From sequence record NC_048016.1: 64,000 nt of DNA, one strand, 5' to 3'. The notes below the pieces were generated by a model, which searched no databases, had not been told where the DNA came from, and worked only from the letters and a program-made list of their open reading frames with translations. This document shows, piece after piece, positions 1 through 64,000 of the stretch. How positions within the stretch are numbered: position 1 is the first letter of the stretch; each line of letters starts with the position of its first letter. Made by a program: the position numbers and the translations under genes.

Positions 1-1
1 C

Positions 2-346
2 TTCCAGCAGTATCATTTACTGGTGCAGGTGCGCGAGCACGATCGCTACATGGCGACCGGATACGACGAGAAAAAAGGCCTGGCTGACAAGCAGGCCGAT
101 GACATAAGAGACCTGTACAGGCAACTGTTTGTCTGCTTGGGCAAGGAGCCATATGATAGTTCGAAGAGTGCACCTGTAACGATGTCTACCATGCCCCCAC
201 CTCCGGTGGTTGCGCCCGAAGTGCCGGTTCACTCAGACCCAGCACCCGTAAAGAAGCGCGAAGCAGCCAAACGCCCCGTTGGGGTGGCTGAGACCAACAT
301 GTTTCGTCAATCCATAATCGACCATCTCAATGGGGAAATAAAATGA
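2..346 (+). CDS. 5'-truncated protein with Pro-rich C-terminus; candidate i-spanin
   Basis: Frame is open from base 2 (FQQYHLLVQVREH...); helical segment then PPPPVVAPEVP; stop overlaps next ATG (ATGA 343-346). Confidence 0.55.
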   Translation, partial: FQQYHLLVQVREHDRYMATGYDEKKGLADKQADDIRDLYRQLFVCLGKEPYDSSKSAPVTMSTMPPPPVVAPEVPVHSDPAPVKKREAAKRPVGVAETNMFRQSIIDHLNGEIK

Positions 347-813
347 AACCTTTCTGTCTGGGGGCACTCCTGCTGTTGTTGGCAGGCTGTGTCCCTCACG
401 ACAAAGGTACCCCGCTGCAACCGCAGCGGGCATGGCCGACGAGGCAGCTAGACAGCCCACCAGTGGCCGCGAAATATCCTTTGGGTAACGACGATCAGAA
501 AGCGTTTGAGACATATGTTATCGACGTGAACATCTATGCGTATTATGTCTACACGTACGCACGTAACCTTAACGAATATGTCGCCGCGCGTGGTTGGCAT
601 CCACCTCGGGTCGCACCTTTGTGTGAAGAGTTTGAAACACCGGACCTCCATCCGATTCCAGACCGCATTACGCTTGACCGCAACTCACGAACCCCGGAGC
701 AGATTAGTCAGGACATCGCTAATCAGTTTCGTCAAATTCTTGAGAACTACCGGGCAGACCGTAAGGCGTTTCGGCATAACTTCTCACAGCACGAGCAGAC
801 TTGTTTAAACTAA
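343..813 (+). CDS. Lipoprotein; candidate o-spanin
   Basis: Signal peptide with lipobox MKPFCLGALLLLLAG-C; Pro-rich mature region; 4-bp overlap with upstream gene. Confidence 0.65.
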   Translation: MKPFCLGALLLLLAGCVPHDKGTPLQPQRAWPTRQLDSPPVAAKYPLGNDDQKAFETYVIDVNIYAYYVYTYARNLNEYVAARGWHPPRVAPLCEEFETPDLHPIPDRITLDRNSRTPEQISQDIANQFRQILENYRADRKAFRHNFSQHEQTCLN

Positions 814-816
814 GCG

Positions 817-855
817 TATCCTCCACCTCCTTCGGGCGGTGGAGGGTATCTTTTA
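817..855 (+). terminator. Intrinsic terminator
   Basis: CCTCCACC/GGTGGAGG stem with inner TTCG loop, followed by T-rich tract. Confidence 0.8.
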
Positions 856-880
856 TTTTACATCATCAACATTTCTAATG
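856..880 (+). promoter_or_regulatory. Class 2 phage promoter (TTTTAC-N15-AATG)
   Basis: Same spacing as five other intergenic copies. Confidence 0.45.
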
Positions 881-903
881 TATATCCAATGGAGCGCAAA
901 ATA

Positions 904-1602
904 ATGCAAAACGTAGTTATCCCCTCAATTGTAGTAGGCACAGACGTTGAAACCAAGTCGTTACGACCGGATGCGTATATCCTGAGTATTGGCTTGGCTG
1001 CGTTCGATATCGCAACTCTGCGCCTAATTGGGGCGTCGTATCAGGCCATCGATCCTAACGATGCAGACGCCGATCGTGTCTTCCATACTGACCCTGCAAC
1101 TATCGGTTGGTGGGAAGGTAAAGATAATCCGGACTATGCTCCGTCTGAAGCCGCTCGCAAAGAAGCGTTCTCAGGCACCACGAACATCAAAGATGCACTT
1201 TGGACGGCTAAGAAGTTCCTCGACGATTTGGGGAATAAGCCGATCGTATTGGCTATGCGTGGCCCAGACTTTGATTCACCGATTTTGATGAACGCCTTCG
1301 CCCAGTGCGATGTGCCACCGGGTAAGTTCCGTAAGTTTTCTATGCTGGACTCTGACCGTACCACAGAACGTCTGGCACATGCGTTTGGTCTGCAACCGGA
1401 TATGGAAGCAGAAGCCCACAACTGGACACGCGGCAAAGACTTCGTCCTGCACCACTCAGGTTTCGATGCTGCTAAAGAAGGGTATCTGACGGCACGTTTC
1501 TATCACCTTGCGCTAGTTGCGCGTACGCACGGTTTCCCGCGCATGCTGGAAGCTCACGAGCAAATGCGTACCGGTGAGTACATCCCGACGATGTTCCTGT
1601 AA
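904..1602 (+). CDS. DEDDh 3'-5' exonuclease/exoribonuclease (DnaQ-like)
   Basis: VGTDVETKS (Exo I), GPDFD (Exo II), HHSGFDA (Exo III); GGAG RBS before ATG 904 (track start 889). Confidence 0.8.
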   Translation: MQNVVIPSIVVGTDVETKSLRPDAYILSIGLAAFDIATLRLIGASYQAIDPNDADADRVFHTDPATIGWWEGKDNPDYAPSEAARKEAFSGTTNIKDALWTAKKFLDDLGNKPIVLAMRGPDFDSPILMNAFAQCDVPPGKFRKFSMLDSDRTTERLAHAFGLQPDMEAEAHNWTRGKDFVLHHSGFDAAKEGYLTARFYHLALVARTHGFPRMLEAHEQMRTGEYIPTMFL

Positions 1603-1612
1603 GAGAGGATTA

Positions 1613-3133
1613 ATGAAAGAGTACGACGTCGCCGTGCTATACACGGACGGGAGTCACACCACTGCCCCCTTAGGTTCGGGGGCGGGTATTCATGGCTACC
1701 TGTACAATAAAGCTGATTTTAAATCAGAACGTGGCTATTTCGCCGACGGGGTACCGGAGGCGGTTACGCCAGAAGAGTACCAAATCATTTCGCAGGCGGA
1801 GAAATTGCCTGCTATGCCTGAGGGCTTAGTCGAATGGGTTAACTGCACGATTCCTGTACCCAAAGAACAATTCTCGGATGTCGGTGAACTGGTGGCCTTT
1901 ATCTCGGCCTTTGATGGTGCACCGTTTAAGGCAAAGAAATACGTTATCCACGTGGATGCGACCTACGTACTGAACTCCTTCAATAAGTGGCTGGAAGGTT
2001 GGGCCAGTCGGGGTTGGTTACGGGCTGACGGGACACCGGTTGCGAACCTCAAACTGATGCAGCGTATCTGGGAGCTCAAACAGGGCTTCAAGAAAGACGG
2101 CATCTCAGTTAAGGTCGTGAAGATTAAAGGGCACTCTGACCGCTACGGCAACGACCAAGCGGATAAGATGGCCCGTCTTGGTTCGACTATGACGGCGACG
2201 TTTGAGAATGTGGAGTATCGCCCATTCTGGACAACCGAAGAGATGCCTGCGAAGGAAGAGAAAGAGCAGGCAGTCGATGTTGGTATCAATCTCTCTTTAC
2301 TGCCGGCTATCAACACGCAGAAGTTCCACTACGTGCAGGTGAATGAACCCCACCCGATGTGCACCGTGAACGGCGAGCAGTGGTATTATCTGTCCTCAGG
2401 CAACCATGCCAAAGACAAAGACGATATCGTGCTGCTTGGGAAGATGATTCCCGATGCGATGTTCTCGGTGACCTTTGCTAAGAAACCGTGGGAGAACCTT
2501 TACTTCCTCGCCAACGCCCATGCCAACACCGCGTGGCAGGACACCCCGGCACTGAAGCGGTTTGACCCGATTGCGATCATCACCGGTGATTTCCTGAAGC
2601 GTAAGAAGTTTCAGGAGGCGTGCAAGGAGGGAATACCGATTGAGCGCATGACCTTCTCAGAAGACCGCAACGTGTGGTTCTTTGAGGACTTGGCCATCAG
2701 TCGTATTCTGCGCCCTGCGCTGCTGTCGTATCGGGCGATTGGTTTTCGTGACGAACTGGCTCAGATGCTGAAGTCGGTCATGCAAAAGGAAGCGCATATC
2801 GTTTTAAACGACATCACCGATCTTCTCTTTGATGAGAAGGGGAAACCTTCCAAAGAGGTCTACCGTAACGTTGATAAGTCGTTTGAGATTCAGGCGAAGA
2901 TTCCCTTCAACGACACGCAAACCATTCCCATCATCCTGACGCGAGGTATTGACCTACCGCAACGTACCGACATTAACCGCATCAAAGAACCCACTGGTCG
3001 CTTCTACGTGGCTTGCTGGCGTCCTGAGGAGCGTTACGTGCGTTATGCAGTGATTTATCTCGGGGAAGAGTATAACGGGTTATGGATAGCCTACTACGCT
3101 GCAAACCGCATCCTGCCGACTGACATTAAGTGA
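1613..3133 (+). CDS. rnh: Ribonuclease H with long C-terminal extension
   Basis: LYTDGS, DVGEL, HVDATY, WASRGWLRADGTPVAN, KIKGHSDRYGNDQADKMA; AGAGG RBS before ATG 1613. Confidence 0.9.
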   Translation: MKEYDVAVLYTDGSHTTAPLGSGAGIHGYLYNKADFKSERGYFADGVPEAVTPEEYQIISQAEKLPAMPEGLVEWVNCTIPVPKEQFSDVGELVAFISAFDGAPFKAKKYVIHVDATYVLNSFNKWLEGWASRGWLRADGTPVANLKLMQRIWELKQGFKKDGISVKVVKIKGHSDRYGNDQADKMARLGSTMTATFENVEYRPFWTTEEMPAKEEKEQAVDVGINLSLLPAINTQKFHYVQVNEPHPMCTVNGEQWYYLSSGNHAKDKDDIVLLGKMIPDAMFSVTFAKKPWENLYFLANAHANTAWQDTPALKRFDPIAIITGDFLKRKKFQEACKEGIPIERMTFSEDRNVWFFEDLAISRILRPALLSYRAIGFRDELAQMLKSVMQKEAHIVLNDITDLLFDEKGKPSKEVYRNVDKSFEIQAKIPFNDTQTIPIILTRGIDLPQRTDINRIKEPTGRFYVACWRPEERYVRYAVIYLGEEYNGLWIAYYAANRILPTDIK

Positions 3134-3140
3134 GGTCTTT

Positions 3141-3878
3141 ATGCTGCGTGTTTTTAGTCACGTATTGACGCTACACAGCGACAAGTTAGTTGAAGCCTTG
3201 GCCGAGTATTACGCACTGACGTTTTACCGCTACGGCAAAGCCATGAAGCTTACCCCAACGGAGCAGAAGGCGATTGAGGAAACCACCACTGCGGCAGCGC
3301 GGTGGATGGTGGCCAACATCCTGCTGGAAGGGATAGCGCTGGCAAACGCCCGGACACATCTCTCGCCGTCATTGAAAAGCTTCGATGTTTATGGCGATGC
3401 GATGGCTGATTACTTCACCGACCCCGCGTTAGAGAACCACCTGTCGCCGAGTGTGACCGTGGGTGAGTTCTTTGCCCACATCGTTTCTACCCGACCCCTC
3501 TCGGCGTTGCTGGAAGGGGCGATGAAATGGTTCGTCGATCAGTTCATGGACGAGGTGTATAACCTGCTGGGGAAAGACTCCTTCTCGATTGATAAGTACA
3601 CGGGTATCTACATGACCCGCGACATGCTTATCAAGCAGATGGAAAACCATAAGGTTATCCTGCCGTTCATTGAGCCGTTGGAGTGGACGTTCATTGCCAT
3701 CGTCAAATGTGAAGATGCGCATGAAGCAGTGCTGGGTCTCGACCACGCGTTTGTCGTGCAGGGCGATGCGTTTATCCTGCCGGAAACTTTCCCCACCATG
3801 ATTGCCCCCGTGCCGGGTGAGGATGTCGAAGTCTACGAGCTTCTGCCCCGTATCGTTGAGGAGCTGAAAAAGCTTTAA
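3141..3878 (+). CDS. Hypothetical acidic protein (tandem-array member)
   Basis: 245-aa ORF with GAGG RBS; begins MLRV like the next gene. Confidence 0.8.
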   Translation: MLRVFSHVLTLHSDKLVEALAEYYALTFYRYGKAMKLTPTEQKAIEETTTAAARWMVANILLEGIALANARTHLSPSLKSFDVYGDAMADYFTDPALENHLSPSVTVGEFFAHIVSTRPLSALLEGAMKWFVDQFMDEVYNLLGKDSFSIDKYTGIYMTRDMLIKQMENHKVILPFIEPLEWTFIAIVKCEDAHEAVLGLDHAFVVQGDAFILPETFPTMIAPVPGEDVEVYELLPRIVEELKKL

Positions 3879-3898
3879 GATAGATATTATCTCCGTGG
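3879..3898 (+). promoter_or_regulatory. Class 1 (early-type) phage promoter
   Basis: GATAGATATTAT-ctcc-GTGG; one of five intergenic copies. Confidence 0.7.
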
Positions 3899-3918
3899 TA
3901 AATCGTTAGGAGTCATTT

Positions 3919-4638
3919 ATGTTACGTGTGGTTATGCCCGAACTCTTTCAGTTTACAACGCCTACCGCGACGAAGCTGTTTGAGAAGATATGGGATCGCT
4001 ACTGCCCGGAGAAGCTTGCTACTCGACCTGAACTGTGGGTACGCCGAGATGAGTTCTATCTGGGCGCTTTCCCACTGTTCGTTAAAACGTTTGCAGTGGC
4101 CATTACCGGGATGTTGGATGCGGTCAACCTTGGTCGTGATTTTGACATTCACGAGTTGGAATTTAGCTACGAGGATATTTATAACGATTATCAGCATGAG
4201 GAATTCGACGGTGAGATGGAAGGGGAAGTGTTACTCTTCATGAACTTCGTCGAAGGTGTGTTGGGTGAGAAGGACAAGTTCTTAAACGAGCTGGCGGATA
4301 AACTGACAGGGGCGTATCAGAACCTGTTGGCACTGCGCAAGCAACACGACATCGTTGGCTTTTGGCTGGATGTCTATTCGATGGACATGCGCATCTGGGA
4401 AGACAACCCGTCGGTGTTCGCTATTCAGAACGGGGACTTTGAACCGCAGTGGCATGACCGTTACACCACCGGCCCCGGCAGTATGTTCTACGAGCTTTCA
4501 AAAGACGACGGTATGGAGTTCTACCTGTGGATGGATTGCATCGTGGCCGAGTCGCCACGCATCACGATTCCCGAAGGCGAACCGGTAACGTTGTGTCATT
4601 TAACCCATGAAGCCATTGCCTTTATGGAACCCGTCTAA
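3919..4638 (+). CDS. Hypothetical acidic protein (tandem-array member)
   Basis: 239 aa, AGGAG RBS. Confidence 0.8.
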   Translation: MLRVVMPELFQFTTPTATKLFEKIWDRYCPEKLATRPELWVRRDEFYLGAFPLFVKTFAVAITGMLDAVNLGRDFDIHELEFSYEDIYNDYQHEEFDGEMEGEVLLFMNFVEGVLGEKDKFLNELADKLTGAYQNLLALRKQHDIVGFWLDVYSMDMRIWEDNPSVFAIQNGDFEPQWHDRYTTGPGSMFYELSKDDGMEFYLWMDCIVAESPRITIPEGEPVTLCHLTHEAIAFMEPV

Positions 4639-4660
4639 AATAAATCGTAAGGAGTAATAC

Positions 4661-5041
4661 ATGAAACTGAATGACCTGATTGCAACGATGATCAAAACCA
4701 GTCGGAAGAACACCACTTTTGAGGGGGGGCTGATTCTCCTCACGGTTGACCAGAATGCCGAGCCGCTAGTGCGCCTCCAACTTCCGGACGCGCTGGTCGC
4801 GGAACCCAACGATCGTGGTCTGCTGCGTACCCTGCGTGAGGACAGTGTGCGTGACCGTACTGATTGGCCGCGGGTTGTGGTGTGGTGTCACAATCCGCAC
4901 ATCTCCCTTGGTAATGAAGCTGACATTGTGCTTCACGTCTGGAAGGATGGCGACGATGTCAAAGTTCGCTGCGAGAAGTTCCGCAGCCTGATGGACCGCC
5001 CAAGCGATGTGTGGACACTCGGGGAAGAAGCTACCGCGTAA
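4661..5041 (+). CDS. Hypothetical protein
   Basis: 126 aa, AAGGAG RBS. Confidence 0.8.
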   Translation: MKLNDLIATMIKTSRKNTTFEGGLILLTVDQNAEPLVRLQLPDALVAEPNDRGLLRTLREDSVRDRTDWPRVVVWCHNPHISLGNEADIVLHVWKDGDDVKVRCEKFRSLMDRPSDVWTLGEEATA

Positions 5042-5059
5042 CCTGATTGAGGAGTGGTG

Positions 5060-5500
5060 ATGTTAACCGTTCAAAGCGAAACACTGATGAACGTGGATAG
5101 GCTCTTCCTCCGTAAGTACGATAAGATAATCGCCGCCGAGCCCCTTAACTGGACCCGTGTGGCGGTTAAATATTTTTTAATGCGTACGGTACTGGGCGAT
5201 CGGGATATTGCAGGTGAGGAGTTGGTGACAGCAGTCCAAGAAACCAAAGCCTGCTGGGTGGAGGCCGGTCTACCTGATATCAGTTGGTTTCGGGTAAACC
5301 AGTTCTTGCTTTACCTCGGGCAGTTCTCGCAGCATCCCATCCACGCACTTAACCACGAGCTGCAACGTATGCTCGAACAGAATTACGTTGAAATACAATA
5401 CAGTGCCCACAATCTGGTCTTCAATCAGTATCAGGTTGTTCGCGCAACTGACTTGTTGATGTCCCATGCATTATTGGAGCCTTTCAATGCAGCAAGTTAA
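5060..5500 (+). CDS. Hypothetical protein
   Basis: GAGGAG RBS before ATG 5060 (MLTVQ...). Confidence 0.75.
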   Translation: MLTVQSETLMNVDRLFLRKYDKIIAAEPLNWTRVAVKYFLMRTVLGDRDIAGEELVTAVQETKACWVEAGLPDISWFRVNQFLLYLGQFSQHPIHALNHELQRMLEQNYVEIQYSAHNLVFNQYQVVRATDLLMSHALLEPFNAAS

Positions 5501-6119
5501 GATGCACATCCTCATGTCGTTGGAATCTTATCTCAAAGGTCTGTCGTTTCATGAGGAGGCCGTGAAAACTGCCTACCTTATTGTTGCAAGAGAAATCGCA
5601 AAGCAGGATTACATCGAAGATTGGGCACCCCTTTCCGGAATGTGGCAGGCGATGCGCTTTATTGTTCACGAGGGCGGCCTTGAACTCGCCTTGGCCGAAG
5701 AGTACGTCGAGCCGCGGATGGTGAAAAAAGTACGTCAGCTTCTCTTAGCTTTGATGGGGGACTTTGATAACTTTCCGCGACACTCCATGGATGTGAACCG
5801 CAGTTACCTCGGTAGCGTCAGTGAAGTGAAAGCCGCACTCGACATGCCGCTTGTGTTTGCGCGGGATGAAGACCTGCTGAATCACAACCTGTGGTTTGCC
5901 GGTTCCATGGAGAGTCCATGCTACGTGGAAGAGCGGGAGATTATCAGCTCAGAACAAGAGTGGGGTAATCTGGTTGTCAAATACCCACACGGTCCGTATA
6001 TGTGGCGAGCCGATTGGGATGCGTTTGTACCGCGTGCTGACTCGATGCGTCACAAGCACGTTATGATTCTTGATGTTGAAGCAGAGCGTGAGCGTTTCTA
6101 CGCGCTCTTTAAGGAGTAA
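5487..6119 (+). CDS. Hypothetical protein
   Basis: GGAG RBS at 5476 before ATG 5487; overlaps upstream gene end. Confidence 0.75.
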   Translation: MQQVKMHILMSLESYLKGLSFHEEAVKTAYLIVAREIAKQDYIEDWAPLSGMWQAMRFIVHEGGLELALAEEYVEPRMVKKVRQLLLALMGDFDNFPRHSMDVNRSYLGSVSEVKAALDMPLVFARDEDLLNHNLWFAGSMESPCYVEEREIISSEQEWGNLVVKYPHGPYMWRADWDAFVPRADSMRHKHVMILDVEAERERFYALFKE

Positions 6120-6121
6120 CC

Positions 6122-6724
6122 ATGCAAGTCATTTTAAACATGGCTCTCGGTGAACAGGCTAACCAAATCAGCGAACTGATGGTCGACCTGCGTAAAGACC
6201 TGAACTTTGAGCTGCACGACATTATCAGTAAATACGAACGCAGTCTGCGCGAGGACACCGACAAAGTGCACCACGTTGTTGATGCTCCGAAGATTGTCGA
6301 TGAGTTAACCGCGCTGATTGTTGACCAAGCCAAGGACGTGTTGCAAAAGACGTTCACCATTGGCATCAACGGTTGGGACACCGTGGATGAGCTGGCCCTG
6401 CGGGTAGAAGAAGCGTTCACGAAGGGGGTAACGGACTTAGAAAGTTACGTGCACCTGAATGCCCACGAAACCTTTGTGGCCTGTGGCAACTCCGGTGAAC
6501 GCACACTGACGTTCCAAATGGAATCGCTCCACGATCTCTTTGGGGCAACCGACACCATGAAGGTGGAAGGCATTGTGATGAAAGCCAAAGAGAAGGTTGG
6601 CATCCTTGCCCGTCAGGAAATGGAAACCCTTCTGAGCAAGCTCCAACTGTACAAACTGACGCCAGAGCAAGTGGATGGTGTTCATGAGATGGGCCGTGGT
6701 GAAATGACCGTTAGTCGTTTCTAA
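6122..6724 (+). CDS. Hypothetical helical protein (tandem-array member)
   Basis: 200 aa, AAGGAG RBS. Confidence 0.8.
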   Translation: MQVILNMALGEQANQISELMVDLRKDLNFELHDIISKYERSLREDTDKVHHVVDAPKIVDELTALIVDQAKDVLQKTFTIGINGWDTVDELALRVEEAFTKGVTDLESYVHLNAHETFVACGNSGERTLTFQMESLHDLFGATDTMKVEGIVMKAKEKVGILARQEMETLLSKLQLYKLTPEQVDGVHEMGRGEMTVSRF

Positions 6725-6768
6725 GAAAGGCGCAGTTAATAATCAACTTCAACGAGTAAGGATAAATC

Positions 6769-7446
6769 ATGAAATTGTACCTAAATCTGACTACCGATGA
6801 AAACCGTAAAGTTTGGCCTGCTCTGATGATGTCGATGTACGACGATGTCGAGCACATCATTGCCCACCACTACGCCTCTCAGCCAGACAAAGGCCCGCTG
6901 ATCCGTCAGGCGGCTACCCAAGCGCTGTTACCGATCACCATGGGCATGTCTCGTTTGCAGGATACTTTGCTGGAATTCCGCTACGATGATATCGACAGTG
7001 CTGAAGGTGTTATCGACACCACCATCGATATCTTTACGGCAGATAACAACGCAGCACGTATCCGCGATGAGTGGGTAAAAGAAATGCGTGAGCGGACAAC
7101 GGTACACTTCCAAGACTCTGTCGGTGATGAGCATGTTTTGAATCTCAAGGAAGAAGAGATTGAAAACTTCATCGAAATGGCGGACGAACGCGTGAAAGAA
7201 ATTACGGCATCTCTTTGGGCGTCGGTATCGAAGCAGATCAAATCGATTACCATGCGTTTCACACCACACACTCACTTCCCCGCCACCGGCCGGGCAGTTG
7301 GGCGGGATGTTCCAAATACCCAGAACGCGCCAAGTGAAAGCGGTGTCGACATTCATCTGGATGACTCCAATGTCGATCTCGAGCTGACCCCTCCTGCTGC
7401 TGACGCGGTTGAAAAGCTGAAAGAAGAGCTGAATAAGGACGACTAA
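6769..7446 (+). CDS. Hypothetical acidic protein (tandem-array member)
   Basis: 225 aa, AAGGA RBS, starts MKLYLN. Confidence 0.8.
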   Translation: MKLYLNLTTDENRKVWPALMMSMYDDVEHIIAHHYASQPDKGPLIRQAATQALLPITMGMSRLQDTLLEFRYDDIDSAEGVIDTTIDIFTADNNAARIRDEWVKEMRERTTVHFQDSVGDEHVLNLKEEEIENFIEMADERVKEITASLWASVSKQIKSITMRFTPHTHFPATGRAVGRDVPNTQNAPSESGVDIHLDDSNVDLELTPPAADAVEKLKEELNKDD

Positions 7447-7919
7447 TGCGCATCTATATCTCGTTTGATACCGATGATGTCCTAAAGACCATTGGTGAAT
7501 TGCGTCGAGATATCGTGGTGTTCGGCCGTCAGTTTCTGATTGACGCCATGCAAGAGGAGCCGGCCTCACTTAAAGAGTACGATGACTTCGACTTCATCAA
7601 TAGGCTGTCTGTGGCGTTGGCTTCAGGCTGGACAGAGTTTCTGGAAGCGGTGCAGCACAAGCTGTGGCTGCTCGATGAAAAGACGCTTGATAGCGGGGAC
7701 AGCTTAGACTGGTGCGTGAAAGAGTTCACGCCCATCTTTGAAGGAACCCCACCTACCATGCGTCGGAACGTCTTAGCGCTGAACTGTCCGGTTTACGACA
7801 TCATGGTCATGGAGTTGCTTACTGAACGTGCCGAGGCGGGTTATCGTGACATGCTTAATACGCTCACTGCTGAGTTGGAGCAAGTCTTCGAAAAGGCGTG
7901 GCAGCTCTTTAAGAAATAA
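7446..7919 (+). CDS. Hypothetical protein (tandem-array member)
   Basis: 157 aa, starts MRIYIS, coupled to upstream stop (TAATG). Confidence 0.8.
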   Translation: MRIYISFDTDDVLKTIGELRRDIVVFGRQFLIDAMQEEPASLKEYDDFDFINRLSVALASGWTEFLEAVQHKLWLLDEKTLDSGDSLDWCVKEFTPIFEGTPPTMRRNVLALNCPVYDIMVMELLTERAEAGYRDMLNTLTAELEQVFEKAWQLFKK

Positions 7920-7927
7920 GGAGGGTT

Positions 7928-8404
7928 ATGGTAATTTACATTGACACTGCATCTCCTAAAGTGAAGAAGCGGCTCTTTGGGCATCTGGAGAAACTCCACG
8001 ACAAACTTTGCCAGAAGATGCTGAAGGCGATGCCGTTTGAGGAGTTCGCAAAAGGAAAACCCCACACTCGCATTAACAACACGGTGTCGCGCTGGATACG
8101 CATTTTAGCGGAGCCCTACAGTCGGGTGCTCACTGGACAACCGCTGAAGGTAGGGGTTAGTGATTGCACCGCCAAGCGCGTCGAGGAATTCTGGGCGGCT
8201 TTCTGGGGCATGGGTGAGGACATCTTGAGTAATATCATGGAAGAGGTCCGGGAGGGCAAGTTGAACTTCTCCACGCTTTTTAATGAGCAGGAGAAGAAAG
8301 ACGTTGCCGCCCTGATAAGGCATACCCAAGCCGACATGCAGGGGACGTTGGAGGGCTTGATAAACCAACAGGTCAATGCGTCGCTGCGACTTGTGGAAAG
8401 GTAA
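7928..8404 (+). CDS. Hypothetical protein (tandem-array member)
   Basis: 158 aa, starts MVIYID, GGAGG RBS. Confidence 0.8.
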   Translation: MVIYIDTASPKVKKRLFGHLEKLHDKLCQKMLKAMPFEEFAKGKPHTRINNTVSRWIRILAEPYSRVLTGQPLKVGVSDCTAKRVEEFWAAFWGMGEDILSNIMEEVREGKLNFSTLFNEQEKKDVAALIRHTQADMQGTLEGLINQQVNASLRLVER

Positions 8405-8407
8405 CGG

Positions 8408-8902
8408 ATGCGCATTTACGTAGACATGAACACCACCAACATCTACGACGCCTTCTCCATCGGTTTCGAAGGTATGCTGGAACGCACACTGGAGTACCAC
8501 CGGATGTTGGTCTCGGGGCATGAGAATGAACGCGTCAGAGAAAACGCTGACTACTTCAAATCGAAAGCCTACGAGGGTCACCTCTCTGCACTGCTGTTAA
8601 AAGGGTTTGGGCATTTCCATACCCTCATCAATTCACAGTTGGTGTGTTTCAACACCGAACTCACACGGGTGTCGCAAGATGACCCGGTGACGCGGTTGAT
8701 GAATACCTGTACCGCAGATGTGGTGGGTGAACTGGTGAATTTCCCCGATGGGACGAAGCTTGAGTACGCGCTCTTTGACGAGGCGGTGATGGATGACCTG
8801 TACGTGGAACTGGAAGCGTTTCGCGAAGAGCTCATCCGTATCGTTAATGCCGAAGTCAACGACGCGCTCAAAGCCGCTATCCTCATTGTGAAAAATAAAT
8901 AA
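8408..8902 (+). CDS. Hypothetical protein (tandem-array member)
   Basis: 164 aa, starts MRIYVD. Confidence 0.8.
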   Translation: MRIYVDMNTTNIYDAFSIGFEGMLERTLEYHRMLVSGHENERVRENADYFKSKAYEGHLSALLLKGFGHFHTLINSQLVCFNTELTRVSQDDPVTRLMNTCTADVVGELVNFPDGTKLEYALFDEAVMDDLYVELEAFREELIRIVNAEVNDALKAAILIVKNK

Positions 8903-8953
8903 AAGTCACCCTACTCCGAGTGGAGTAGGGTACTTCTTCTTATCTTTTATTTT
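8903..8953. terminator. Bidirectional terminator between convergent genes
   Basis: ACCCTACTCC-GAGT-GGAGTAGGGT with A-tract upstream and T-tract downstream. Confidence 0.8.
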
Positions 8954-9702
8954 TTGCCTTCACGCAACAGTTTCAAACGATCGGCGGTGGCGTTCAACGC
9001 TTCCAGCAGTTCGTTGGTTTGTTTCATGAAGAGACCGAACAGCTCAACCCAGTTAGAGGCCATGTCGAGTGCCAGTGTGAGTTGCTCAACCACCTGCGGA
9101 TGCACCTCTTGGTCAGCCAGTGCGTCTGCAGAAGCCCCGATAGAGTCAACCAGGCGGGTAACGTCTTTGCGAAGCTTCTTGCTGATGTCCGCACGCAGGG
9201 CACGGGCACGGTTGAAGGTGGCGTCGATTTCACTGGCGCTGTGATACGTCTTTTCAATCGGACGCTGGTCAACGACCGCGTTGCTGTAGGACTGGGCGAG
9301 CTTTGCCACCAAGTCCTGTGGCTCGATGTTCTTCAGCGGGTATTTGAAGTCCTTGAAGCGAAAGCCCACAGGCAGGGTCAGCATCCCTTTCTGGTGCGTC
9401 ATGCCGGCCAGCAACTTATCAATCGGTTGCAGCACACCCGGCAGGATATCTTGCAGCACATCCCACACAGACTCCAGACGCTGAAGGTGGTCCATCACGT
9501 AGGTGTTGAAACCCGGTGGCACCGGTACCAGCATACCTTGGAAGTTCAGGAACTTCTCTTTCTGCATCCAGTTCGCCATGTTCGACATGTCGTCGTACGT
9601 GGTCAGGGCCAGCTCTTGGTCGTTGTTGGTAAAACCTTTGGGTAAAATAACCGACGCTTTGGAAGCAAATGCTTGGAGCGCGGCGATGGGATTCAGTGTC
9701 AT
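8947..9702 (-). CDS. Probable virion structural protein
   Basis: 251-aa helical ORF on the minus strand; structural role inferred from synteny with SPN3US-like phages. Confidence 0.6.
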   Translation of the reverse strand: MTLNPIAALQAFASKASVILPKGFTNNDQELALTTYDDMSNMANWMQKEKFLNFQGMLVPVPPGFNTYVMDHLQRLESVWDVLQDILPGVLQPIDKLLAGMTHQKGMLTLPVGFRFKDFKYPLKNIEPQDLVAKLAQSYSNAVVDQRPIEKTYHSASEIDATFNRARALRADISKKLRKDVTRLVDSIGASADALADQEVHPQVVEQLTLALDMASNWVELFGLFMKQTNELLEALNATADRLKLLREGKK

Positions 9703-9745
9703 TATACTTCCTCGGAGACGGGTGATTGGGCTACATACTAAGTCT

Positions 9746-9770
9746 TTTTACGTGTCGCCGTGTCTTTATG
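9746..9770 (+). promoter_or_regulatory. Class 2 phage promoter (TTTTAC-N15-TATG)
   Basis: Exact motif upstream of uvsX. Confidence 0.6.
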
Positions 9771-9803
9771 TAGAACACAAACCTAATAAACACGGAGCTT
9801 TCG

Positions 9804-11294
9804 ATGGCAGGTCCAGCTAACCAAGTAGTGGGTGAGGTAATCCGCCCTCGCTTTAACGTCTATACCATCATGGACCACGCTTTAGGTGGTTACGAACGCG
9901 GTTCGGATGGTCTGTATTACCTCAATGGTGGCTTTGCACACATCATGGGCTTCTCAGGTCGTGGTAACAGCTTTAAGAGTACGTTGCTCGACTTCTGTAT
10001 CTTCCAAATAATGTTGCGCTACCGTGCAGCGTGGGGCTCTAAATACGACACCGAAGTTTCGGCGGCATTAGACCGTCTGGAAACCGGCTACCGTTCCGCC
10101 CAGCGTGCATCCGGTATCGAAGATGGCACCAGTGTGCTGTCCATGATTGACGAAGGTCGTTATAACTTCGTGGCGTCTGATATGTTGCCGGGTGAGCAGT
10201 ATTACTCCGAATACATCCGTAAAGAAATCGAGAAGCGCTTCGCCGATTACGTCAAGAAGAAAGACGTGCGTGAGTCGCCGTTCCCAGACCCGGTTCGTCG
10301 TCAGAACAAAATGATGCTCGACCCGTGGTTCTATACCATCGATTCCCTGTCTGAATTCCACACGTCTGATATCGAAGGCAAACACGCCAAGACCGACGTG
10401 GGTGATTCCGATCAGAACATCCTGAACGCCCACGACTCCCTGCAGAAATCGAACATGATGGGACGTTGGCCATCTGGTCTGGCACGCGGTCACATGTACA
10501 TGGGCTTCGTTGTGCATCTGGCCGATGACATGGGCGGAGCCATGAAGAACGGCGGTAAGCCGTCTGCGGATAAACTGCTGGACGATATCTCCGGCGAGTT
10601 GAAATTCTCGAACGTTCCACGTCGTGCGATTTCCTTCTTAACGAACAGCCTGATTGTTGCCACCAAAACCGGTGAGCTGAAAGCAGACAGTTCGTACGAT
10701 GCGAAAACCGCGACCAACGAACCGATGTACCCAACGGCCCGTAGCCGTACCATGAACTCGTCAGCCAATGACTTGAAACTGGTTCGCTACACGCAGTTCC
10801 GTGCCAAGGGTGGTCCAACCGGTGTTAAGTTTGAGCTTATCTTCTCGCAGTCGCTGGGCTTCTTCTATCACTTATCCCTGTGGCATTACATCTCTAAAAC
10901 GCTGAGCACCGACTACGGTTACACCCGTACAGGCGCTAACTATGAGCTCCACATCTTACCGGGTGTTAAGTTCATGCGTACCACGATTCGCGACATGATT
11001 GATGAGAACCCGCGTCTGCGTCGTGCGTTAGAGATTACTGCGGCCATGGCTTACATGCGTAACAACTTCCACACGCTGGAACTGAAGTACGCTGATGTGA
11101 CGCCTGACCTGTTGTACAAAGCCATTGCTGATAAAGGATGGGACTGGGACGAAATCATGGACAAGACAGTGGAATTCTGGATGTTCAAAGACCAAGAAGA
11201 GAAGGGCGGGAAACGCACGCTGACAGCTATGTCCTTACTGGCCATGGCAGTTGATGATGATTGTGTTCCTAAATTCCTGACTCGCAAAAAGTAA
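9804..11294 (+). CDS. uvsX: UvsX/RecA-like recombinase
   Basis: Walker A GFSGRGNSFKST, Walker B YTIDSLS; size and position match phiKZ-family UvsX. Confidence 0.8.
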   Translation: MAGPANQVVGEVIRPRFNVYTIMDHALGGYERGSDGLYYLNGGFAHIMGFSGRGNSFKSTLLDFCIFQIMLRYRAAWGSKYDTEVSAALDRLETGYRSAQRASGIEDGTSVLSMIDEGRYNFVASDMLPGEQYYSEYIRKEIEKRFADYVKKKDVRESPFPDPVRRQNKMMLDPWFYTIDSLSEFHTSDIEGKHAKTDVGDSDQNILNAHDSLQKSNMMGRWPSGLARGHMYMGFVVHLADDMGGAMKNGGKPSADKLLDDISGELKFSNVPRRAISFLTNSLIVATKTGELKADSSYDAKTATNEPMYPTARSRTMNSSANDLKLVRYTQFRAKGGPTGVKFELIFSQSLGFFYHLSLWHYISKTLSTDYGYTRTGANYELHILPGVKFMRTTIRDMIDENPRLRRALEITAAMAYMRNNFHTLELKYADVTPDLLYKAIADKGWDWDEIMDKTVEFWMFKDQEEKGGKRTLTAMSLLAMAVDDDCVPKFLTRKK

Positions 11295-11337
11295 CCCTAC
11301 GCGGGGTGGCGTGTACCACCCCGTATTGGAGGAAACG

Positions 11338-11634
11338 ATGCAGTATCAACGAGTCATTATTCAGCGCCTTGAACAGGGCTTGCGTGGCATTGATCCGAAT
11401 GCTGCCGATGCTCTGGTTGCGCACTTTGCCGCACCTGCGGAATCACTCGGGACATTTTGTCCTCAGGTGGTTTCCTTTTACCAGAACTTACTGCGCGAAC
11501 GTGGTATCCCGGATGTCTGGGGTTATCCGTCTGTGCCTGAAAACAACGAAGCCATCGCGTATTGGATTGAGGACTTAGAGAATACCGCTCTGCCTCACTT
11601 GCGTGTTGCCCGTCAGTTTCAAACTGCGTCATGA
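11338..11634 (+). CDS. Hypothetical protein
   Basis: GGAGG RBS before ATG 11338; ATGA overlap with next gene. Confidence 0.75.
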   Translation: MQYQRVIIQRLEQGLRGIDPNAADALVAHFAAPAESLGTFCPQVVSFYQNLLRERGIPDVWGYPSVPENNEAIAYWIEDLENTALPHLRVARQFQTAS

Positions 11635-12302
11635 AGCTCAACCCAGTACGTCGCAAGGCGGCGGAGAAATTCATACTGGAATTGCTGAACCTGATTGACA
11701 CCTCCGGCATCAATGCCAATGCCATGGCGAAAGCCTTTACGCGCATGACCGATGAAGAGTTTGCCACCATTCCGACCAAGGGTATCCCGATTTACAACCC
11801 GGCCGGTAGCAAAGTTCAAATCGACCACATGCGAAACGTAGAGATTGCCAAAGCGTTGGGCTTGGACATGAACCAGCGTATGTGGTTCACCGACTCCAAA
11901 ACCGGGCTTAAGCACCGTACTCGACACCCTCACCTTTATTTCCCCGTGCCTGCTCGTCGTCAGACGCAGATGCAGGAGAAGAAGATGGCGGTGGCGAAGA
12001 ACGACAAAGTGCGTGACAAGCTTTCCGGTCAGGTGGTCGGCCCATCTAAAGCCTCTGGGGTCTCTTTCCCCGAAGCGTACGTGATGTTTGCCGATGGTCT
12101 TGATGAGACCCTGCAAGAGTTCCTGCACGCGCGCGGTGGTAACGATGCACTTCAACGTGCGTTCTACCAATCTATTCGCCAAACCGGCCAAGGTCGTATC
12201 CACATTGAAGGGGCTGAGCGTACGAGTGCGAAGAGCACCCGAACGTGGAGTGCCTACTACAAACAGATGCACATTGGCAACAACCTCGGACGACCCCAAT
12301 GA
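11631..12302 (+). CDS. rpoB: Virion RNA polymerase beta subunit, C-terminal part (phiKZ gp149-like)
   Basis: RDKLSGQVVGPSKASGVSFPEAYVMFADGLDETLQEFLHARGG resembles the beta C-terminal conserved region. Confidence 0.75.
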   Translation: MKLNPVRRKAAEKFILELLNLIDTSGINANAMAKAFTRMTDEEFATIPTKGIPIYNPAGSKVQIDHMRNVEIAKALGLDMNQRMWFTDSKTGLKHRTRHPHLYFPVPARRQTQMQEKKMAVAKNDKVRDKLSGQVVGPSKASGVSFPEAYVMFADGLDETLQEFLHARGGNDALQRAFYQSIRQTGQGRIHIEGAERTSAKSTRTWSAYYKQMHIGNNLGRPQ

Positions 12303-13027
12303 AATTAACTCGCCGCATCTTAGCGGACATTGATGTGTTCTTTGATACACGACTGGGACATGTCAAGGCCACTCAGCCTGAAAAGCTCGCGCTCTTGGAT
12401 GAGCAAGCTTACGTGAAGCGTTTTACGGAAGCATGGGCGGCGGTTATTGGTATTGAAGACTGGGCAACCTCGTACCGGTCACGAACTAAAGCGGCTTTGA
12501 TGAATGCAGAGCCGACGCCTTTGTTACATGTAATGAAGGATTACATCGAGCGGGAGCTGTTGACGATTGCACTCTCCTCGCCGATAGAGAAACCTGAACT
12601 CACGATTAACCTTTGGCCGTACACGGACTTAACCGAGAGCGAACGTCAAGCGTTCTTGGACATGTTCCGTAAGTTCTACAGCAGCGTCAAAGTCACACTC
12701 GTGTGCGAAAGCTATACGCGCCTAACACCAGGGCGTTTACGTGCGGCATGGGATGCGTGGTATACGTACGATTGGTTCTTGTGGATTCGACAGAACGTTA
12801 GTGAATTCCAGACCTCGCGTATTCCGGATTTCGTGATTAACCGTCCGAGCCTCTTAACCGATGAGCTCACCGAAGAGACGGTAGCCACAATAAAAAAAGA
12901 CCGAGCCAACCCCTTTGTGGAGTCGACCCGGTTTATGGCGGAATACGTCACGTTAGACGTATTTGATACAGCGCTGTTTAGTCGTCGTCCTCATCAATTG
13001 GACGCTGAGAAAACGCCGTCCGCATGA
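12299..13027 (+). CDS. Conserved jumbo-phage protein with HAD-like N-terminal DxD strand
   Basis: ILADIDVFFDT near N-terminus; ATGA overlap at 12299. Confidence 0.6.
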   Translation: MKLTRRILADIDVFFDTRLGHVKATQPEKLALLDEQAYVKRFTEAWAAVIGIEDWATSYRSRTKAALMNAEPTPLLHVMKDYIERELLTIALSSPIEKPELTINLWPYTDLTESERQAFLDMFRKFYSSVKVTLVCESYTRLTPGRLRAAWDAWYTYDWFLWIRQNVSEFQTSRIPDFVINRPSLLTDELTEETVATIKKDRANPFVESTRFMAEYVTLDVFDTALFSRRPHQLDAEKTPSA

Positions 13028-13451
13028 TTGCCTCGACGTCCACTTGTGAGCCGACCGGTGACAGTTCTCCGTCTTTGTGTGCCACACTTGGCAGCACAGG
13101 GATTACAGGACGGTAACCGGTATCGCCGCCGGGGGCGTCGTGGCGCTGTATTTTTGCACCTGCTTTACCTGTGACCCACTGGTTCAGGGTGTTCGCCACA
13201 TCGCTGCTGATTTCGTTGGCCTTCTGTGCTGTGGCAATACGGCGCATGGTCAGGATTTGTTTGTCCATCCCGTCCGCCAATTTTGCCAGCGAGTTGACCG
13301 CCTTGGGATCAGTACCCAAGTCTTTGATGTTCATTACCTGATTCAACGCAAACATACGCGCCAGTTGTGTAAAGCGGAGCGCATCGTCCTCGTTAGTAAT
13401 GTCACCATTAAAGCCGACAATCACCTCGGCAGGGGTTTCTTCTCCGCTCAT
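12978..13451 (-). CDS. Hypothetical protein
   Basis: GAGG RBS before MSGEE (13451). Confidence 0.7.
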   Translation of the reverse strand: MSGEETPAEVIVGFNGDITNEDDALRFTQLARMFALNQVMNIKDLGTDPKAVNSLAKLADGMDKQILTMRRIATAQKANEISSDVANTLNQWVTGKAGAKIQRHDAPGGDTGYRPVIPVLPSVAHKDGELSPVGSQVDVEAIMRTAFSQRPIDEDDD

Positions 13452-13476
13452 CGCGTACCTCTTCAATCAGGTTTCA

Positions 13477-13496
13477 GATAGATGTTATCAAAGTGA
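13477..13496 (+). promoter_or_regulatory. Class 1 (early-type) phage promoter
   Basis: GATAGATGTTAT-caaa-GTGA (one mismatch). Confidence 0.65.
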
Positions 13497-13532
13497 GATA
13501 TATCACACTGAGGTAATTATGTTTTAGGAAAA

Positions 13533-14063
13533 TTGACCATGTTAAACTGGCTTTCGCGTGTTATTAAATCAAAGGCTTTTAAACGCCGCAGAAGCATGTT
13601 AGAGGCCGAGTACCATAAGAATACCCCTAACAGGCTGAACCGGGTACTGATAGGCTTAGAATTGCTTACAGCCCCGCTTGAGTATAATGGCAATGCGTAC
13701 CTGCCGCTGTCGCTGCAAGGTACCCTTGACATGCGTACTCAAACCATGGACATCCTCACGGCCCGCCTTGAGTTCTTGTACATGGAGTATAACCGTGTGT
13801 TGGCGTCACCGGGTTCGTACCCGGAATGGTCTACCCTGCCGTCGAGCTTGTCAAAGAAACTTGACACCGATGAACAGAAATGGCTCGATGATTATTTTCA
13901 GACAGCACGTGAAGACGTGGTGCGTGAGAAACTCATTCGGCCGTGGGTAATCCTCACCTCGTTCAAAGAGAATGAAAGTGAGAGCCCAGAACGGGATGTG
14001 TTTTTGAACCAAACATCACACATCCTGCGCGAGTTAGAAACCATAGTGGAACACTATCTCTAA
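13533..14063 (+). CDS. Hypothetical protein
   Basis: 176-aa ORF, AGGA RBS. Confidence 0.75.
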   Translation: MTMLNWLSRVIKSKAFKRRRSMLEAEYHKNTPNRLNRVLIGLELLTAPLEYNGNAYLPLSLQGTLDMRTQTMDILTARLEFLYMEYNRVLASPGSYPEWSTLPSSLSKKLDTDEQKWLDDYFQTAREDVVREKLIRPWVILTSFKENESESPERDVFLNQTSHILRELETIVEHYL

Positions 14064-14097
14064 CTTAATCCATCCGCTCCTTGGAACAAGGTGTAAA

Positions 14098-14925
14098 ATG
14101 GGAAAGATATCAGACTTTATCCTTAACGGGCCACCGGAAGATACCCCTGCGGGTGTTGAGCTTCGGTCGGCTTACTGGAAGCTTGTTAACCTTATGCCGA
14201 TATCCCATTCGGACTGGAAGATACTCGCACAGCAATACGTCGAGAGTCCCCAGTACGTTGGGAAGTCAACCGCTGAACCCCGCGAACGTTTAGGTCGACT
14301 GGCGAATGCCTTGTCGGGCGGTAACGTCAAAGGGCTGAGTGTTGACTTTACGTGGAAACGTTTCATCGAAGGCTTGGTGCTGGTTAATGTGGAAACACTG
14401 ACCATGTCCATCAAAACCTACCGGGGACGTTTCGAAGACGCACGACTGGCCAAAGGTTACTGTCATCCGCAACGTGACTTATTACGCACTCTTAACGGTG
14501 AAGATGATGAGGACTTGCGAGGCAGCGCTTCTGATGCGTTGAACCTTTACTTTCAGAACACGCAACAGACCGCTGAGCAGGTCATGGAGCATATTCTGTT
14601 AAAGGTCTTGTGGTCGTTGTTTGCGGCGTATGGTATCACGGAGTCGCAGTGGCGACAGCTCGTGGCCAAGTACGTGAACAACCCACAGAACTGTCCACAG
14701 ATTACCAGCCGACGAAGTGACCGTCGGCATAACCTGCAACAGTCTATTCGCCACACCAAGAAGCTCAGCTGGAAACGTTTCTTAGAAGCGCTGAAAGCTA
14801 TCGATGTGCGGAAGTTCGAATGCACATTCTTAACCCACGTGCCGGGACAACCGGATGTGGAAGTTTACTTCGAGGTTGACATCACCACACTGTCTTTCAG
14901 GAGTAATAAGAATGAACCCGAGTGA
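14098..14925 (+). CDS. Hypothetical protein with internal two-fold repeat
   Basis: Two copies of W..L...YV..PQ...WKRF.E.L. Confidence 0.75.
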   Translation: MGKISDFILNGPPEDTPAGVELRSAYWKLVNLMPISHSDWKILAQQYVESPQYVGKSTAEPRERLGRLANALSGGNVKGLSVDFTWKRFIEGLVLVNVETLTMSIKTYRGRFEDARLAKGYCHPQRDLLRTLNGEDDEDLRGSASDALNLYFQNTQQTAEQVMEHILLKVLWSLFAAYGITESQWRQLVAKYVNNPQNCPQITSRRSDRRHNLQQSIRHTKKLSWKRFLEALKAIDVRKFECTFLTHVPGQPDVEVYFEVDITTLSFRSNKNEPE

Positions 14926-16252
14926 TTCGAGTTTAACGGGGCGGATCTCCAAAGTGCAATCCGCCGCCACCGATCGTGTCAATCAGGTGGGCAACGCTGC
15001 GGACCGTGTGCAGCAAGGTGCTCAGCAGGCGGTCTCCCGCGTCACCAATACCGTTGACAGTGCCGAACGTGGCATTAAGAATGCGGCCGACACAGCGACT
15101 GGACTTTATGACAAAGCAGGCGAAACGTTTAATAAACTCAGCGATGGGGCATCGACACTGGGGTCGAAAATCGGCAATCTCTTTGGCGGTGGGGACATCG
15201 CTAGCACTGGCGGGACTAAGACCGCCGGGTCTGGACCCAGTGGTGCATCTCCGGGAAATAAAATCCCCGGATTCGCATCTGACCCGAAGAAAGTCCTCCC
15301 CAGTATTGACCCGTTAAAGCGTGAAGTCGAAAAGCCGTTTGAGGCGGCGAATAGCCAGGCGAAGAGTGCTCTGGATTACCTTAAGCCCAGCAAAATCTCC
15401 AGCTTGCTTGGCGAAGGCTTTAGCACCCTTACCACCTTGCGTGATAAAGGATTGGCGGCAGTCGGCACCGACTACGCGTCAGTGAAATCCCGCATTGAAC
15501 AAACCATGAACATGGCCGGTCAAATCTCACGTCTCCCCGGAGAAGTGCAGCAAGAGATTAACGGCTACGTGAGTGATTTCAATCAGGCGAAGTATCAGGT
15601 GCAGTCCGTTGTCGATGGTGCCAAGCAGACGTTCAACTCCTACAAGGACTTGGATGACTATCTGGCGATTGACAACTTCATCAACAGCTTCAAAAGCTCG
15701 AGCTCAGATTCCGGCTACGGGGGTTCGTATTCCGTACGGGACGTGGGCACGACCACGGCCTTGGTGTATGGCTTGTCCAGTAAACTGGCGACCTACAACT
15801 TGCCACAGAAGATCACCCCAATGGTTGAGTCCATTGCAGACCCTGCGATTCAGGCACAGATGTACCGTGAGTTAACGGTGCAATCCTCAGCCTTGGGCAG
15901 TCTGACCTCGGTGGAATTCTACGTCTCGAAACTCACCGAGAGTGACAAGGCGTTGATTTCTGCAGAAGTGATTGTGAACCTGTTGATGAATCTACAGACA
16001 GAAACCAACCCACCGTTTAAGAGTTACGGTACCCGGTTGCTGTCCCTATTCACCGCATTGGATAGTCGCTGGGATAAATCTGATGTGGTTGGCCAAACGG
16101 ATTCGATTGAGCTCTACCCGTACACCTTCTGTAACGTGAATGCTATTCAGTCGTTGTTGACCACTGAGAAGCGTCCGTTTGTGTGTGCAGCCGGTGACCT
16201 CAGTTACCAACGTGCCGACACATTAGTTAACCGCTTCTTTCCTGTCTTTTAG
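14912..16252 (+). CDS. Probable virion (tail/baseplate-associated) protein with low-complexity A/G/S/T N-terminal half
   Basis: AGGAG RBS before ATG 14912; role inferred from composition and synteny. Confidence 0.6.
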   Translation: MNPSDSSLTGRISKVQSAATDRVNQVGNAADRVQQGAQQAVSRVTNTVDSAERGIKNAADTATGLYDKAGETFNKLSDGASTLGSKIGNLFGGGDIASTGGTKTAGSGPSGASPGNKIPGFASDPKKVLPSIDPLKREVEKPFEAANSQAKSALDYLKPSKISSLLGEGFSTLTTLRDKGLAAVGTDYASVKSRIEQTMNMAGQISRLPGEVQQEINGYVSDFNQAKYQVQSVVDGAKQTFNSYKDLDDYLAIDNFINSFKSSSSDSGYGGSYSVRDVGTTTALVYGLSSKLATYNLPQKITPMVESIADPAIQAQMYRELTVQSSALGSLTSVEFYVSKLTESDKALISAEVIVNLLMNLQTETNPPFKSYGTRLLSLFTALDSRWDKSDVVGQTDSIELYPYTFCNVNAIQSLLTTEKRPFVCAAGDLSYQRADTLVNRFFPVF

Positions 16253-16261
16253 GATACGTAG

Positions 16262-17302
16262 ATGACCAAACCTGTAGACTTCGACGACCCTCAGGCAAAA
16301 GCTGTACTGCGTGACCTCATCCTTGAGATAAGCGCGATGCAGAACCTGACCGGGGACGATAGTGTGCCGCGGTTGCTGAAACGGTTATACCACGATCAGC
16401 TCTGCGGTGTAAATCCAGCGGTTTTCGATACCAGCCTGCATGTGGCGGAACGCATCGGGGCGTACCTGATTGGTGCGAACGACGTCCGCTTTGGGGTGGC
16501 CATGGCAAACCGCTACGGCTTTATGTTAGGGCCGGAAGCTGCACACCGTTATGACGTAATGAAATTCCCGGGCGATATTCGTCTGGACTTAATCGGTGAG
16601 GTGCGGGATGACTTTATTCGTTACCTGCGCAACATCGGGGGCGTCCCTAAGAACACCGCCATTACGGTACCCATGGATGGGGTGAATCACCTCAACATCT
16701 ATTCACGCAGTCGGGTGGTGCTGGGTCGCAAAATCAGTAACTTCTGGCAAGACGAACAACCCTTTCGCACGCAGCACGGGGAGTTCGCTACCCTCGAAGG
16801 GTATTACCACGTACTGCGGTTGATTGACTACGCCTACACTCAGCACGACCTTGCGTACAGCGTTGAGAGTGACATGTATCTCTTGGACGTCTTGATTCGC
16901 CGCTACCCGGGCATCCATCGACTCATCCACATGGACGGGTTGGAAGCCATTGCGTACGGTCGCAAGATAAAGTCGGAAGTGTATGGCGGCACCGCGTATA
17001 AACCGGGGGCGTTCTCACCCCACATCGAACGTTGCTTTGTTTGGGCCATGGCGGGTAAGTTCCATCAGGTCAAAATGGGCGACGGGACACCGTGTGGTGT
17101 GCGGGTTGCTGAATTGGTTCACGCCCACGTACCGCTGCTGCACTATTATGTGAAACACGACGGCCCTAAAACGCCGGCGTTTGCAGAATGGTTGCCAAAC
17201 ATCTGCCAATGGTTAGGGGAAAATATCGACCCGTTCGATAACGACTTTGACGTGGCGGCTTTACAGCAGAAGGTACTGAGCGAATATGAGCCGATTGGGT
17301 AA
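16262..17302 (+). CDS. NADAR-like (T4 gp30.3-type) domain protein
   Basis: HLNIYSRSRVVLGRKISNF...PF...GEFATLEGYYH resembles the phage NADAR signature. Confidence 0.55.
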   Translation: MTKPVDFDDPQAKAVLRDLILEISAMQNLTGDDSVPRLLKRLYHDQLCGVNPAVFDTSLHVAERIGAYLIGANDVRFGVAMANRYGFMLGPEAAHRYDVMKFPGDIRLDLIGEVRDDFIRYLRNIGGVPKNTAITVPMDGVNHLNIYSRSRVVLGRKISNFWQDEQPFRTQHGEFATLEGYYHVLRLIDYAYTQHDLAYSVESDMYLLDVLIRRYPGIHRLIHMDGLEAIAYGRKIKSEVYGGTAYKPGAFSPHIERCFVWAMAGKFHQVKMGDGTPCGVRVAELVHAHVPLLHYYVKHDGPKTPAFAEWLPNICQWLGENIDPFDNDFDVAALQQKVLSEYEPIG

Positions 17303-17948
17303 TATCCTTGCCGGGATGGAGCGTGACAAAGAGGAGGGCATTCTCAAGGTCGCGCGTGAATCCGTCTCGGTTGAAAAGGAGCGGGAGTATTGCATGTGGG
17401 TGCGTCCAACCGAAGAAGGTTGGGCGTGGTTACAAGCACAAGCAGGTGAGTATCACCTTGACGTGATGATGCCTATGTTGGGGGGTCGTCGTCGGGTTCG
17501 TGTCCATGCGGACAAAGCGGAACTGACGGTGAAGACTTTCCAAGGGCAGGAGCGCGAAGAGGAGAACTCTGACATCGGGATGAAAAGCGCACTGTCGTTT
17601 TACGGGGATGAATTTTTAACCCACCTCGTGAAGCGCGTGACAATTGACCCAACCGATGAGGTCAAAGCCAGCGGCGGTAAACATTGGGACATTGATGTCT
17701 TCTACGTGAGCCAAGGCCATCCTGAAATCCCCGACGTGGACGCACTGAAAGCCCTGTTCGAGACAGTGGCCCAAGGCACCTCGTTCGGTGACTGGGTGAA
17801 AGTTGAACTCGAGGTTGAGCGGTTTGAAATGGAAAGCATCGCGGACGTTATCCCGTTTGCAGTTGCTGAGGCAGTACCGTCCAAGCCGTCTTCGCCCGAC
17901 CTTCAGGAGTTCTTGAGGAACTACTGGGACAACGAAACCCGGCTTTAA
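17286..17948 (+). CDS. CYTH/triphosphate-tunnel metalloenzyme-like protein
   Basis: EKEREY (ExExK-like), RVRV, LTVK, EEE, KR, WDIDVF and VELEV in CYTH order. Confidence 0.6.
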   Translation: MSRLGNILAGMERDKEEGILKVARESVSVEKEREYCMWVRPTEEGWAWLQAQAGEYHLDVMMPMLGGRRRVRVHADKAELTVKTFQGQEREEENSDIGMKSALSFYGDEFLTHLVKRVTIDPTDEVKASGGKHWDIDVFYVSQGHPEIPDVDALKALFETVAQGTSFGDWVKVELEVERFEMESIADVIPFAVAEAVPSKPSSPDLQEFLRNYWDNETRL

Positions 17949-17951
17949 GAT

Positions 17952-17985
17952 AGTCCCCTACTTCGGTAGGGGATTCTTTATTTTA
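17952..17985 (+). terminator. Intrinsic terminator
   Basis: CCCCTAC-TTCG-GTAGGGG plus T tract; identical 21-mer at 45882. Confidence 0.85.
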
Positions 17986-18006
17986 TTCACACCAAGGAAA
18001 ACCCCC

Positions 18007-18312
18007 ATGAAAGTTGAAGTGCATGCAACCAAGAATGGTATTGAAGTCGTGTGTCCGACGTCCCGCAAGAACGTCTTTGTGGCCATCGACAGCAGCTGGA
18101 CAAGCTGGTACAAAGAACTCCAGTCGGAGCTGAATTGTGCTAAGACTCACCACGCGGTTTTTATGCTCCCCGAACGCACCCAGTTGCGGGTTATGGTCTA
18201 TATTGCCAAAGACCGGATACCGCGGGTCTCCACCACACTCCTCGCCAACGCAGTCGGTATGTTTCTGGCCGAGCACGGCGACGAGAATACCCGGCTTACC
18301 ATTATCGAGTAA
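18007..18312 (+). CDS. Hypothetical protein
   Basis: 101 aa, AAGGA RBS. Confidence 0.75.
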   Translation: MKVEVHATKNGIEVVCPTSRKNVFVAIDSSWTSWYKELQSELNCAKTHHAVFMLPERTQLRVMVYIAKDRIPRVSTTLLANAVGMFLAEHGDENTRLTIIE

Positions 18313-18317
18313 AAGAC

Positions 18318-18348
18318 AGGCCGCCGTAGGGTGGCCTTCTTTTTTTTT
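18318..18348 (+). terminator. Intrinsic terminator
   Basis: AGGCCGCC-GTAG-GGTGGCCT plus long T tract. Confidence 0.85.
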
Positions 18349-18350
18349 AT

Positions 18351-18375
18351 TTTTACAAGTGAGACCTCTGTTATG
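18351..18375 (+). promoter_or_regulatory. Class 2 phage promoter (TTTTAC-N15-TATG)
   Basis: Exact motif upstream of the thyA operon. Confidence 0.6.
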
Positions 18376-18409
18376 TCGAAATTCCCCATTTTAAGTAACG
18401 GACGTTATA

Positions 18410-18811
18410 ATGAATAAGATTGAATACAAAGACGGCGAAGGTGCCTTCATTAACGGCGTATTGATTCCGAACTCCCACAACGGGCATTGGAAAGACGCAG
18501 CATTTGCTCTGGCCACCGGTTTCAACATGACCATCACCAACGAGCTGTCTCTGAACAATTCGCTGGATGCCATCACCAAGGGCGGTTGTTTTCGTATCAA
18601 CGCAGAAGCGGCGGGTGCGCTGTTACAGAATGCGGACTTCACCAGCGGCATGTACGCCTACCGTCAGTTGGGTATTCTGCGTACCCTGTCTGGTAAGCAT
18701 ATCGGGCAAGGGCATCCGCCATCCACTTTCAAGCCGAACTCCATTGTCCTGGTCAGCTACTTCAGTGACCGCGAAGAGATGTTGGGCTTCAATGTTATCT
18801 GGGGTATCTGA
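18410..18811 (+). CDS. Hypothetical protein
   Basis: 133 aa, coupled (TGATG) to next gene. Confidence 0.7.
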   Translation: MNKIEYKDGEGAFINGVLIPNSHNGHWKDAAFALATGFNMTITNELSLNNSLDAITKGGCFRINAEAAGALLQNADFTSGMYAYRQLGILRTLSGKHIGQGHPPSTFKPNSIVLVSYFSDREEMLGFNVIWGI

Positions 18812-19386
18812 TGACTGACTTTAATCCCGTAGCCGTTGTTCGCCAAGTCGAACAGTGGAACGACCGTGCCTTGGTTTACCAGTTCGGTAACATCCGTCAA
18901 CAAATCACCAAATACTACCGCATGTTGGGCATGGTTGCGGAAGGTGTGCAGAAGATGGACAGTCTGTTGGTCTCAGCGGGCGTAGGACAGGCTGTAACGA
19001 CGTTAATAGGTGTCCTCGGGTTCTACTCGCGTAAAACGGACATCCCCGTAGAAGCCGTTACAGAGGTCGTGCTGCACTCTGCCCTGAATAACATCCCACC
19101 GGGCATGAAATACGGCAACGACTATAACACGATTCTGTTTGAGCACAACAAGGCTATCACCCAGTTGTTCGATGCCCTGCTGGCCAACGAGCAGGAGAAG
19201 CAGCGTCAGGACATCGTGTTCTACTCCAAGCTTGCAGAAGCACTGGCGTTGTTGCTGTCGATTGCCACCGCCAAAGACATCATCGTGACCCGCAGCATTC
19301 TGAATGCGGTGAATAAACTCGAAGCGACTGAGGGCGTGATGAACGAACTCGGTCAGTTTGTCAAAACAGTGACAGGAAACAAATAA
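18811..19386 (+). CDS. MazG-like paralog lacking catalytic acidic residues
   Basis: Aligns by eye to the MazG domain of 21588-22970, with EEDGE replaced by RMLGM and DGVGD by AGVGQ. Confidence 0.6.
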
Positions 19387-20408
19387 TGCGCCAGTATCTT
19401 CAATTGATGGAATCCGTCCTCTCTTTCGGTCATGAAAAGAAAGACCGTACCGGCACCGGAACGCGCTCCTTGTTCGGGGCCCAGATGCGCTTTGACCTGA
19501 CCGAAGGCTTCCCACTGGTGACCACGAAAAAGGTTCACCTGCGCTCTATCATTCACGAGCTGCTGTGGTTCCTGAAAGGTGATACCAACATCGGTTACCT
19601 GAAAGACAACAACGTTTCCATCTGGGATGAGTGGGCTGATGAGAACGGCGACCTAGGACCGGTGTACGGCAAGCAGTGGCGGGAGTGGATGGATTACCGT
19701 GTCATTGGCGAAGACAACGCAGAGCAAGCGGCGTTGTTGAAGAAAGCAGGCTACAAGTTCTTCGGTAGTGAAACGGGTGTTGCGTTAGAAGAGCCTGATA
19801 TCTGGGTCCGTAAAACTGACCAAATCTCCAAGGTCATCGACCAACTGCGCAACGATCCGGACAATCGCCGCATTATTGTCAGTGCGTGGAACGTAGGTGA
19901 GTTGGACCAGATGGCGTTGGCCCCGTGTCATTCTTTCTTCCAGTTCTATACGCGCGAGCTGACGCTGTACGAGCGTGCTCTTGCTGCAAAAGAGAAAGGC
20001 ACCGAAGACTACTACCTGAATCTCAATGAGAAACATCAGGAGCAGCTGCATTACGAGTTCGATGAATTGGCTGTTCCCCGTCGCGGTCTATCGTGTCAGT
20101 TGTATCAGCGCAGCGCCGATGTCTTCTTGGGCGTACCGTTTAACATCGCCTCGTATGCTTTACTGACTGAGATGATTGCTCAGCAGGTCAACATGGTGGC
20201 CGAAGAGTTCGTCTGGACAGGCGGTGATACGCATCTGTATTCCAACCATCTGGAGCAGGCACGTCTGCAGTTAACACGTGACCCGCATCCGTTACCGCGT
20301 CTGAAAATCAAACGCAAGCCCGACTCTATCTTTGACTACCAGTTCGAAGACTTTGAAGTCGAAGGTTACGTTTCACACGACGCTATCAAAGCGCCAGTTG
20401 CTATCTAG
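19386..20408 (+). CDS. thyA: Thymidylate synthase
   Basis: [57 protein letters not shown]. Confidence 0.97.
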
Positions 20409-20416
20409 GAGGTCAC

Positions 20417-20812
20417 ATGACTATTTGTGCTTACTTCTATTCTTACCCAAAAACCTCGGTCAGTAGTATTGTGCGCAATGCTTGGGATCACAACAAGCCG
20501 ATTAGCCACATCGACCATGTCTACGGTGAGGTCGAAAATGACCAAGACAAAATGGAGTGGTCGGCTCGAACCTCATTCTGTTACGAGGCGCTGAAACTCA
20601 TTACGCCGAAAGACAAAGAAGGTTGTTATCACGGTGACGAGGAATTCTCTATCAGTCGTGAGACACTCATTGCGTTTAAAGCGAATGTCGAACAGCTCGA
20701 TCAAAAAGACGCGATGGGTGAAGATTGGGTGAAGGTAACACTCTACGAACTCCAGCAACTCATCGATACTTTCAACTTCGATGAGAAGTATCTTACCGTC
20801 CAGACCGATTAA
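20417..20812 (+). CDS. Hypothetical protein
   Basis: 131 aa, GGAGG RBS. Confidence 0.75.
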   Translation: MTICAYFYSYPKTSVSSIVRNAWDHNKPISHIDHVYGEVENDQDKMEWSARTSFCYEALKLITPKDKEGCYHGDEEFSISRETLIAFKANVEQLDQKDAMGEDWVKVTLYELQQLIDTFNFDEKYLTVQTD

Positions 20813-20868
20813 AAACGTGATTCCGCAGTTCTATGCTGAAACACACAACTGAAAAGAAGGAAAGCGAG

Positions 20869-21060
20869 ATGTCCCAGAAAGAAAGCTCCATGCAGTCTAC
20901 CATCAACCAGCACAACCAGATGGTTGCGGATGACGCCGACGACAGTTTCGACCTGCCGGGTCTGGACGACGCCGAAGCGCGTGTGGCTGAGAAGCGCGAT
21001 GCCGAAGAAAATCAGGAAGACATTTCTGATGAAGCGGATTGCGAAGGCTGCAAAATCTAA
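20869..21060 (+). CDS. Small acidic protein ending in CxxC (DCEGCKI)
   Basis: AAGGA RBS before ATG 20869 (alternative start 20833); followed by a terminator. Confidence 0.7.
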   Translation: MSQKESSMQSTINQHNQMVADDADDSFDLPGLDDAEARVAEKRDAEENQEDISDEADCEGCKI

Positions 21061-21070
21061 GTAGTGCTTG

Positions 21071-21096
21071 CCCCGCCACGTGCGGGGTATTCTTTT
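21071..21096 (+). terminator. Intrinsic terminator
   Basis: CCCCGC-CACGT-GCGGGG then TATTCTTTT. Confidence 0.7.
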
Positions 21097-21115
21097 ATTA
21101 ACCCAAGGAACTAAG

Positions 21116-21574
21116 ATGTCTACGACTCGAATCAATTACGATTTGGTAGTGCAAGAACTTACCCGGAACATGTACCCATTAGACCACACCGTTGTCCACG
21201 CCTGCAACATGTCTCTTCCACAGAGACTACTTGCCTTTCGCACCGTGCGTTTCGGCGCAGGACGCCAGCAGGGAATCACGGAGTGGTTGGCAGAAGATTT
21301 CGTTCGTAATGAAGGGCACTCTCTGGTACTCCAAACGAGTACCGAACTGCGGGCCGATTTACGTTACCGTATCCTCGCGAAATCTAATGAGGCAAAGGTC
21401 GACTCCGGGATGTTCCTTGCGAGAGATATTCCTGACTATGTCAAACACTTGAAGTTTAACCGTGTGTATATCGACGACGCGGGGCATTACTTCAACCTGT
21501 TCAAATTGAGCAAGGTGTACGAACATCTTGCAACCTGTACAACTGACGACGTTATCATCTATCATCTTAATTAA
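21116..21574 (+). CDS. Small degenerate P-loop NTPase-fold protein
   Basis: GAGRQQGIT (Walker A-like, K replaced by I) and RVYIDDA (Walker B-like); AAGGA RBS. Confidence 0.55.
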   Translation: MSTTRINYDLVVQELTRNMYPLDHTVVHACNMSLPQRLLAFRTVRFGAGRQQGITEWLAEDFVRNEGHSLVLQTSTELRADLRYRILAKSNEAKVDSGMFLARDIPDYVKHLKFNRVYIDDAGHYFNLFKLSKVYEHLATCTTDDVIIYHLN

Positions 21575-21587
21575 GGGCTGACTTCAA

Positions 21588-22970
21588 ATGGGCGAGCAAT
21601 TTGTTATCCAAGTGCCATACGTTGCACTGTTTAATCCGAACAACTTCCTGATGGAAGTCAACGATGCGCTGAAGGTACTGAAAGAGGAAGGGCGTGCGAA
21701 CATCCTGTTCCGCACTATCCGTTCACTCGACCGCAATGTCGAAACCGGCACATGGTACATCGAAGGTGACTTGGCACCGGAAGAGGGCGACGTCGAAGAA
21801 GATCCGGAGATGCAGTTTAACCGCATGCGTGACCTCGATAATTACGACTGCGAACTGAACCTGCCGCTGCTGCACGTTCTGCTGGCCGCACCGTTGTACG
21901 ATGCACAGAAAAACATCGTGACCCATCCGCGTTATATCCGCCTGTTCCAAATTCCTGAGCTGATTCAGAAAATCAAAGGCTGGTCACAAGCGCGCGGCAT
22001 TCTGGACAACGGCATCTGGTACACCCAAGCCACCAAGATGTACGAAGAAGACGGTGAGATTGCCCCGGGTGTGGCCAAGTCCAAACGTAACATGGTTATC
22101 GACGGCGTCGGTGACATGATCGTGGTAATGGTTAACCTGCTGGAGCTGACGAACTTTAATTCCGAGGCCATTACGGCGATGGTTGCTTCTGTCCGTAAAG
22201 AAGCACCGCCTATGGGTAATGCACACTACCTGTACCACAAGCTGCGTATGTCGAACACGCTGTCCGTCGACTACATGTGGGAAGTCGCTGGCGTGGATTC
22301 GCCGAAGCAGTTGACCCGTACGATGTTTGATGAAACACAAATCAAATACGCTATCGGTCATCTGGGCGACTGTTTGATCTTTGCCAATGCGCTGGCTAAT
22401 GCGTACGAGTTCACGCTGGAGCAAGCCCTGTCCATGGCGTGGGATGAAATCAAAGACCGCACCGGTTTTCTGAACGCAGACGGTGTGTTTGTGAAGGAGT
22501 CTGATATGTCTGAAAACGATCGTATCCAACGTGCCCTGAAAGACACCGAAAAAGCCGGTAACTTTGACGGTGATAATAGCCCTGCGCGCAAACTGGAAGT
22601 TGACCTTTCAGGCGAACACGCAACCACGACCGCCCGTGGAATGACCTCAGCCTTCACGGCGGTTGATGAACTGGGAACTGTCGAGCCACCAACCAAAGAG
22701 ATCTCTTACTTCCCGGTTGTGCCGACTACTGAACAACTGAGCGCAGCGACCGATGCTATTCATGCAACACTCGGCGGTGACTCAGTACAGTTTGTCCGTG
22801 TAGGCACCTACTACGGTGGTGACACGTTCTACCCTCGTCCGCACATCCTGTTTGAATTCACACTCGACGGTCGTCCGGGAACGCGCCATCAGCAGGTTGA
22901 AGAAGGCGAGTATTGGGAATTTGCTGACGATGCGGCGTCTTACATCGTGCGTGAGCCTATCAGCGACTAA
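21588..22970 (+). CDS. mazG: Multi-domain protein with a MazG-like nucleotide pyrophosphohydrolase
   Basis: IKGWSQARGI...KMYEEDGEIAPGV...DGVGD...AWDEIKDRTGFLNADGVFVKE. Confidence 0.8.
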   Translation: MGEQFVIQVPYVALFNPNNFLMEVNDALKVLKEEGRANILFRTIRSLDRNVETGTWYIEGDLAPEEGDVEEDPEMQFNRMRDLDNYDCELNLPLLHVLLAAPLYDAQKNIVTHPRYIRLFQIPELIQKIKGWSQARGILDNGIWYTQATKMYEEDGEIAPGVAKSKRNMVIDGVGDMIVVMVNLLELTNFNSEAITAMVASVRKEAPPMGNAHYLYHKLRMSNTLSVDYMWEVAGVDSPKQLTRTMFDETQIKYAIGHLGDCLIFANALANAYEFTLEQALSMAWDEIKDRTGFLNADGVFVKESDMSENDRIQRALKDTEKAGNFDGDNSPARKLEVDLSGEHATTTARGMTSAFTAVDELGTVEPPTKEISYFPVVPTTEQLSAATDAIHATLGGDSVQFVRVGTYYGGDTFYPRPHILFEFTLDGRPGTRHQQVEEGEYWEFADDAASYIVREPISD

Positions 22971-22978
22971 GGACAGTC

Positions 22979-23476
22979 ATGAACCGTATCGAAGTGATTG
23001 ATGTCATCCCCGATGACAATGAAATCGAAATCAACGGTAAGGTGATTGGCTCAGTGAACGACCGCCACGCGATGTTGTGGCGGTACTTCTCGAATGCCGA
23101 ACACATCTTCATTATCGAGGATGTGAGCCTGACGTTTGATGAAACACCGACCGAGCAGATTACCGTTCCGCTTGAAGAATCAATGCTGCGTAAACTCATT
23201 GCGTGTGCCGACTACCGTAACGAAGACAATGACCCGAACAGTCTGTGGGATGAAATTGACCCCTCACTGCCAAAGGAAATTGGTCTGCGGGCGGTCGAAA
23301 CCATCAAGCTCGATTCCATGTGGTTGGACTGCAACAGCAAGATTCCGGTGTGTACGCCCATTCTGGTTATCCACGTCGACCGTGACGAAGTAGACATGCC
23401 GGTGCTCTGCATCAGCTACCTGATTCTGCGCCACCCTGACGATCGTGAAATAGGAGACAACATTGACCGAACTTAA
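22979..23476 (+). CDS. Hypothetical protein
   Basis: 165 aa, AAGGA RBS. Confidence 0.75.
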   Translation: MNRIEVIDVIPDDNEIEINGKVIGSVNDRHAMLWRYFSNAEHIFIIEDVSLTFDETPTEQITVPLEESMLRKLIACADYRNEDNDPNSLWDEIDPSLPKEIGLRAVETIKLDSMWLDCNSKIPVCTPILVIHVDRDEVDMPVLCISYLILRHPDDREIGDNIDRT

Positions 23477-23873
23477 TCGCATCCATCGGGATGAAAACAG
23501 TAACGTCTTCATCAACAACAAGCCTGTGCCGTTCAATCTCGGTATTGCGGATTGGGTGTGGGATATGTTTGTGCCGAAGGCGAAGAACGGGTTTGAGATT
23601 GTGTTTGTTGACCAGCCCCATGCGGTCGGTCCGTGGGCACGTATCGGCAATCCTCGCTTCTTTGAAATTGATGAGCAGCAGGCCGGTTTCTTACTGCGCG
23701 AATGTCAGTTCCGGGGTCACTGCACTGACGGTAAAAATGCGCTGGCGGTGTCACAAGAGCTGGGCATGGAAATCCCCTACCTGAACGTGCCTGTGAAGGA
23801 AGCGGACCACAACGCCATGATTGTCTGGTACAGCAGCGGTGCATGGCAAATCGTGACCTGTGACCAACCCTAA
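23463..23873 (+). CDS. Hypothetical protein
   Basis: 136 aa, TTG start after AGGAG. Confidence 0.7.
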   Translation: MTELNRIHRDENSNVFINNKPVPFNLGIADWVWDMFVPKAKNGFEIVFVDQPHAVGPWARIGNPRFFEIDEQQAGFLLRECQFRGHCTDGKNALAVSQELGMEIPYLNVPVKEADHNAMIVWYSSGAWQIVTCDQP

Positions 23874-23881
23874 ACAAATAA

Positions 23882-23922
23882 AAGTAACCCACTCCCGTAA
23901 AGGAGTGGGTACTTCTTTTTTT
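23882..23922. terminator. Bidirectional terminator between convergent genes
   Basis: ACCCACTCC-CGTAAA-GGAGTGGGT with A and T tracts. Confidence 0.85.
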
Positions 23923-23923
23923 G

Positions 23924-26122
23924 CTATCGTGCCGGAGTTGAGAAGATGTTCGCCAAGACACGCGCCGGCGGCAAGTCAAACACCGAGTTCACCACCGAGC
24001 CTACCGAGAAGGCAGACTTCCACGACTGTTTCCAGTTCAGGGCGTTCATGATGGTACGGTCAATACCGTTGGTACGTTGGTGCAGCGTTGCACCCCCCAA
24101 CACCGCCATGAATTCCGTGAACTTGTTATCGTCATCCCAAACTGACTGGTCAGTGACAATCGGCATGTACATCACACGCGACATGTCACGGATGGTGACG
24201 GAGATGTCACACGACAACGGACAGCCGTCCACACGCCAACCCAAACCACCGACACCGAAGTTCATGCTGACCGAGGTCACAATCCCATTACGGATGGAGT
24301 GACGACCACGTGAATACGCCTCCACGTAGAACGGGTGCGTGAACGACTGCTTACCGGTGGCAATCGGACAGGCCGCAGCAATCCAGAACGACAACGGGAC
24401 GATAAGGTCTTGGAATACATCCAAGTCATTACCTGACCAGCAACGCAGGGGAATCGTCAGCGTGACATCATCACCGTCGGTTGAGGAACTGTCCCACACT
24501 TCAGGAAAGTCAATCACCGAGGAGTTGTACAGCGACATAATCCCTGAGAGGTGCAGGAAGTCCAATGCGCCGGTAAAGGCAGACTTCAGACCCGTGATAA
24601 GGCCGTCCACCGCATCAAAGCCTGTCTTACCACCCGAGAGGTTCACCTCAAGGCTACGGGCTTTCTGCGTGGCGGAGTTCACGGTACCGGAGATTTCAGG
24701 TTCTTTGGTACTGTTGGAGAAGTTACGACTGACCGTATCTCGCCCATCAATTTTCCACGTTACCCACTGGGAACCGTTCTTGAATTCTGCCTCTGCCTGT
24801 GTGGCAATCGAATTCGTAAAGCGTCCCACGGTCCCTTCCGCTTCTTTGGCGTAGTCCCCGAAGAGGTCACCCCACGTCTGCTTCTGACCGCCGTCCATCC
24901 AGTTCTGAATCTGCTCTTGGTTCGGCTGGTCACCTTCCCCGCCCTGAGCTTGACTCGCCATCTGGTTCTGCAACGCCTGACGTTCGGTGTTGGTTGCGTT
25001 GTCGTACGCATCCGCCGTGCCACCACCTTGGTCAGCCTGTGAGTACACGCTTCCCACACTCTGCAGTACCGCATCTTCCTGATTGTCAACGTTGGTAAAG
25101 CCTGCGTAGTAGCCCGGTGATTTGGCAAACGCCGCTTCCATCGCCGCCAGTGAGATTTCCATTCCCGCCATGGCCTTGCTGTTGGGGTCAATCGAATTGG
25201 TGAACAGGGCTTCTTTATAAAACGCCTGTACACGACTCGCTTGGTCTTCCGGTGACGTCGCCTCTTTGGCAATCTTGTCAAGCGTGTCAGCCTGATAGTT
25301 CGCCAACACCTGATAACGGTTAATCATCTTGTAGATATCAAACTCGCCGTTAGCTTTCCAGATGTCAGGGAGGGCAGAATACAAATCGGCTTTCGACTTG
25401 TAATACTTGTTCGCCGGATCGTTCACATCCCCTGACCCTTTTCCGCCAAAGAAACCGAGGATATTCGTCGGCACCAGTTTGCGGTAAATCAGCTGGGTGT
25501 TTACGATGTTCTGCACCGCGCGCAAGTACAGGTGCATTGTCGGCTTCACGTAGTAGTAACGCGAGGCCTGTTTGTTCAGGGCTGCTTTCAACACGCGTGG
25601 GATAATCAGTAACGCACCAAACGCCACGGTACCCAGTGTGGCCCAGATGGCAGCTGCGGTTACCCATGTCCCCAATGTCCGCACCATACCCGGATAGTCA
25701 CCCGTACGGGCGAGGTAGGCGAGGTTGGAGTCGTACATGTTTGCGAAGAAGGCCGCAACCCCTAAGTATTTCGGTTTGCCAAAACGGCAGTGGATATAGA
25801 AACTGTTTTGCTCAATCGCCTCGGAGTAGAACGCACCGTTGCGATACGATCCTTGTTGTTCTTGGCTGTCATGCCACTTACGAAATGAAGCACGGGTCTC
25901 ATCGTAGGGCTGCGCGAAGACACCACCGACAGGCGGATCGGCAAACAGGGTAAAACCCGGTGGGGTGTTAATCGCCTGCCCACCACCCACGGTGGTATCG
26001 GCAAACGACAGTCGAGCGTCGCTGTACACACGCAGGTTTGTGAAACGCGTGTCGCGTTGGGTTATCGCACCGCCGAACAGGGCCGTGACCCAACCGGAGT
26101 CGGTAATCGTTCTCGCATCCAC
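23924..26122 (-). CDS. Tail/baseplate-associated virion protein (SPN3US gp238 / phiKZ gp182-like)
   Basis: 732 aa directly downstream of the tape measure; assignment by synteny. Confidence 0.7.
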   Translation of the reverse strand: MDARTITDSGWVTALFGGAITQRDTRFTNLRVYSDARLSFADTTVGGGQAINTPPGFTLFADPPVGGVFAQPYDETRASFRKWHDSQEQQGSYRNGAFYSEAIEQNSFYIHCRFGKPKYLGVAAFFANMYDSNLAYLARTGDYPGMVRTLGTWVTAAAIWATLGTVAFGALLIIPRVLKAALNKQASRYYYVKPTMHLYLRAVQNIVNTQLIYRKLVPTNILGFFGGKGSGDVNDPANKYYKSKADLYSALPDIWKANGEFDIYKMINRYQVLANYQADTLDKIAKEATSPEDQASRVQAFYKEALFTNSIDPNSKAMAGMEISLAAMEAAFAKSPGYYAGFTNVDNQEDAVLQSVGSVYSQADQGGGTADAYDNATNTERQALQNQMASQAQGGEGDQPNQEQIQNWMDGGQKQTWGDLFGDYAKEAEGTVGRFTNSIATQAEAEFKNGSQWVTWKIDGRDTVSRNFSNSTKEPEISGTVNSATQKARSLEVNLSGGKTGFDAVDGLITGLKSAFTGALDFLHLSGIMSLYNSSVIDFPEVWDSSSTDGDDVTLTIPLRCWSGNDLDVFQDLIVPLSFWIAAACPIATGKQSFTHPFYVEAYSRGRHSIRNGIVTSVSMNFGVGGLGWRVDGCPLSCDISVTIRDMSRVMYMPIVTDQSVWDDDNKFTEFMAVLGGATLHQRTNGIDRTIMNALNWKQSWKSAFSVGSVVNSVFDLPPARVLANIFSTPAR

Positions 26123-26171
26123 AGTGGACCTCTCTTGAAAGAAATGGGGGCAGTTGCCCGCCCCCGTTTAA

Positions 26172-29100
26172 CTACGACGCTTTCCGGTTCAGGTTAAGCG
26201 TTGGTGCCGGTGCTGTGGTTTGTGTCTTACGACTGGCAGCGCCGGGCGCAGTTGCAGCTTGAGCCGCAGGTGGTGCCCCGTTGAGCGTCCCACCTTTCTG
26301 GAGGTATTCCCAAATCTTCGAGAGGTAGTCGCGACTCTGCCCCTCGATGTCAATGAGTTCATCCATACGGCTCACCGTGACCATATCACCTGCCGAGACA
26401 GGCATGTCGTTAGCGGCTTTACGCGGTTTGGCCTGTGCCGTTGCCTGATTGGCATAGCCCGCCCCGACCTTGGCTGCATCTGCTGGAGACATTCCATCTG
26501 CCTCCGCGGCCGCTTGGATGTTATCGGCATCTTTAGCAATATCCGACGGCGAGTTCGCCGCTGACACGCCCGCAGGATTCGGTGCTGTCACAGACGCACT
26601 TTGCGTGGCCGCATCGTTCGCCGCCTGTGCACCTTTCTGCGCCAATGCCACATCCTTGCGCTGTGCTGTCTGGATTGCACCATCAGCATCGTTGGCTGCC
26701 GGAGCACCTGCTGCCCGTGCTGGGTCAGTCGGTGTCTGGCCCGACATGGCTTGCTTCGCCAAATCGGAGTTCGAGGTGGCAATGTTCGCAACCTGTGAAC
26801 CCATACGCCCGTTCAACTCTTGCATCACCTGTGCAAAGCTTCGAATACGTCCGCCGGAGGTGAAGACCGACATGTTGTTGCCTATCACGCCGCTACTGGA
26901 ATAACGGATAGAGTTGGCCGGTGCATTCGGGTTGGCTTTGTAGGCTTTCATGAACTTGGCCGCATCGCCCGCACCCAAGAAGTGATACAGGTACGCCACG
27001 CCCGGAGGGACTTGGCCGCCGTAATCGCTTTGGGCTTTGGAGATGTTGTTACGAATGAAGTTAATGCCGAGCAGGGTATTCGCGTACGGGTCGAGCTGGG
27101 TTGCCCCATTCGGAATCCCGAACTTGTTACCGTAGTTCTGCAATTCTCCAGGCGCATTGCCTTTCCCTGACCACGTGGATTTGATGAACTGATACAGTCC
27201 ACCGGCTCCCGAGTCTTTGTTCCATGCTTTATAGTTGAACTTGGATTCGGCGTACGCCATCCCCAATGCAACACCCGGTGGTACTCCGAGGCGTTGCGCC
27301 ACATCCACAATCATGGCCTTCACGTTGGCGACGTTATTCAACGACGCGCGTGGATACTTCTCTGCCAACTCTTTGTAGTTGCCATCGCCCATCTGTCCCA
27401 AGGAGATGTTGGTACTACCGGTGGTCATCGCGGCATAGTTTCCAATCCCGCCGGCTGCAGCAATTTCACTGCTGCCATTCCAACCGCCACCACCCCCGTC
27501 GTAACCGCTCCGACCGTTTAAGCCTGCGGCACGCAATGCCTCTGCTGAGCCCGGGGCGTACGAACTCACCCCGTTATCGCTCATGGCGTCACCGCCGTAG
27601 AGGCCCTTGGTCAGTTCCTTCTGTTTCCACTGCGCACGGCCTTGCTTCTTCTCGTTTTCACGCATCAGGTTTCGCACTGCCAAGTCCGCTTCTTTCGAAA
27701 GGACGTGCAGGGATTCCAGTTCTGCGTTAACCGAGGAGGCTACCGTGTTTGCATCGCCCCCGAACGGGTTGATGGCAATGTCCCAAACAGACTGACGAAT
27801 GTCATTCTTCATGGAGTAGGCACGCGAGGTCATTAAACCGACTTCGTAGAGATACCCACCCGAGAGTTTCAAGTCCAGCGGATTGGCGGTAGGCTGATAG
27901 CGATACACACCCACCACGTACGTCATGAAGACCGGCAGGAAACGGTTGTAGAACCAGTATTTCAACCGGTCGGCTTTCTCGGAAGTGGAACCCCCCGGTA
28001 CTAACGCATCAATCGCTTCTTGCCATCTGCCTTTATACGTGTTGTTCTTGACATCGATACTCGGGTAGACCAGCCGCTCCATCAGTAACAGGGATTTCAC
28101 CTGTGCCGGATTGAGGGTGGTTAAACCGTATGCCTTCATTCGGAGTGACTGCAAGGCATCGACGTCTTTTTGCTGGACCACAGAGTTGTAATCAACCTGA
28201 ACCGTAACCTGTTCGTTGCCGTCTTCCCAACCTTCTTTCTTGATGGTGTGGTCACGGCGTTCTTGGTCAAGGGTAGCGAGTCGGTTAACTGACTCTGCCA
28301 CACCGGAGACTTTGGTGCCGTCGGCCGTTGGGGGTGCCAAGTGATTGCGCACTGCCGCTGACCCTTCTGCACGGAACTTAATGGATTTCTCCACTTCGTT
28401 CTGCACATCCATCACATCGTCCGCACCCAGTAAATCCGGTGAGGTGAAGGTAATCGTATCCCATGCCTTCGAGAAGAAACCTTGGTTCGTTTTACGGGGG
28501 TCTTCGATGGCTTTCAGGTATTGCGAGTCCTTGCTCAATTTGTTTTTGGCAAACAGCGTCTTCATGTCTTCTTTGCTGACTTTGGTTACATCACCTAAGT
28601 CTTTCAAGGCCACATCGCTCTCAAGCTGACGCAGAGAACTCATCCACCGCAGGTACAGTGGAATAAAGCGCTGGAGCATAAACGCATGGAAGGAGACCAG
28701 TTCCGATTTCTCGTCCTTGTTCACCCCGAAGCCTGCTGCAAGTTTCTCCACATCGCTGGCAGAAAGGCCACGTAACGTTGCCGCCCCGTCGTTGTTGTAG
28801 GAGATGTACCCTTTCAGCTGGTCTTCCAAGTATCTCGCCTTCGCGCCGTCGTCGCTGTTCCAGCTTTCGTAATCACGGAAGCCGTACTGGGCCAGACGCA
28901 TACGGTCAAGGTATTTCGCCGGGACGTTGGTGGCGATTTTGTACGCGGCGTAGCCGATACCGGCCACCGCGGCACCCACGGCAATCGCCGGCCAACCAAT
29001 CGCGGTCACCAAGGCGGCCGCACCCGAGATAAGCGGGGCTGCAATGGCCCGTGCCGCCCACGGCAGTGCTCGGGTAGCCAATGCCCAACCACCGCGTGCC

Positions 29101-32100
29101 AAGAGCTTACCGGGCTTCCAGAGGCCCCATTTGCCGACAAAGCCCAATGCGCTACCCAGTGTGCCGAGCACCCCACCAATCCCACCGATAACACCCGTGA
29201 GTTTGTCAAGGACACCCATCACACCACCGCGTTGACCACCACCCGATCCGCCTGCATGCCCTTCACCGCCTTCACGGTGTGACTGCTTACGACGGAAGAA
29301 GTTGAGGTAGTCTTTCTTCTCGGTTGAATCGCCAAACTTGTTGCGTCGGGTGAACTTGTTCATCATGCCACGAACAAACCCTTCCGACCCACCGGCGTCC
29401 AACGTTGACGAGCGCATCTTGTCAAACCACGTAATCTCTTGCAGCCCAACCATGCGGTTGAGTTTCTCGAGCATGGCCTGACCAACCGACTGGACCTTCT
29501 TCTTGCCGGTGTTGATAACCCGACCTGCGGCATCAGTTGCTTCTTCTGCGGTGTCATTCAAATCAGAACGCAAGCGGTTCGCGTTCAACCCTTTACGACG
29601 GTGCAGTCGGTCACGGTAGAACTCGGCACTTTCATCGTCGCGTCCCGCCAAGCGTTGCTCGACCAGATAACGCAGACCGATGTCATGCTCCGCCCCGGTG
29701 TAACGGTTCGCAATATCACGCGCGGTGTCCGCACCACGACCGTAGAGGTCAGACGCCGCAGCGCGACCCCGACCAAACCAGCCACTGACGCGATTACGCA
29801 CATTGTTAAAGCGACGGCCCCAACGACGACGGGACATCACCCGACCCCGGCGGAAGGCACGACCGATGCCACCTTTGACACGTCCGAAGGTGTTTCCCCC
29901 GCCCACACCCGCTTCCATGGTATCTGCCCAACTTTCGTCTTCCGGCTCACCGGACAAACGGTTGTTCAGGAGTTTGTAGATACGCAGTAAGATGTGGTTG
30001 GTTTTCTTCGAGCCCCCGCCTAAGCCTCCAAAGAAGCTGTTACCGGAGAACCATTTGCTGTCTGAAGACGAGCCGCGATTGTTCCACCAACGGGTCAACG
30101 GGTTGTTTTGTGCCATCCCCTTGATACGGTCGATCCCCCCACGGATCATAGACGGGATGCGGCCTGCGGCGTTTAAAGCGAACCTGCCGATCCCGGTCAC
30201 CCGACCCACAATCCGACCCAGTGGAGACTTCACCGCACGACCAAAGCGGTCAACCAGTTTGAAGTTCGGGTTAGCCAGCTCTTCGGCGGTGATGACATCG
30301 TTGCCTTGCGCATCAACCACGGCACCGGTTACCTCACTGGCCTTATAGATGATACGACCGCCTTCTTTCAAGCGGTACTCACCTTCACGCATCCGGTTAG
30401 CAAACAGGCGAGGATTGGTTTCGCCTTTGACGTAGATATCGGGAGCCTGAGTAAACCAGTCCTTCACTGTGCGAAGTGGATTTTTGATTTTACTCGCCAG
30501 ACGACCGGGCAGTGACAATATACCCCGCCCTGCTTCGCCGGCTTTGTTGCCGATAACATCAAAGAGCTTCTTCCAGTTCGAGCCGTTGTAAAACGTCAGC
30601 TCGCCCCCTTGGGCCAAATCGGCAGCAGAGAGAATCACGTTCCCCTGCGCATCGATAATGTCCCGCCCCATGCGGATATCACCGAGGGCATGCAGTTGGG
30701 TCATCTGACTCCCTTGGCCGCTGCCCATCTGGTAATAGTCACCCGCGGCTAAACGTTTACCGTTTAAGACCACTTTGCCTTGGGCATTGTAGATGTCCCG
30801 GGCACCCAGTAACCCTTTACCGAAGGAACGGATACCGGACAGCGCATTACTGCCCGCGCCCAGTACACGCTGGAACATACTCGTCCCGGCAGCACCACCG
30901 CCCGAGAAGCGACCGCGTAGCCACGACGCCAAACGACCCCCGCGTGCACGCGCACCGTTAAAGCCCCGCTTCGCCTGACGCCATCCACCTGCGGCGGTGT
31001 CACGACCTAAGCGACCCCAACGACGGAACAGTCCACCGCCAGAACCTCCCCCGCCCCCTGAGCCACCGGGGGCCGGACTTGGGCCGTGCAAGTCATCGCC
31101 ACCCATGTTGAGTGAGTTCAGGATAAACACCCCTTCCTCATTCATGTCACGGACGTGGTCAAGGATTTTGCTCAGCAGCTCGCCTTGGTTGTTTTCACGG
31201 ATAGCCCGGATAAGGTCATCGTTTGAGGACGCACCACCGGAGCCGAGGGTACTTTTCATGCCCTCAAACAAATCCGGTAAGGTAGTCGGCTTGTCGCCGT
31301 ACAAGACGTTTGACAACGCAAGGGCGGATAGCCCACCGCGCATGCCACCCCCAAAGCCCGCACCCCGACGACGTTCCTCTTCTTTCTTGGAACCATCCCC
31401 CATGCCACGACGGCGCAGGAGGTCACCCAGTGCTGACCCGTTTTGCAACTTACGCTGAATTTCCTGCTCACGGGTCAATGACCGACCGCTTCGGGTTTTG
31501 CCCATGGCCAAGTCATTGAACAATGTATGCGGGTCATTCAAATCACGGTCAACGTGGAAGACATCGTTCTTGTCGTCGTAGTGGAAGATACCGGCATCAC
31601 GCAGGGCACGTTCCCCGTAGAGACCCGCAGCCGCATCAATACGCCCTTGACGACGACTGATGGACGACTGAATCGCCGCCATGCGGTTCGCCAACTCATT
31701 AGAGAGCTCGTAACCGCCACCCACCCCTTGACCGGGATGTGAGTTCATCAGTTGCTGGATTTTATCCGCACCTTCAAACCCCATGAACCGCTGAAGGGCT
31801 TGCGGGTCACGCGACAGGGCTTGGACGTCAATGGCTTTACCGGTTGAGGCACGCTCTTCGATAAAGTCCGCCAGACGTTGACGCTCACGTTGGTTCAGGC
31901 TCTTGTTGTGGTCAAGGTAGTCCACCGTGGAACCGATGCTGCCCTGCAAACGTTTACGCTCATCATCGTTGGCAACCGACTTACGCACACGGTTACCGAT
32001 AACCTTGCGGTCAACAAAGCCCCGGCTCGTGATGTCGTATTCCATGTCGGCGTGTTCGCCATAACCCCGACGAATCGATTTGTTGATTTCACTCAGCCAC

Positions 32101-33476
32101 GCAGGAATGATTTCGTTAATCGACAGCCACGTCCGGTGGTCGAACTTAGACGCCCGAGACAACATCCCCGGTTCGCGCTCATCCAACATCCCTTGCTCAC
32201 GCTGCAGTGGGTTGATAATCCCAAGCATGTGCAAGGCACGGAAGATGCTACCTGCCGCACCCATGTCTTCCCCGGCAATCGCTGAGTTAGAAATCGAGGA
32301 CAGGTTACCGAACATGAACTTACCACGCTGGGCTTGTTTCATGAAGTCGGGGTTCATCTCGAGCTTTTCGCGGGTGTGCTTTTGCAGCTTTTCAATCTGT
32401 GGACCCAGCAGACGTTTAGCTGCCTGAGAAGACAACCACCCTACAGCCTTCTGTGTGCCATTCTGCCGACGTTTGTCTGCAGATAAGGAAGAACTATCAT
32501 CGAGGTCGAAATCGTCCTCTATGGCGCTTCCCATGAGCATTTCGAGCATACCACGCGCATCGCCGAATCCTTCGGAGATTTTCTTCTTGGTATTGTTGCG
32601 AATCTGGTCAATGAACCCGTCTGCGTATTTCAGGGGGTTCATCCAGTCGGCGGCTTTACGCTTGATGTTCGCCCAGTGAATCTCGGAGAACTCTTCCTTG
32701 GCGTAATCCGGCAGCGCCGTGTTCTTGACAATCGCTTCCAGTGCCGGGGTGTTACGGTCGAACTGGGTCTGGTTGAGTTTGTTTGCATCTTCCAATGCAA
32801 AGAGAATACGGTACTGCAATTCCAACTGCTTACGGGAGATGTTGAGCATCACCCCTTTTTGCAACGAGGACTGCAGATGGATGTCTTTGGCGATCGCGTT
32901 GACCACCCCAAACATCGCATCAGACTTCATCTCACGAATCGAATCGCGGACACGGTCTTCGACGGCCTGCTCACGGGCATCGGCTTGGTCACGAACGGCG
33001 TCTTTGTAGTCGCCCTCGCCACCCATGACACCACTCATCTCGCGATCCATCTGCGCTTGACGTGGGTCGTAATTGTTGTACTGCTGGTCGTCGGACTTTG
33101 ACCAACGTTCCATTTTACGGGTCAGGCTATCAGGCAGGTACCGGCGCATTGTCGGGGTAAGCTGACGCACCTGCTGCTTGATAACCCGGTTGGTCTTGAC
33201 GACCTCCTCTTTGGTATGAGCAGCAATGTCCTTTGCCGCTGCCGACACGTCCTGATAGCCTTTATAAGCATCAGCCGCGGGCTTTGGCATACCCTTCATG
33301 ATCACCTGATCACGCTTACCTTTTGGCCACACGGCCGCCAGTGCCGATTTACGCACAGTGTTAAGTGTATTCAACACCGGATTGCGTTTCGTGTCCTTCT
33401 GGCGCGGTGGCTCACCGAAGTCATCCCAATCCATGTTGTCGAGATCAAGATCGTCGAAATCGCCTTTTTTAGCCAT
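26172..33476 (-). CDS. Tail tape measure protein with lytic transglycosylase (SLT) domain
   Basis: 2434 aa, Gly/Ala-rich; C-terminal GVALGMAYAESKFN...GAGGLYQFIKSTW. Confidence 0.9.
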   Translation of the reverse strand: MAKKGDFDDLDLDNMDWDDFGEPPRQKDTKRNPVLNTLNTVRKSALAAVWPKGKRDQVIMKGMPKPAADAYKGYQDVSAAAKDIAAHTKEEVVKTNRVIKQQVRQLTPTMRRYLPDSLTRKMERWSKSDDQQYNNYDPRQAQMDREMSGVMGGEGDYKDAVRDQADAREQAVEDRVRDSIREMKSDAMFGVVNAIAKDIHLQSSLQKGVMLNISRKQLELQYRILFALEDANKLNQTQFDRNTPALEAIVKNTALPDYAKEEFSEIHWANIKRKAADWMNPLKYADGFIDQIRNNTKKKISEGFGDARGMLEMLMGSAIEDDFDLDDSSSLSADKRRQNGTQKAVGWLSSQAAKRLLGPQIEKLQKHTREKLEMNPDFMKQAQRGKFMFGNLSSISNSAIAGEDMGAAGSIFRALHMLGIINPLQREQGMLDEREPGMLSRASKFDHRTWLSINEIIPAWLSEINKSIRRGYGEHADMEYDITSRGFVDRKVIGNRVRKSVANDDERKRLQGSIGSTVDYLDHNKSLNQRERQRLADFIEERASTGKAIDVQALSRDPQALQRFMGFEGADKIQQLMNSHPGQGVGGGYELSNELANRMAAIQSSISRRQGRIDAAAGLYGERALRDAGIFHYDDKNDVFHVDRDLNDPHTLFNDLAMGKTRSGRSLTREQEIQRKLQNGSALGDLLRRRGMGDGSKKEEERRRGAGFGGGMRGGLSALALSNVLYGDKPTTLPDLFEGMKSTLGSGGASSNDDLIRAIRENNQGELLSKILDHVRDMNEEGVFILNSLNMGGDDLHGPSPAPGGSGGGGGSGGGLFRRWGRLGRDTAAGGWRQAKRGFNGARARGGRLASWLRGRFSGGGAAGTSMFQRVLGAGSNALSGIRSFGKGLLGARDIYNAQGKVVLNGKRLAAGDYYQMGSGQGSQMTQLHALGDIRMGRDIIDAQGNVILSAADLAQGGELTFYNGSNWKKLFDVIGNKAGEAGRGILSLPGRLASKIKNPLRTVKDWFTQAPDIYVKGETNPRLFANRMREGEYRLKEGGRIIYKASEVTGAVVDAQGNDVITAEELANPNFKLVDRFGRAVKSPLGRIVGRVTGIGRFALNAAGRIPSMIRGGIDRIKGMAQNNPLTRWWNNRGSSSDSKWFSGNSFFGGLGGGSKKTNHILLRIYKLLNNRLSGEPEDESWADTMEAGVGGGNTFGRVKGGIGRAFRRGRVMSRRRWGRRFNNVRNRVSGWFGRGRAAASDLYGRGADTARDIANRYTGAEHDIGLRYLVEQRLAGRDDESAEFYRDRLHRRKGLNANRLRSDLNDTAEEATDAAGRVINTGKKKVQSVGQAMLEKLNRMVGLQEITWFDKMRSSTLDAGGSEGFVRGMMNKFTRRNKFGDSTEKKDYLNFFRRKQSHREGGEGHAGGSGGGQRGGVMGVLDKLTGVIGGIGGVLGTLGSALGFVGKWGLWKPGKLLARGGWALATRALPWAARAIAAPLISGAAALVTAIGWPAIAVGAAVAGIGYAAYKIATNVPAKYLDRMRLAQYGFRDYESWNSDDGAKARYLEDQLKGYISYNNDGAATLRGLSASDVEKLAAGFGVNKDEKSELVSFHAFMLQRFIPLYLRWMSSLRQLESDVALKDLGDVTKVSKEDMKTLFAKNKLSKDSQYLKAIEDPRKTNQGFFSKAWDTITFTSPDLLGADDVMDVQNEVEKSIKFRAEGSAAVRNHLAPPTADGTKVSGVAESVNRLATLDQERRDHTIKKEGWEDGNEQVTVQVDYNSVVQQKDVDALQSLRMKAYGLTTLNPAQVKSLLLMERLVYPSIDVKNNTYKGRWQEAIDALVPGGSTSEKADRLKYWFYNRFLPVFMTYVVGVYRYQPTANPLDLKLSGGYLYEVGLMTSRAYSMKNDIRQSVWDIAINPFGGDANTVASSVNAELESLHVLSKEADLAVRNLMRENEKKQGRAQWKQKELTKGLYGGDAMSDNGVSSYAPGSAEALRAAGLNGRSGYDGGGGGWNGSSEIAAAGGIGNYAAMTTGSTNISLGQMGDGNYKELAEKYPRASLNNVANVKAMIVDVAQRLGVPPGVALGMAYAESKFNYKAWNKDSGAGGLYQFIKSTWSGKGNAPGELQNYGNKFGIPNGATQLDPYANTLLGINFIRNNISKAQSDYGGQVPPGVAYLYHFLGAGDAAKFMKAYKANPNAPANSIRYSSSGVIGNNMSVFTSGGRIRSFAQVMQELNGRMGSQVANIATSNSDLAKQAMSGQTPTDPARAAGAPAANDADGAIQTAQRKDVALAQKGAQAANDAATQSASVTAPNPAGVSAANSPSDIAKDADNIQAAAEADGMSPADAAKVGAGYANQATAQAKPRKAANDMPVSAGDMVTVSRMDELIDIEGQSRDYLSKIWEYLQKGGTLNGAPPAAQAATAPGAASRKTQTTAPAPTLNLNRKAS

Positions 33477-33508
33477 GATATTTTATTTCCAATTCGGGAG
33501 CTTGCAAC

Positions 33509-35122
33509 GTGAAAAAGCTAAACTGGGTTGACTTCTATTTGTTGAACGTCAACAGCGGACTCGTGTCTAACCTTAAGCCGGTTACTACCACTGACACGTA
33601 TCAGGGGATGACGAAAAACTTCCACCCAGAAGGACTCTACTCCACCGAGATTTTTGGCCTCGTCGGTAGCGAGGAACGTGATGCCACGTTTTCGTACATC
33701 GATATCAAACTCGACATCATCTCTCCTACCGTGTGCTTGGGGCTGTTTAAATTAAAAGCCCTGTACGAGGACATTTGTGCGGGTCGCCGTTTTGCCGTGT
33801 GGAATGAAAAAGAGAAGGACTTTGAGCCTGCTCTTCCGGGTGACAAAAACGCGGACACCGGCTTTAACTTCTTCTTGAAATACTACAAACAGTTGACCCC
33901 TGCCCGTAACGATTCCCTGCGTCGTGATGACACCCTCGACTTCTTCTTCAAATTCCGTGACATGTCTTTGTCACGTTATGTACTGGTTCTACCTGCCGGG
34001 TTACGCGACCTTGTGGTTCGCGAAGATGGCCGGGACCAAGAAGAAGATGTGGGGGGTTTATTCCGCCGAATGATTTCCCTTTCCCGTGCGATTCCAGACC
34101 GTAACGCGCGCGTCGAATTAACCGACCCCGTACGCTGGAAACTGCAAAGCACGTTCAACGATATCTGGATGTACTTCTTTAACATCCTGGATGGGAAAGG
34201 CGGATTTGCACGCAGGAAGGTCACCCGTCGTCGGTTGATGAACGGCACACGTAACGTGTTGTCATCGTTCCCAACCGGGTCGAAGGTGATGGGGCGTGAG
34301 GATGAGGTCAGGCCAACTGACACCCGTGTAGGTTTGTACCAGACCCTGAAAGCCCTGCTGCCTGTGGCGCAGTTCAATATCCGCGAACGTTACTTAGGTA
34401 ACATCCGGGCAGGTGACGGCAACCTCTACGGGGTGAACACCAAAACATTACGTCGTGAGTTCTTGGAAGTCAAAGGACGCGTCTACGACCTCTATACCAC
34501 CGATGACGGTATTGAGACATTGATTAACCGGATGGAAGCGCGTGAACTCCGCCACCAACCGGTGATGATAGATAAAAACCATTACGTGGCCCTTATCTAT
34601 CAAGACGCTAATTTCTTCAAAGTGTTCTACGACATCACAGACTTGCCAGCCAACCTCGACAAGAAAAATGTTCGGGGCATCTCGCTGGCAGAACTGCTGT
34701 ACCTGTCGGGTTATGACCTGTGGAATGACTATTTCTCATTCGTCACACGTTACCCCGTAGCAGGCCGTGGTTCGACGTACTCCTCGACCATAAGATTGGA
34801 GACCACCACCTCATCTCTTTACTTAAAAGAGCTCGAAGACGACTGGATTACCGTCAAAGAGAAAGGGGCTGTGAGCTTCCCAGACCGTACAGTGGAAACC
34901 TTCGTGGAATCGATGGCTCCCCACCCAACGCGTCTGGCCGGTTTAGGCGGTGACTACGATGGTGACACGGGTTCGTTCAACGCCCCGATGTCGCAAGAAG
35001 CCGTAGACGAAAACCGCAAATGGTTACGTTCGAAGAACTACTGGTTTGCAACAGATGGCAGTTTTAAAGTTAACCCGGTGAACGATGTGATTGCACGTTC
35101 CATGAACGCACTGTTGCGATAA
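33509..35122 (+). CDS. rpoC: Virion RNA polymerase beta' subunit, N-terminal catalytic part (phiKZ gp180-like)
   Basis: GLYSTEIFG, VLVLPAGLRD and catalytic GGDYDGD; GTG start after GGAG. Confidence 0.9.
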   Translation: MKKLNWVDFYLLNVNSGLVSNLKPVTTTDTYQGMTKNFHPEGLYSTEIFGLVGSEERDATFSYIDIKLDIISPTVCLGLFKLKALYEDICAGRRFAVWNEKEKDFEPALPGDKNADTGFNFFLKYYKQLTPARNDSLRRDDTLDFFFKFRDMSLSRYVLVLPAGLRDLVVREDGRDQEEDVGGLFRRMISLSRAIPDRNARVELTDPVRWKLQSTFNDIWMYFFNILDGKGGFARRKVTRRRLMNGTRNVLSSFPTGSKVMGREDEVRPTDTRVGLYQTLKALLPVAQFNIRERYLGNIRAGDGNLYGVNTKTLRREFLEVKGRVYDLYTTDDGIETLINRMEARELRHQPVMIDKNHYVALIYQDANFFKVFYDITDLPANLDKKNVRGISLAELLYLSGYDLWNDYFSFVTRYPVAGRGSTYSSTIRLETTTSSLYLKELEDDWITVKEKGAVSFPDRTVETFVESMAPHPTRLAGLGGDYDGDTGSFNAPMSQEAVDENRKWLRSKNYWFATDGSFKVNPVNDVIARSMNALLR

Positions 35123-35131
35123 GGTTTAGAC

Positions 35132-38100
35132 ATGCTGCAGATTCGCCAATTCAACCAACACTTCTCGATTCGTAAAACGGATGAGTACAGCACCCCGCGT
35201 ATCATCCCGCTTGAGAAGTTGCAGATCCCTCGCGGCTCTGTACTCCACACGGTCGACCTCGACCAAGTGGTATTGGCACCACCCAGCACCCTGCCGTACT
35301 TCAAGGAGCTGACCAAGCCTGCTCAGGTACGCCACCATTACCGTCTGGCAACAGACGGCATTACCGGGAAACCTATCCCGGTGCCGGTACAAGGCCAAGA
35401 GCGGGCTATTCTGGCGTACCACCGTGAGAACCGTACCTTCCGTCGGATGCAGTCTGATGAGCTTGTGCGTCGTGATGACCTGACCCTGCTTATTGAGAAC
35501 TACACCCCGCTGCTGCCGCACTACCGTTATGCCGACACCCTGCTGAGCTGGTATGACCGTCTGCACAACGTGGTCGTGACCATTGCGGAGCAGATGAAGT
35601 ACGACACTAACGAGTACACCCGTCAGAACTACTACATTCTGAATGTGGGCTCTCGTCTGCCAGCGTTTGAGAAGTTCAAGAACACCTACAACGATCGTAT
35701 CAAAACCCGTCTGGAGCATTTTCAGACCTTCGATCTGCAGTGGCTGTTAGAGCTGTTTGCTTGGGCACACGGCGAGCAAGAGCTGTCGGTGTTTGCCGGC
35801 ATGGACTTCTCCCAATTGTCACGCATGAACTTCATCATTACCCACAACACCGGTTTCACCGTGATGAACATGGGTGTGGTGGAGCGTATGCGTAAGGACT
35901 CGGGCGGTCGTTTCAACGACGACATGATGGCCCGTAAGTTCCACAAACTGATTGCACAGGTGTTGACCCGTAACCCAGACCCGGTTGCTGATATCGACTT
36001 CGTAAGCCCAAGCGGTGAAGAAGTCACGCTTATCGAATCGGCTGCACCGCAGGGCAACATCGACGGCTTGGACGATGAAGCGGATCTTGAAGACGCGGAA
36101 ATCACCGAAGACGATGACCACTTCGATGAGAAAGCCGATTTGGTTATTCAGGAGAAAGTCGAGGACGTCAAGCCGACCACCATTACGGTTGAGAAAGCCA
36201 TTGACCACGGACAAATCATCAAGAACGAAGTTGCTCGACTGGCTGAGGCGGGCCGCCTGTCAGTGAAAGCCTTCACCTTCTTGAATGAGTCGTCTGAGCG
36301 ATTTGTTTCTCTGCCAAACCCGTATGACAAAACGGGCAAAGAGACTTACGGTGATGCTCTGAAGTACACCGAAGCCGATTTGAAAGTGGAAGCCAAAACA
36401 CTGGTTAAAAATCCCACCGTCATGACAGAAGCATGGACGCAGAACACCACCGATGCGATGACGAAGAAGTACAACCGCACTATGCTCCCAAAAGACATCT
36501 TGGGTGCTGTTGCGTCGTCTCAGCGTTTGGGTCTCGTGGTTCACAACCACACCGTGGATAAAGAAGTGGCTGTCACGGGTAACGTCGAACACCACACACT
36601 CCGTCTCCAGCCAGTGGGCGGGGAACCTGTAACGGTCCGTTTCAGTGTTCCTTCCCTGACAGAAGATGGTACGTGGATGGCGAACGGCACCGAATACACC
36701 ATGCGTCGTCAGCGTGTTGATATTCCTATCCGTAAGGTTAACTTTGATACCGTGGCCCTCACAACGGCGTACGGCAAAAACTTTGTTTCCCGCTCTGAGA
36801 AGGCAGTAAACGATTACGGTCGCTGGATAACCAACGCTATCATTACGCGTGCGGTTGATCCGAAGAACACCGAAATCACCGATGCGAAGTTGGCTAACGT
36901 GTTCAACCCGGAACTGACACTCCCACGTCAGTACACCATGGTTGCGCGTCGTGTGTCGACCTTTAACGCCATCGGTTACCGCTGGAACTTTGAACATGCG
37001 GTGCGCGATAGCTTCTTTGGTGAAGCAGTCGTGAAAGACCTTGAGAAGAAAGACCTTGTACCTGTGGCTACCGGACGCGGTGGTGTACTGGGCATGGACG
37101 AACACTCTCAGGTTTACCGTGTCAAGGGTGACAGCGTTGAGCCACTGGGTTCTTTGGCCGATACCTTGGGTATCGATCAGGTGAAAGCCCCACGTGAGGT
37201 CAGTGAGTTGTCGATTATGGGCCAGAGCCTATCGCTCGGGTTTGTGTTCTCCTTCTATCTCGGGTTAACCGGGATGCTAAAACACTTCGGGATTCGCTAC
37301 GAGGTGTTACCGCCGGGCCAACGTGTCGATAAGACCACGTTTGATTCGGTGATTCGTTTAGCGGATGCGAAGATTGTCGTGATGTGTGACAACGACAAAC
37401 AACGCATGGTCGTCAATGGGCTTGACAAGTACCTGAAACACTTGGTGATGTATACCGAGTCGGAAGTGGAACGTGAAGATATCTACCTGAACCTGATTCG
37501 CGATGCAGACAGCCTCACCCCGAGGTACGTCAATGAGCTGAAACAAATGCGGTCCGCGTTTGTCGATGACATGCACGCCCGAATCCTGCGTCAGATGGGT
37601 GAGCCAGAGACGTTCATTGGTTTGCTGGAGCGCAGTAATGAGCTGCTGCAGACCGACCACTCGAAGCCGGAGATTAACGGTGACGAGATGATGTTTGTTG
37701 GCAACCAGCGTATTGCTTACCACGTTTATACGGCGTTGGTTCGTGCGATGCGTAACTATCAAAACGCGCCGGGCTCGTCTCGTAAGTTCGAGCTGCCTCA
37801 AGACATGGTGTGGGGTGCTATTAACTCCGACCCGTCTGTGCTGCTCGCACCGGGAGCGAACCCGATTCAGAACATTAAAGAGAAGGACGTGATTACCATG
37901 GGAGGTACGGGAGGCCGTAACCGAAAAACCATGGTGTACCACACGCGTGAATTCCAGCCCAGCGACTTGGGTGTGGTATCAGGCAACACCGTCGATAACG
38001 GTGATGTGGGTATTACTGCGTTCTCCACTGCCAACCCGTGCTACGCCACGGTGGATGGTATCACCGCACCACGTAACGTAAAGGACCTGCAACCGGGACA

Positions 38101-39304
38101 GCTGCTGTCATTCATTGATGGCCTCGCCCCCGACACCTTGATGGACGATGCGAAGCGTCAGAACTTCGTCGGTATCCAATGGGGTTCCGCTATGGCTTGT
38201 GTGGGTGCGACCACGCTGCCGTATCGAACCGAAATGGAGAAACTCGTGGCTCACCGTACGTCGGTGAAGCACGCCCGTGTGGCTGAACAAGCCGGTAAAG
38301 TGTTGGAGGTCAGCGAAGACCACATCAAAATTAAGTACGACGACGGCAGTGAAGTGTCGTTTGAATTGGGTCGTTGGTTTGGTGCCCACGAGGGGAGCAA
38401 TTACCCTCACACCTTAATCACCGATTTCAAGGTCGGCGATAAGTTCCCAGAAGGCACGGTTGTGACCTTCAACGAACAACACTTCGAGCGTGACCTGATG
38501 GACAGAACGCAGGTTAACTTGAAGAACGGTATCGTCGGTTGGATGGCACTCATTGAGGGTGAGGAGGTTATCGAGGACTCCAACGCAATTTCTGCACACG
38601 CAGCGCGACTGATGGCGGCAGACGTTACAAAGGCGAAAGAAGTCACCGTACGCTTCGACCAAAACATCATGGAAATCCTCAAGGAGGGCGACCATGTTGA
38701 TGTCGACAGTATCCTATGCACCTTCAATGACCAAATGTCTGACGACTCTGCGTCCTTTAGCGAAGAATCGGCAGCGACACTGTACGGTCTGAGTGCGTAT
38801 GCGCCACAAGCAGGTCTGCGTGGGTTTATTGACAAAATCGAAGTCGTCTACCACGGCGATATCGAGGACATGTCCCCGAGCATTACCTCACTGGTGCAGA
38901 AATACGACCGCGTTCGCAAGAAGCGAGCCACCGCACTGAGCAAGGACGACGTCCCTACCTCAGGCAGCGTAAACGGCGACTACCGTGTTGATGGTGTCCC
39001 ACTGGCTTACCAAAATGCGGTGATTAAGTTTTACATCACCCATCGGGTTGACATGGCAGCAGCGGATAAGTTGGTCTTGGCCAACCAGCTAAAAACCACC
39101 GTCTACCAAGTCATGCCCGGTGAGAACCACACCGAGGCGGGCGACCTGATTGATTTCAAATTCGGTCGTACGTCAGTTGATGCGCGTATCGTTGGGTCGG
39201 TCATTAAAATCGGCACGACGAACGGGGCGTCATTAAAAGGTGGTGAGTGGGTCGGTCGCATCTTAGAGGGTGAAGCCCCGCCTAAGTTGCCTAGCAAAGT
39301 GTAA
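35132..39304 (+). CDS. rpoB: Virion RNA polymerase beta subunit, main part (phiKZ gp178-like)
   Basis: 1390 aa; MDDAKRQNFVGIQW, EDSNAIS, ADKLVLANQLK, SVDARIV beta motifs. Confidence 0.9.
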   Translation: MLQIRQFNQHFSIRKTDEYSTPRIIPLEKLQIPRGSVLHTVDLDQVVLAPPSTLPYFKELTKPAQVRHHYRLATDGITGKPIPVPVQGQERAILAYHRENRTFRRMQSDELVRRDDLTLLIENYTPLLPHYRYADTLLSWYDRLHNVVVTIAEQMKYDTNEYTRQNYYILNVGSRLPAFEKFKNTYNDRIKTRLEHFQTFDLQWLLELFAWAHGEQELSVFAGMDFSQLSRMNFIITHNTGFTVMNMGVVERMRKDSGGRFNDDMMARKFHKLIAQVLTRNPDPVADIDFVSPSGEEVTLIESAAPQGNIDGLDDEADLEDAEITEDDDHFDEKADLVIQEKVEDVKPTTITVEKAIDHGQIIKNEVARLAEAGRLSVKAFTFLNESSERFVSLPNPYDKTGKETYGDALKYTEADLKVEAKTLVKNPTVMTEAWTQNTTDAMTKKYNRTMLPKDILGAVASSQRLGLVVHNHTVDKEVAVTGNVEHHTLRLQPVGGEPVTVRFSVPSLTEDGTWMANGTEYTMRRQRVDIPIRKVNFDTVALTTAYGKNFVSRSEKAVNDYGRWITNAIITRAVDPKNTEITDAKLANVFNPELTLPRQYTMVARRVSTFNAIGYRWNFEHAVRDSFFGEAVVKDLEKKDLVPVATGRGGVLGMDEHSQVYRVKGDSVEPLGSLADTLGIDQVKAPREVSELSIMGQSLSLGFVFSFYLGLTGMLKHFGIRYEVLPPGQRVDKTTFDSVIRLADAKIVVMCDNDKQRMVVNGLDKYLKHLVMYTESEVEREDIYLNLIRDADSLTPRYVNELKQMRSAFVDDMHARILRQMGEPETFIGLLERSNELLQTDHSKPEINGDEMMFVGNQRIAYHVYTALVRAMRNYQNAPGSSRKFELPQDMVWGAINSDPSVLLAPGANPIQNIKEKDVITMGGTGGRNRKTMVYHTREFQPSDLGVVSGNTVDNGDVGITAFSTANPCYATVDGITAPRNVKDLQPGQLLSFIDGLAPDTLMDDAKRQNFVGIQWGSAMACVGATTLPYRTEMEKLVAHRTSVKHARVAEQAGKVLEVSEDHIKIKYDDGSEVSFELGRWFGAHEGSNYPHTLITDFKVGDKFPEGTVVTFNEQHFERDLMDRTQVNLKNGIVGWMALIEGEEVIEDSNAISAHAARLMAADVTKAKEVTVRFDQNIMEILKEGDHVDVDSILCTFNDQMSDDSASFSEESAATLYGLSAYAPQAGLRGFIDKIEVVYHGDIEDMSPSITSLVQKYDRVRKKRATALSKDDVPTSGSVNGDYRVDGVPLAYQNAVIKFYITHRVDMAAADKLVLANQLKTTVYQVMPGENHTEAGDLIDFKFGRTSVDARIVGSVIKIGTTNGASLKGGEWVGRILEGEAPPKLPSKV

Positions 39305-39355
39305 TTAACTCTCTTGGCGGGTCGCTCCCGCCAAGCCATTAACTCCGGAGTAAAC

Positions 39356-39649
39356 ATGAGCATCCTGGATAGCATTCGTCTACGCAACGGCTTGCCGGTA
39401 TCGCGTAACAACCAAAGCCGCGAGACGCAGGGTTTCTCTGCTCAGCAGCGTAAGAACTTTGTCGCCCTCGGCAACACCATTGAACTGGGCACCGAGATTC
39501 TGTTTGAACTGCTGCACAAGACCGACGGTCTGAGCGGTTACGTTGGTGACCAGCGTTTGTTTAAACGTGACATCGCCGATATGATCGGGGGCAAGCTGGC
39601 CGCCCGTATCCAACAGAAAACCAGCACCGATAATGGAGGTGTAGCGTGA
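39356..39649 (+). CDS. Small hypothetical (probably virion) protein
   Basis: GGAG RBS before ATG 39356. Confidence 0.7.
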   Translation: MSILDSIRLRNGLPVSRNNQSRETQGFSAQQRKNFVALGNTIELGTEILFELLHKTDGLSGYVGDQRLFKRDIADMIGGKLAARIQQKTSTDNGGVA

Positions 39650-41106
39650 TTAACCAATATTCCCTGAACGCTGCCACCAACGCGATGCTGTTGGCAAAGC
39701 AAGCTAACCTGCACATCACAGCTGATGAAGGTTCGCCCGTTTCACTGCTGAACAAAGCAACCCCAAGCGCCACGATTTACGACTCGTCTATCACCGATGA
39801 ACAGTTTTACCAGAATCTGGCGAACGCGACCAAAGCGCGCAAGCCGACCATGGGTACCGGTGAAGAAACGATCGTCGTGGATACTGCCGCGGGCGCTGAA
39901 ATGCTGCGTGTCGATGACCACGAACCGACCCTGTTCGAACTGAAGAACATGGCGGTACAGCGTGTGAACGGTATGGTCGATTTTGGCCGTAACGTGGTCC
40001 AGCCGTTTATTGATGACGTGTTGAAGAACATGGACGTGCGTCCGGTTCAGGACACCTCGGAAGACTGGTCACTGGAACCGGTATCGATGGAAGCCTCTAT
40101 CGATGACCCGCTGGTGAATGCGCTTATCAACAGCGTGGCCAAACCCACCGCGTTTGATTTCGTGCGTGAAGCTGCCGGTATTAAAGTGCCGGAAGGTATC
40201 GAGCCACCAGTATCGGGTAGCCGTGCGCTGGACGATTTGGTTGCGCGTATCCTGAACGAAAAAGGCTGGAGCATTGGTGATGCCCTGAGCCGCATGGTGG
40301 AACCGTTTAACGTTTCCCCAGCGAACCCCGATGCCCCGAACTTTGCCAAAGACCAAGTGCTGTTTATGCTGCTCTCGTCTTACTACGTGGACAACCCGTG
40401 GGAAGGCAGCGGCGTAACGGCCAGCAAATGGGAAAACATCCTCAACGGTATCTTCTACTCCACCGTGAGCTGGACGTACCTGTTCGCCCAGAACATTGTT
40501 GAGCGTGCCCATTCTGGTCAGGTCGTGTACTCGTTCTCCCGTGCGGACAAAACCGTTTACGTTTGTCAGGAAGCGTTTGACAAGTACCTCGAAGATGGCG
40601 GTACCACCGAAGCGCTGCTGGGTGCTATCTACGCCAACGACGAAGGCGACATGAAAGCGTCTCTGCTGGGCTCGTCCATCATTGACCGTCTGGCCCACTA
40701 CACGCAGGTGTGGGAGCGTCGCTCTTCAGTGAGCCGCATGAAGGAAGACACCGATTGGTTATCTGCAAACCGTCAGGCGTTGAAAGCCGCGTTTACTGTT
40801 GCGCTGAATAATGCCGACCCGGAAACCTTCGCGCGTAACGCAGCGGACGAGCTCTTCACACTTGAGCAGATTCGCATCGGGGTGTTCTCCTCTATCGACT
40901 ATCGCTTCAACCGTGACTGTACGGACATTGCGGCATTCGTTATCCCACTGACCGCTGCGGAAGTCTTTGGCGAATACGAAATCAGTAAACTGCTGATGGC
41001 GATTCACGAGGGTATGATCAGAAATGATAACCCAGCCGAAGTCGCGTCCGAGTGGGCAGCGAACTACATCATCGAATGGTTGATGCTGGGTCTGCTGGTT
41101 GAATAA
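39646..41106 (+). CDS. Probable head/virion protein (SPN3US gp243-like)
   Basis: 486 aa, lying between the RNAP beta and beta'C genes; synteny. Confidence 0.65.
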   Translation: MINQYSLNAATNAMLLAKQANLHITADEGSPVSLLNKATPSATIYDSSITDEQFYQNLANATKARKPTMGTGEETIVVDTAAGAEMLRVDDHEPTLFELKNMAVQRVNGMVDFGRNVVQPFIDDVLKNMDVRPVQDTSEDWSLEPVSMEASIDDPLVNALINSVAKPTAFDFVREAAGIKVPEGIEPPVSGSRALDDLVARILNEKGWSIGDALSRMVEPFNVSPANPDAPNFAKDQVLFMLLSSYYVDNPWEGSGVTASKWENILNGIFYSTVSWTYLFAQNIVERAHSGQVVYSFSRADKTVYVCQEAFDKYLEDGGTTEALLGAIYANDEGDMKASLLGSSIIDRLAHYTQVWERRSSVSRMKEDTDWLSANRQALKAAFTVALNNADPETFARNAADELFTLEQIRIGVFSSIDYRFNRDCTDIAAFVIPLTAAEVFGEYEISKLLMAIHEGMIRNDNPAEVASEWAANYIIEWLMLGLLVE

Positions 41107-41129
41107 CCTGCCTACACGGGAGGGTTGCC

Positions 41130-41852
41130 ATGAGCGCCATTGAAACAGCAACGCGGAATCCCAGTAAGGTGCACGCGGATTTGATGAAGCAAGGCGTGGC
41201 GACATTAACCAAAGGGGGGTGTTTCATTTACATCCCCGTTGGTTTCGCATCAAAGGAGCTGGCGTTTATTTCCAGCACGGTTGAGATTGTTGGCATGTTT
41301 GCTATCAGTACCGACCGTAAAACCTTTGGCGTGAGTAACGTCACAACGCTGATTGAAATCACCCCTTCCTCTTTTGAGGAAATTACGGTTCACGGCGAGC
41401 CGTACTACGAATTCCGATTCGACCCGGGGACGGTAGTATTCCCGAACCGACAGCTACAGGTCGTCTCCAACCACGTCTACAACATTGCTTCCTTTGTGTA
41501 TGACTTTGGTAACCGTCCGTTCTGGATGAACGCGGTGGACGATGCTGAGCTGCTATCGAATACAAAAAAATGGAATGGCTTCCAAGTATTCGCAGACCAG
41601 ATTACCGCTGACTGTTATGCTGCACACACACAGCGTACGCTCGGTGACCCGCGTCAGTTCTTTCGTTATTCGTTGAAGAAGGACTCGGACTTGTTCAAAC
41701 CTGTCCAGTTCATTCCTCTGCGCGACGGCAGCCTAAACAAAACATCTCGTTTGGCGAAACTCGCCGACGTTGAATTACGTCGCGGTATTATGTCCGCGCT
41801 GTCAGTCGACCCGGTACGAGCCGAACCACTCGAAGATCTCTTTATGCGGTAA
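41130..41852 (+). CDS. rpoC: Virion RNA polymerase beta' C-terminal part (SPN3US gp244 / phiKZ gp176-like)
   Basis: TSRLAKLADVELRRGIMSAL...PLE resembles the beta' C-terminal region; just upstream of the protease. Confidence 0.7.
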   Translation: MSAIETATRNPSKVHADLMKQGVATLTKGGCFIYIPVGFASKELAFISSTVEIVGMFAISTDRKTFGVSNVTTLIEITPSSFEEITVHGEPYYEFRFDPGTVVFPNRQLQVVSNHVYNIASFVYDFGNRPFWMNAVDDAELLSNTKKWNGFQVFADQITADCYAAHTQRTLGDPRQFFRYSLKKDSDLFKPVQFIPLRDGSLNKTSRLAKLADVELRRGIMSALSVDPVRAEPLEDLFMR

Positions 41853-41864
41853 TCAGGAGCGGTC

Positions 41865-42680
41865 ATGGAAAATTTATCGATGCGTTACAACTGTGTAGCG
41901 CTCGCCGGTGTCAACGCCGGGGCTTCACTGCAAAAAGACAGCGACGGCTACTACCGCGTGCTGCTGGCGGCGCTGAACGTGTTCAACTCCGAAGGGGTGT
42001 TCTACGCGTTCAACGAATCCAAGCACGTGTTCGATCGTTCGAATGTCTTTATGCGCAAAGTACAGGCAGGTAACCTCTACGGTGAAGAGGATCACCCACC
42101 GTGGGAACAAGGCATGTCGGATTCGGCGTTTATGGAACGCAACGAATGGATTGAAACCAAAAACGTTTCACACCACATTCGTGAAGTCGAACTCGTCAAC
42201 ACCACGCAGACCTGTAATGGGATGCCTGTGGTCGAAGTGTGGGGTTGGGTTAAACCTAACCGTGAACGTGGCCCGCTGTTGGCGGAAGCGCTGGAAAACC
42301 CACACCAGAACGTCTGCTTCTCACTGCGTGCCATCGTACGTGAGAAACGTGTCAACGGTGTTGTCACTCGTCGTATTGACAAGCTCATCACCTTTGACTG
42401 GGTTATTGAAGACGGTCTGCAGATCTGTAACAAATACTCCGCGATGCAGCGTGGCTCTAAAGTCGCGCAAGAATCGACCCGTATGTATTTGGACCGTGTC
42501 ATCACCCGTGAAGCGCTGGAAGATATCCTTTACAGTGCACGCGAGAAGACACTGGTCGGAACAGAGTCGACCCGTCAGAATCAACTGCGTTCCATCGCAG
42601 AGGAATACTTAGGCTTTGCTGCGCAAGCTGAGCAACGCTCTAACTTCCGTGTGATGGGCTTAGGGACGAAGCGCTGGTAA
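41865..42680 (+). CDS. Prohead serine protease (phiKZ gp175 / SPN3US gp245-like)
   Basis: YGEEDHP (H77), FSLR (S153), putative autocleavage site AQE at 201-203. Confidence 0.9.
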   Translation: MENLSMRYNCVALAGVNAGASLQKDSDGYYRVLLAALNVFNSEGVFYAFNESKHVFDRSNVFMRKVQAGNLYGEEDHPPWEQGMSDSAFMERNEWIETKNVSHHIREVELVNTTQTCNGMPVVEVWGWVKPNRERGPLLAEALENPHQNVCFSLRAIVREKRVNGVVTRRIDKLITFDWVIEDGLQICNKYSAMQRGSKVAQESTRMYLDRVITREALEDILYSAREKTLVGTESTRQNQLRSIAEEYLGFAAQAEQRSNFRVMGLGTKRW

Positions 42681-43306
42681 TGGACACTTACGCCGCGTCT
42701 CTTGAGAAATGGCTTCAGAACCAGATGCCCCGTGTGGCGAAGAAATCAACCCTTCGCCTGCTGGACACCCCGCCGCTGCACATCAGCACCGCGCGGATTA
42801 AAATGTTCAGCCCACGTATTCCGTTGTCATTAACGAATGATGAAGACAAAACCGTTCCGCGGGTTTGTTGTTCAGTAGACTTAGCCCGGTGTCTTGCATC
42901 GGCCCGTCACATTCTGAGAACGGATGAACCGCCTCGACAGATTTTCATCTACGCGTTTACTGAACGAAGTGTTGTTCAGCCGTCGATAGAACTCAGTCAG
43001 GAACCGGTACGTGCTGGGGAAGTGTGGATTGTGCCACATCGCATGGGGAACTGGGAATTGTACCCGGATGTGATTGGTGAACTCCGCCTGATGGAAATGA
43101 ACGGGGAAGGTAATCGCTTTGTCTTTGCAGTCCGCTGTGGGCAGAGCGTTACATTGCGCAACGGTGAAACGCTGCGCGAGGGTCCGATTTACCGTATCGA
43201 AGTGACGATTAACCGTCAGGACTGTACGGTAAACGTGGGTGAGTGCTGGGAGATTGATCCTAGCATTTTCGATCGTGCACTTGACTGTTACACCGTCAGC
43301 AACTAG
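42680..43306 (+). CDS. Probable virion protein
   Basis: 208 aa, coupled to protease gene (TAATG). Confidence 0.65.
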   Translation: MDTYAASLEKWLQNQMPRVAKKSTLRLLDTPPLHISTARIKMFSPRIPLSLTNDEDKTVPRVCCSVDLARCLASARHILRTDEPPRQIFIYAFTERSVVQPSIELSQEPVRAGEVWIVPHRMGNWELYPDVIGELRLMEMNGEGNRFVFAVRCGQSVTLRNGETLREGPIYRIEVTINRQDCTVNVGECWEIDPSIFDRALDCYTVSN

Positions 43307-43350
43307 CTCCAGTGTTCGTGGTCTGCAATCACATCACACGAGGGGGTCGC

Positions 43351-43653
43351 ATGAAGGTTGTAAATGTTAAAGTACCTCCGAGCCTTCAGTCGCTCTCAGC
43401 CGATGAGCTTAAGCAACTGGCGGTCCGTACGATTATTGGTCGTGGCGGGAAGGAAGCACTGATTGAGGTATTGGGTTTAGGCGGGCGGTTGGACACCAAA
43501 CGCAAACTCAACAACGCCGCTTCTGCGGTCGCGCCGATGGACTTGGCTGCGTTCGCACTCGACCTGCAAATGGTTGGGACAGACATTGATTTCAATAAGA
43601 CGTATTTCTTGCTAGCCGAACCTCTGCGTGGTCTCTTAACGCTGAAGCAATAA
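43351..43653 (+). CDS. Hypothetical protein
   Basis: GAGGGG RBS before ATG 43351. Confidence 0.7.
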   Translation: MKVVNVKVPPSLQSLSADELKQLAVRTIIGRGGKEALIEVLGLGGRLDTKRKLNNAASAVAPMDLAAFALDLQMVGTDIDFNKTYFLLAEPLRGLLTLKQ

Positions 43654-43757
43654 TGCGAAGGGAGACCGTGCACCTTCAGTAATGGTGGGGGCTGTTACTT
43701 TTTTACTGCATATGGGTTTGATGTAGTAGAGGTTGTCACGGATTAGGATCAATTGAA

Positions 43758-44309
43758 ATGATTAGTTTGGATAGCGATGGCGTGTTTGCCGCTTGGCGAA
43801 AGTATGTGTTCACCAAGCACCTAACGACGATGACCCCGGAGGTGTTTAACAAGCTTCCTGAGTCGCGTCGCCGGTTTCTGATGAGGGAGATGTATCAAAA
43901 GGACCCGGATCTGTTTTACAAGTTGGAACCCATTCCCGGTACTGAGAAAATACTCGAGGCCGCGATGACATGCACAGACGGTTGGCAGATACTGACTTCG
44001 GCAGCAGATGATCACCCCGAGTACAATCATGTCGTTGAGTGTAAACACGAATGGTTTAAAAAGCATTTTGCTGTACCCGCTGCGCGTATTACCGTCGTGG
44101 AGAATTCGGCAGCGAAAAAACAATACGCAGGACGCGGAGACATGCTGGTCGACGATTATCGTCGTAACTGTAACGAGTGGTCAGTCAATGGTGGTTTTGC
44201 GGTATGGACGTTAACAGACCGCCCAGACATTGACGGCATCGTCAGTATCATCAGCAACTATCAGGAAGATGCAAGCTTGGGCACAGGCCTGCTTTTGCAA
44301 TTGCATTAA
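43758..44309 (+). CDS. HAD-family 5'(3')-deoxyribonucleotidase (NT5C-like)
   Basis: LDSDGVF (motif I), ILTS (II), K (III), LVDDY (IV). Confidence 0.85.
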   Translation: MISLDSDGVFAAWRKYVFTKHLTTMTPEVFNKLPESRRRFLMREMYQKDPDLFYKLEPIPGTEKILEAAMTCTDGWQILTSAADDHPEYNHVVECKHEWFKKHFAVPAARITVVENSAAKKQYAGRGDMLVDDYRRNCNEWSVNGGFAVWTLTDRPDIDGIVSIISNYQEDASLGTGLLLQLH

Positions 44310-44323
44310 ACCGGTTTATCAGA

Positions 44324-44363
44324 GGTGGGTCCCTTCGGGGGCTCACCCCTACTCTATTTTTTT
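44324..44363 (+). terminator. Intrinsic terminator
   Basis: GGTGGGTCCC-TTCG-GGGGCTCACC plus T tract. Confidence 0.8.
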
Positions 44364-44366
44364 AGA

Positions 44367-44386
44367 GATAGATATTATCCATGTGA
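44367..44386 (+). promoter_or_regulatory. Class 1 (early-type) phage promoter
   Basis: GATAGATATTAT-ccat-GTGA. Confidence 0.7.
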
Positions 44387-44434
44387 GCTATTACGTATTA
44401 AGCTTTACTAATCGACTAATCATAGAGGCCTATC

Positions 44435-45121
44435 ATGGAAAAGATGTCTGGTTTGGAAATCAATGCACTGCGTTTGAAAGTTCGTACTTACTTCAAAGAG
44501 TTCTACAAGAAGACCGATTCTGCACATCGTATCGACCACATCGATTCGGTGATAACCAACACAATTCGTATCTGTCATCTGATGGACTGGCAAGAGCACC
44601 TGCCACTGGCTATCGTTGCCGCCGGTCTGCATGACATTTACAGCACCACTGAATTTCGCACTGACCATCACATCCGGGCATTCACTTGGGCCATGGATAA
44701 CAAAGCCAAACTCAAGCGTCGCTTTAAGATGACTGACGATGATGTGATGACGGTTGCCTACGCCGCGTTGGAACATCGGGGTTCGTACAAGGGTGAGCGC
44801 TACAACGGTATCGTGTCTGAGATACTGGCCGCGGCTGACCGGGGTATTCCGTCCACCGAGGAAGTCAGCAATTACGCTGGAAGGTCCTATTTGTACGCGC
44901 GCTCGCATGGCAAGTCGTCCACCGATGCGAAGTTCCATGCCATTCGTCACATCCAAGACAAATTCGGTCGTAACGGTTATGGTCGTGTACCTGACTGGTA
45001 CGGCGTTTTATTTGCAGAGCGTTTAGAGAAACGGTTGGAGCTGATTGAGTCACTCGATATCGATTTCTTCGATGCTGCATTTACCCAAGAGTTAGAACGT
45101 ACCTACCAAGCGTCCCTTTGA
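44435..45121 (+). CDS. HD-domain metal-dependent phosphohydrolase
   Basis: AHRIDH...GLHDI...EHR...AAD. Confidence 0.85.
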   Translation: MEKMSGLEINALRLKVRTYFKEFYKKTDSAHRIDHIDSVITNTIRICHLMDWQEHLPLAIVAAGLHDIYSTTEFRTDHHIRAFTWAMDNKAKLKRRFKMTDDDVMTVAYAALEHRGSYKGERYNGIVSEILAAADRGIPSTEEVSNYAGRSYLYARSHGKSSTDAKFHAIRHIQDKFGRNGYGRVPDWYGVLFAERLEKRLELIESLDIDFFDAAFTQELERTYQASL

Positions 45122-45132
45122 AAATAAAAAGG

Positions 45133-45152
45133 GATAGATATTATTTCCGTGA
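45133..45152 (+). promoter_or_regulatory. Class 1 (early-type) phage promoter
   Basis: GATAGATATTAT-ttcc-GTGA. Confidence 0.7.
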
Positions 45153-45186
45153 ACTACTACCCATTAACCATTGTAAGGATTAAAGA

Positions 45187-45696
45187 ATGACCGTTAAATT
45201 GCACTCACTGAAAGACCTCGTTGCCGCTCTGTCTCCAGAAGACGAAAGCATTGTTACCATCAACGAAAACAACGGCCTCGATGGCGCGGTCAAAGACCGT
45301 GTGAACGAAGCGTACGCAGCGACTCTGCCGACACTGTCACTGGAAGTGCCGGAAGACCACAAAGGTAAACTGGTCTATCAGGTTACCCCAACCGATATGG
45401 ATGGCTTCCGTAAGCACGACGCTAACTTCGGTGAAGCGCTGGGCTCCATCATCGCACCGGTTGTAGCGGCACACGTTAAGGCCAACGAAGACGTGGCGCA
45501 GCTGGACCTGACGGTGAACGTCGGTAACGCCGACTTCTCCACCGTGTTCGCGCGTCCGACTAGTGAGACCCCGTCTGAGAAAGAGTGGGCGTCCTCCATC
45601 GGCTTTGGTTATTCCACACCGAAGATGAAGTCGCTGGAAGGCAAAGTCCGCAAAGACTTCGGCAAGTCCTTCTTCGAAACTGAAGATGAAGAGTAA
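45187..45696 (+). CDS. Hypothetical acidic protein
   Basis: 169 aa, AAGGA RBS, has its own class 1 promoter. Confidence 0.8.
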   Translation: MTVKLHSLKDLVAALSPEDESIVTINENNGLDGAVKDRVNEAYAATLPTLSLEVPEDHKGKLVYQVTPTDMDGFRKHDANFGEALGSIIAPVVAAHVKANEDVAQLDLTVNVGNADFSTVFARPTSETPSEKEWASSIGFGYSTPKMKSLEGKVRKDFGKSFFETEDEE

Positions 45697-45877
45697 GAGC
45701 TTCTGGGTCCCCCGGATGACCATTGAAAGTCATCCGGATGTGATTCCGTTCACAGGCATTCGAAAGGATGGCACTGTCGCACCTCCTGAACAATTGGGGA
45801 TGACGATAACCATTCAACGGCCGCCGTATGAGATGCCAGAGAAACCTTATCCGGTACCTAAGCGACGTCGTCAGTAA
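45686..45877 (+). CDS. Small hypothetical protein
   Basis: 63 aa, overlaps upstream gene end and precedes a terminator. Confidence 0.55.
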   Translation: MKSKSFWVPRMTIESHPDVIPFTGIRKDGTVAPPEQLGMTITIQRPPYEMPEKPYPVPKRRRQ

Positions 45878-45881
45878 CACA

Positions 45882-45914
45882 AGTCCCCTACTTCGGTAGG
45901 GGCTTTCTTTTTTT
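45882..45914 (+). terminator. Intrinsic terminator
   Basis: CCCCTAC-TTCG-GTAGGGG plus T tract. Confidence 0.85.
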
Positions 45915-45927
45915 ATCGGAGACTCAC

Positions 45928-46287
45928 ATGCACGATAAAGGCAACGGCCGAACCGTCGAAAACGGTGTAGTAGTTCGTGACCCGAATGGGCTTACCGGCA
46001 TCGAAGTTGATATCCACGGCTTCCCAATCAAGATCAGCTCACTGCGCAGCAGCGACAACCCGCTAATGAAAGAAGTCTGGAGAGAGATTTTGTATCTCAG
46101 CGATTCCATGCACTCCATTATTCCATTGGCGGCTTGGGTGCACTTTGAACCACTCCCCGAGCGGGTACTGAATCTGATTGGTTCAAATCGCAACACGCAT
46201 ACCCTGTCCCTCTCCCCCACTAAGTTCGGCGAGGCCTTTAAGAATTGTGAGGTACACTTGACGTGGGAGCCACTCCCAAATATGTGA
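45928..46287 (+). CDS. Hypothetical protein
   Basis: 119 aa, GGAG RBS. Confidence 0.7.
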   Translation: MHDKGNGRTVENGVVVRDPNGLTGIEVDIHGFPIKISSLRSSDNPLMKEVWREILYLSDSMHSIIPLAAWVHFEPLPERVLNLIGSNRNTHTLSLSPTKFGEAFKNCEVHLTWEPLPNM

Positions 46288-46325
46288 CCCGCTGGGAGAC
46301 TTCTGTCTCCCTTTCTTTTTTTTGT

Positions 46326-46350
46326 TTTTACACGTTACCCAATACATGTG
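46326..46350 (+). promoter_or_regulatory. Class 2 phage promoter variant (TTTTAC-N15-TGTG)
   Basis: Same spacing as the exact copies. Confidence 0.45.
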
Positions 46351-46384
46351 TAGCGAACCACACACAGCATCCGAGGAATTTACC

Positions 46385-46669
46385 ATGCCCAATCTGGGAA
46401 CCATTAATCAAATCCATAACATGCCGCCAGAGCCTGTTGCCATTGCCGTACTGGAAGTGTTAGAAAAGCACCCAGAGAAGTTTCCACTCGAAGCCATTGT
46501 TGAAGTCGGGATCAGCTTTGAATTCCGGGAGAACTATATCCCGTTGGAATTCTATGACTTCCACTCACACGTCATTAAAATGAAGATGACGGCGAAAGTG
46601 CCGTACACTCAAATGCGTGTGTCTTACTTCACAGCCAAAGGCGAGAGTAATGAACCTAAAGAATCCTGA
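46385..46669 (+). CDS. Hypothetical protein
   Basis: GAGGA RBS before ATG 46385. Confidence 0.7.
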   Translation: MPNLGTINQIHNMPPEPVAIAVLEVLEKHPEKFPLEAIVEVGISFEFRENYIPLEFYDFHSHVIKMKMTAKVPYTQMRVSYFTAKGESNEPKES

Positions 46670-47138
46670 TTTCCGTAAAGCGTTTATGGACGACCTTGGT
46701 GCCATCGTTGACACTTACGTGGCCGCGTACAAAGGCAGCGTTGAGTCTGAAGAAACGTTTAACGGTGCAACGAACTTCGCAGCTGAACTGATTCCCCACA
46801 CCACCAACGGGTATCAGCGTTATCTGGATGAGCAACGTCAGTCCGATAACAAGGTCAGCGTGCTGGCCGGTTTCCTGATTAACCTGACGGCGCATCTGAA
46901 ATGCCAGTTTGGCACCGCGGTGTTAGATGAACTGCAGTCGGAAATCATCAAGGTCAATCTGGTACAGGGACCCAGCGATCAATCGCGCAATGCCTTGTCG
47001 CTGTGGATGCTGGCCTACAACTCCGGTGACGAATACACCCCGCCCAGTGACTACAATGCGCTGGTCACGTATCTGTTCCTGCAACGGGCACGTTGGCTGT
47101 TGGTCAAGGGCAAAGTTGTTGAGATGACAAAAGAATAA
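46650..47138 (+). CDS. Hypothetical protein
   Basis: Probable start MNLKN at 46650. Confidence 0.7.
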   Translation: MNLKNPDFRKAFMDDLGAIVDTYVAAYKGSVESEETFNGATNFAAELIPHTTNGYQRYLDEQRQSDNKVSVLAGFLINLTAHLKCQFGTAVLDELQSEIIKVNLVQGPSDQSRNALSLWMLAYNSGDEYTPPSDYNALVTYLFLQRARWLLVKGKVVEMTKE

Positions 47139-47183
47139 AAGTAACCCCACTCATCTGAGTGGGGTACTTCACTTATTTTTTTT
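47139..47183. terminator. Bidirectional terminator between convergent genes
   Basis: ACCCCACTC-ATCT-GAGTGGGGT with A and T tracts. Confidence 0.8.
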
Positions 47184-47186
47184 GCC

Positions 47187-48065
47187 CTAGCCGCGCAGCT
47201 GGTTGGTCATGAACTCGTCAGAAACTGAACGATAACCACCCGGGGTCGCATTGACGTCTGGGTTGATGCCATCAGTTTGCTGAGACGGAGTCAGCCACAG
47301 CTTACGAGAGTACGGACGCAGACCGTACAGCTTCATGCGCTCCAGTTCCACATCCGCCGCCTGCATCGCGCCCCAACCTGTCCATTGCTGGGAGGTAAAG
47401 GAGATAGACAGTTCGTTGGTCTGTGGACCGGTATTTGGATCACGGTCGCCCGTATCCTGACCGGCCGCTTCTGGAATCATGTTCGTGAGCCAGAAGGCGT
47501 TCTGTGCTTTGCGCTGGTACGCATCCGGTTCGATATACAGCACAGTCATGCTATACATGTCCGGCAGGAAGTCAGGTACGTTCGGGTTGATTGCAGCAAT
47601 CCCCGGGTGCCCTGTATCCTTATCCATGATGCCGTACGTCAGCCACGCCCACAGCATGTTCTGGAACACCTTACCGTGTTTATCCGGTGTGGTGTGCGTC
47701 ACAGCTGAGATAGCTTCGGTAACCATACCCGCTTCATACTGGATACGGTTGTTACGGCCCTGCTGGGTCTGCACGGCTTCGTGGCTCAGGGTCTTGTCCA
47801 GTCCAGAGATGGTGGAGTGCACCTCAATGAAGGACTTGATGGCCTGACGCCAGATAGCCGGGTTCGGCATGTAGTCTACCCATTTCGGGTATTCCATCAC
47901 GCGGGCAATGACGTTACGACGCAGACGGTGGGCGTTCGTAACAAACTTACCAACCTGTCCAACCGGGCCGTTCTGGCCCGAGCTGAAGGGGTTGACCATG
48001 TCGTATTTACCGCCATCGACATGCAGGCCTTGGTCAGGAAGGACCAAACGTTCAACAAGTGCCAT
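47187..48065 (-). CDS. Tail tube protein (phiKZ gp30 / SPN3US gp255-like)
   Basis: 292 aa directly after the sheath; beta-rich; synteny. Confidence 0.8.
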   Translation of the reverse strand: MALVERLVLPDQGLHVDGGKYDMVNPFSSGQNGPVGQVGKFVTNAHRLRRNVIARVMEYPKWVDYMPNPAIWRQAIKSFIEVHSTISGLDKTLSHEAVQTQQGRNNRIQYEAGMVTEAISAVTHTTPDKHGKVFQNMLWAWLTYGIMDKDTGHPGIAAINPNVPDFLPDMYSMTVLYIEPDAYQRKAQNAFWLTNMIPEAAGQDTGDRDPNTGPQTNELSISFTSQQWTGWGAMQAADVELERMKLYGLRPYSRKLWLTPSQQTDGINPDVNATPGGYRSVSDEFMTNQLRG

Positions 48066-48071
48066 GTTCTA

Positions 48072-50117
48072 TCACCCCCGACGTGTCACTTTGATAGTGG
48101 TATTGAATTGAGTCAGCAATACACCGCCGGCACAGTTCAGGTCCAGTGTGATTGAGTACCCGTTCGCGATGTCTTCTGCTGTGAAGTAGGCTTTCGGCGT
48201 GATATCAGCGATACCATCCAGACGGCCTGCTAAACGAGCAATGATGTTGTTTTCAACATCCTTCGCGACTTCGTCACGGGTCATGCGGTCTTCACCAGTG
48301 GTGTCGGCCCAGACGCGATCGGAAACACGGTAGACGTAAGTCATCGCGGCGTTGAACATTGCGTTGTTCAGAACGGAACGGTCTTCGCTGTAGATGGACT
48401 GAATCGCCGGAATGAACAGACGATAGTAGTCGAAGCTACGCGCGGTGATGAGGTTCGCTTCCCAGTCGGAGGCGTACACGTCATTACCCTTCCACGGCTG
48501 TGACAGGTCAGCCAAATCTTCAATCACGGTTTTGGAACCGCGGTTGAAACGGGCTTCTGTCTTACAGATGCCATTACCCGCGCCCATGTACTTGGAGAAG
48601 AAGCTTGCGATACTGTAGAGCATCGGCACGCGCTTTTTCCAGCTGGAGTTACGGATGATGGCAGACTGGCCAGCAATCAGACCACGTGCCGCCGGGGTAC
48701 CGAAGAAATCGGATTCCGGGATGGAGGTGATCATTTCGTTCAGCGCAATCTTCGCCGCTTCTTCGGTCTGGTCGTCGTTGGTACCTTGGTTGTACACGTG
48801 CGTACACAGTGCCAAGAAGGTATTACGAGACCCGGCGAGGAAGTTGCACAGCGACTGCTTGGTTTCCATGCTGAAACCGGAGTCCCAGAAGAAGCCCAGT
48901 GAGTATTTCAACTCATTGTCGTAGCGCACTTTACCGCCGTCCGGGAACAGCTGCATTTCACGGCTGACGAGTTCGTCGTAGACGTCGTCATTCATGGTGC
49001 CGTCTGAACCGCCAGACAGGAAGTGGATATTGCTGCCGCCCAGAATGGCTTTGCCGGTGACGGTTGCAGAGTTAACCTGCAGACCATCGTACAGACCGCC
49101 GTTCAAGTCGTAACCTGCGAAGATGTCCACGAGCCATTTCGACGTAGGCGCTTTCGGACCCACAACCGCGAAGGCCAAGTCCAGAACCGCTTCCATGTTT
49201 TCTTGGTAAACGTGGAACTCTTCGAACGGACCGTAGTCCGGCAGGTTGCCGTAATCCGGCAGCTTGTTACGGTAGCTGTCCGCAACAACGTTAGCGAAGT
49301 CCAGGTCGAGCTTCATCGCTTGATAATATGCATCAGGCATAAAGCTGAACTTGATGCTGCTGAGTCCGCCGATTGTCTTCCAGATGACGGGAGACGTAAC
49401 CCCTTTCAGGGTTTCGAAGAACTGCAGGCTGAACACGCGCGCGCCAACGTCTTCTTGATACTTCGCCGACAACGCCGGTGAAGATTTGGCATGCAACGGA
49501 ACGAGTTTATAGCCGAAGCCATTCGCGTCCGCGCCCGCATATGGGGCTTTAATGTCCCACATCGGATAAAGCTTGGACTTCTGTCCGCCGGTTCCGGTGC
49601 GATCGCCATCGACGACTTTACCATTTTTGAATTCGCCGGTCTGTTCGTTAATCTCGACAACGCGATAAACGATGTCCAGACCCAGTACCTGCGATTCAAC
49701 CTTCGGCTTGCCATCGGCACCGTACTGCACTGCGCCGTTAGCGTCACGGGTGTATTTGGGAACTTCCGTTTCCAAAACATCCGCTACCATACGGTGCGTT
49801 GCGGTGGCGGCATCGTCAGGCACCAAACGCTGCATCATCATCTCGTTCGCGTTGGCGTTGAACATTGCCATAAACGGCGTGTTGAACGTTACGAACGGAC
49901 TGCGCAAATCGAACAGGTTGCGTCCGAAAAGTGACAAAGCATTATCCCCGACAACCGGGAACGCCTCGTTGTCCACATTGCGCTGCGCGAAGGTGAAGAT
50001 CAGCGGCTTATGAATGGGGTCACCGGTTGGTGTCCGCACAAGCGGTAGGACAGAAATATCCTGCCACCCCTGCTTGTTATTCAATGGCGCGCCGTTTCGT
50101 GGAATAAAAATACTCAT
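48072..50117 (-). CDS. Tail sheath protein (phiKZ gp29 / SPN3US gp256-like)
   Basis: About 680 aa; LSGGSDG, FFWDSGFS, FFGTPAARG sheath-like motifs; likely start MSIFIP at 50117. Confidence 0.85.
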   Translation of the reverse strand: MSIFIPRNGAPLNNKQGWQDISVLPLVRTPTGDPIHKPLIFTFAQRNVDNEAFPVVGDNALSLFGRNLFDLRSPFVTFNTPFMAMFNANANEMMMQRLVPDDAATATHRMVADVLETEVPKYTRDANGAVQYGADGKPKVESQVLGLDIVYRVVEINEQTGEFKNGKVVDGDRTGTGGQKSKLYPMWDIKAPYAGADANGFGYKLVPLHAKSSPALSAKYQEDVGARVFSLQFFETLKGVTSPVIWKTIGGLSSIKFSFMPDAYYQAMKLDLDFANVVADSYRNKLPDYGNLPDYGPFEEFHVYQENMEAVLDLAFAVVGPKAPTSKWLVDIFAGYDLNGGLYDGLQVNSATVTGKAILGGSNIHFLSGGSDGTMNDDVYDELVSREMQLFPDGGKVRYDNELKYSLGFFWDSGFSMETKQSLCNFLAGSRNTFLALCTHVYNQGTNDDQTEEAAKIALNEMITSIPESDFFGTPAARGLIAGQSAIIRNSSWKKRVPMLYSIASFFSKYMGAGNGICKTEARFNRGSKTVIEDLADLSQPWKGNDVYASDWEANLITARSFDYYRLFIPAIQSIYSEDRSVLNNAMFNAAMTYVYRVSDRVWADTTGEDRMTRDEVAKDVENNIIARLAGRLDGIADITPKAYFTAEDIANGYSITLDLNCAGGVLLTQFNTTIKVTRRG

Positions 50118-50176
50118 GGACGCTTCTCCATACATTCGTCTTTAAAGACCAGATGGTCATACTAAGGTAATCACCC

Positions 50177-51082
50177 ATGGCTCTCGAAAACGCTTACACA
50201 GGCAATATCTTTCGCAGCTTTGACTTAGCCTCAATCAAAGCCCAGATTCTTCTGGCACGCGGACTTAACCAAACGGTTGCCCAGTCTGAGGAAGTCCACT
50301 ACGTGGTCGAGACTGCCGATGTGACACCGTTTCCTCTCCCGATTATTATCGAGAATGACGTGTATGTAGACGCACGTACATTTACCACGCTGGATAAAAC
50401 CGGCGCGCTAAAAATTCGAAACCCGATCGAGCACGCTATGCGACTCGACCAGGCCCGTTGGGAATTGGTGTGGAAACGGAACAACGGTAAGCTGGGTGCG
50501 CTCATGGCGCAACTGCCCTACCACCATGAAGTTTTCAGTAAATGGGTGAGTGATACAATCTCTCATGCATTTTCACTCGCTCCATATCAAAGCGGGCAAG
50601 TTCAAGCTTTGGCAGCGATGTTCTCTGTTGGGCAGTTCTACAACAACTTTTCTGACGACGCGCAGATGTTCCGGTTGCAGCAATTAATGAGCCGCGACCT
50701 CGGTATTCCGTTCAACTTGTTTGAAAGCGTGACCGGCAATACCGACCATCTGTTCCCGCGCGACGCCGCAGAGTTTGTAGAAACCCTCAAGGCCGCTGAC
50801 ATCACGCCGCGTCTGAGTGACTTCTCTGTCCTGACGCTGAACCAAGCATTGGCAACCAGCTTCTTTGGGGTGAGCTACGACAAACAGTTGTGCTGGAGTG
50901 CGATTGAGTATCCGCCGTCTCTGATGGTGATGATCAAGACCTGCTTAGAGCATAACATGTACAACCGCTCCCGGTTGGGCGCTGTCGTGAAGAAAACCAA
51001 CGTGTCGAAGAAAAAGGACAAGTTCCTCTTTACCTACAACACGATTCTGAACCAGTCGTCTAAACCGACCAACATACAGTAA
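50177..51082 (+). CDS. Virion structural protein (phiKZ gp28-like)
   Basis: 301 aa, divergent from the sheath; synteny. Confidence 0.65.
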   Translation: MALENAYTGNIFRSFDLASIKAQILLARGLNQTVAQSEEVHYVVETADVTPFPLPIIIENDVYVDARTFTTLDKTGALKIRNPIEHAMRLDQARWELVWKRNNGKLGALMAQLPYHHEVFSKWVSDTISHAFSLAPYQSGQVQALAAMFSVGQFYNNFSDDAQMFRLQQLMSRDLGIPFNLFESVTGNTDHLFPRDAAEFVETLKAADITPRLSDFSVLTLNQALATSFFGVSYDKQLCWSAIEYPPSLMVMIKTCLEHNMYNRSRLGAVVKKTNVSKKKDKFLFTYNTILNQSSKPTNIQ

Positions 51083-51092
51083 GAGGCACGTC

Positions 51093-53609
51093 ATGGAGAA
51101 ATGGCTCGTCCACCACGCAGCGCAAAATGCGTGGCAGCGCCCGTATCTCGATGGACAACTGAATGTTCGCCCTGCCCGTTTGACTCCGGTCACGGGCGGG
51201 ATTAACTTTGTGCGTGAAGGCGGGGGTCTTACCCCGATGCCTGACCAAGGTTCATGGTGGCATGTTTTCCACATTGGAAAACTCCATCCGAGCTATGGCA
51301 ATCTGGCAATTGGGGCCGGCATGTGGAAACGTGTCTCGACCTGCATTAACGCCTTTAGCGCATTCATTCTGTTGTACAACGAAGCGGGTGTCACGATTCC
51401 GGCACACAACGCGTATTTCTACCGTCGCCCGAACGGTGCGGTGTTACTGGCCATTCCCCAGTCAGACCGTTACAAGTGGCTGGAGACTGACGGTCTGTAC
51501 GTGCGCTTCTATCCGGGCTATGACGGTGGCTCGAATGCTCCGCTCATTAACCCAACCAGTATTGAGTACCACGTTATCTCCACCCTGCAGAACCGGCAGA
51601 AAGCATTTGACCGTTACACACTGTTGCGCTCCACTGCGAAAGGGTACGTGACGCTGTGGGTCAACGGCAAGTGCATTGACAATCCACAGGTGGCGGATAT
51701 CACCCTGTGGGATGATTTTGAAATCCGGGTAGATGGCCGGGTGAAACGTGTGGTGGATTTCCGTTGTGGCGACCTGCCAACCTTTATCTCTGAACTCGAC
51801 GGTAAGCGCAAGTATTTATTGCACCTGCCGAAACAACCAGGGACGTGGGCGTTTAACAACGACGTGGAACTCCATGTGCTGTATAAGCGCGAGGTGCGTT
51901 ACTACCACCGTCATCGTCAGCAGGCGGTGCGTAACCTTACGTGGAACGACATGTCAATTCCAGCCGAGCGGGTGTCGCAGTTACTGAACTCCTATTCGGT
52001 TGGGGTGAGTGACATTGATGACATCGTGATTCGCGTGTTGATTCGTGACGATTTCTTGGACTTGGCTCCGCTGTTCAATACTGACCATGTGCATGACCTC
52101 TACAAAATGTCCGATGAACAAATCATTGCGGCATTGGTGGGTGCACAAGCGACGTTGCCAACATGGCAGGCCTCTAAGCTCGAGCAATCGTACGCCAACC
52201 GTTTGGCCGCGGCGAAGCCCAACAACGTCACCCGCGACTTCTGCACCAAAGCCTACGGCTACAATGCGGTAACGCGTTATGCCGCGGACACACCTCAGCG
52301 TTTAACGATGGATGCACGGGGTTGGTTCTGTGTGCTCCCGGCACTGCTTGCTGAGGAGTCGGCCGTTTACGAATACGACGGCAACGGTTTGTTGTTGGGT
52401 TACCAGCCCCACAAGGGTGGCAGCCTGTACTACGCCAAGAACCCGAACGCCCGTATCGTGGAAGCCATTGCCGGCACAGCCGGTACCTCGGTGACCATCA
52501 CGGACAACGCCCCGGACTTCACCATTGCCGATGGCGATAACGTGGGTCTTTGGATACGCATCGTGAAAAGCGATGTGCCAACCAATGACTACTACGCCGC
52601 GGTCGAGGGGGACGACTACGTCCGTAACGGAAATCTGATTACGTGGAAGGTTGACCGCACCCGCCGTCACCCGACTGTGATTCATGATAACCAGCATCTG
52701 TTCTTTGAAACCGATGTCAAGTTAACGGAAGGGGAGATTCGGGTTGCGATTACGGCCACGAACCAGAACGGGGATGCGCGTACGTTGTGGATTCCAATGG
52801 AAACCGTAGAAGCGTGGTTGAACGGACACCCGTTGGTGCACTCGATTGACTACGTGACGCACTGGCCCGATGTGGCCGTGGTGTGTAAGTCGTGGTCATC
52901 CGACACCGACATCAACCGGGTTGCAATTCGTGCCCGCGGTGTGACTGGCGAGTTAAAGATCCCGAAATGCGGCTTTGTCGCCAACGGGCTTTTCTCCAAC
53001 AACTCACACTTCGATGTGCGTGATGACAAAGTGATTCGTGTTGTGGCCGGTGGGGGTCTGTTACTGCGCGATGATGTGGTGTTCCGCGAGGATTCGTCTA
53101 TTGGCTCCGATATCGTGGCCGATGGGTTCCCGTTCTCGGTGGATGACCCGACCATTCCGTTACGGGACACGGTCACGGGCAACACCTACGAGTTGCGTGA
53201 TGCAGCCCGGGCATTGGACAGCGCGGTTGAGGATTACCTCTCCGTTAAACTGCCAACGCCACCACCAAACCCTCTGGTGACCATTCCGCACTGGTATCAT
53301 CTGTATTCGCCATTGCTGAACAAACTACTCTGGGACCATAAGTCCGGTGCCCTCACCTTGGTTGAGGATGACCCGAACTATCGTATCTCCACCCAACAGC
53401 TCGATGAGATTATGCAGCGGTATAACTACCTGCTGAAATTCGACCCGGCGTACGTGGGCTACGATGAGGTCTTTGTGAAGGTGCACCCGCACATCCAGTA
53501 TTCTGTCATGGAAGTGGATGAGTTGATGTTTGCGTTTGCTGACCGAGTGAACCAACGTTACCTGCGTGGCAAAGTGCAGCTAAACCAGTATCTAAAAATC
53601 AAGGGCTAA
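51093..53609 (+). CDS. Baseplate/virion structural protein (phiKZ gp27-like)
   Basis: 838 aa, beta-rich; synteny. Confidence 0.7.
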   Translation: MEKWLVHHAAQNAWQRPYLDGQLNVRPARLTPVTGGINFVREGGGLTPMPDQGSWWHVFHIGKLHPSYGNLAIGAGMWKRVSTCINAFSAFILLYNEAGVTIPAHNAYFYRRPNGAVLLAIPQSDRYKWLETDGLYVRFYPGYDGGSNAPLINPTSIEYHVISTLQNRQKAFDRYTLLRSTAKGYVTLWVNGKCIDNPQVADITLWDDFEIRVDGRVKRVVDFRCGDLPTFISELDGKRKYLLHLPKQPGTWAFNNDVELHVLYKREVRYYHRHRQQAVRNLTWNDMSIPAERVSQLLNSYSVGVSDIDDIVIRVLIRDDFLDLAPLFNTDHVHDLYKMSDEQIIAALVGAQATLPTWQASKLEQSYANRLAAAKPNNVTRDFCTKAYGYNAVTRYAADTPQRLTMDARGWFCVLPALLAEESAVYEYDGNGLLLGYQPHKGGSLYYAKNPNARIVEAIAGTAGTSVTITDNAPDFTIADGDNVGLWIRIVKSDVPTNDYYAAVEGDDYVRNGNLITWKVDRTRRHPTVIHDNQHLFFETDVKLTEGEIRVAITATNQNGDARTLWIPMETVEAWLNGHPLVHSIDYVTHWPDVAVVCKSWSSDTDINRVAIRARGVTGELKIPKCGFVANGLFSNNSHFDVRDDKVIRVVAGGGLLLRDDVVFREDSSIGSDIVADGFPFSVDDPTIPLRDTVTGNTYELRDAARALDSAVEDYLSVKLPTPPPNPLVTIPHWYHLYSPLLNKLLWDHKSGALTLVEDDPNYRISTQQLDEIMQRYNYLLKFDPAYVGYDEVFVKVHPHIQYSVMEVDELMFAFADRVNQRYLRGKVQLNQYLKIKG

Positions 53610-53612
53610 GCC

Positions 53613-55256
53613 ATGGCATTAACTTCAGACATCATCGACAAGGACCGCGGCTGGCGTCCGTGGGGTGCCGGTGATCTTTACGACAAGATCACGGGGACAG
53701 GGTTTGTTCCCAATCCCACGGATTGGATTTACCACCCAGACACCAACATCGTTTACAAAGTGCTCACTGTTAACTACAGTGAGCCATCGTGGACGGTGGA
53801 ACTGTTAAACGGGATTCCGCTGGTTAACGACGGCAAACCGTTGGGTGGGCATTATCCTCTGCGCTCGGACAAGTTCCGTGTCTACGTTGACACCACTAAA
53901 AACCCGGCGACCATGACGTTTGATAAAAACGTCACGTGGAACGGGGCGGACTTGGAAGGTATCCGTATCTTCCGCGGGACCGACATCACCGACAGTGGTG
54001 AAATCCTCTCCGGGTCGTACAAAGATGGTCGACTGGATAAAACCTATCTGCCGCTGCAGGCGATTTCCAATCAGGGTGCTGACACCGTGGTGAAACAAGC
54101 CCTGCCGGGTGCTTGCTTAGCCGCCGTCGAGCACGGGGACATGTTCAGCTTCGTGGTCTACGACGATGTGGGCAACGGGGTCGCAATGGGTTCCGGTTAC
54201 ATCATCAAAACCAATCTGGTGATGGCACTTGAAACGCCAGCGCGAACTATCCTCAACATCAAACTGGTGAGCCCGTTTATCTCGGGTGATGACTCCTCGG
54301 TGTTGACACTGCCGATTAACATGCCGCTGGAATCCATTCCGTTGTGGTGTGAAGTCCAGTACAACGACGGGGTCAAGACGCTGGCCGTGGACGGCTCTCG
54401 TGTGAAACTGAACGGCTTGCGTAACTCCGGTGCGCACGACACGTTCTACATTTCCTCGAATGCCGGCAATGAGCTGCCGCTGACGCTGAGTTACCAGTTG
54501 GCCAAAGGCGAATCGTACGCAGGGGATAATCTGGTCGATGGCAAAACCATCGTGAAGGATTACACCGCTGTCACCGAGGCGGTCGATGGGGCCTACTCCA
54601 TGAAACTGTTTGTGGTGCCTGTGTGGTTGGATTCCACCCGTGGTGTGCGCTTGCAGTATCTGTTGTACAACCTGACCCGTGGCACCGTTTACGATGCGAC
54701 TGCGCAAATCAACTACACCGGCGGTTCGTCGTTTGACCCAACGCTTTACGGGGTTAAGCAACGTCTGAACGTGCAGTGTGATATCAGCAAGGTCAACACC
54801 GCTTACCGTCCGTACACGCACCCGCAGTCCTTTAGCATCACGCTGATGAACCCGGGTACGGAGAAAGACACCAACTTCGTGCTGGAGTATCTGCCTAACG
54901 GGCTGAAGTACGGCGAGAAGATTTGGGCGGAGTTCAAATACTCGAACGTCACCTATTCTGAATTGGACGTGTCTTGCCAGAAGACCTCGAAGGCAGAATG
55001 GTTGGCAGCCTTGTACGATCCTATCTATCCGCTGTTTGACCGTCGTAATGAAGATGGTCCTCCAACGCCAACCCATTTCCAGATTCATATCGGGGGTAAT
55101 ATTTACACCTACGAGATTGACGACTGGATGGCGAAGAAGGTCATCAATTACAAAGTGGGCTTGGATGCCTCGTTGGTCATTCGTTGGCTGCGTCGTACGC
55201 CAACGGACGAATTGCAGTTAGGTGCAACCCCGATGTTGGCACACCACATCGAATAA
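53613..55256 (+). CDS. Baseplate/virion structural protein (phiKZ gp26-like)
   Basis: 547 aa; synteny. Confidence 0.7.
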   Translation: MALTSDIIDKDRGWRPWGAGDLYDKITGTGFVPNPTDWIYHPDTNIVYKVLTVNYSEPSWTVELLNGIPLVNDGKPLGGHYPLRSDKFRVYVDTTKNPATMTFDKNVTWNGADLEGIRIFRGTDITDSGEILSGSYKDGRLDKTYLPLQAISNQGADTVVKQALPGACLAAVEHGDMFSFVVYDDVGNGVAMGSGYIIKTNLVMALETPARTILNIKLVSPFISGDDSSVLTLPINMPLESIPLWCEVQYNDGVKTLAVDGSRVKLNGLRNSGAHDTFYISSNAGNELPLTLSYQLAKGESYAGDNLVDGKTIVKDYTAVTEAVDGAYSMKLFVVPVWLDSTRGVRLQYLLYNLTRGTVYDATAQINYTGGSSFDPTLYGVKQRLNVQCDISKVNTAYRPYTHPQSFSITLMNPGTEKDTNFVLEYLPNGLKYGEKIWAEFKYSNVTYSELDVSCQKTSKAEWLAALYDPIYPLFDRRNEDGPPTPTHFQIHIGGNIYTYEIDDWMAKKVINYKVGLDASLVIRWLRRTPTDELQLGATPMLAHHIE

Positions 55257-55306
55257 AAAGAACTGCGTACCCCCGGCCAAAAGGTCGGGGGTACCGGGAG
55301 GACTGT

Positions 55307-57415
55307 ATGATCTTACGTGAATCGGATTGGGGATTACACCCCGGCTCGATCGTCCACGACAACACACGTAACAAGCACTTTCTAAAATTTGCTGATACGC
55401 TGCTGGGGTTGGGGGTACGACACTATTACCTGCACCTTGCCTTGCACAACCCTGCGCTGAAAGACGTCGATCCGTTTGACCCCGATTTGACGATTCAGCA
55501 AAAGGCCGATGTCATTCATGAGTGTGCAGAGAACCCGTGGTACTACTTCCGTGAATGCTTACGCGTTCCGGCGGATGGTTCAACCGGCGTACCGTTTAAA
55601 ATCGACCGCGGTAACTTTGCGCTGTACTGGATATTCTTCAACAACATCGACGTCGCGCTGGAGTTCCTACGCCAGCACGGTAAAACCATCGGTGTGGCCT
55701 CACTGGAATCGTGGCTCCTGCGCTTTCTGGAAAACTCGCGTACCATCCATGTTACCAAAGGGCCGGTCCTGCGTGAGGAAACCATTAACACCTTAAAGCG
55801 TCTGCGTGACGGTTTGCCAGATTATCTTTGGCCGATTCACAAAGACGACCCGGACAACAAAGAATCCTTTGCGTGTCTCGCCATGGGTAACAAGCTTATC
55901 ACGGCTATCGGTCAGAACGACCAACAGTCTGCCAACGGTGTGGGTCGTGGACTTACGGCCGGTCGCCTGTTCTCGGATGAGGGCCCCTTCACCAAACACA
56001 TTCACGATATCTTGCCAGCGGCATTGGGTTCCGGTACTGCGGCACGTCGTATCAACGAAGAGAACGGGGTACCTTACGGCAACGTGTTCGCCACGACGCC
56101 GGGTGACTTGGCCACCGACGAAGGTAAGTTCATGTATGAGCTCATGACCTCAGGGATTATGTGGGATGAGCGCTACATCGATATCGCCACCCGTAAAGAG
56201 CTGATTGACCTTATCCGTCTGAACTCCACGGCGCGCATCCCGCGTATCATGTTCTACGTGAAGTTTACCCACCGACAGCTCGGTACCAGTGACGAAGAGC
56301 TCGCGAGCATGATTGCCAACGCCACCGGTACACCCGACCAGATTCGTCGTGACTACGGCGGTCAATGGACCACAGGTGGTTTGAACAAACCGTACTCAGA
56401 AGAAGATGCTGCACGCATGACGAAGTCTCGTACCCGTGCGGAGTTCAAAGACATCTCTTCCTCCGGTTACGTCACGGACTGGTATTACAAAGAGTCCGAG
56501 ATTGGCAGCAAGTTGCGCGCGCGTCACATCATCGGTTTGGATACCTCTGAAGCGGTGGGTCGAGATGCGATTGCAATGTCGATTGTGAATTCCGAGACTG
56601 CTGAAATGGCCGGTAAATTAACCGTAAACGAAACCAACGTTATCGGCTTCGCCATTCACCTCGCGAATTTCATGATAAAATATGAGAATACTGTTTTGAT
56701 TCTCGAAAGACGTAGCACAGGGTCTTCAGTTGCCGATGCAATAATCTTGCAGCTGCAATCGAAGGTGCGTGATTTACACCGACGTCTGTATGTGCGCATT
56801 ACCCAGGACTATAGCCGTAATGATGAGCTCTTTAAAGAGTACCATCGTGGTCCGGGCAATTTCCCAGAGAAGTTCTGGGACAAGTTCCGTAAGTACATAG
56901 GCTTCTCTACGGATCAGAACAAACGCCTTAAGCTTTATGGTGAAGTCTTTACCATGGCACTGCGTCTGTCTGCGCACCTCATCCGGTCTGGGGAACTGAT
57001 TGACCAGATTCTCAGTTTGGTCGAGCGTAGTGGTCGTATTGACCACCAACGTTCAGGGCACGATGACTTGGTAATCTCTTGGTTGCTGGCAATGTGGCTG
57101 CTTATCTTCGGTAAGAATCTCGCGCATTATGAGATTTCCAATCACCGTTTGATGATCCGTAACAAAACCATGCTCGAAGGAGGTGATACCCAAGATGAAG
57201 AAAAGTTGGTGGAGGAAGAACAAAAACAACAACAGCTGATGGGTGAGATTGAGGCGGTTATCCGTAGCATGCAGGGGGTTGCATGTCCAGTGAAAACCAT
57301 GCAGTTGAAGAATAAGCTTCAGCACCTTGTCAGTCAACTTAACACTGATATGCGAAACGTCGCATCGATGGAAAGTCTTAAGGACTTGATCCAGCGGCAA
57401 AGGATGAATTCATGA
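55307..57415 (+). CDS. terL: Terminase large subunit
   Basis: ENPWYYFRE, Walker A LRQHGKT, Walker B LFSDEG, nuclease IIGLDTS and HDDLV; GGGAGG RBS before ATG 55307. Confidence 0.92.
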   Translation: MILRESDWGLHPGSIVHDNTRNKHFLKFADTLLGLGVRHYYLHLALHNPALKDVDPFDPDLTIQQKADVIHECAENPWYYFRECLRVPADGSTGVPFKIDRGNFALYWIFFNNIDVALEFLRQHGKTIGVASLESWLLRFLENSRTIHVTKGPVLREETINTLKRLRDGLPDYLWPIHKDDPDNKESFACLAMGNKLITAIGQNDQQSANGVGRGLTAGRLFSDEGPFTKHIHDILPAALGSGTAARRINEENGVPYGNVFATTPGDLATDEGKFMYELMTSGIMWDERYIDIATRKELIDLIRLNSTARIPRIMFYVKFTHRQLGTSDEELASMIANATGTPDQIRRDYGGQWTTGGLNKPYSEEDAARMTKSRTRAEFKDISSSGYVTDWYYKESEIGSKLRARHIIGLDTSEAVGRDAIAMSIVNSETAEMAGKLTVNETNVIGFAIHLANFMIKYENTVLILERRSTGSSVADAIILQLQSKVRDLHRRLYVRITQDYSRNDELFKEYHRGPGNFPEKFWDKFRKYIGFSTDQNKRLKLYGEVFTMALRLSAHLIRSGELIDQILSLVERSGRIDHQRSGHDDLVISWLLAMWLLIFGKNLAHYEISNHRLMIRNKTMLEGGDTQDEEKLVEEEQKQQQLMGEIEAVIRSMQGVACPVKTMQLKNKLQHLVSQLNTDMRNVASMESLKDLIQRQRMNS

Positions 57416-57666
57416 CTGTATTTTACTTTATAAGCGTGTTCATTGTGTGGGGCATTGTCTTTGCTATTGCAACGCACCTTTTACATGCTGTCCGGGACTA
57501 CGGACGACGGGAACATTTAGGCGTGGTAGCTATTGCCCGCTGTAAGGTTATCGTCATCTCGTTTGTACTGGTTGCCGGAATGGCTTCTAATTACGGCATG
57601 TCACAAGTTTATCGAATGCATCAGGCGGCAGTAGTGGCGGCTGAATCGGCGGTGAAGGTTGCCTAA
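57412..57666 (+). CDS. Small protein with two predicted membrane segments
   Basis: Hydrophobic stretches at residues ~3-24 and ~37-57; ATGA overlap with terL. Confidence 0.6.
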   Translation: MTVFYFISVFIVWGIVFAIATHLLHAVRDYGRREHLGVVAIARCKVIVISFVLVAGMASNYGMSQVYRMHQAAVVAAESAVKVA

Positions 57667-57686
57667 TACTGCACCAACAAATAATT

Positions 57687-57729
57687 AATACCCCCGACGC
57701 AGGTCGGGGGTATTCCTCTTTATTTTTTT
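57687..57729. terminator. Bidirectional terminator
   Basis: Perfect 12-bp AATACCCCCGAC/GTCGGGGGTATT stem between convergent genes. Confidence 0.85.
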
Positions 57730-59056
57730 AGACCGCAATCGCACGCACTAAGAAATACAAGAGAAGGGCAGTACGCACCGCAGAGAGAGCAGCCGCATCT
57801 CGCAGGTGGGTCTCTTTCTTGGCAAGGGCTTCGATACGCTTACGCAGGGACAGCACGTATTCGTTCGAGGCCTTGGCTGCCTGATAGAGGGCCCGCATCC
57901 GGTTGAGCAGTGCGGCCACGTCGCGAAAGTTAATGCGGTTGGCCACAATCAAATCAAACGAGTGACTGAGCGTGTCCTCCATAATCGCCTCAACCTCTTG
58001 ACGCTTCTTCCCTAGGGGTAAGTCGGCAATGTAGAGTAAAAGCGTTTTAAGGGCGTTAGGCGAAGCCTTAGGCACCATCTCGAGCACCACACGGGCCAAC
58101 TCTTCCTTGTACAGGTTGTTGATGCTGTACGACGCATCGAACAGGTTCTGTTTGGCCGTGTTAAACGCCGTGACCTTATCGCGAATAATCGACTCGCCAT
58201 CCAGCTCCACTCGCGCAGACTGGGTAATCACTCGGCTGTTCTCACGACGGACCCGGTCGAGGACACCGTAGTAGTCTTTGACCGTTTGTTTGGTACGGGT
58301 GTTGAGGTCGGTGATAAAGCGAATCAGCAATCCCGGCTGGTCGAACTTCTTGATGGTTTCCCAGTGTGGGGATTCCTTGGAGCAGAAGTCCTGTGCACGT
58401 TGTTCGATGTGCGCACCCCAGTTACCCAGACGACGGATGTCGAACTTCAGGGACAACTGAGAATAGGTCGCTTCGGCCGCGGGCATGTCCACGGGTTTCG
58501 GGAAGAAGTGGTAGTAGATACTCGAGTAGAACTTAAACTGCAGCAGCTTGACAATCTCGACCGCGGCTTTGTGGAAGTCCTTGTCACCGAACATCGGAAT
58601 CATGCGATGCACCATGTACGCCACCGTCAGGTTCATGGTATCGGATGCCACGTTCCACGTCGGGTCAACGGTTTTGGTGTTGGTGATAAGCTCGGTGAGT
58701 AAGTCTTCATCCACCACGAGCACTTGGTCGAACAGGGCATAACGGTCGGTGTCGAAAAAGCGGATGGTGTGCACGCCAAGCAGGTTAGACCCAAACCACT
58801 CGATATTTCCCTCACGAGAAAAAACACCCGAAACGTAATGCATGATTCGTGTGCAGAGTTGTTTGTTGAACGTGACCTTTTTGAACGCTTCATCAAACGC
58901 TTTGAGGAGGGCAGGATTCTTCAGCGATTCCGTGGCAATTTTCTGCTGGTCGTCGTAGTCGTCATCATCCCAGTGGCGTTGTCCATACGGGACGTGGCTA
59001 CGGTGCCCACCTTCGACATATCCGCCCCGATTAAAATCATATTGTAACTCTGGCAT
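57728..59056 (-). CDS. Conserved jumbo-phage (probably virion) protein
   Basis: 442-aa helical ORF; synteny with SPN3US-like genomes. Confidence 0.65.
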   Translation of the reverse strand: MPELQYDFNRGGYVEGGHRSHVPYGQRHWDDDDYDDQQKIATESLKNPALLKAFDEAFKKVTFNKQLCTRIMHYVSGVFSREGNIEWFGSNLLGVHTIRFFDTDRYALFDQVLVVDEDLLTELITNTKTVDPTWNVASDTMNLTVAYMVHRMIPMFGDKDFHKAAVEIVKLLQFKFYSSIYYHFFPKPVDMPAAEATYSQLSLKFDIRRLGNWGAHIEQRAQDFCSKESPHWETIKKFDQPGLLIRFITDLNTRTKQTVKDYYGVLDRVRRENSRVITQSARVELDGESIIRDKVTAFNTAKQNLFDASYSINNLYKEELARVVLEMVPKASPNALKTLLLYIADLPLGKKRQEVEAIMEDTLSHSFDLIVANRINFRDVAALLNRMRALYQAAKASNEYVLSLRKRIEALAKKETHLRDAAALSAVRTALLLYFLVRAIAV

Positions 59057-59079
59057 AGGGGAACCTCTAACTTTTTACG

Positions 59080-59099
59080 GATAGATATTATAAATGTGA
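59080..59099 (+). promoter_or_regulatory. Class 1 (early-type) phage promoter
   Basis: GATAGATATTAT-aaat-GTGA. Confidence 0.7.
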
Positions 59100-59142
59100 T
59101 AGTATACACCTATAAATCTTTTTAAATCATAAGGAGTTATCA

Positions 59143-60279
59143 ATGTCTGGTGAACTACTGCGCAAGGTCGACTGGTTCGACCAGATGCGAAAACAAGAAA
59201 TAAAACCCGAAGAGCAAGTTAAGCTCTGGATTCAACCTCATGGGTGCCTGTGCGAAATTCGTGAAGTCGCAGGCCTGCCGGTCTTAGTGAACGGCGAGCA
59301 CCACGTACTGAACTCAACCTTTGCACGCACGTTGTTTGATGCGGGCATTGTCGGTCATGTGATCATTCACACAACCGAGAGTATTCCACAAAACACCGCG
59401 AAGTGGTTAACGTGGTGGTTGAGTGGAGATCCAGCAATGGACGATGAGAAGGTCCGTACCATTACGGTTTACACCTTTAGCCGTCGACCGAAAATGGCAT
59501 TGCCGTTTAAAGTCGAAGTGGTGGAACCGATTCTGCTACAAGCCAGTAACGTCAAATCCACCGTTGGGATGCAATCCCGTAACCTTCAGGTTTCGCTCTT
59601 CGTCGTAGAGCGAGCCAACGGGAAGCGGTACAGTCTCGAGCCGCAGCGTTATGTCACCTGCACAATCCTTGCCTGCACACAGCATGGCTATGTCTTGTGC
59701 TCGGACAATAACAACGTGTTCTTGGCTGATAAAATTTCCCGACATGTCCAGGCGCAATTGCAGAACGCAAAGTTACGTACGGATGATTTAGTCGGGACGC
59801 GTGTGAAAGTCCAGTTCACGATGTACACTGATGGTCAACGGCTTTGCAACTACAAGAACCCGATTGTGCATCGAAGTAGTGCCCTCGACGACATGGGTGC
59901 TCTCAGCAACCCGGCATACGATGGCCCGTATCTCTTTAAGCCATCCACACAACCCCGCAGCGCAATGCTCACGTCGACGCGCTGTACCCGTGCACGGATT
60001 ACCCTCGAGAACGAGGTAATTTGTGGCCGTGATGCCGAATCTGGCGCTATCCTATTCACATTCCGCAAGGGAGTAGAACCCGGTGTATATGGGGCGGAAA
60101 TGGGAATCGGTGGTCAGGTCGAACACTGGCGATTTGAATCTCCCTACTCTGTTGACGCATTAGACCCGAATGGTTTTGTGCGTGTGCTCGAACCGTTGAT
60201 TTACTTTGCAACGGGGTACAGCCTTCAGCGTATTGGACTGCACTTCGCCGACCACACAAAGCAGTCTCTCATTGCATAG
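59143..60279 (+). CDS. Hypothetical protein; possible degenerate ATP-dependent ligase fold
   Basis: 378 aa, AAGGAG RBS; segment resembling the ligase OB domain (LVGTRVKVQFTMYTDGQ...KNPIV). Confidence 0.6.
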   Translation: MSGELLRKVDWFDQMRKQEIKPEEQVKLWIQPHGCLCEIREVAGLPVLVNGEHHVLNSTFARTLFDAGIVGHVIIHTTESIPQNTAKWLTWWLSGDPAMDDEKVRTITVYTFSRRPKMALPFKVEVVEPILLQASNVKSTVGMQSRNLQVSLFVVERANGKRYSLEPQRYVTCTILACTQHGYVLCSDNNNVFLADKISRHVQAQLQNAKLRTDDLVGTRVKVQFTMYTDGQRLCNYKNPIVHRSSALDDMGALSNPAYDGPYLFKPSTQPRSAMLTSTRCTRARITLENEVICGRDAESGAILFTFRKGVEPGVYGAEMGIGGQVEHWRFESPYSVDALDPNGFVRVLEPLIYFATGYSLQRIGLHFADHTKQSLIA

Positions 60280-60290
60280 AGGATTTTAAC

Positions 60291-60794
60291 ATGCTAACCG
60301 CAACACCAACGATGAGGCCCGCAGTAAACATCGTCTGCCAAGACCGCAGACTGGTGGAACTTTGCGACCAGTACATCATCACTGCCATTCTCAACCACCA
60401 CCCGCATGTCTATTTCGACGGTCCTCAGCTGCTGGCTGCAGCAGCGGTACTCCGTCGACTCGAGGGTCGTCTGACCATCGTGGAGTTCTGCGACTTCATG
60501 GACAACCAGCCGGACATCATGGCTGGATTAGTTGCGCTGACGCAAGACGGCGTGGGTTCGTTTGACAACGGTATCGGAAACTTCCTGGACTTCAGTTCCG
60601 GCTTTGAGGGTGGCATGATGTTCATCACCAAAGAGCGTTTCGATGCTGTCTGGCAGTTCCTGATGATGCGTGGCGTGAACGTTCCCTACCAGCTGAGTAT
60701 GTTCAGCCATTGGGACATGAACATCATGGGCGAAGCAGGGATTTGGGTCAAACCGATTCAGCTGGCACTGGATGGCAACACCATCCACGCCTAA
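60291..60794 (+). CDS. Hypothetical protein
   Basis: 167 aa, AGAGGA RBS. Confidence 0.75.
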   Translation: MLTATPTMRPAVNIVCQDRRLVELCDQYIITAILNHHPHVYFDGPQLLAAAAVLRRLEGRLTIVEFCDFMDNQPDIMAGLVALTQDGVGSFDNGIGNFLDFSSGFEGGMMFITKERFDAVWQFLMMRGVNVPYQLSMFSHWDMNIMGEAGIWVKPIQLALDGNTIHA

Positions 60795-60806
60795 GATCGT
60801 ATCAGG

Positions 60807-60877
60807 GGTCGGTGTGTCTTTACGAGCACCGACCATCCTTTTCCACCCATAGGGTGGAACTCATTTCTTTTTTTTTT
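60807..60877 (+). terminator. Tandem hairpins with intrinsic terminator
   Basis: GGTCGGTG/CACCGACC then TTCCACCC-ATA-GGGTGGAA and long T tract. Confidence 0.75.
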
Positions 60878-61178
60878 GCCTCGGCCCCTAGTGGGACTAA
60901 GAATTGGTCACTTTTTAACCAACCGTTTGACCCTTTCAAAAAGCTTGCTGAAAAGCATTCTAAGCGTTTACAATCAAACCCGGTACATTCGGGTGGCTTA
61001 AGGGGAGAACGTTTACCACAGGGGCGTACAGTGCGTTTTAACAGGGGTTGGGGACGAAGTTTGCCGGGGGGATTTGGGAATCGCGAAATCGCCGGGGTGC
61101 GAAATCCCGTTTGGCCGACGCCGCCGCGCCGATCAAAAATACACTAGCGCTTGCGCGATTTAGGGGGATTTAAAATGG

Positions 61179-61506
61179 CTTAGCCTTGAGAGACGAAATC
61201 TCTTGAGTCTCTCTGCTAAGTGTTTGTTTTCCTTGGAAATTCTATTTATCTAATTCTAAAAAATACTTATAAATCAATTACTTATTACCTCTTTAAAAAA
61301 TACTTTTAAAAACAACAAGTTACGATCCTAAGTGATCCCTTCTATATACGCGTGCGCGTACGCACGCCATTTCCTACAGGGATCTTTTTGTTTTATATAA
61401 TAAATATTATTTAATTATATTTATATAATTATAATAATAGATCATTATACCGCGCCCCCGCGCGTGCGTGATCTTTATTAAGAGATTTTATTTGGCAAGG
61501 GGTGAT
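61179..61506. other. Putative replication origin / genome-end control region
   Basis: 49-bp A/T-only core (61391-61439), six GATC sites, flanking GC-rich inverted boxes, TAAAAAATACTT twice, imperfect palindrome 61179-61220. Confidence 0.45.
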
Positions 61507-61509
61507 CGC

Positions 61510-62260
61510 GGGGTGAAAACCCCCTGTCGAGTTTTTTACAGGGTTGCGTAGTATTCTATGCAATTGCGATGTTCTGCCAAAACATCCAGAGAGACTTCCG
61601 CACCCAACCGACTGGTCATCGTGGGGTGCTTGCCGTAGGACTTGACCCCAGCCTCTGTCCGAGTTTGGCGGTGGGTGTCACAGCCCACCGAACTTTTCAA
61701 AACGCCTGAGTTATTACCTATGGCAAAACGCATTCGGTTTCACGAGCAATCGGGGAACGTAACCAGACTAGCCAGCCAGCTAGTAATCTTCGACCGGGCA
61801 TCGACCCAGCGAAGGCCCACACTCGGATTCCGGTTCGAGTGGCAGTACCAGTTGCTTGCCCCCTTACGCGGGGGCTCTTTTTCGAATGCCTTCTGACGAG
61901 GACATTGGAAAACGGTGCAACACGACTTCGCCTACGGGCAGAGTTCAGGTTCCTGTCTTACCCACCGTCGCCGTTAAGCTGAGCGGCACGCGGTGGCGGT
62001 TTAGGGTTGCGGTCAATCCGCATTCTGAAATCTTGACGGGTACCGTGGCAGTCTTGGGAGTGAGCGAGGTCGGCGCGCAGATTACGACTGCGTTCGGCAC
62101 CTGCCAGCTGGTTGCACAGCTGCGATGGGTGGCTGGCCTGCTCCCCCAAGATGTGGCCAAGAGCATGGTGTGTCTTCTGAGGGGGAGGGCACCAGTCTGA
62201 AGATGGTCTAGGTTGATCCCCGAAAAGACGTAGCCTACGTCCTGACCAATCTTTTTTTTC
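61510..62260 (+). ncRNA. Large structured non-coding RNA region (possibly two RNAs; 3' part partly group-I-like)
   Basis: No credible ORF; continuous stems with G-U pairs, GAAA and cUACGg tetraloops, and long-range pairings. Confidence 0.5.
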
Positions 62261-62285
62261 TTTAGGCAAAACGTAGTGAGGCGCT

Positions 62286-62795
62286 ATGTTTACCAAAGAG
62301 TATCTGGATTCTCTACCAAAGAGAATTCCCATTGAAGAGCGGTTAGCTTCGAAAACCAAGGTTACAGAATCTGGTTGTCATGAGTATGACGGCGTGAAGG
62401 ACCGATGTGGGTACGGCCGATTTAAAATTGGCAAGCACTCACTCGGTGCGCACAAGGTCAGTTATTTGACCCGCGTTGGTGATTACGACCAGAATCTCGA
62501 GTTGATGCACAGTTGCGATAATCCCGCCTGTATCAACGTCGACCATCTCACACCTGCTACTCACCAAGAGAACATGCAGGATTGTGTCGATAAGGGACGC
62601 CACACCTCCCAGCATCTTGACTCGCCGAGACAAGCAGCAATCGAATCAGGGATGGAGTTGTATTACGGCAGTGTCTGTGAGATTCACGGCTATGACCTTC
62701 GCTCCGTTAAGAATGGGGCCTGTGTCTTTTGTCGCGATGATTACAATGCCAAGAAACGAGAGCAGCGTAGAGTGGCTCGTGAGAGTGCCGCCTAG
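62286..62795 (+). CDS. HNH homing endonuclease with C-terminal Cys/His zinc-binding motif
   Basis: GYGRF...AHKVSY...LMHSCDNPACINVDHL...HQENMQD; CEIH...CVFC; GAGG RBS. Confidence 0.9.
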   Translation: MFTKEYLDSLPKRIPIEERLASKTKVTESGCHEYDGVKDRCGYGRFKIGKHSLGAHKVSYLTRVGDYDQNLELMHSCDNPACINVDHLTPATHQENMQDCVDKGRHTSQHLDSPRQAAIESGMELYYGSVCEIHGYDLRSVKNGACVFCRDDYNAKKREQRRVARESAA

Positions 62796-62890
62796 GGGCG
62801 GTAGGCTTGAAAAGGGGTGATCCTTTTATCTTGGCGGCTCGGAAAGACGAGAGGGGTGGGTGTCCACGCTGAGAAGCGTCGGCACCTAGC
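62796..62890 (+). ncRNA. Structured element 3' of the HNH ORF
   Basis: Three hairpins, including GGUGUC-C-ACGCU-GAGA-AGCGU-C-GGCACC (GNRA loop). Confidence 0.4.
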
Positions 62891-62896
62891 TGATAT

Positions 62897-62921
62897 TTTT
62901 ACGGGTTAGTTCCTCCCTGTG
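62897..62921 (+). promoter_or_regulatory. Class 2 phage promoter variant (TTTTAC-N15-TGTG)
   Basis: Same spacing as the exact copies. Confidence 0.45.
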
Positions 62922-62943
62922 TATAAAACTCAAGGAGCTAATC

Positions 62944-63681
62944 ATGATTGACCGAAGCAAACTCAACACGAACTTGTCACTGAGTCGCGTTATCGACATC
63001 CTCGGCACACCCGTGTGGCTGATGAGCAAAGATTCATCAGTTCTCAAACAGCTCGATGAAGCGGTGTCCAAAGTCTATCTGGGTCATCACCATAGCCCAT
63101 CGCTGGCTGAACCTTCTCGCTGGCTGACCATTGCGGCGGGTGGTGCCGGAAAAGACGTGTGTATCGCCCAAGGTAAGGGCGACAAACGCAGCGATGTCGA
63201 AATCTACAATGCGCTGTTTGCTAGCGCGTTGACTACCGTGATGCTTCGCATAGCGCGCGACAGTCCGATACATGAACCGCGTGCAGCACGTCCGTTGTGG
63301 GACTTTGTGCCAAAGCGTAATCCAGCTGAATGCGATATTGTGGTTGATGGTGAAGTTATGCCCATCGCCCCCTTCGTCGAATGGATTTGTTCGGTCGACG
63401 ACGAATACCACAACCAGTACGCAGCTCTCCTCGAGCGGGATTTTGAATCACTGCAGTTCATGCGCTTCCCGAACAACGCGGCGGTTGCAGTTGTCGGTAA
63501 ACTCAATCCCAAAGCCGGCGGGTACTGTGTTCCAGTTTGCGTGACGTATTACGAAGGCGTCAACGGTACACTCAAGGCGATTTACGAAGTCATCCGCGTT
63601 TACCACAAATCCACGACACGGACGAACACCTTCGACTACCTCACGTCGATTAACCCGAGCGTGGATGAGTCTGCCCGCTAA
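62944..63681 (+). CDS. Hypothetical protein
   Basis: 245 aa, AAGGAG RBS. Confidence 0.8.
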   Translation: MIDRSKLNTNLSLSRVIDILGTPVWLMSKDSSVLKQLDEAVSKVYLGHHHSPSLAEPSRWLTIAAGGAGKDVCIAQGKGDKRSDVEIYNALFASALTTVMLRIARDSPIHEPRAARPLWDFVPKRNPAECDIVVDGEVMPIAPFVEWICSVDDEYHNQYAALLERDFESLQFMRFPNNAAVAVVGKLNPKAGGYCVPVCVTYYEGVNGTLKAIYEVIRVYHKSTTRTNTFDYLTSINPSVDESAR

Positions 63682-63684
63682 TCT

Positions 63685-63709
63685 TTTTACAGACAGTCGC
63701 TGAGATATG
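63685..63709 (+). promoter_or_regulatory. Class 2 phage promoter (TTTTAC-N15-TATG)
   Basis: Exact motif. Confidence 0.6.
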
Positions 63710-63725
63710 CGAAAGGAGTATCACC

Positions 63726-63926
63726 GTGGCAAAGACTGACATGGTTTTCATCCATGACGAGAAAACCAACCGTCGGTACATCAAACGCGGTGGTGCTCGT
63801 CTGTGCTTAGACACTGAACCTGACCAAGGTGCAGCGCTCTACGCAACGTTTGCAAATGTCACGCCGAAGTCAACCGGCACGATACCGATTATCCTCAAGC
63901 CGAAGAAACGCGGTAAGAGCAAATAA
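63726..63926 (+). CDS. Small basic protein
   Basis: 66 aa, GTG start after AAGGAG; KPKKRGKSK tail. Confidence 0.7.
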   Translation: MAKTDMVFIHDEKTNRRYIKRGGARLCLDTEPDQGAALYATFANVTPKSTGTIPIILKPKKRGKSK

Positions 63927-64000
63927 AATTTAGCCTGCAAGTTCACTGTAATCCAAAAGCACATTGTCCACTCGGACGTAAAATCGCTTAGGAGAACACC

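Follow-up and report, generated by a model that had tools for sequence, protein, structure and literature searches.

An intergenic element at about 61240–61510 of the DNA analysed (a window of 64,000 bp) is presented here as the strongest candidate to date for the origin at which SPN3US-like nucleus-forming phages start replication. From its sequence, the chance that it serves as the origin, or as the DNA-unwinding element of the origin, of Erwinia phage Wellington and other SPN3US-like chimalliviruses is judged to be real, if somewhat short of even. The element is unique, strongly constrained and apparently untranscribed; the constraint on its core is physical (a potential for melting, cruciforms and Z-DNA) and that on its flanks is sequence-specific. 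The initial annotation had assumed a special cis-acting DNA element, possibly Dam-sensitive, and this is borne out by an element that is unique in the genome, found across genera, apparently untranscribed and the easiest to melt, and by the phage's own Dam-family methylase. The further step to a replication origin stood as far as a cis-acting, unique, conserved and easiest-melting element is concerned, but not as regards membership in the oriC type.

The window is identical to positions 180951–244950, i.e. the last 64 kb, of the genome of Wellington (NC_048016, 244,950 bp, Wellingtonvirus), an SPN3US-like jumbo phage infecting Erwinia amylovora. The element lies inside about 1.5 kb without convincing genes (60795–62285), which is preceded by an early two-gene operon (gp288 and gp289) and followed by an HNH endonuclease gene and more + strand genes; the large terminase gene is found about 4 kb upstream of the element in Wellington and in all relatives. 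No tRNA was detected in the window with ARAGORN, and no known RNA family at the element when the window was searched against Rfam; the sole Rfam match in the window was a sub-threshold int-alpA at 62201–62266, inside the HNH insertion. The features of the described region, which includes the promoter on the right (61240–61560), and of its left boundary are given in Table 1. The stem of the left hairpin is kept despite base changes in the alignment with pEa_SNUABM_11, and this hairpin probably acts as a terminator.

Table 1. Features of the candidate element and its borders (positions in the 64,000-bp window).
Feature	Position	Strand	Remarks
Terminator-like hairpin with T-rich tail, left boundary of the element	61176–61232	+	inverted repeat, arms 61179–61191 and 61208–61220
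A/T-rich left arm with direct repeat TAAAAAATACTT and one IHF-core match	61240–61322		repeats at 61257 and 61294; IHF core at 61272
Two GATC sites, the second in GTGATC	61324–61337		sites at 61324 and 61334
Perfectly alternating pyrimidine-purine tract, Z-DNA-prone GC block	61343–61367		25 bp
Conserved left box CCATTTCCTACAGGGATCTTTT with GATC at the core border	61367–61390		GATC at 61381; kept across genera
A/T-only core, candidate unwinding/cruciform core	61391–61439		49 bp
Right border GATC and right GC block with short alternating purine/pyrimidine runs	61440–61469		GATC at 61440
Conserved right box GCGTGATCTTTATTAAGAGAT with GATC	61466–61486		GATC at 61470; single-copy
Third GTGATC, then terminator-like hairpin	61502–61537	+	GATC at 61504; hairpin 61508–61527; T-run overlaps T-tract of promoter
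Phage promoter TTTTTACA-N16-TATG, rightward, away from core	61533–61560	+	predicted start G at 61560

The pure A/T run of the core was confirmed with exactly the coordinates first reported for it. It is the longest A/T-only run in the genome (runner-up, 20 bp; chance expectation about 1e-10) and lies in a quasi-palindrome that spans from the GATC at 61381 to the GATC at 61440. When duplex stability was calculated from nearest-neighbour energies, no 50-bp stretch of the genome was less stable than the core (7.4 sd off the mean), the element held the genome-wide stability minimum at scales of 50, 100 and 200 bp (the 200-bp minimum being 61239–61438), and the A/T-rich left arm (61237–61336) ranked second among the 50-bp stretches; lowest helical stability in the replicon, a generic property of origins, is found here. 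As single-stranded DNA, the core folds better than dinucleotide shuffles (z −3.2 in Wellington; z −2.1 to −3.9 for the cores of seven lineages including Wellington), and the GATC-bearing ends pair with each other in three of the seven folded cores. Neither the sequence nor the length of the core (about 49–110 bp) is constant across genera; A/T content and self-complementarity alone are kept, which fits an unwinding element rather than coding or promoter sequence.

Six GATC sites within 183 bp had been noted, and all were found, the last of them at 61504, one base off the position first given (61503). The expectation of less than one such site by chance also held: 0.24 are expected in 183 bp from the genome-wide count, a low value because GATC is depleted throughout the genome (324 sites vs about 950–1170 expected from composition, i.e. 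about 3-fold). The Poisson probability of at least six sites was 2e-7 per stretch of this size and about 3e-4 after correction for the number of such stretches, and the cluster is the densest of the whole genome. Three of the sites are GTGATC, in one orientation within 175 bp. In each lineage, 5–7 GATC were counted per 320–380 bp vs about 1–2 per kb in the flanks. A Dam-family methylase gene is present in Wellington (genome positions 105678–106421; PF02086, E = 9.5e-61; TIGR00571, 242 bits vs a cut-off of 115). Among five relatives searched, Dam was found in SPN3US, Huxley and Vibrio phage pVa-21, all of which have GATC clusters in the gap, and was not found in CR5 or Phobos (Derbicusvirus). 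In CR5 and Phobos, the syntenic position is occupied by an imperfect, A/T-rich palindrome (about 95 bp) that has a single GATC and short direct repeats, e.g. TTAGATAGATAA and AATGAATGT. Since the Derbicusviruses keep the A/T palindrome without the GATC cluster, the palindromic A/T core is the widely conserved property; in the sequences compared, GATC boxes co-occur with a phage dam gene, which is in effect one phylogenetic contrast.

Flanking sequences were analysed for repeats, alternating tracts and copy number. The direct repeat reported in the left arm was found at both positions, with 17 nt matching at 94%; the IHF core occurs 12 times genome-wide and once in the element, and other genera carry the related motif TTTAAAAA..TTTTTAAAA..ACTTA in the left-arm position. 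The alternating tract is the longest of the genome (runner-up, 18 bp; 0.015 of such length expected), and three genome-wide extremes (in the length of an A/T run, in GATC density and in the length of an alternating purine/pyrimidine tract) fall within 183 bp. Tracts of 21–23 bp were found in the equivalent position in Seoulvirus, Machinavirus and phiEaH2-like phages. In the GC part of the tract the differences between lineages are transitions only, with alternation preserved, a pattern that is suggestive only as a sign that alternation is kept. The inverted GC pair described around the core exists as an 8-bp match (ACGCACGC at 61360, GCGTGCGT at 61462), but GCGTGCG is also present as a direct copy at 61350; inverted and direct matches are both what is expected of alternating purine/pyrimidine blocks. 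The left box was single-copy in the genome with 5 mismatches allowed, and both conserved boxes and the left-arm motifs were single-copy even at 4–7 mismatches. Classical iterons were not found in the Wellington element; the candidates there for conserved protein-binding repeats beside the unwinding element, a feature by which origins are recognized, are the two single-copy boxes and the three GTGATC.

A check for conservation in relatives, proposed with the initial annotation, gave a shared, syntenic architecture in several genera. Distant blastn of the 1.5-kb gap returned 32 phage records, in which only the element itself aligned beyond the Wellington group, and a search with the right-box pattern GCGTGATCNTTATTANNAGAT led to eight IMG/VR contigs; the pattern was invariant in these contigs and in the GenBank relatives. 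The architecture was found downstream of gp288-gp289 homologues in Seoulvirus (SPN3US, SPFM4, MET_P1), Machinavirus (Huxley, Caitlin), Wellingtonvirus (Wellington, Kwan, pEa_SNUABM_11 and two metagenomic contigs), phiEaH2-like phages and contigs, and the IMG/VR contigs. From left to right, the shared order is TTTAAAAA..TTTTTAAAA..ACTTA, 1–3 GATC, a purine/pyrimidine GC tract of 21–25 bp, the box CCATTTCCTACAGGATCTTTT, an A/T core of about 49–110 bp, a second GC block, the box GCGTGATCCTTATTAAGAGATC, a spacer of about 45 bp and TTTTTTACA...TATG. Sequence is kept in the flanking boxes, and in the core A/T content and quasi-palindromic character are kept. Between Wellington and pEa_SNUABM_11, identity was 91.8% over 61336–61486, compared with 73.6% for gp288, 82.7% for gp289, 82.9% for gp287 and 68.4% for the left spacer; the least conserved piece was the spacer between right box and promoter (48%). 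Vibrio phage pVa-21 was rejected as a member, its syntenic 1.5-kb gap having an A/T-rich patch and GATC clusters without demonstrable homology.

The rightward promoter lies about 120 bp to the right of the element. Ten copies of the pattern TTTTTACA-N12-16-TATG were counted genome-wide, nine of them on the gene strand, and in a looser scan with TTTAC[AT] (14 matches) most intergenic sites had a ribosome binding site and a start codon 20–35 nt downstream. The Wellington TTTTTACA...TATG promoter fits the late motif of phiKZ, T(-3)ATG(+1), and the A/T-rich element near -24 of phiKZ middle promoters (review PMC7598289). The copy at 61533–61560 is 96% identical in pEa_SNUABM_11 and fires into a structured non-coding RNA (ncRNA) with its own terminator at 61858–61875; compensatory changes in this downstream ncRNA and in a second conserved flanking RNA were seen in the alignment. 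In a seed metatranscriptome with a close relative, contigs covered 58876–60760 and then started again from 61570, with no contig between 60760 and 61570 among the assembled contigs of this one library; a library of another sample, probably DNA, gave a contig over 59828–61330. The element is apparently untranscribed, the bracketing terminator-like hairpins (61179–61232 and 61508–61537) and the contig gap being supporting evidence only. An early consensus, in which GTGA comes after the core AGATAGATATTAT, was derived for Wellington from about 25 sites that are without exception on the + strand, and a position-weight matrix was built from 15 sites; an early (virion RNAP) promoter in the element was rejected with scores of 6–11 vs 18–45 at the approximately 25 genomic sites. 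A host sigma-70 promoter on the minus strand directed toward the core (61580–61553, 10/12 matches) was rejected as not conserved in pEa_SNUABM_11, and by inference from phiKZ biology the host RNAP is not expected to act on these phages.

For gp288 and gp289, no match was found in Pfam, sequence comparison with solved structures gave none, and the Atlas yielded none that was usable. The structure of gp288 was modelled with 28 homologues (pLDDT 91.9, pTM 0.83), and residues 1–250 of the model matched ATP-dependent DNA ligases (T4 ligase, Z 11.9; best 50 matches all ligases). On the basis of this model, gp288 is predicted to have an ATP-dependent DNA-ligase fold, with putative ligase activity; a KxD motif at residues 8–10 is present in most homologues but not invariant. 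As a possible initiator, gp288 was rejected, the modelled fold being that of a DNA ligase and not of an initiator. An early promoter precedes gp288 (genome position 240032), and the DNA-ligase fold in the adjoining early operon puts the element in a DNA-metabolism neighbourhood; the early DNA-metabolism gene next door gives mild support to a replication context. Neither a phage-encoded DnaA (Bac_DnaA_C domain), SeqA or MutH nor any recognizable initiator was found in Wellington.

The element was compared with known origins. The resemblance to the oriC 13-mers that had been pointed out is visible, but it is statistically marginal, and other genera do not share the T-rich part of the left match. 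The best local alignment to MG1655 oriC was the R 13-mer, at the right box (15/17 identical, one gap), and scores as good were reached by 17/300 dinucleotide shuffles for Wellington, 9/300 for SPFM4 and 34/300 for Huxley (p about 0.03–0.11). With at most 1 mismatch, GATCTnTTnTTTT had three genome matches, two of them at the core borders in inverted orientation. The likeness is treated as convergence on 'GATC plus A/T' and not as homology. DnaA boxes (TTWTNCACA) had 19 matches in the genome and none in 61150–61650; a DnaA-dependent oriC-type origin by membership was rejected on the missing DnaA box, the lack of a phage DnaA or SeqA and the marginal 13-mer likeness. Like E. coli oriC, the element has an A/T-rich, easily melted segment, GATC-initiated T-rich borders with a marginal likeness to the 13-mers, a dense GATC cluster and a neighbouring promoter that fires outward (gidA/mnmG at oriC, TTTTTACA...TATG here); gidA stands beside the oriC 13-mers in the geometry that is proposed for the Wellington promoter and core. 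Unlike oriC, the core is A/T-only, palindromic, 49–110 bp long across lineages and without DnaA boxes, and is flanked by alternating purine/pyrimidine GC tracts that oriC lacks. In herpes simplex virus, oriS and oriL have an A/T-rich palindrome at the centre with inverted initiator boxes on either side and lie between transcription units. By analogy, the central A/T-only quasi-palindrome, the conserved boxes and the intergenic position of the Wellington element may be likened to them, in a virus that likewise would replicate in a compartment with its own machinery; no sequence relation is known, the Wellington boxes are not clean inverted copies, nothing like the GATC/Dam sites and Z-prone tracts is known from herpesviruses, and no UL9-like initiator was identified for Wellington. 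As in T4 oriF/oriG and the T7 primary origin, a promoter of a phage RNAP adjoins an A/T-rich unwinding element, and the phage is lytic and uses polymerases of its own; in Wellington, however, the promoter is placed on the downstream side of the core and directed outward, whereas the T4 and T7 RNA enters the unwinding element. Scans for early and TTTTTACA...TATG promoters found none reading into the core, nor was a conserved minus-strand site found; a transcription-primed origin of the T4/T7 type was rejected, with no promoter directed into the unwinding element and no RNA contig over it. By membership, the element belongs to none of oriC, P1 pac and the T4/T7 origins; its proposed mode of action most resembles that of an oriC-type unwinding region, and its layout, by analogy, most resembles the A/T-palindrome origins of herpesviruses.

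If the element is an origin, negatively supercoiled phage DNA would melt or extrude first at the A/T-only quasi-palindromic core, the boxes CCATTTCCTACAGGATCTTTT and GCGTGATCCTTATTAAGAGAT would be binding sites of a putative phage initiator, and the alternating GC blocks would clamp the bubble and absorb or release superhelical energy. Phage Dam would methylate the GATCs at the core borders and in the boxes, with the methylation state separating newly replicated from mature DNA, and the outward promoter of non-virion-RNAP type would supply negative supercoils behind the polymerase. The full proposal, namely the first identifiable origin of a nucleus-forming (chimalli-type) jumbo phage with a new architecture made up of an A/T-only cruciform-prone core, Z-prone clamps, gating by phage Dam, supercoiling from an outward non-virion-RNAP promoter whose product is a conserved structured RNA, and an initiator on two boxes, is considered somewhat unlikely to hold in all its parts. 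Several observations argue against an origin: the sole recognizable promoter points away from the core, unlike in T4 oriF/oriG and T7, there is no recognizable initiator, iteron or DnaA box, and the cumulative GC-skew curve of the whole genome, a check that had been suggested, has no turning point at the element. GC skew is uninformative here because the cumulative curve follows gene orientation. In addition, replication in such phages may be mainly recombination-dependent.

A purely regulatory role fits the conservation equally well, as all features are linked to the ncRNA promoter 120 bp off in all lineages. On this reading, held to be unlikely, the element is the control region of that promoter: GATC cluster, core and Z-prone tracts would form a Dam- and/or supercoil-responsive switch that times or boosts transcription, and may in addition shield the promoter from the early operon upstream. 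Parallels are known: a GATC cluster lies upstream of the mom promoter of phage Mu, which is controlled by Dam methylation, and ilvPG has an upstream destabilized region. As in the mom region, the Wellington cluster is upstream of a late-type phage promoter; unlike there, the phage has its own Dam, the GATC sites surround an A/T palindrome over a span of 180 bp and the promoter drives a non-coding RNA. Element and promoter are linked in every lineage examined (95–170 bp apart), the promoter is highly conserved, the downstream ncRNA is present in the RNA library, the terminator-like hairpins on both sides would suit an insulator, and Dam is at hand. However, the other nine TTTTTACA...TATG sites have no such upstream element and the boxes are single-copy, the conserved parts, at -75 to -240, are rather distant to contact the promoter directly, the spacer between right box and promoter is the least conserved part, and an A/T-only palindrome of 49–110 bp with Z-prone clamps exceeds known promoter needs. 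It is improbable that the element is another kind of structural site, such as a topoisomerase or gyrase site, a hotspot of recombination or branch resolution, or a tether of the genome in the phage nucleus. The cruciform-, Z-DNA- and melting-prone features would all answer to superhelical stress, and breaks in three independent assemblies show a strong physical peculiarity, but the sequence-conserved boxes argue for a dedicated binding protein and not for a purely topological site.

Packaging was the other function suggested in the initial annotation. Terminase would then recognize the boxes that contain GATC, with cleavage inside the A/T core or close to it, gated by Dam methylation as in phage P1, whose Dam-regulated pac site has 4+3 TGATCA/G hexamers round a central cleavage region. 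Wellington shares with P1 a phage-encoded Dam and a central segment (about 50–100 bp in the comparison with P1, 50–110 bp across lineages) that has GATC clusters to its left and right; the element is also single-copy, the three GTGATC share one orientation, and the terminase gene is near. Against this, a single P1-type hexamer (61503) is present and the three GTGATC take the place of the 4+3 array, the element is intergenic and not within the terminase gene, and there is no sign of DNA ends at it: records that begin inside the element reflect assembly breaks, and the source assembly is one contig that runs straight through the element and across the record end. Position 1 of the Wellington record was chosen by alignment, with headful packaging inferred from terminase homology only (PMC6256631), and PhageTerm found no termini in a phiKZ-like relative at about 7,900x coverage (PMC11877940). 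The pac reading came out weaker from these results and is regarded as quite improbable.

The statement that no mapped origin is known for this phage group agrees with the searchable literature, in which none was found: nothing relevant to an origin or pac site of SPN3US-like or chimalli-type phages was retrieved, and a 2025 review of the biology of nucleus-forming jumbo phages mentions no origin. For the start of DNA replication inside the protein shell of these phages, the candidate origin offers a precise cross-genus target of about 270 bp. If it is an origin, its initiator protein could be sought, phage Dam and the genome-wide depletion of GATC would have a possible functional explanation, and a part would be available for replicating vectors or engineered genomes of this phage family, including phages for biocontrol of fire blight. 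If it is a control region or a pac site instead, no other non-coding DNA in these genomes is under such strong constraint.

Record ends at the element were inspected in the deposited sequences. SPN3US, SPFM2 and Proteus phage 7 all have assembly breaks in or beside it, and the notion that a record start marks a terminus was rejected. The two ends of the SPFM2 record overlap by 17 nt at a palindrome, about 35 nt of the core are missing from the record of Proteus phage 7, and about 57 nt are missing from that of SPN3US relative to SPFM4. Short-read assemblies break at the element, and a few dozen bases of it are missing from at least two 'complete' GenBank records (SPN3US and Proteus phage 7).

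Assemblies are broken by the candidate origin. Both ends of the GenBank 'complete genome' records of SPN3US (stretches L003/L019) and Proteus phage 7 (L007/L016) fall inside the element, where, relative to SPFM4, ~57 nt and ~35 nt are missing, respectively; in SPFM2 (L017/L018) the start and end of the record share a 17-nt overlap, located at the core palindrome. The A/T-rich imperfect palindrome found at the syntenic place in the Derbicusvirus phages CR5 (6130-6340 of stretch L022) and Phobos (6140-6350 of L023) is a different one, ~95 bp long. It carries short direct repeats (TTAGATAGATAA, AATGAATGT and AAGGGGGGAT, two copies each), contains GATC just once and is followed by an early-type promoter. 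In Wellington, the left A/T arm matches the IHF core consensus WATCAANNNNTTR perfectly at 61272-61284, one of 12 such matches in the genome; this match is identical in pEa_SNUABM_11 and is not conserved in other genera.

GATC is ~3-fold depleted in the Wellington genome (324 sites), which also encodes a Dam-family adenine methylase (see table). Among the relatives searched, Dam was also found in SPN3US, Huxley and pVa-21, and not in CR5 or Phobos.

Features in and around the candidate origin (window coordinates unless stated)
Feature	Position	Strand	Remark
Dam-family adenine methylase gene	genome 105678-106421 (stretch L020)		outside the window
Early promoter	59082 (genome 240032)	+	match to Wellington early consensus
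gp288	59143-60279	+	annotated as hypothetical protein
TTTTTACA-N12-16-TATG promoter	61533-61560
TTTTTACA-N12-16-TATG promoter	63684-63709
TTTTTACA-N12-16-TATG promoter	18350-18375
gp290	60812-61147	+	annotated small gene
gp291	61536-61733	-	annotated small gene
gp292	61958-62269	-	annotated small gene
First conserved structured RNA	61560-61882		downstream of TATG promoter
Second conserved structured RNA	61883-62194		downstream of TATG promoter
HNH endonuclease gene	62286-62795		within insertion between 62194 and 62828

Two promoter classes were defined over the whole Wellington genome. The early consensus consists of an A/T-rich lead, AGATAGATATTATC, 3-4 nt and GTGA, and its ~25 sites all lie on the + strand. 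The second class, TTTTTACA-N12-16-TATG, resembles the late TATG motif of phiKZ; its T-run is often shared with the terminator upstream, and at most intergenic sites a ribosome-binding site and start codon follow 20-35 nt 3' of the promoter.

When Wellington was aligned with pEa_SNUABM_11 and two IMG/VR contigs, compensatory changes were seen across the region of the two structured RNAs. The contigs of an RNA library span 61570-61851 and 61954-62194, the 3' end of the first RNA is a GC hairpin with a T-run (61858-61875), and no Rfam family matched either RNA. The annotated gp290, gp291 and gp292 are, on sequence comparison, probably not genes: an alignment of their region to pEa_SNUABM_11 contains indels whose lengths are not divisible by three, the pEa_SNUABM_11 record has nothing annotated across it, and the conserved ncRNAs are antisense to gp291 and gp292.

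A mobile insertion, made up of the HNH gene and its flanks, interrupts the conserved ncRNA region, because both are absent from two relatives' contigs, in which the positions bounding the insertion are joined with 20 other letters between them. Inside the insertion, 62201-62266 gave a sub-threshold match to Rfam int-alpA (31 bits versus 35.8).

For gp288, a confident AlphaFold model was obtained (pLDDT 91.9), in which residues 1-250 are predicted to adopt the core fold of an ATP-dependent DNA ligase (Z 11.9 to T4 DNA ligase); the C-terminal ~130 residues fall outside this match, and residues 8-10 form a KxD motif that is common, though not invariant, in the family.

Follow-up and report, generated by a model that had tools for sequence, protein, structure and literature searches.

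What is an HNH endonuclease gene doing in a stretch of phage DNA without other credible genes, and does the structured RNA around it form part of the same element? The question is raised by the last 64 kb of the genome of the Erwinia amylovora jumbo phage Wellington (MH426724), the whole stretch of DNA analysed here (the window, in which a position is the record position minus 180950). The original prediction interpreted 61885-62890 as a group-I-like RNA carrying an HNH gene, either a divergent intron or a new mobile element made of RNA and nuclease together. Based on comparisons with relatives that have the RNA and lack the gene, we consider it likely that a free-standing HNH cassette of ~615-634 nt has entered a conserved structured non-coding RNA gene, which we term R2, at a variable hairpin on its periphery.

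A gene-poor locus

The HNH gene occupies part of a 2.15-kb stretch in which no other gene is credible, bounded by gp289 (+ strand, end at 60794) and gp294 (+ strand, start at 62944). The features of this stretch are as follows.

60812-61147, + strand: gp290, small ORF annotated in the Wellington record
61347-61470, no strand assigned: origin- or promoter-like element read from the sequence, 5′ of both RNAs (alternating purine/pyrimidine GC tract 61347-67; AT-rich core ~61386-61449; GC tract 61450-70)
61536-61733, - strand: gp291, small ORF annotated in the Wellington record
61537-61875, + strand: R1, variable non-coding stretch with a terminator hairpin (61858-75) and a T run at its end
61876-62194 plus 62829-62893, + strand: R2, structured non-coding RNA, 370-510 nt across its members
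61958-62269, - strand: gp292, small ORF annotated in the Wellington record
62195-62828, + strand: insert, 634 nt in Wellington versus 21 nt in the relative L015
62286-62795, + strand: HNH homing-endonuclease ORF, 169 aa, identified by Pfam, PHROG and motif

The three small annotated ORFs are unannotated in the sister phage pEa_SNUABM_11, where indels of 1, 9, 12 and 22 nt disrupt their frames, and the start of gp292 falls within DNA that is missing from relatives. On these comparisons gp290, gp291 and gp292 and their counterparts are probably not genes. The AT-rich core is 100% identical between Wellington and pEa_SNUABM_11, and the arrangement of GC tract and AT core recurs in SPN3US, Huxley, Caitlin and the divergent relative L259. 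R1 is short in Machinavirus. No tRNA or tmRNA was detected within the window, and the promoter motif WWWWTTTACR is not enriched there (4 matches against 2.9 expected). Another promoter candidate, ATAGATATTAT, was rejected: the motif is over-represented, but the AT core holds a near-match to it and not the motif itself.

The HNH gene and its homologues

The identification of the ORF as an HNH gene was confirmed. It matches PHROG 1492 at 1e-29 and Pfam HNH_3 at 24.6 bits, just below the cut-off of 24.8, with zf-His_Me_endon also matched, and the catalytic H..N..H/N motif is complete (MHSCDNPACINVDHL..HQEN). The ATG is preceded, 5 nt (GCGCU) upstream, by a Shine-Dalgarno (SD)-like GAGG. The 169-aa protein consists of the HNH domain alone, a nuclease domain of the beta-beta-alpha-metal type with its catalytic residues, as is characteristic of free-standing HNH genes; a PDB sequence search with it gave no match. 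The protein of phage Kwan is 100% identical to that of Wellington. The nearest other homologues share at most 46% amino acid identity and reside in unrelated phages without R2; the closest, in Klebsiella phage BUCT_49532, is a lone free-standing gene flanked by baseplate genes.

Empty alleles delimit the insert

Alignment with relatives defines a discrete insert. Over 58001-62194 the IMG/VR contig L015 shares 98.9% identity with Wellington, rising to 100% over 61876-62194, and its alignment resumes at 62829. A second empty allele, found in L008, L012 and L122, aligns up to 62211 and again from 62827. The more distant pEa_SNUABM_11, of the same genus, shows 74% identity across the intergenic region and a clean gap at the HNH region of Wellington. 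The insert is carried by Wellington, Kwan and the metagenomic contig L007, and its non-coding flanks are identical in all three. Such presence/absence polymorphism at one locus in close relatives is a further feature of free-standing HNH genes.

62190-62193, + strand: 5′ arm (CACC) of hairpin Hh, pairing with GGUG 62816-19 and extendable to 62185-93/62816-25
62195-62828, + strand: insert relative to L015, preceded by an A (62194) and ending in an A (62828)
62201-62266, + strand: terminator-like, int-alpA-like hairpin (outer stem 62202-08/62244-51, then U8 at 62252-59)
62211-62219 and 62815-62823: imperfect direct repeat, GGTTGATCC and GGGTGATCC, bracketing the cassette
62212-62826, + strand: insert relative to L008, ~615 nt

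From 5′ to 3′ the cassette comprises the hairpin with its U8 tract, the SD-like GAGG, the 169-aa ORF and a tail of 20-33 nt. A source for the 5′ hairpin was sought in E. coli genomes and no match was found. In relatives, the insertion site has a G run on one side and the invariant AUCUUGGCGG on the other, and most have there a short CUCC-loop-GGAG hairpin with a loop of 4-11 nt; this hairpin is absent in L259 and replaced by a different one in L011. The homology of the Wellington-lineage CACC/GGUG arms with the CUCC/GGAG arms of the others is uncertain. Judged by these alignments, the insertion site is a variable, peripheral part of R2.

In Wellington the ORF can be looped out through pairing of 62185-93 with 62816-25, which upholds, as a possible pairing, the proposal that the flanks close around the ORF. 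The segments originally suggested for this, AGCCUAC (62232-38) and GUAGGCU (62801-07), are complementary but do not pair in the predicted fold, and the energy of their duplex is only marginally better than that of shuffled sequences (16/300).

Presence and absence by themselves give no direction, and the cassette might be ancestral at the site and lost from relatives, with no recent mobile insertion. We regard this as improbable. The cassette occurs in only three very close alleles, with identical proteins in Wellington and Kwan, and members of all four genera, the closest sisters included, lack it. Moreover, the site is taken up by an ordinary short hairpin in the empty alleles, which are of two distinct kinds, and several independent precise losses would be required. 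We therefore return to insertion into R2 as the likely history; the alleles demonstrate that the cassette is present or absent in near-identical backgrounds and that the RNA and the HNH gene occur independently of each other in the genomes compared.

The interrupted locus is a conserved structured RNA

Homologues of R2 were gathered from annotated phages, IMG/VR and metagenomes. R2 is present in every SPN3US-like phage examined, from the genera Wellingtonvirus, Seoulvirus, Erskinevirus and Machinavirus, and in every member it starts at the invariant UUUUUCGA(R) (61878) and ends at GCUGA (62893). Its position is equally constant, downstream of the GC-flanked AT-rich core and upstream of the first downstream gene. 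The 78-nt piece that follows the insert (62816-62893) recurs in 51 phage records, always in unannotated DNA; 27 of these are Erwinia phages, 20 Salmonella phages, 2 Escherichia phages and 1 a Proteus phage, and the last is labelled Enterobacteria phage. R2 without the HNH gene is found in some 50 phage records and in several metagenomic contigs. Outside the phage clade, a search of one genome for each of 185,579 bacterial and archaeal species retrieved no copy, pattern matches being at chance level; the sole match in E. coli genomes was to a 222-kb ‘plasmid’, in fact an SPN3US-like replicon. The parts of R2 in Wellington are the following.

61876-62194, + strand: R2 body, identical to that of the HNH-less L015 and supported by covariation
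61878-61885: invariant motif UUUUUCGA
61879-93/61898-912, + strand: Ha, 5′ hairpin, supported by covariation
61944-61950: invariant motif UUCAGGU
61948-57/62035-44, + strand: Hb, long-range helix, supported by covariation
62041-62051: invariant motif UACCGUGGCAG
62046-49/62156-59, + strand: Hc, helix supported by covariation
62051-58/62145-52, + strand: Hd, helix with covariation in all 19 sequences
62062-74/62132-43, + strand: He, helix of 12-13 bp supported by covariation
62075-80/62088-93 and 62098-110/62117-131, + strand: two hairpins supported by covariation
62828-62894, + strand: 3′ element, supported by a covariance model, covariation and 51 phage records (invariant AUCUUGGCGG; Hi, 62838-41/62848-51; motif GAGAGGGG; Hj, 62855-70/62875-90, with a GAGA loop; GCUGA)

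RNAalifold applied to 13 sequences from the four genera returned 56 pairs, and 27 of these show compensatory changes. For the 3′ domain, seven named helices with 49 pairs were evaluated in a 19-sequence alignment: 93.8% of cells are paired, against ~40% once the partners are shifted by 1-3 columns, and 24 of the 49 pairs have changed on both sides, values reached by none of 500 shuffles. Hb is kept with a different sequence in every lineage, and in the Wellington lineage He and the two hairpins that it encloses form a covarying three-way junction. Folding is stronger than in shuffled sequences both for 61885-62285 (z = -3.67), a check proposed at the outset that came out in favour of structure, and for the uninterrupted R2 of L015 (z = -4.54). 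The covariance model of the 3′ element finds a single copy in the window (62828-62894; 93.4 bits, E = 4e-21), the next best match scoring 9.8 bits. The GNRA-type hairpins foreseen 3′ of the ORF were likewise recovered, as CUCG-GAAAGA-CGAG (62838-51) and CGCU-GAGA-AGCG (62867-78).

Could the conservation be that of a DNA element, such as a replication origin, a packaging site or a protein-binding array? R2 does adjoin the AT-rich core between GC tracts, and GTGATCY motifs cluster here on one strand. Against this, the helices are kept by compensatory changes, and the AT-rich element is a separate upstream part. In addition, paired cells contain 111 G.U against 6 A.C combinations, an asymmetry that DNA cruciforms or protein sites would not produce, and the structure is therefore that of an RNA read from the + strand and not of DNA or the opposite strand. 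A DNA element is thus a very improbable explanation. The compensatory changes across lineages show, at the level of sequence comparison, that R2 is a structured non-coding RNA with strand-specific helices. The long single strands GCCUAACAC, UUCAGGU, UACCGUGGCAG, AUCUUGGCGGCUCGG and GAGAGGGG are invariant, GCCUAACAC being present in SPN3US-, Erskine- and Machina-type members, which suggests tertiary contacts or a partner that is itself conserved. What held of the original prediction is thus that the HNH gene sits within a structured non-coding RNA and interrupts no protein gene.

Is the RNA a group I intron?

If 61885-62890 were an intron or ribozyme of group I, or a group-I-like one, that had diverged, housed the HNH ORF in one of its peripheral loops and moved as one unit, a group I core should be recognizable in R2 and absent together with the ORF from empty alleles. 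Some observations do fit. The bases quoted for each proposed stem are present and able to pair, the region folds above shuffles and the ORF has a loop-like position. P2 and P4 are real local hairpins and P9 (62202-08/62244-51) is a real stem; four pairs of P3 (62002-05/62137-40) are kept in four relatives. However, P2 and P4 exist only in the Wellington lineage, with variable sequence, in a variable region closed by Hb, and P9 belongs to the insert, as the outer stem of its terminator-like hairpin. He, which shows many more compensatory changes, takes in the 3′ strand of P3, and P8 (62141-47/62181-87) overlaps both He and Hd. As for P7 (62084-90/62193-98), its 3′ strand includes 62195-98, which HNH-less alleles lack, and its 5′ strand is the loop plus the 3′ arm of the covarying hairpin 62075-80/62088-93. 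Every covariation-supported helix of R2 is nested, with no P3/P7 pseudoknot.

Searches of Rfam 15 lead to the same point. The whole window was scanned at the gathering threshold, the Wellington region and the uninterrupted L015 at E <= 10, and five other uninterrupted relatives at E <= 1. The first scan returned nothing, and for the Wellington region and the six uninterrupted relatives the only matches were a sub-threshold one to int-alpA (in the insert), tRNAs and chance matches; neither Intron_gpI nor HEARO nor any other family matched R2, with or without the insert. A group I core (P3-P9 with the P3/P7 pseudoknot and the P7 G-binding site) was rejected on the absence of an Intron_gpI match and the conflict of its stems with covarying helices. 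A HEARO or IscB omega-RNA was rejected as well: there is no HEARO match, the 169-aa protein holds only the HNH domain, and the RNA also occurs without the HNH gene.

The alleles are equally informative. A group I intron should leave exons precisely joined, whereas the empty alleles lack 62195-62828 only and keep the proposed core; there are no exons, and no relative is missing the whole RNA. Self-splicing group I introns, which use exogenous G, also have U.G at the 5′ splice site and a G as their last base; here the base before the insert is an A (62194), and the last base of the insert relative to L015 is likewise an A (62828). Since the ‘core’ (61964-62194) is present in all HNH-less relatives, the upstream stems lie outside the mobile unit. 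The original prediction named HNH genes in relatives without the flanking sequence as evidence against itself; such genes occur in unrelated phages, the closest HNH homologues among them, and the converse, RNA without an HNH gene, is found in about 50 phage records, from which it follows that the two are separate entities. We consider a group I intron or a joint RNA-nuclease element extremely improbable, and proceed with a free-standing cassette inserted in R2.

Signs of homing

How did the cassette reach this site? Identity between Wellington and L015 falls from 98.9% upstream of the site to 89.3% downstream. L007, which carries the cassette, resembles L008 on the upstream side (95.7%), but on the downstream side it is of the Wellington/Kwan type and shares just 76% identity with L008. 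The downstream flank thus appears to move together with the cassette, a pattern that we call suggestive since the sample of alleles is small (three HNH+ and three HNH-) and that is as expected if repair begins from a cut on the downstream side. We propose that the HNH nuclease, whose activity is predicted, cuts empty alleles near the invariant GGUGAUCC/AUCUUGGCGGCUCGG sequence and that the cassette would then spread through recombinational repair, carrying the downstream flank along. The site would be tolerated because 62185-93/62816-25 can still close a hairpin and loop the ORF out, and the U8 hairpin would restrict read-through into the nuclease gene.

The same hairpin could stop transcription before the 3′ element, in which case the R2 of Wellington may be broken or split. 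If transcription does end at U8, Wellington would produce an R2 lacking the 3′ element, and the possibilities are read-through, separate transcription of the 3′ element with assembly in trans, processing, and dispensability.

What might R2 do?

R2 is a non-coding RNA of which no description was found in Rfam 15 or by literature search, and free-standing HNH homing genes are of a kind already known; a literature search for transcriptomes of SPN3US-like phages found none. One possible role is that of a long cis-acting leader (5′ UTR) controlling the downstream early gene or genes, with the HNH cassette inside the leader. R2 and the downstream gene are indeed on the same strand, with R2 directly upstream in every phage, and in Huxley the last hairpin ends ~15 nt upstream of the SD sequence of the next gene. 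Moreover, Hh pairs CUCC with GGAG(GUGAUCC), a complement of the 16S 3′ end, in the manner of SD-sequestering switches. The 16S complement extends to 13 nt in L006, a length reached by 1 of 200 shuffles, and is interrupted or absent elsewhere; the SD-like motif is broken or missing in several members. Nor is the downstream gene constant, as SPN3US gp1 is not clearly similar to either Wellington gp294 or Huxley gp279, and yet R2 is conserved. The RNA and the gene are separated in several relatives by a T run, a small terminator-like hairpin and a conserved TTTAC motif. We consider a leader unlikely. Two related candidates were rejected: pairing with or mimicry of rRNA, in which 9-mers other than the 16S 3′-end complement occur at chance level, and a short ORF downstream of the SD-like motif, since indels of 1-2 nt between lineages break its frame.

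Because the downstream gene varies and a T run and TTTAC often intervene, we favour, from these comparisons, a stand-alone stable R2 over a cis-acting leader. Such an RNA would act in trans, in the class of large orphan phage-associated RNAs. A more specific version, which we put forward tentatively as possible rather than probable, is that R2 represents a new trans-acting RNA family (of the GOLLD/ROOL class, a ribozyme or an RNP scaffold) that SPN3US-like nucleus-forming jumbo phages need early in infection and make beside their origin-like element, its invariant sequence serving as the HNH homing site. If this is true, Wellington would live with an interrupted or two-piece R2.

What are the implications of these findings? 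The SPN3US-like phages serve as models of nucleus-forming jumbo phages, yet their 2-kb ‘empty’ region has been left unannotated or filled with spurious ORF calls. An RNA of 400-500 nt with many covarying helices and long invariant single strands, kept in four genera, is likely to have an important role, which is now directly testable. The HNH insertion is a natural experiment that marks a part of R2 tolerant of 600 nt of foreign sequence, and pairs of HNH+ and HNH- phages are now at hand for homing and competition studies.

Comparison with known systems

The 5′ hairpin of the insert resembles int-alpA RNA (RF02996), matching the model from end to end, including its conserved linkers (CUAG, CGAAAAG and CCUG) and its U run. 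Unlike in int-alpA RNA, the inner hairpins are shortened, and neither an int nor an alpA gene lies close by; membership was rejected at 31.0 bits, below the gathering threshold of 35.8 (E = 6.8e-4 in a 2.3-kb search).

Group I introns can carry endonuclease ORFs in peripheral loops, as in T4 td/I-TevI and SPO1 I-HmuI. The Wellington nuclease ORF is similarly looped out of a structured RNA, and it is of the HNH type, as are I-HmuI-like enzymes. In contrast to these introns, R2 has no group I core, exons or splice-site features, is found everywhere without the ORF, and gives no sign of being removed from a longer transcript. A different parallel is offered by the intervening sequences in helices of bacterial 23S rRNA, some of which carry an ORF. 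There too, extra DNA occupies the terminal loop of a helix in a functional RNA and the helix still closes, and by this analogy an RNase III-type excision could leave a functional two-piece R2. The closing stem of R2 is short, at 4-9 bp, and the likeness is one of analogy only.

As to R2 itself, there are large structured RNAs of the orphan type, GOLLD and ROOL and also HEARO and OLE, that often occur in phages or prophages and near tRNA genes. Like these, R2 is several hundred nt long and phage-borne, has many covarying helices and long invariant single strands, and lies near tRNA genes in SPN3US-type genomes. It differs in having no sequence or structure match to GOLLD, ROOL, HEARO or OLE and in being confined to one clade of jumbo phages of Enterobacterales.

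The closest counterparts of the cassette are the free-standing homing endonuclease genes of phages, such as the seg and mob genes of T4 and free-standing HNH genes of the HNH_3 type. In common with these, the Wellington cassette is a small nuclease ORF equipped with expression signals of its own beside a highly conserved sequence, is present or absent at one locus in close relatives, and has flanks whose identity appears to track its presence. What sets it apart is its host locus, which is a structured non-coding RNA gene instead of a protein gene or an intergenic spacer.

Features of the R2 intergenic region

The intergenic region that carries R2, the conserved structured RNA split by the HNH cassette, also contains three annotated reading frames, an AT-rich element and R1, a variable non-coding stretch upstream of R2:

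60812-61147, gp290, annotated ORF in conserved non-coding DNA
61347-61470, element made up of a GC tract, an AT-rich core and a second GC tract
61536-61733, gp291, annotated ORF in conserved non-coding DNA
61537-61875, R1, second non-coding stretch, with hairpins and a terminator
61958-62269, gp292, annotated ORF in conserved non-coding DNA

Judged from sequence comparison, gp290, gp291 and gp292 are probably not genes. Their reading frames are disrupted in the sister phage pEa_SNUABM_11, and the start of gp292 lies within DNA found only in the insert.

A replication origin and a promoter block are both possible roles for the 61347-61470 element. Its first GC tract (61347-67) is a perfect purine/pyrimidine alternation and Z-DNA-prone, and the second (61450-70) closes the element; the core of ~65 bp between them is 100% identical to that of pEa_SNUABM_11. 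R1 ends in a strong terminator (61858-75) followed by a T run. It is kept within lineages, differs between them and is very short in Machinavirus, an SPN3US-like genus.

Short repeated motifs

We regard ATAGATATTAT as a candidate phage promoter motif. Four exact copies are present on the + strand, at 3880, 44368, 45134 and 59081, and one copy lies directly upstream of gp288; when up to two mismatches are allowed, 13 matches are found against 5.2 expected, and a near-match is located at 61400-61410. The motif TTTAC(R), preceded by a T/A run, occurs after the right GC tract (61528-61538) and again directly after R2 (62894-62902), and relatives keep it at both of these places; across the whole window this motif is not enriched (4 matches versus 2.9 expected). 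GTGATCY is under-represented in the window, with 9 copies versus 16.9 expected, three of which (61332, 61468 and 62817) fall on the + strand of the intergenic region, one of them being the motif that adjoins the HNH insertion. The variant GTGATCG is found at 61500 in the same region.

Sequences adjoining the insertion site

Directly 3' of the variable hairpin, the R2-carrying relative L006 has GGAGGUGAUCCAA (R2 position 383-395; corresponding window site 62815-62823), a perfect 13-nt complement to E. coli 16S rRNA 1527-1539. The complement at this place spans 9-10 nt in other R2 members and is missing in the relative L259. Such base complementarity may represent a Shine-Dalgarno relic or a contact with the 30S subunit. 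Substitutions that set Wellington apart from the HNH-containing alleles Kwan and L007 are densely clustered where gp294 begins (62942-63024), in a region otherwise 98% identical; the cluster may be a recombination mosaic adjoining the homing site.

Comparison with SPN3US-like phages

The succession of GC tract, AT core and GC tract is kept in SPN3US, Huxley, Caitlin and L259. The last of these (NZ_CP173450.1, 221,873 bp, from E. coli strain 98232) was deposited as a 'plasmid'. As it carries the SPN3US-type AT-rich element and a divergent R2 with a tRNA gene nearby, L259 probably represents either the genome of a jumbo phage or a phage-plasmid.
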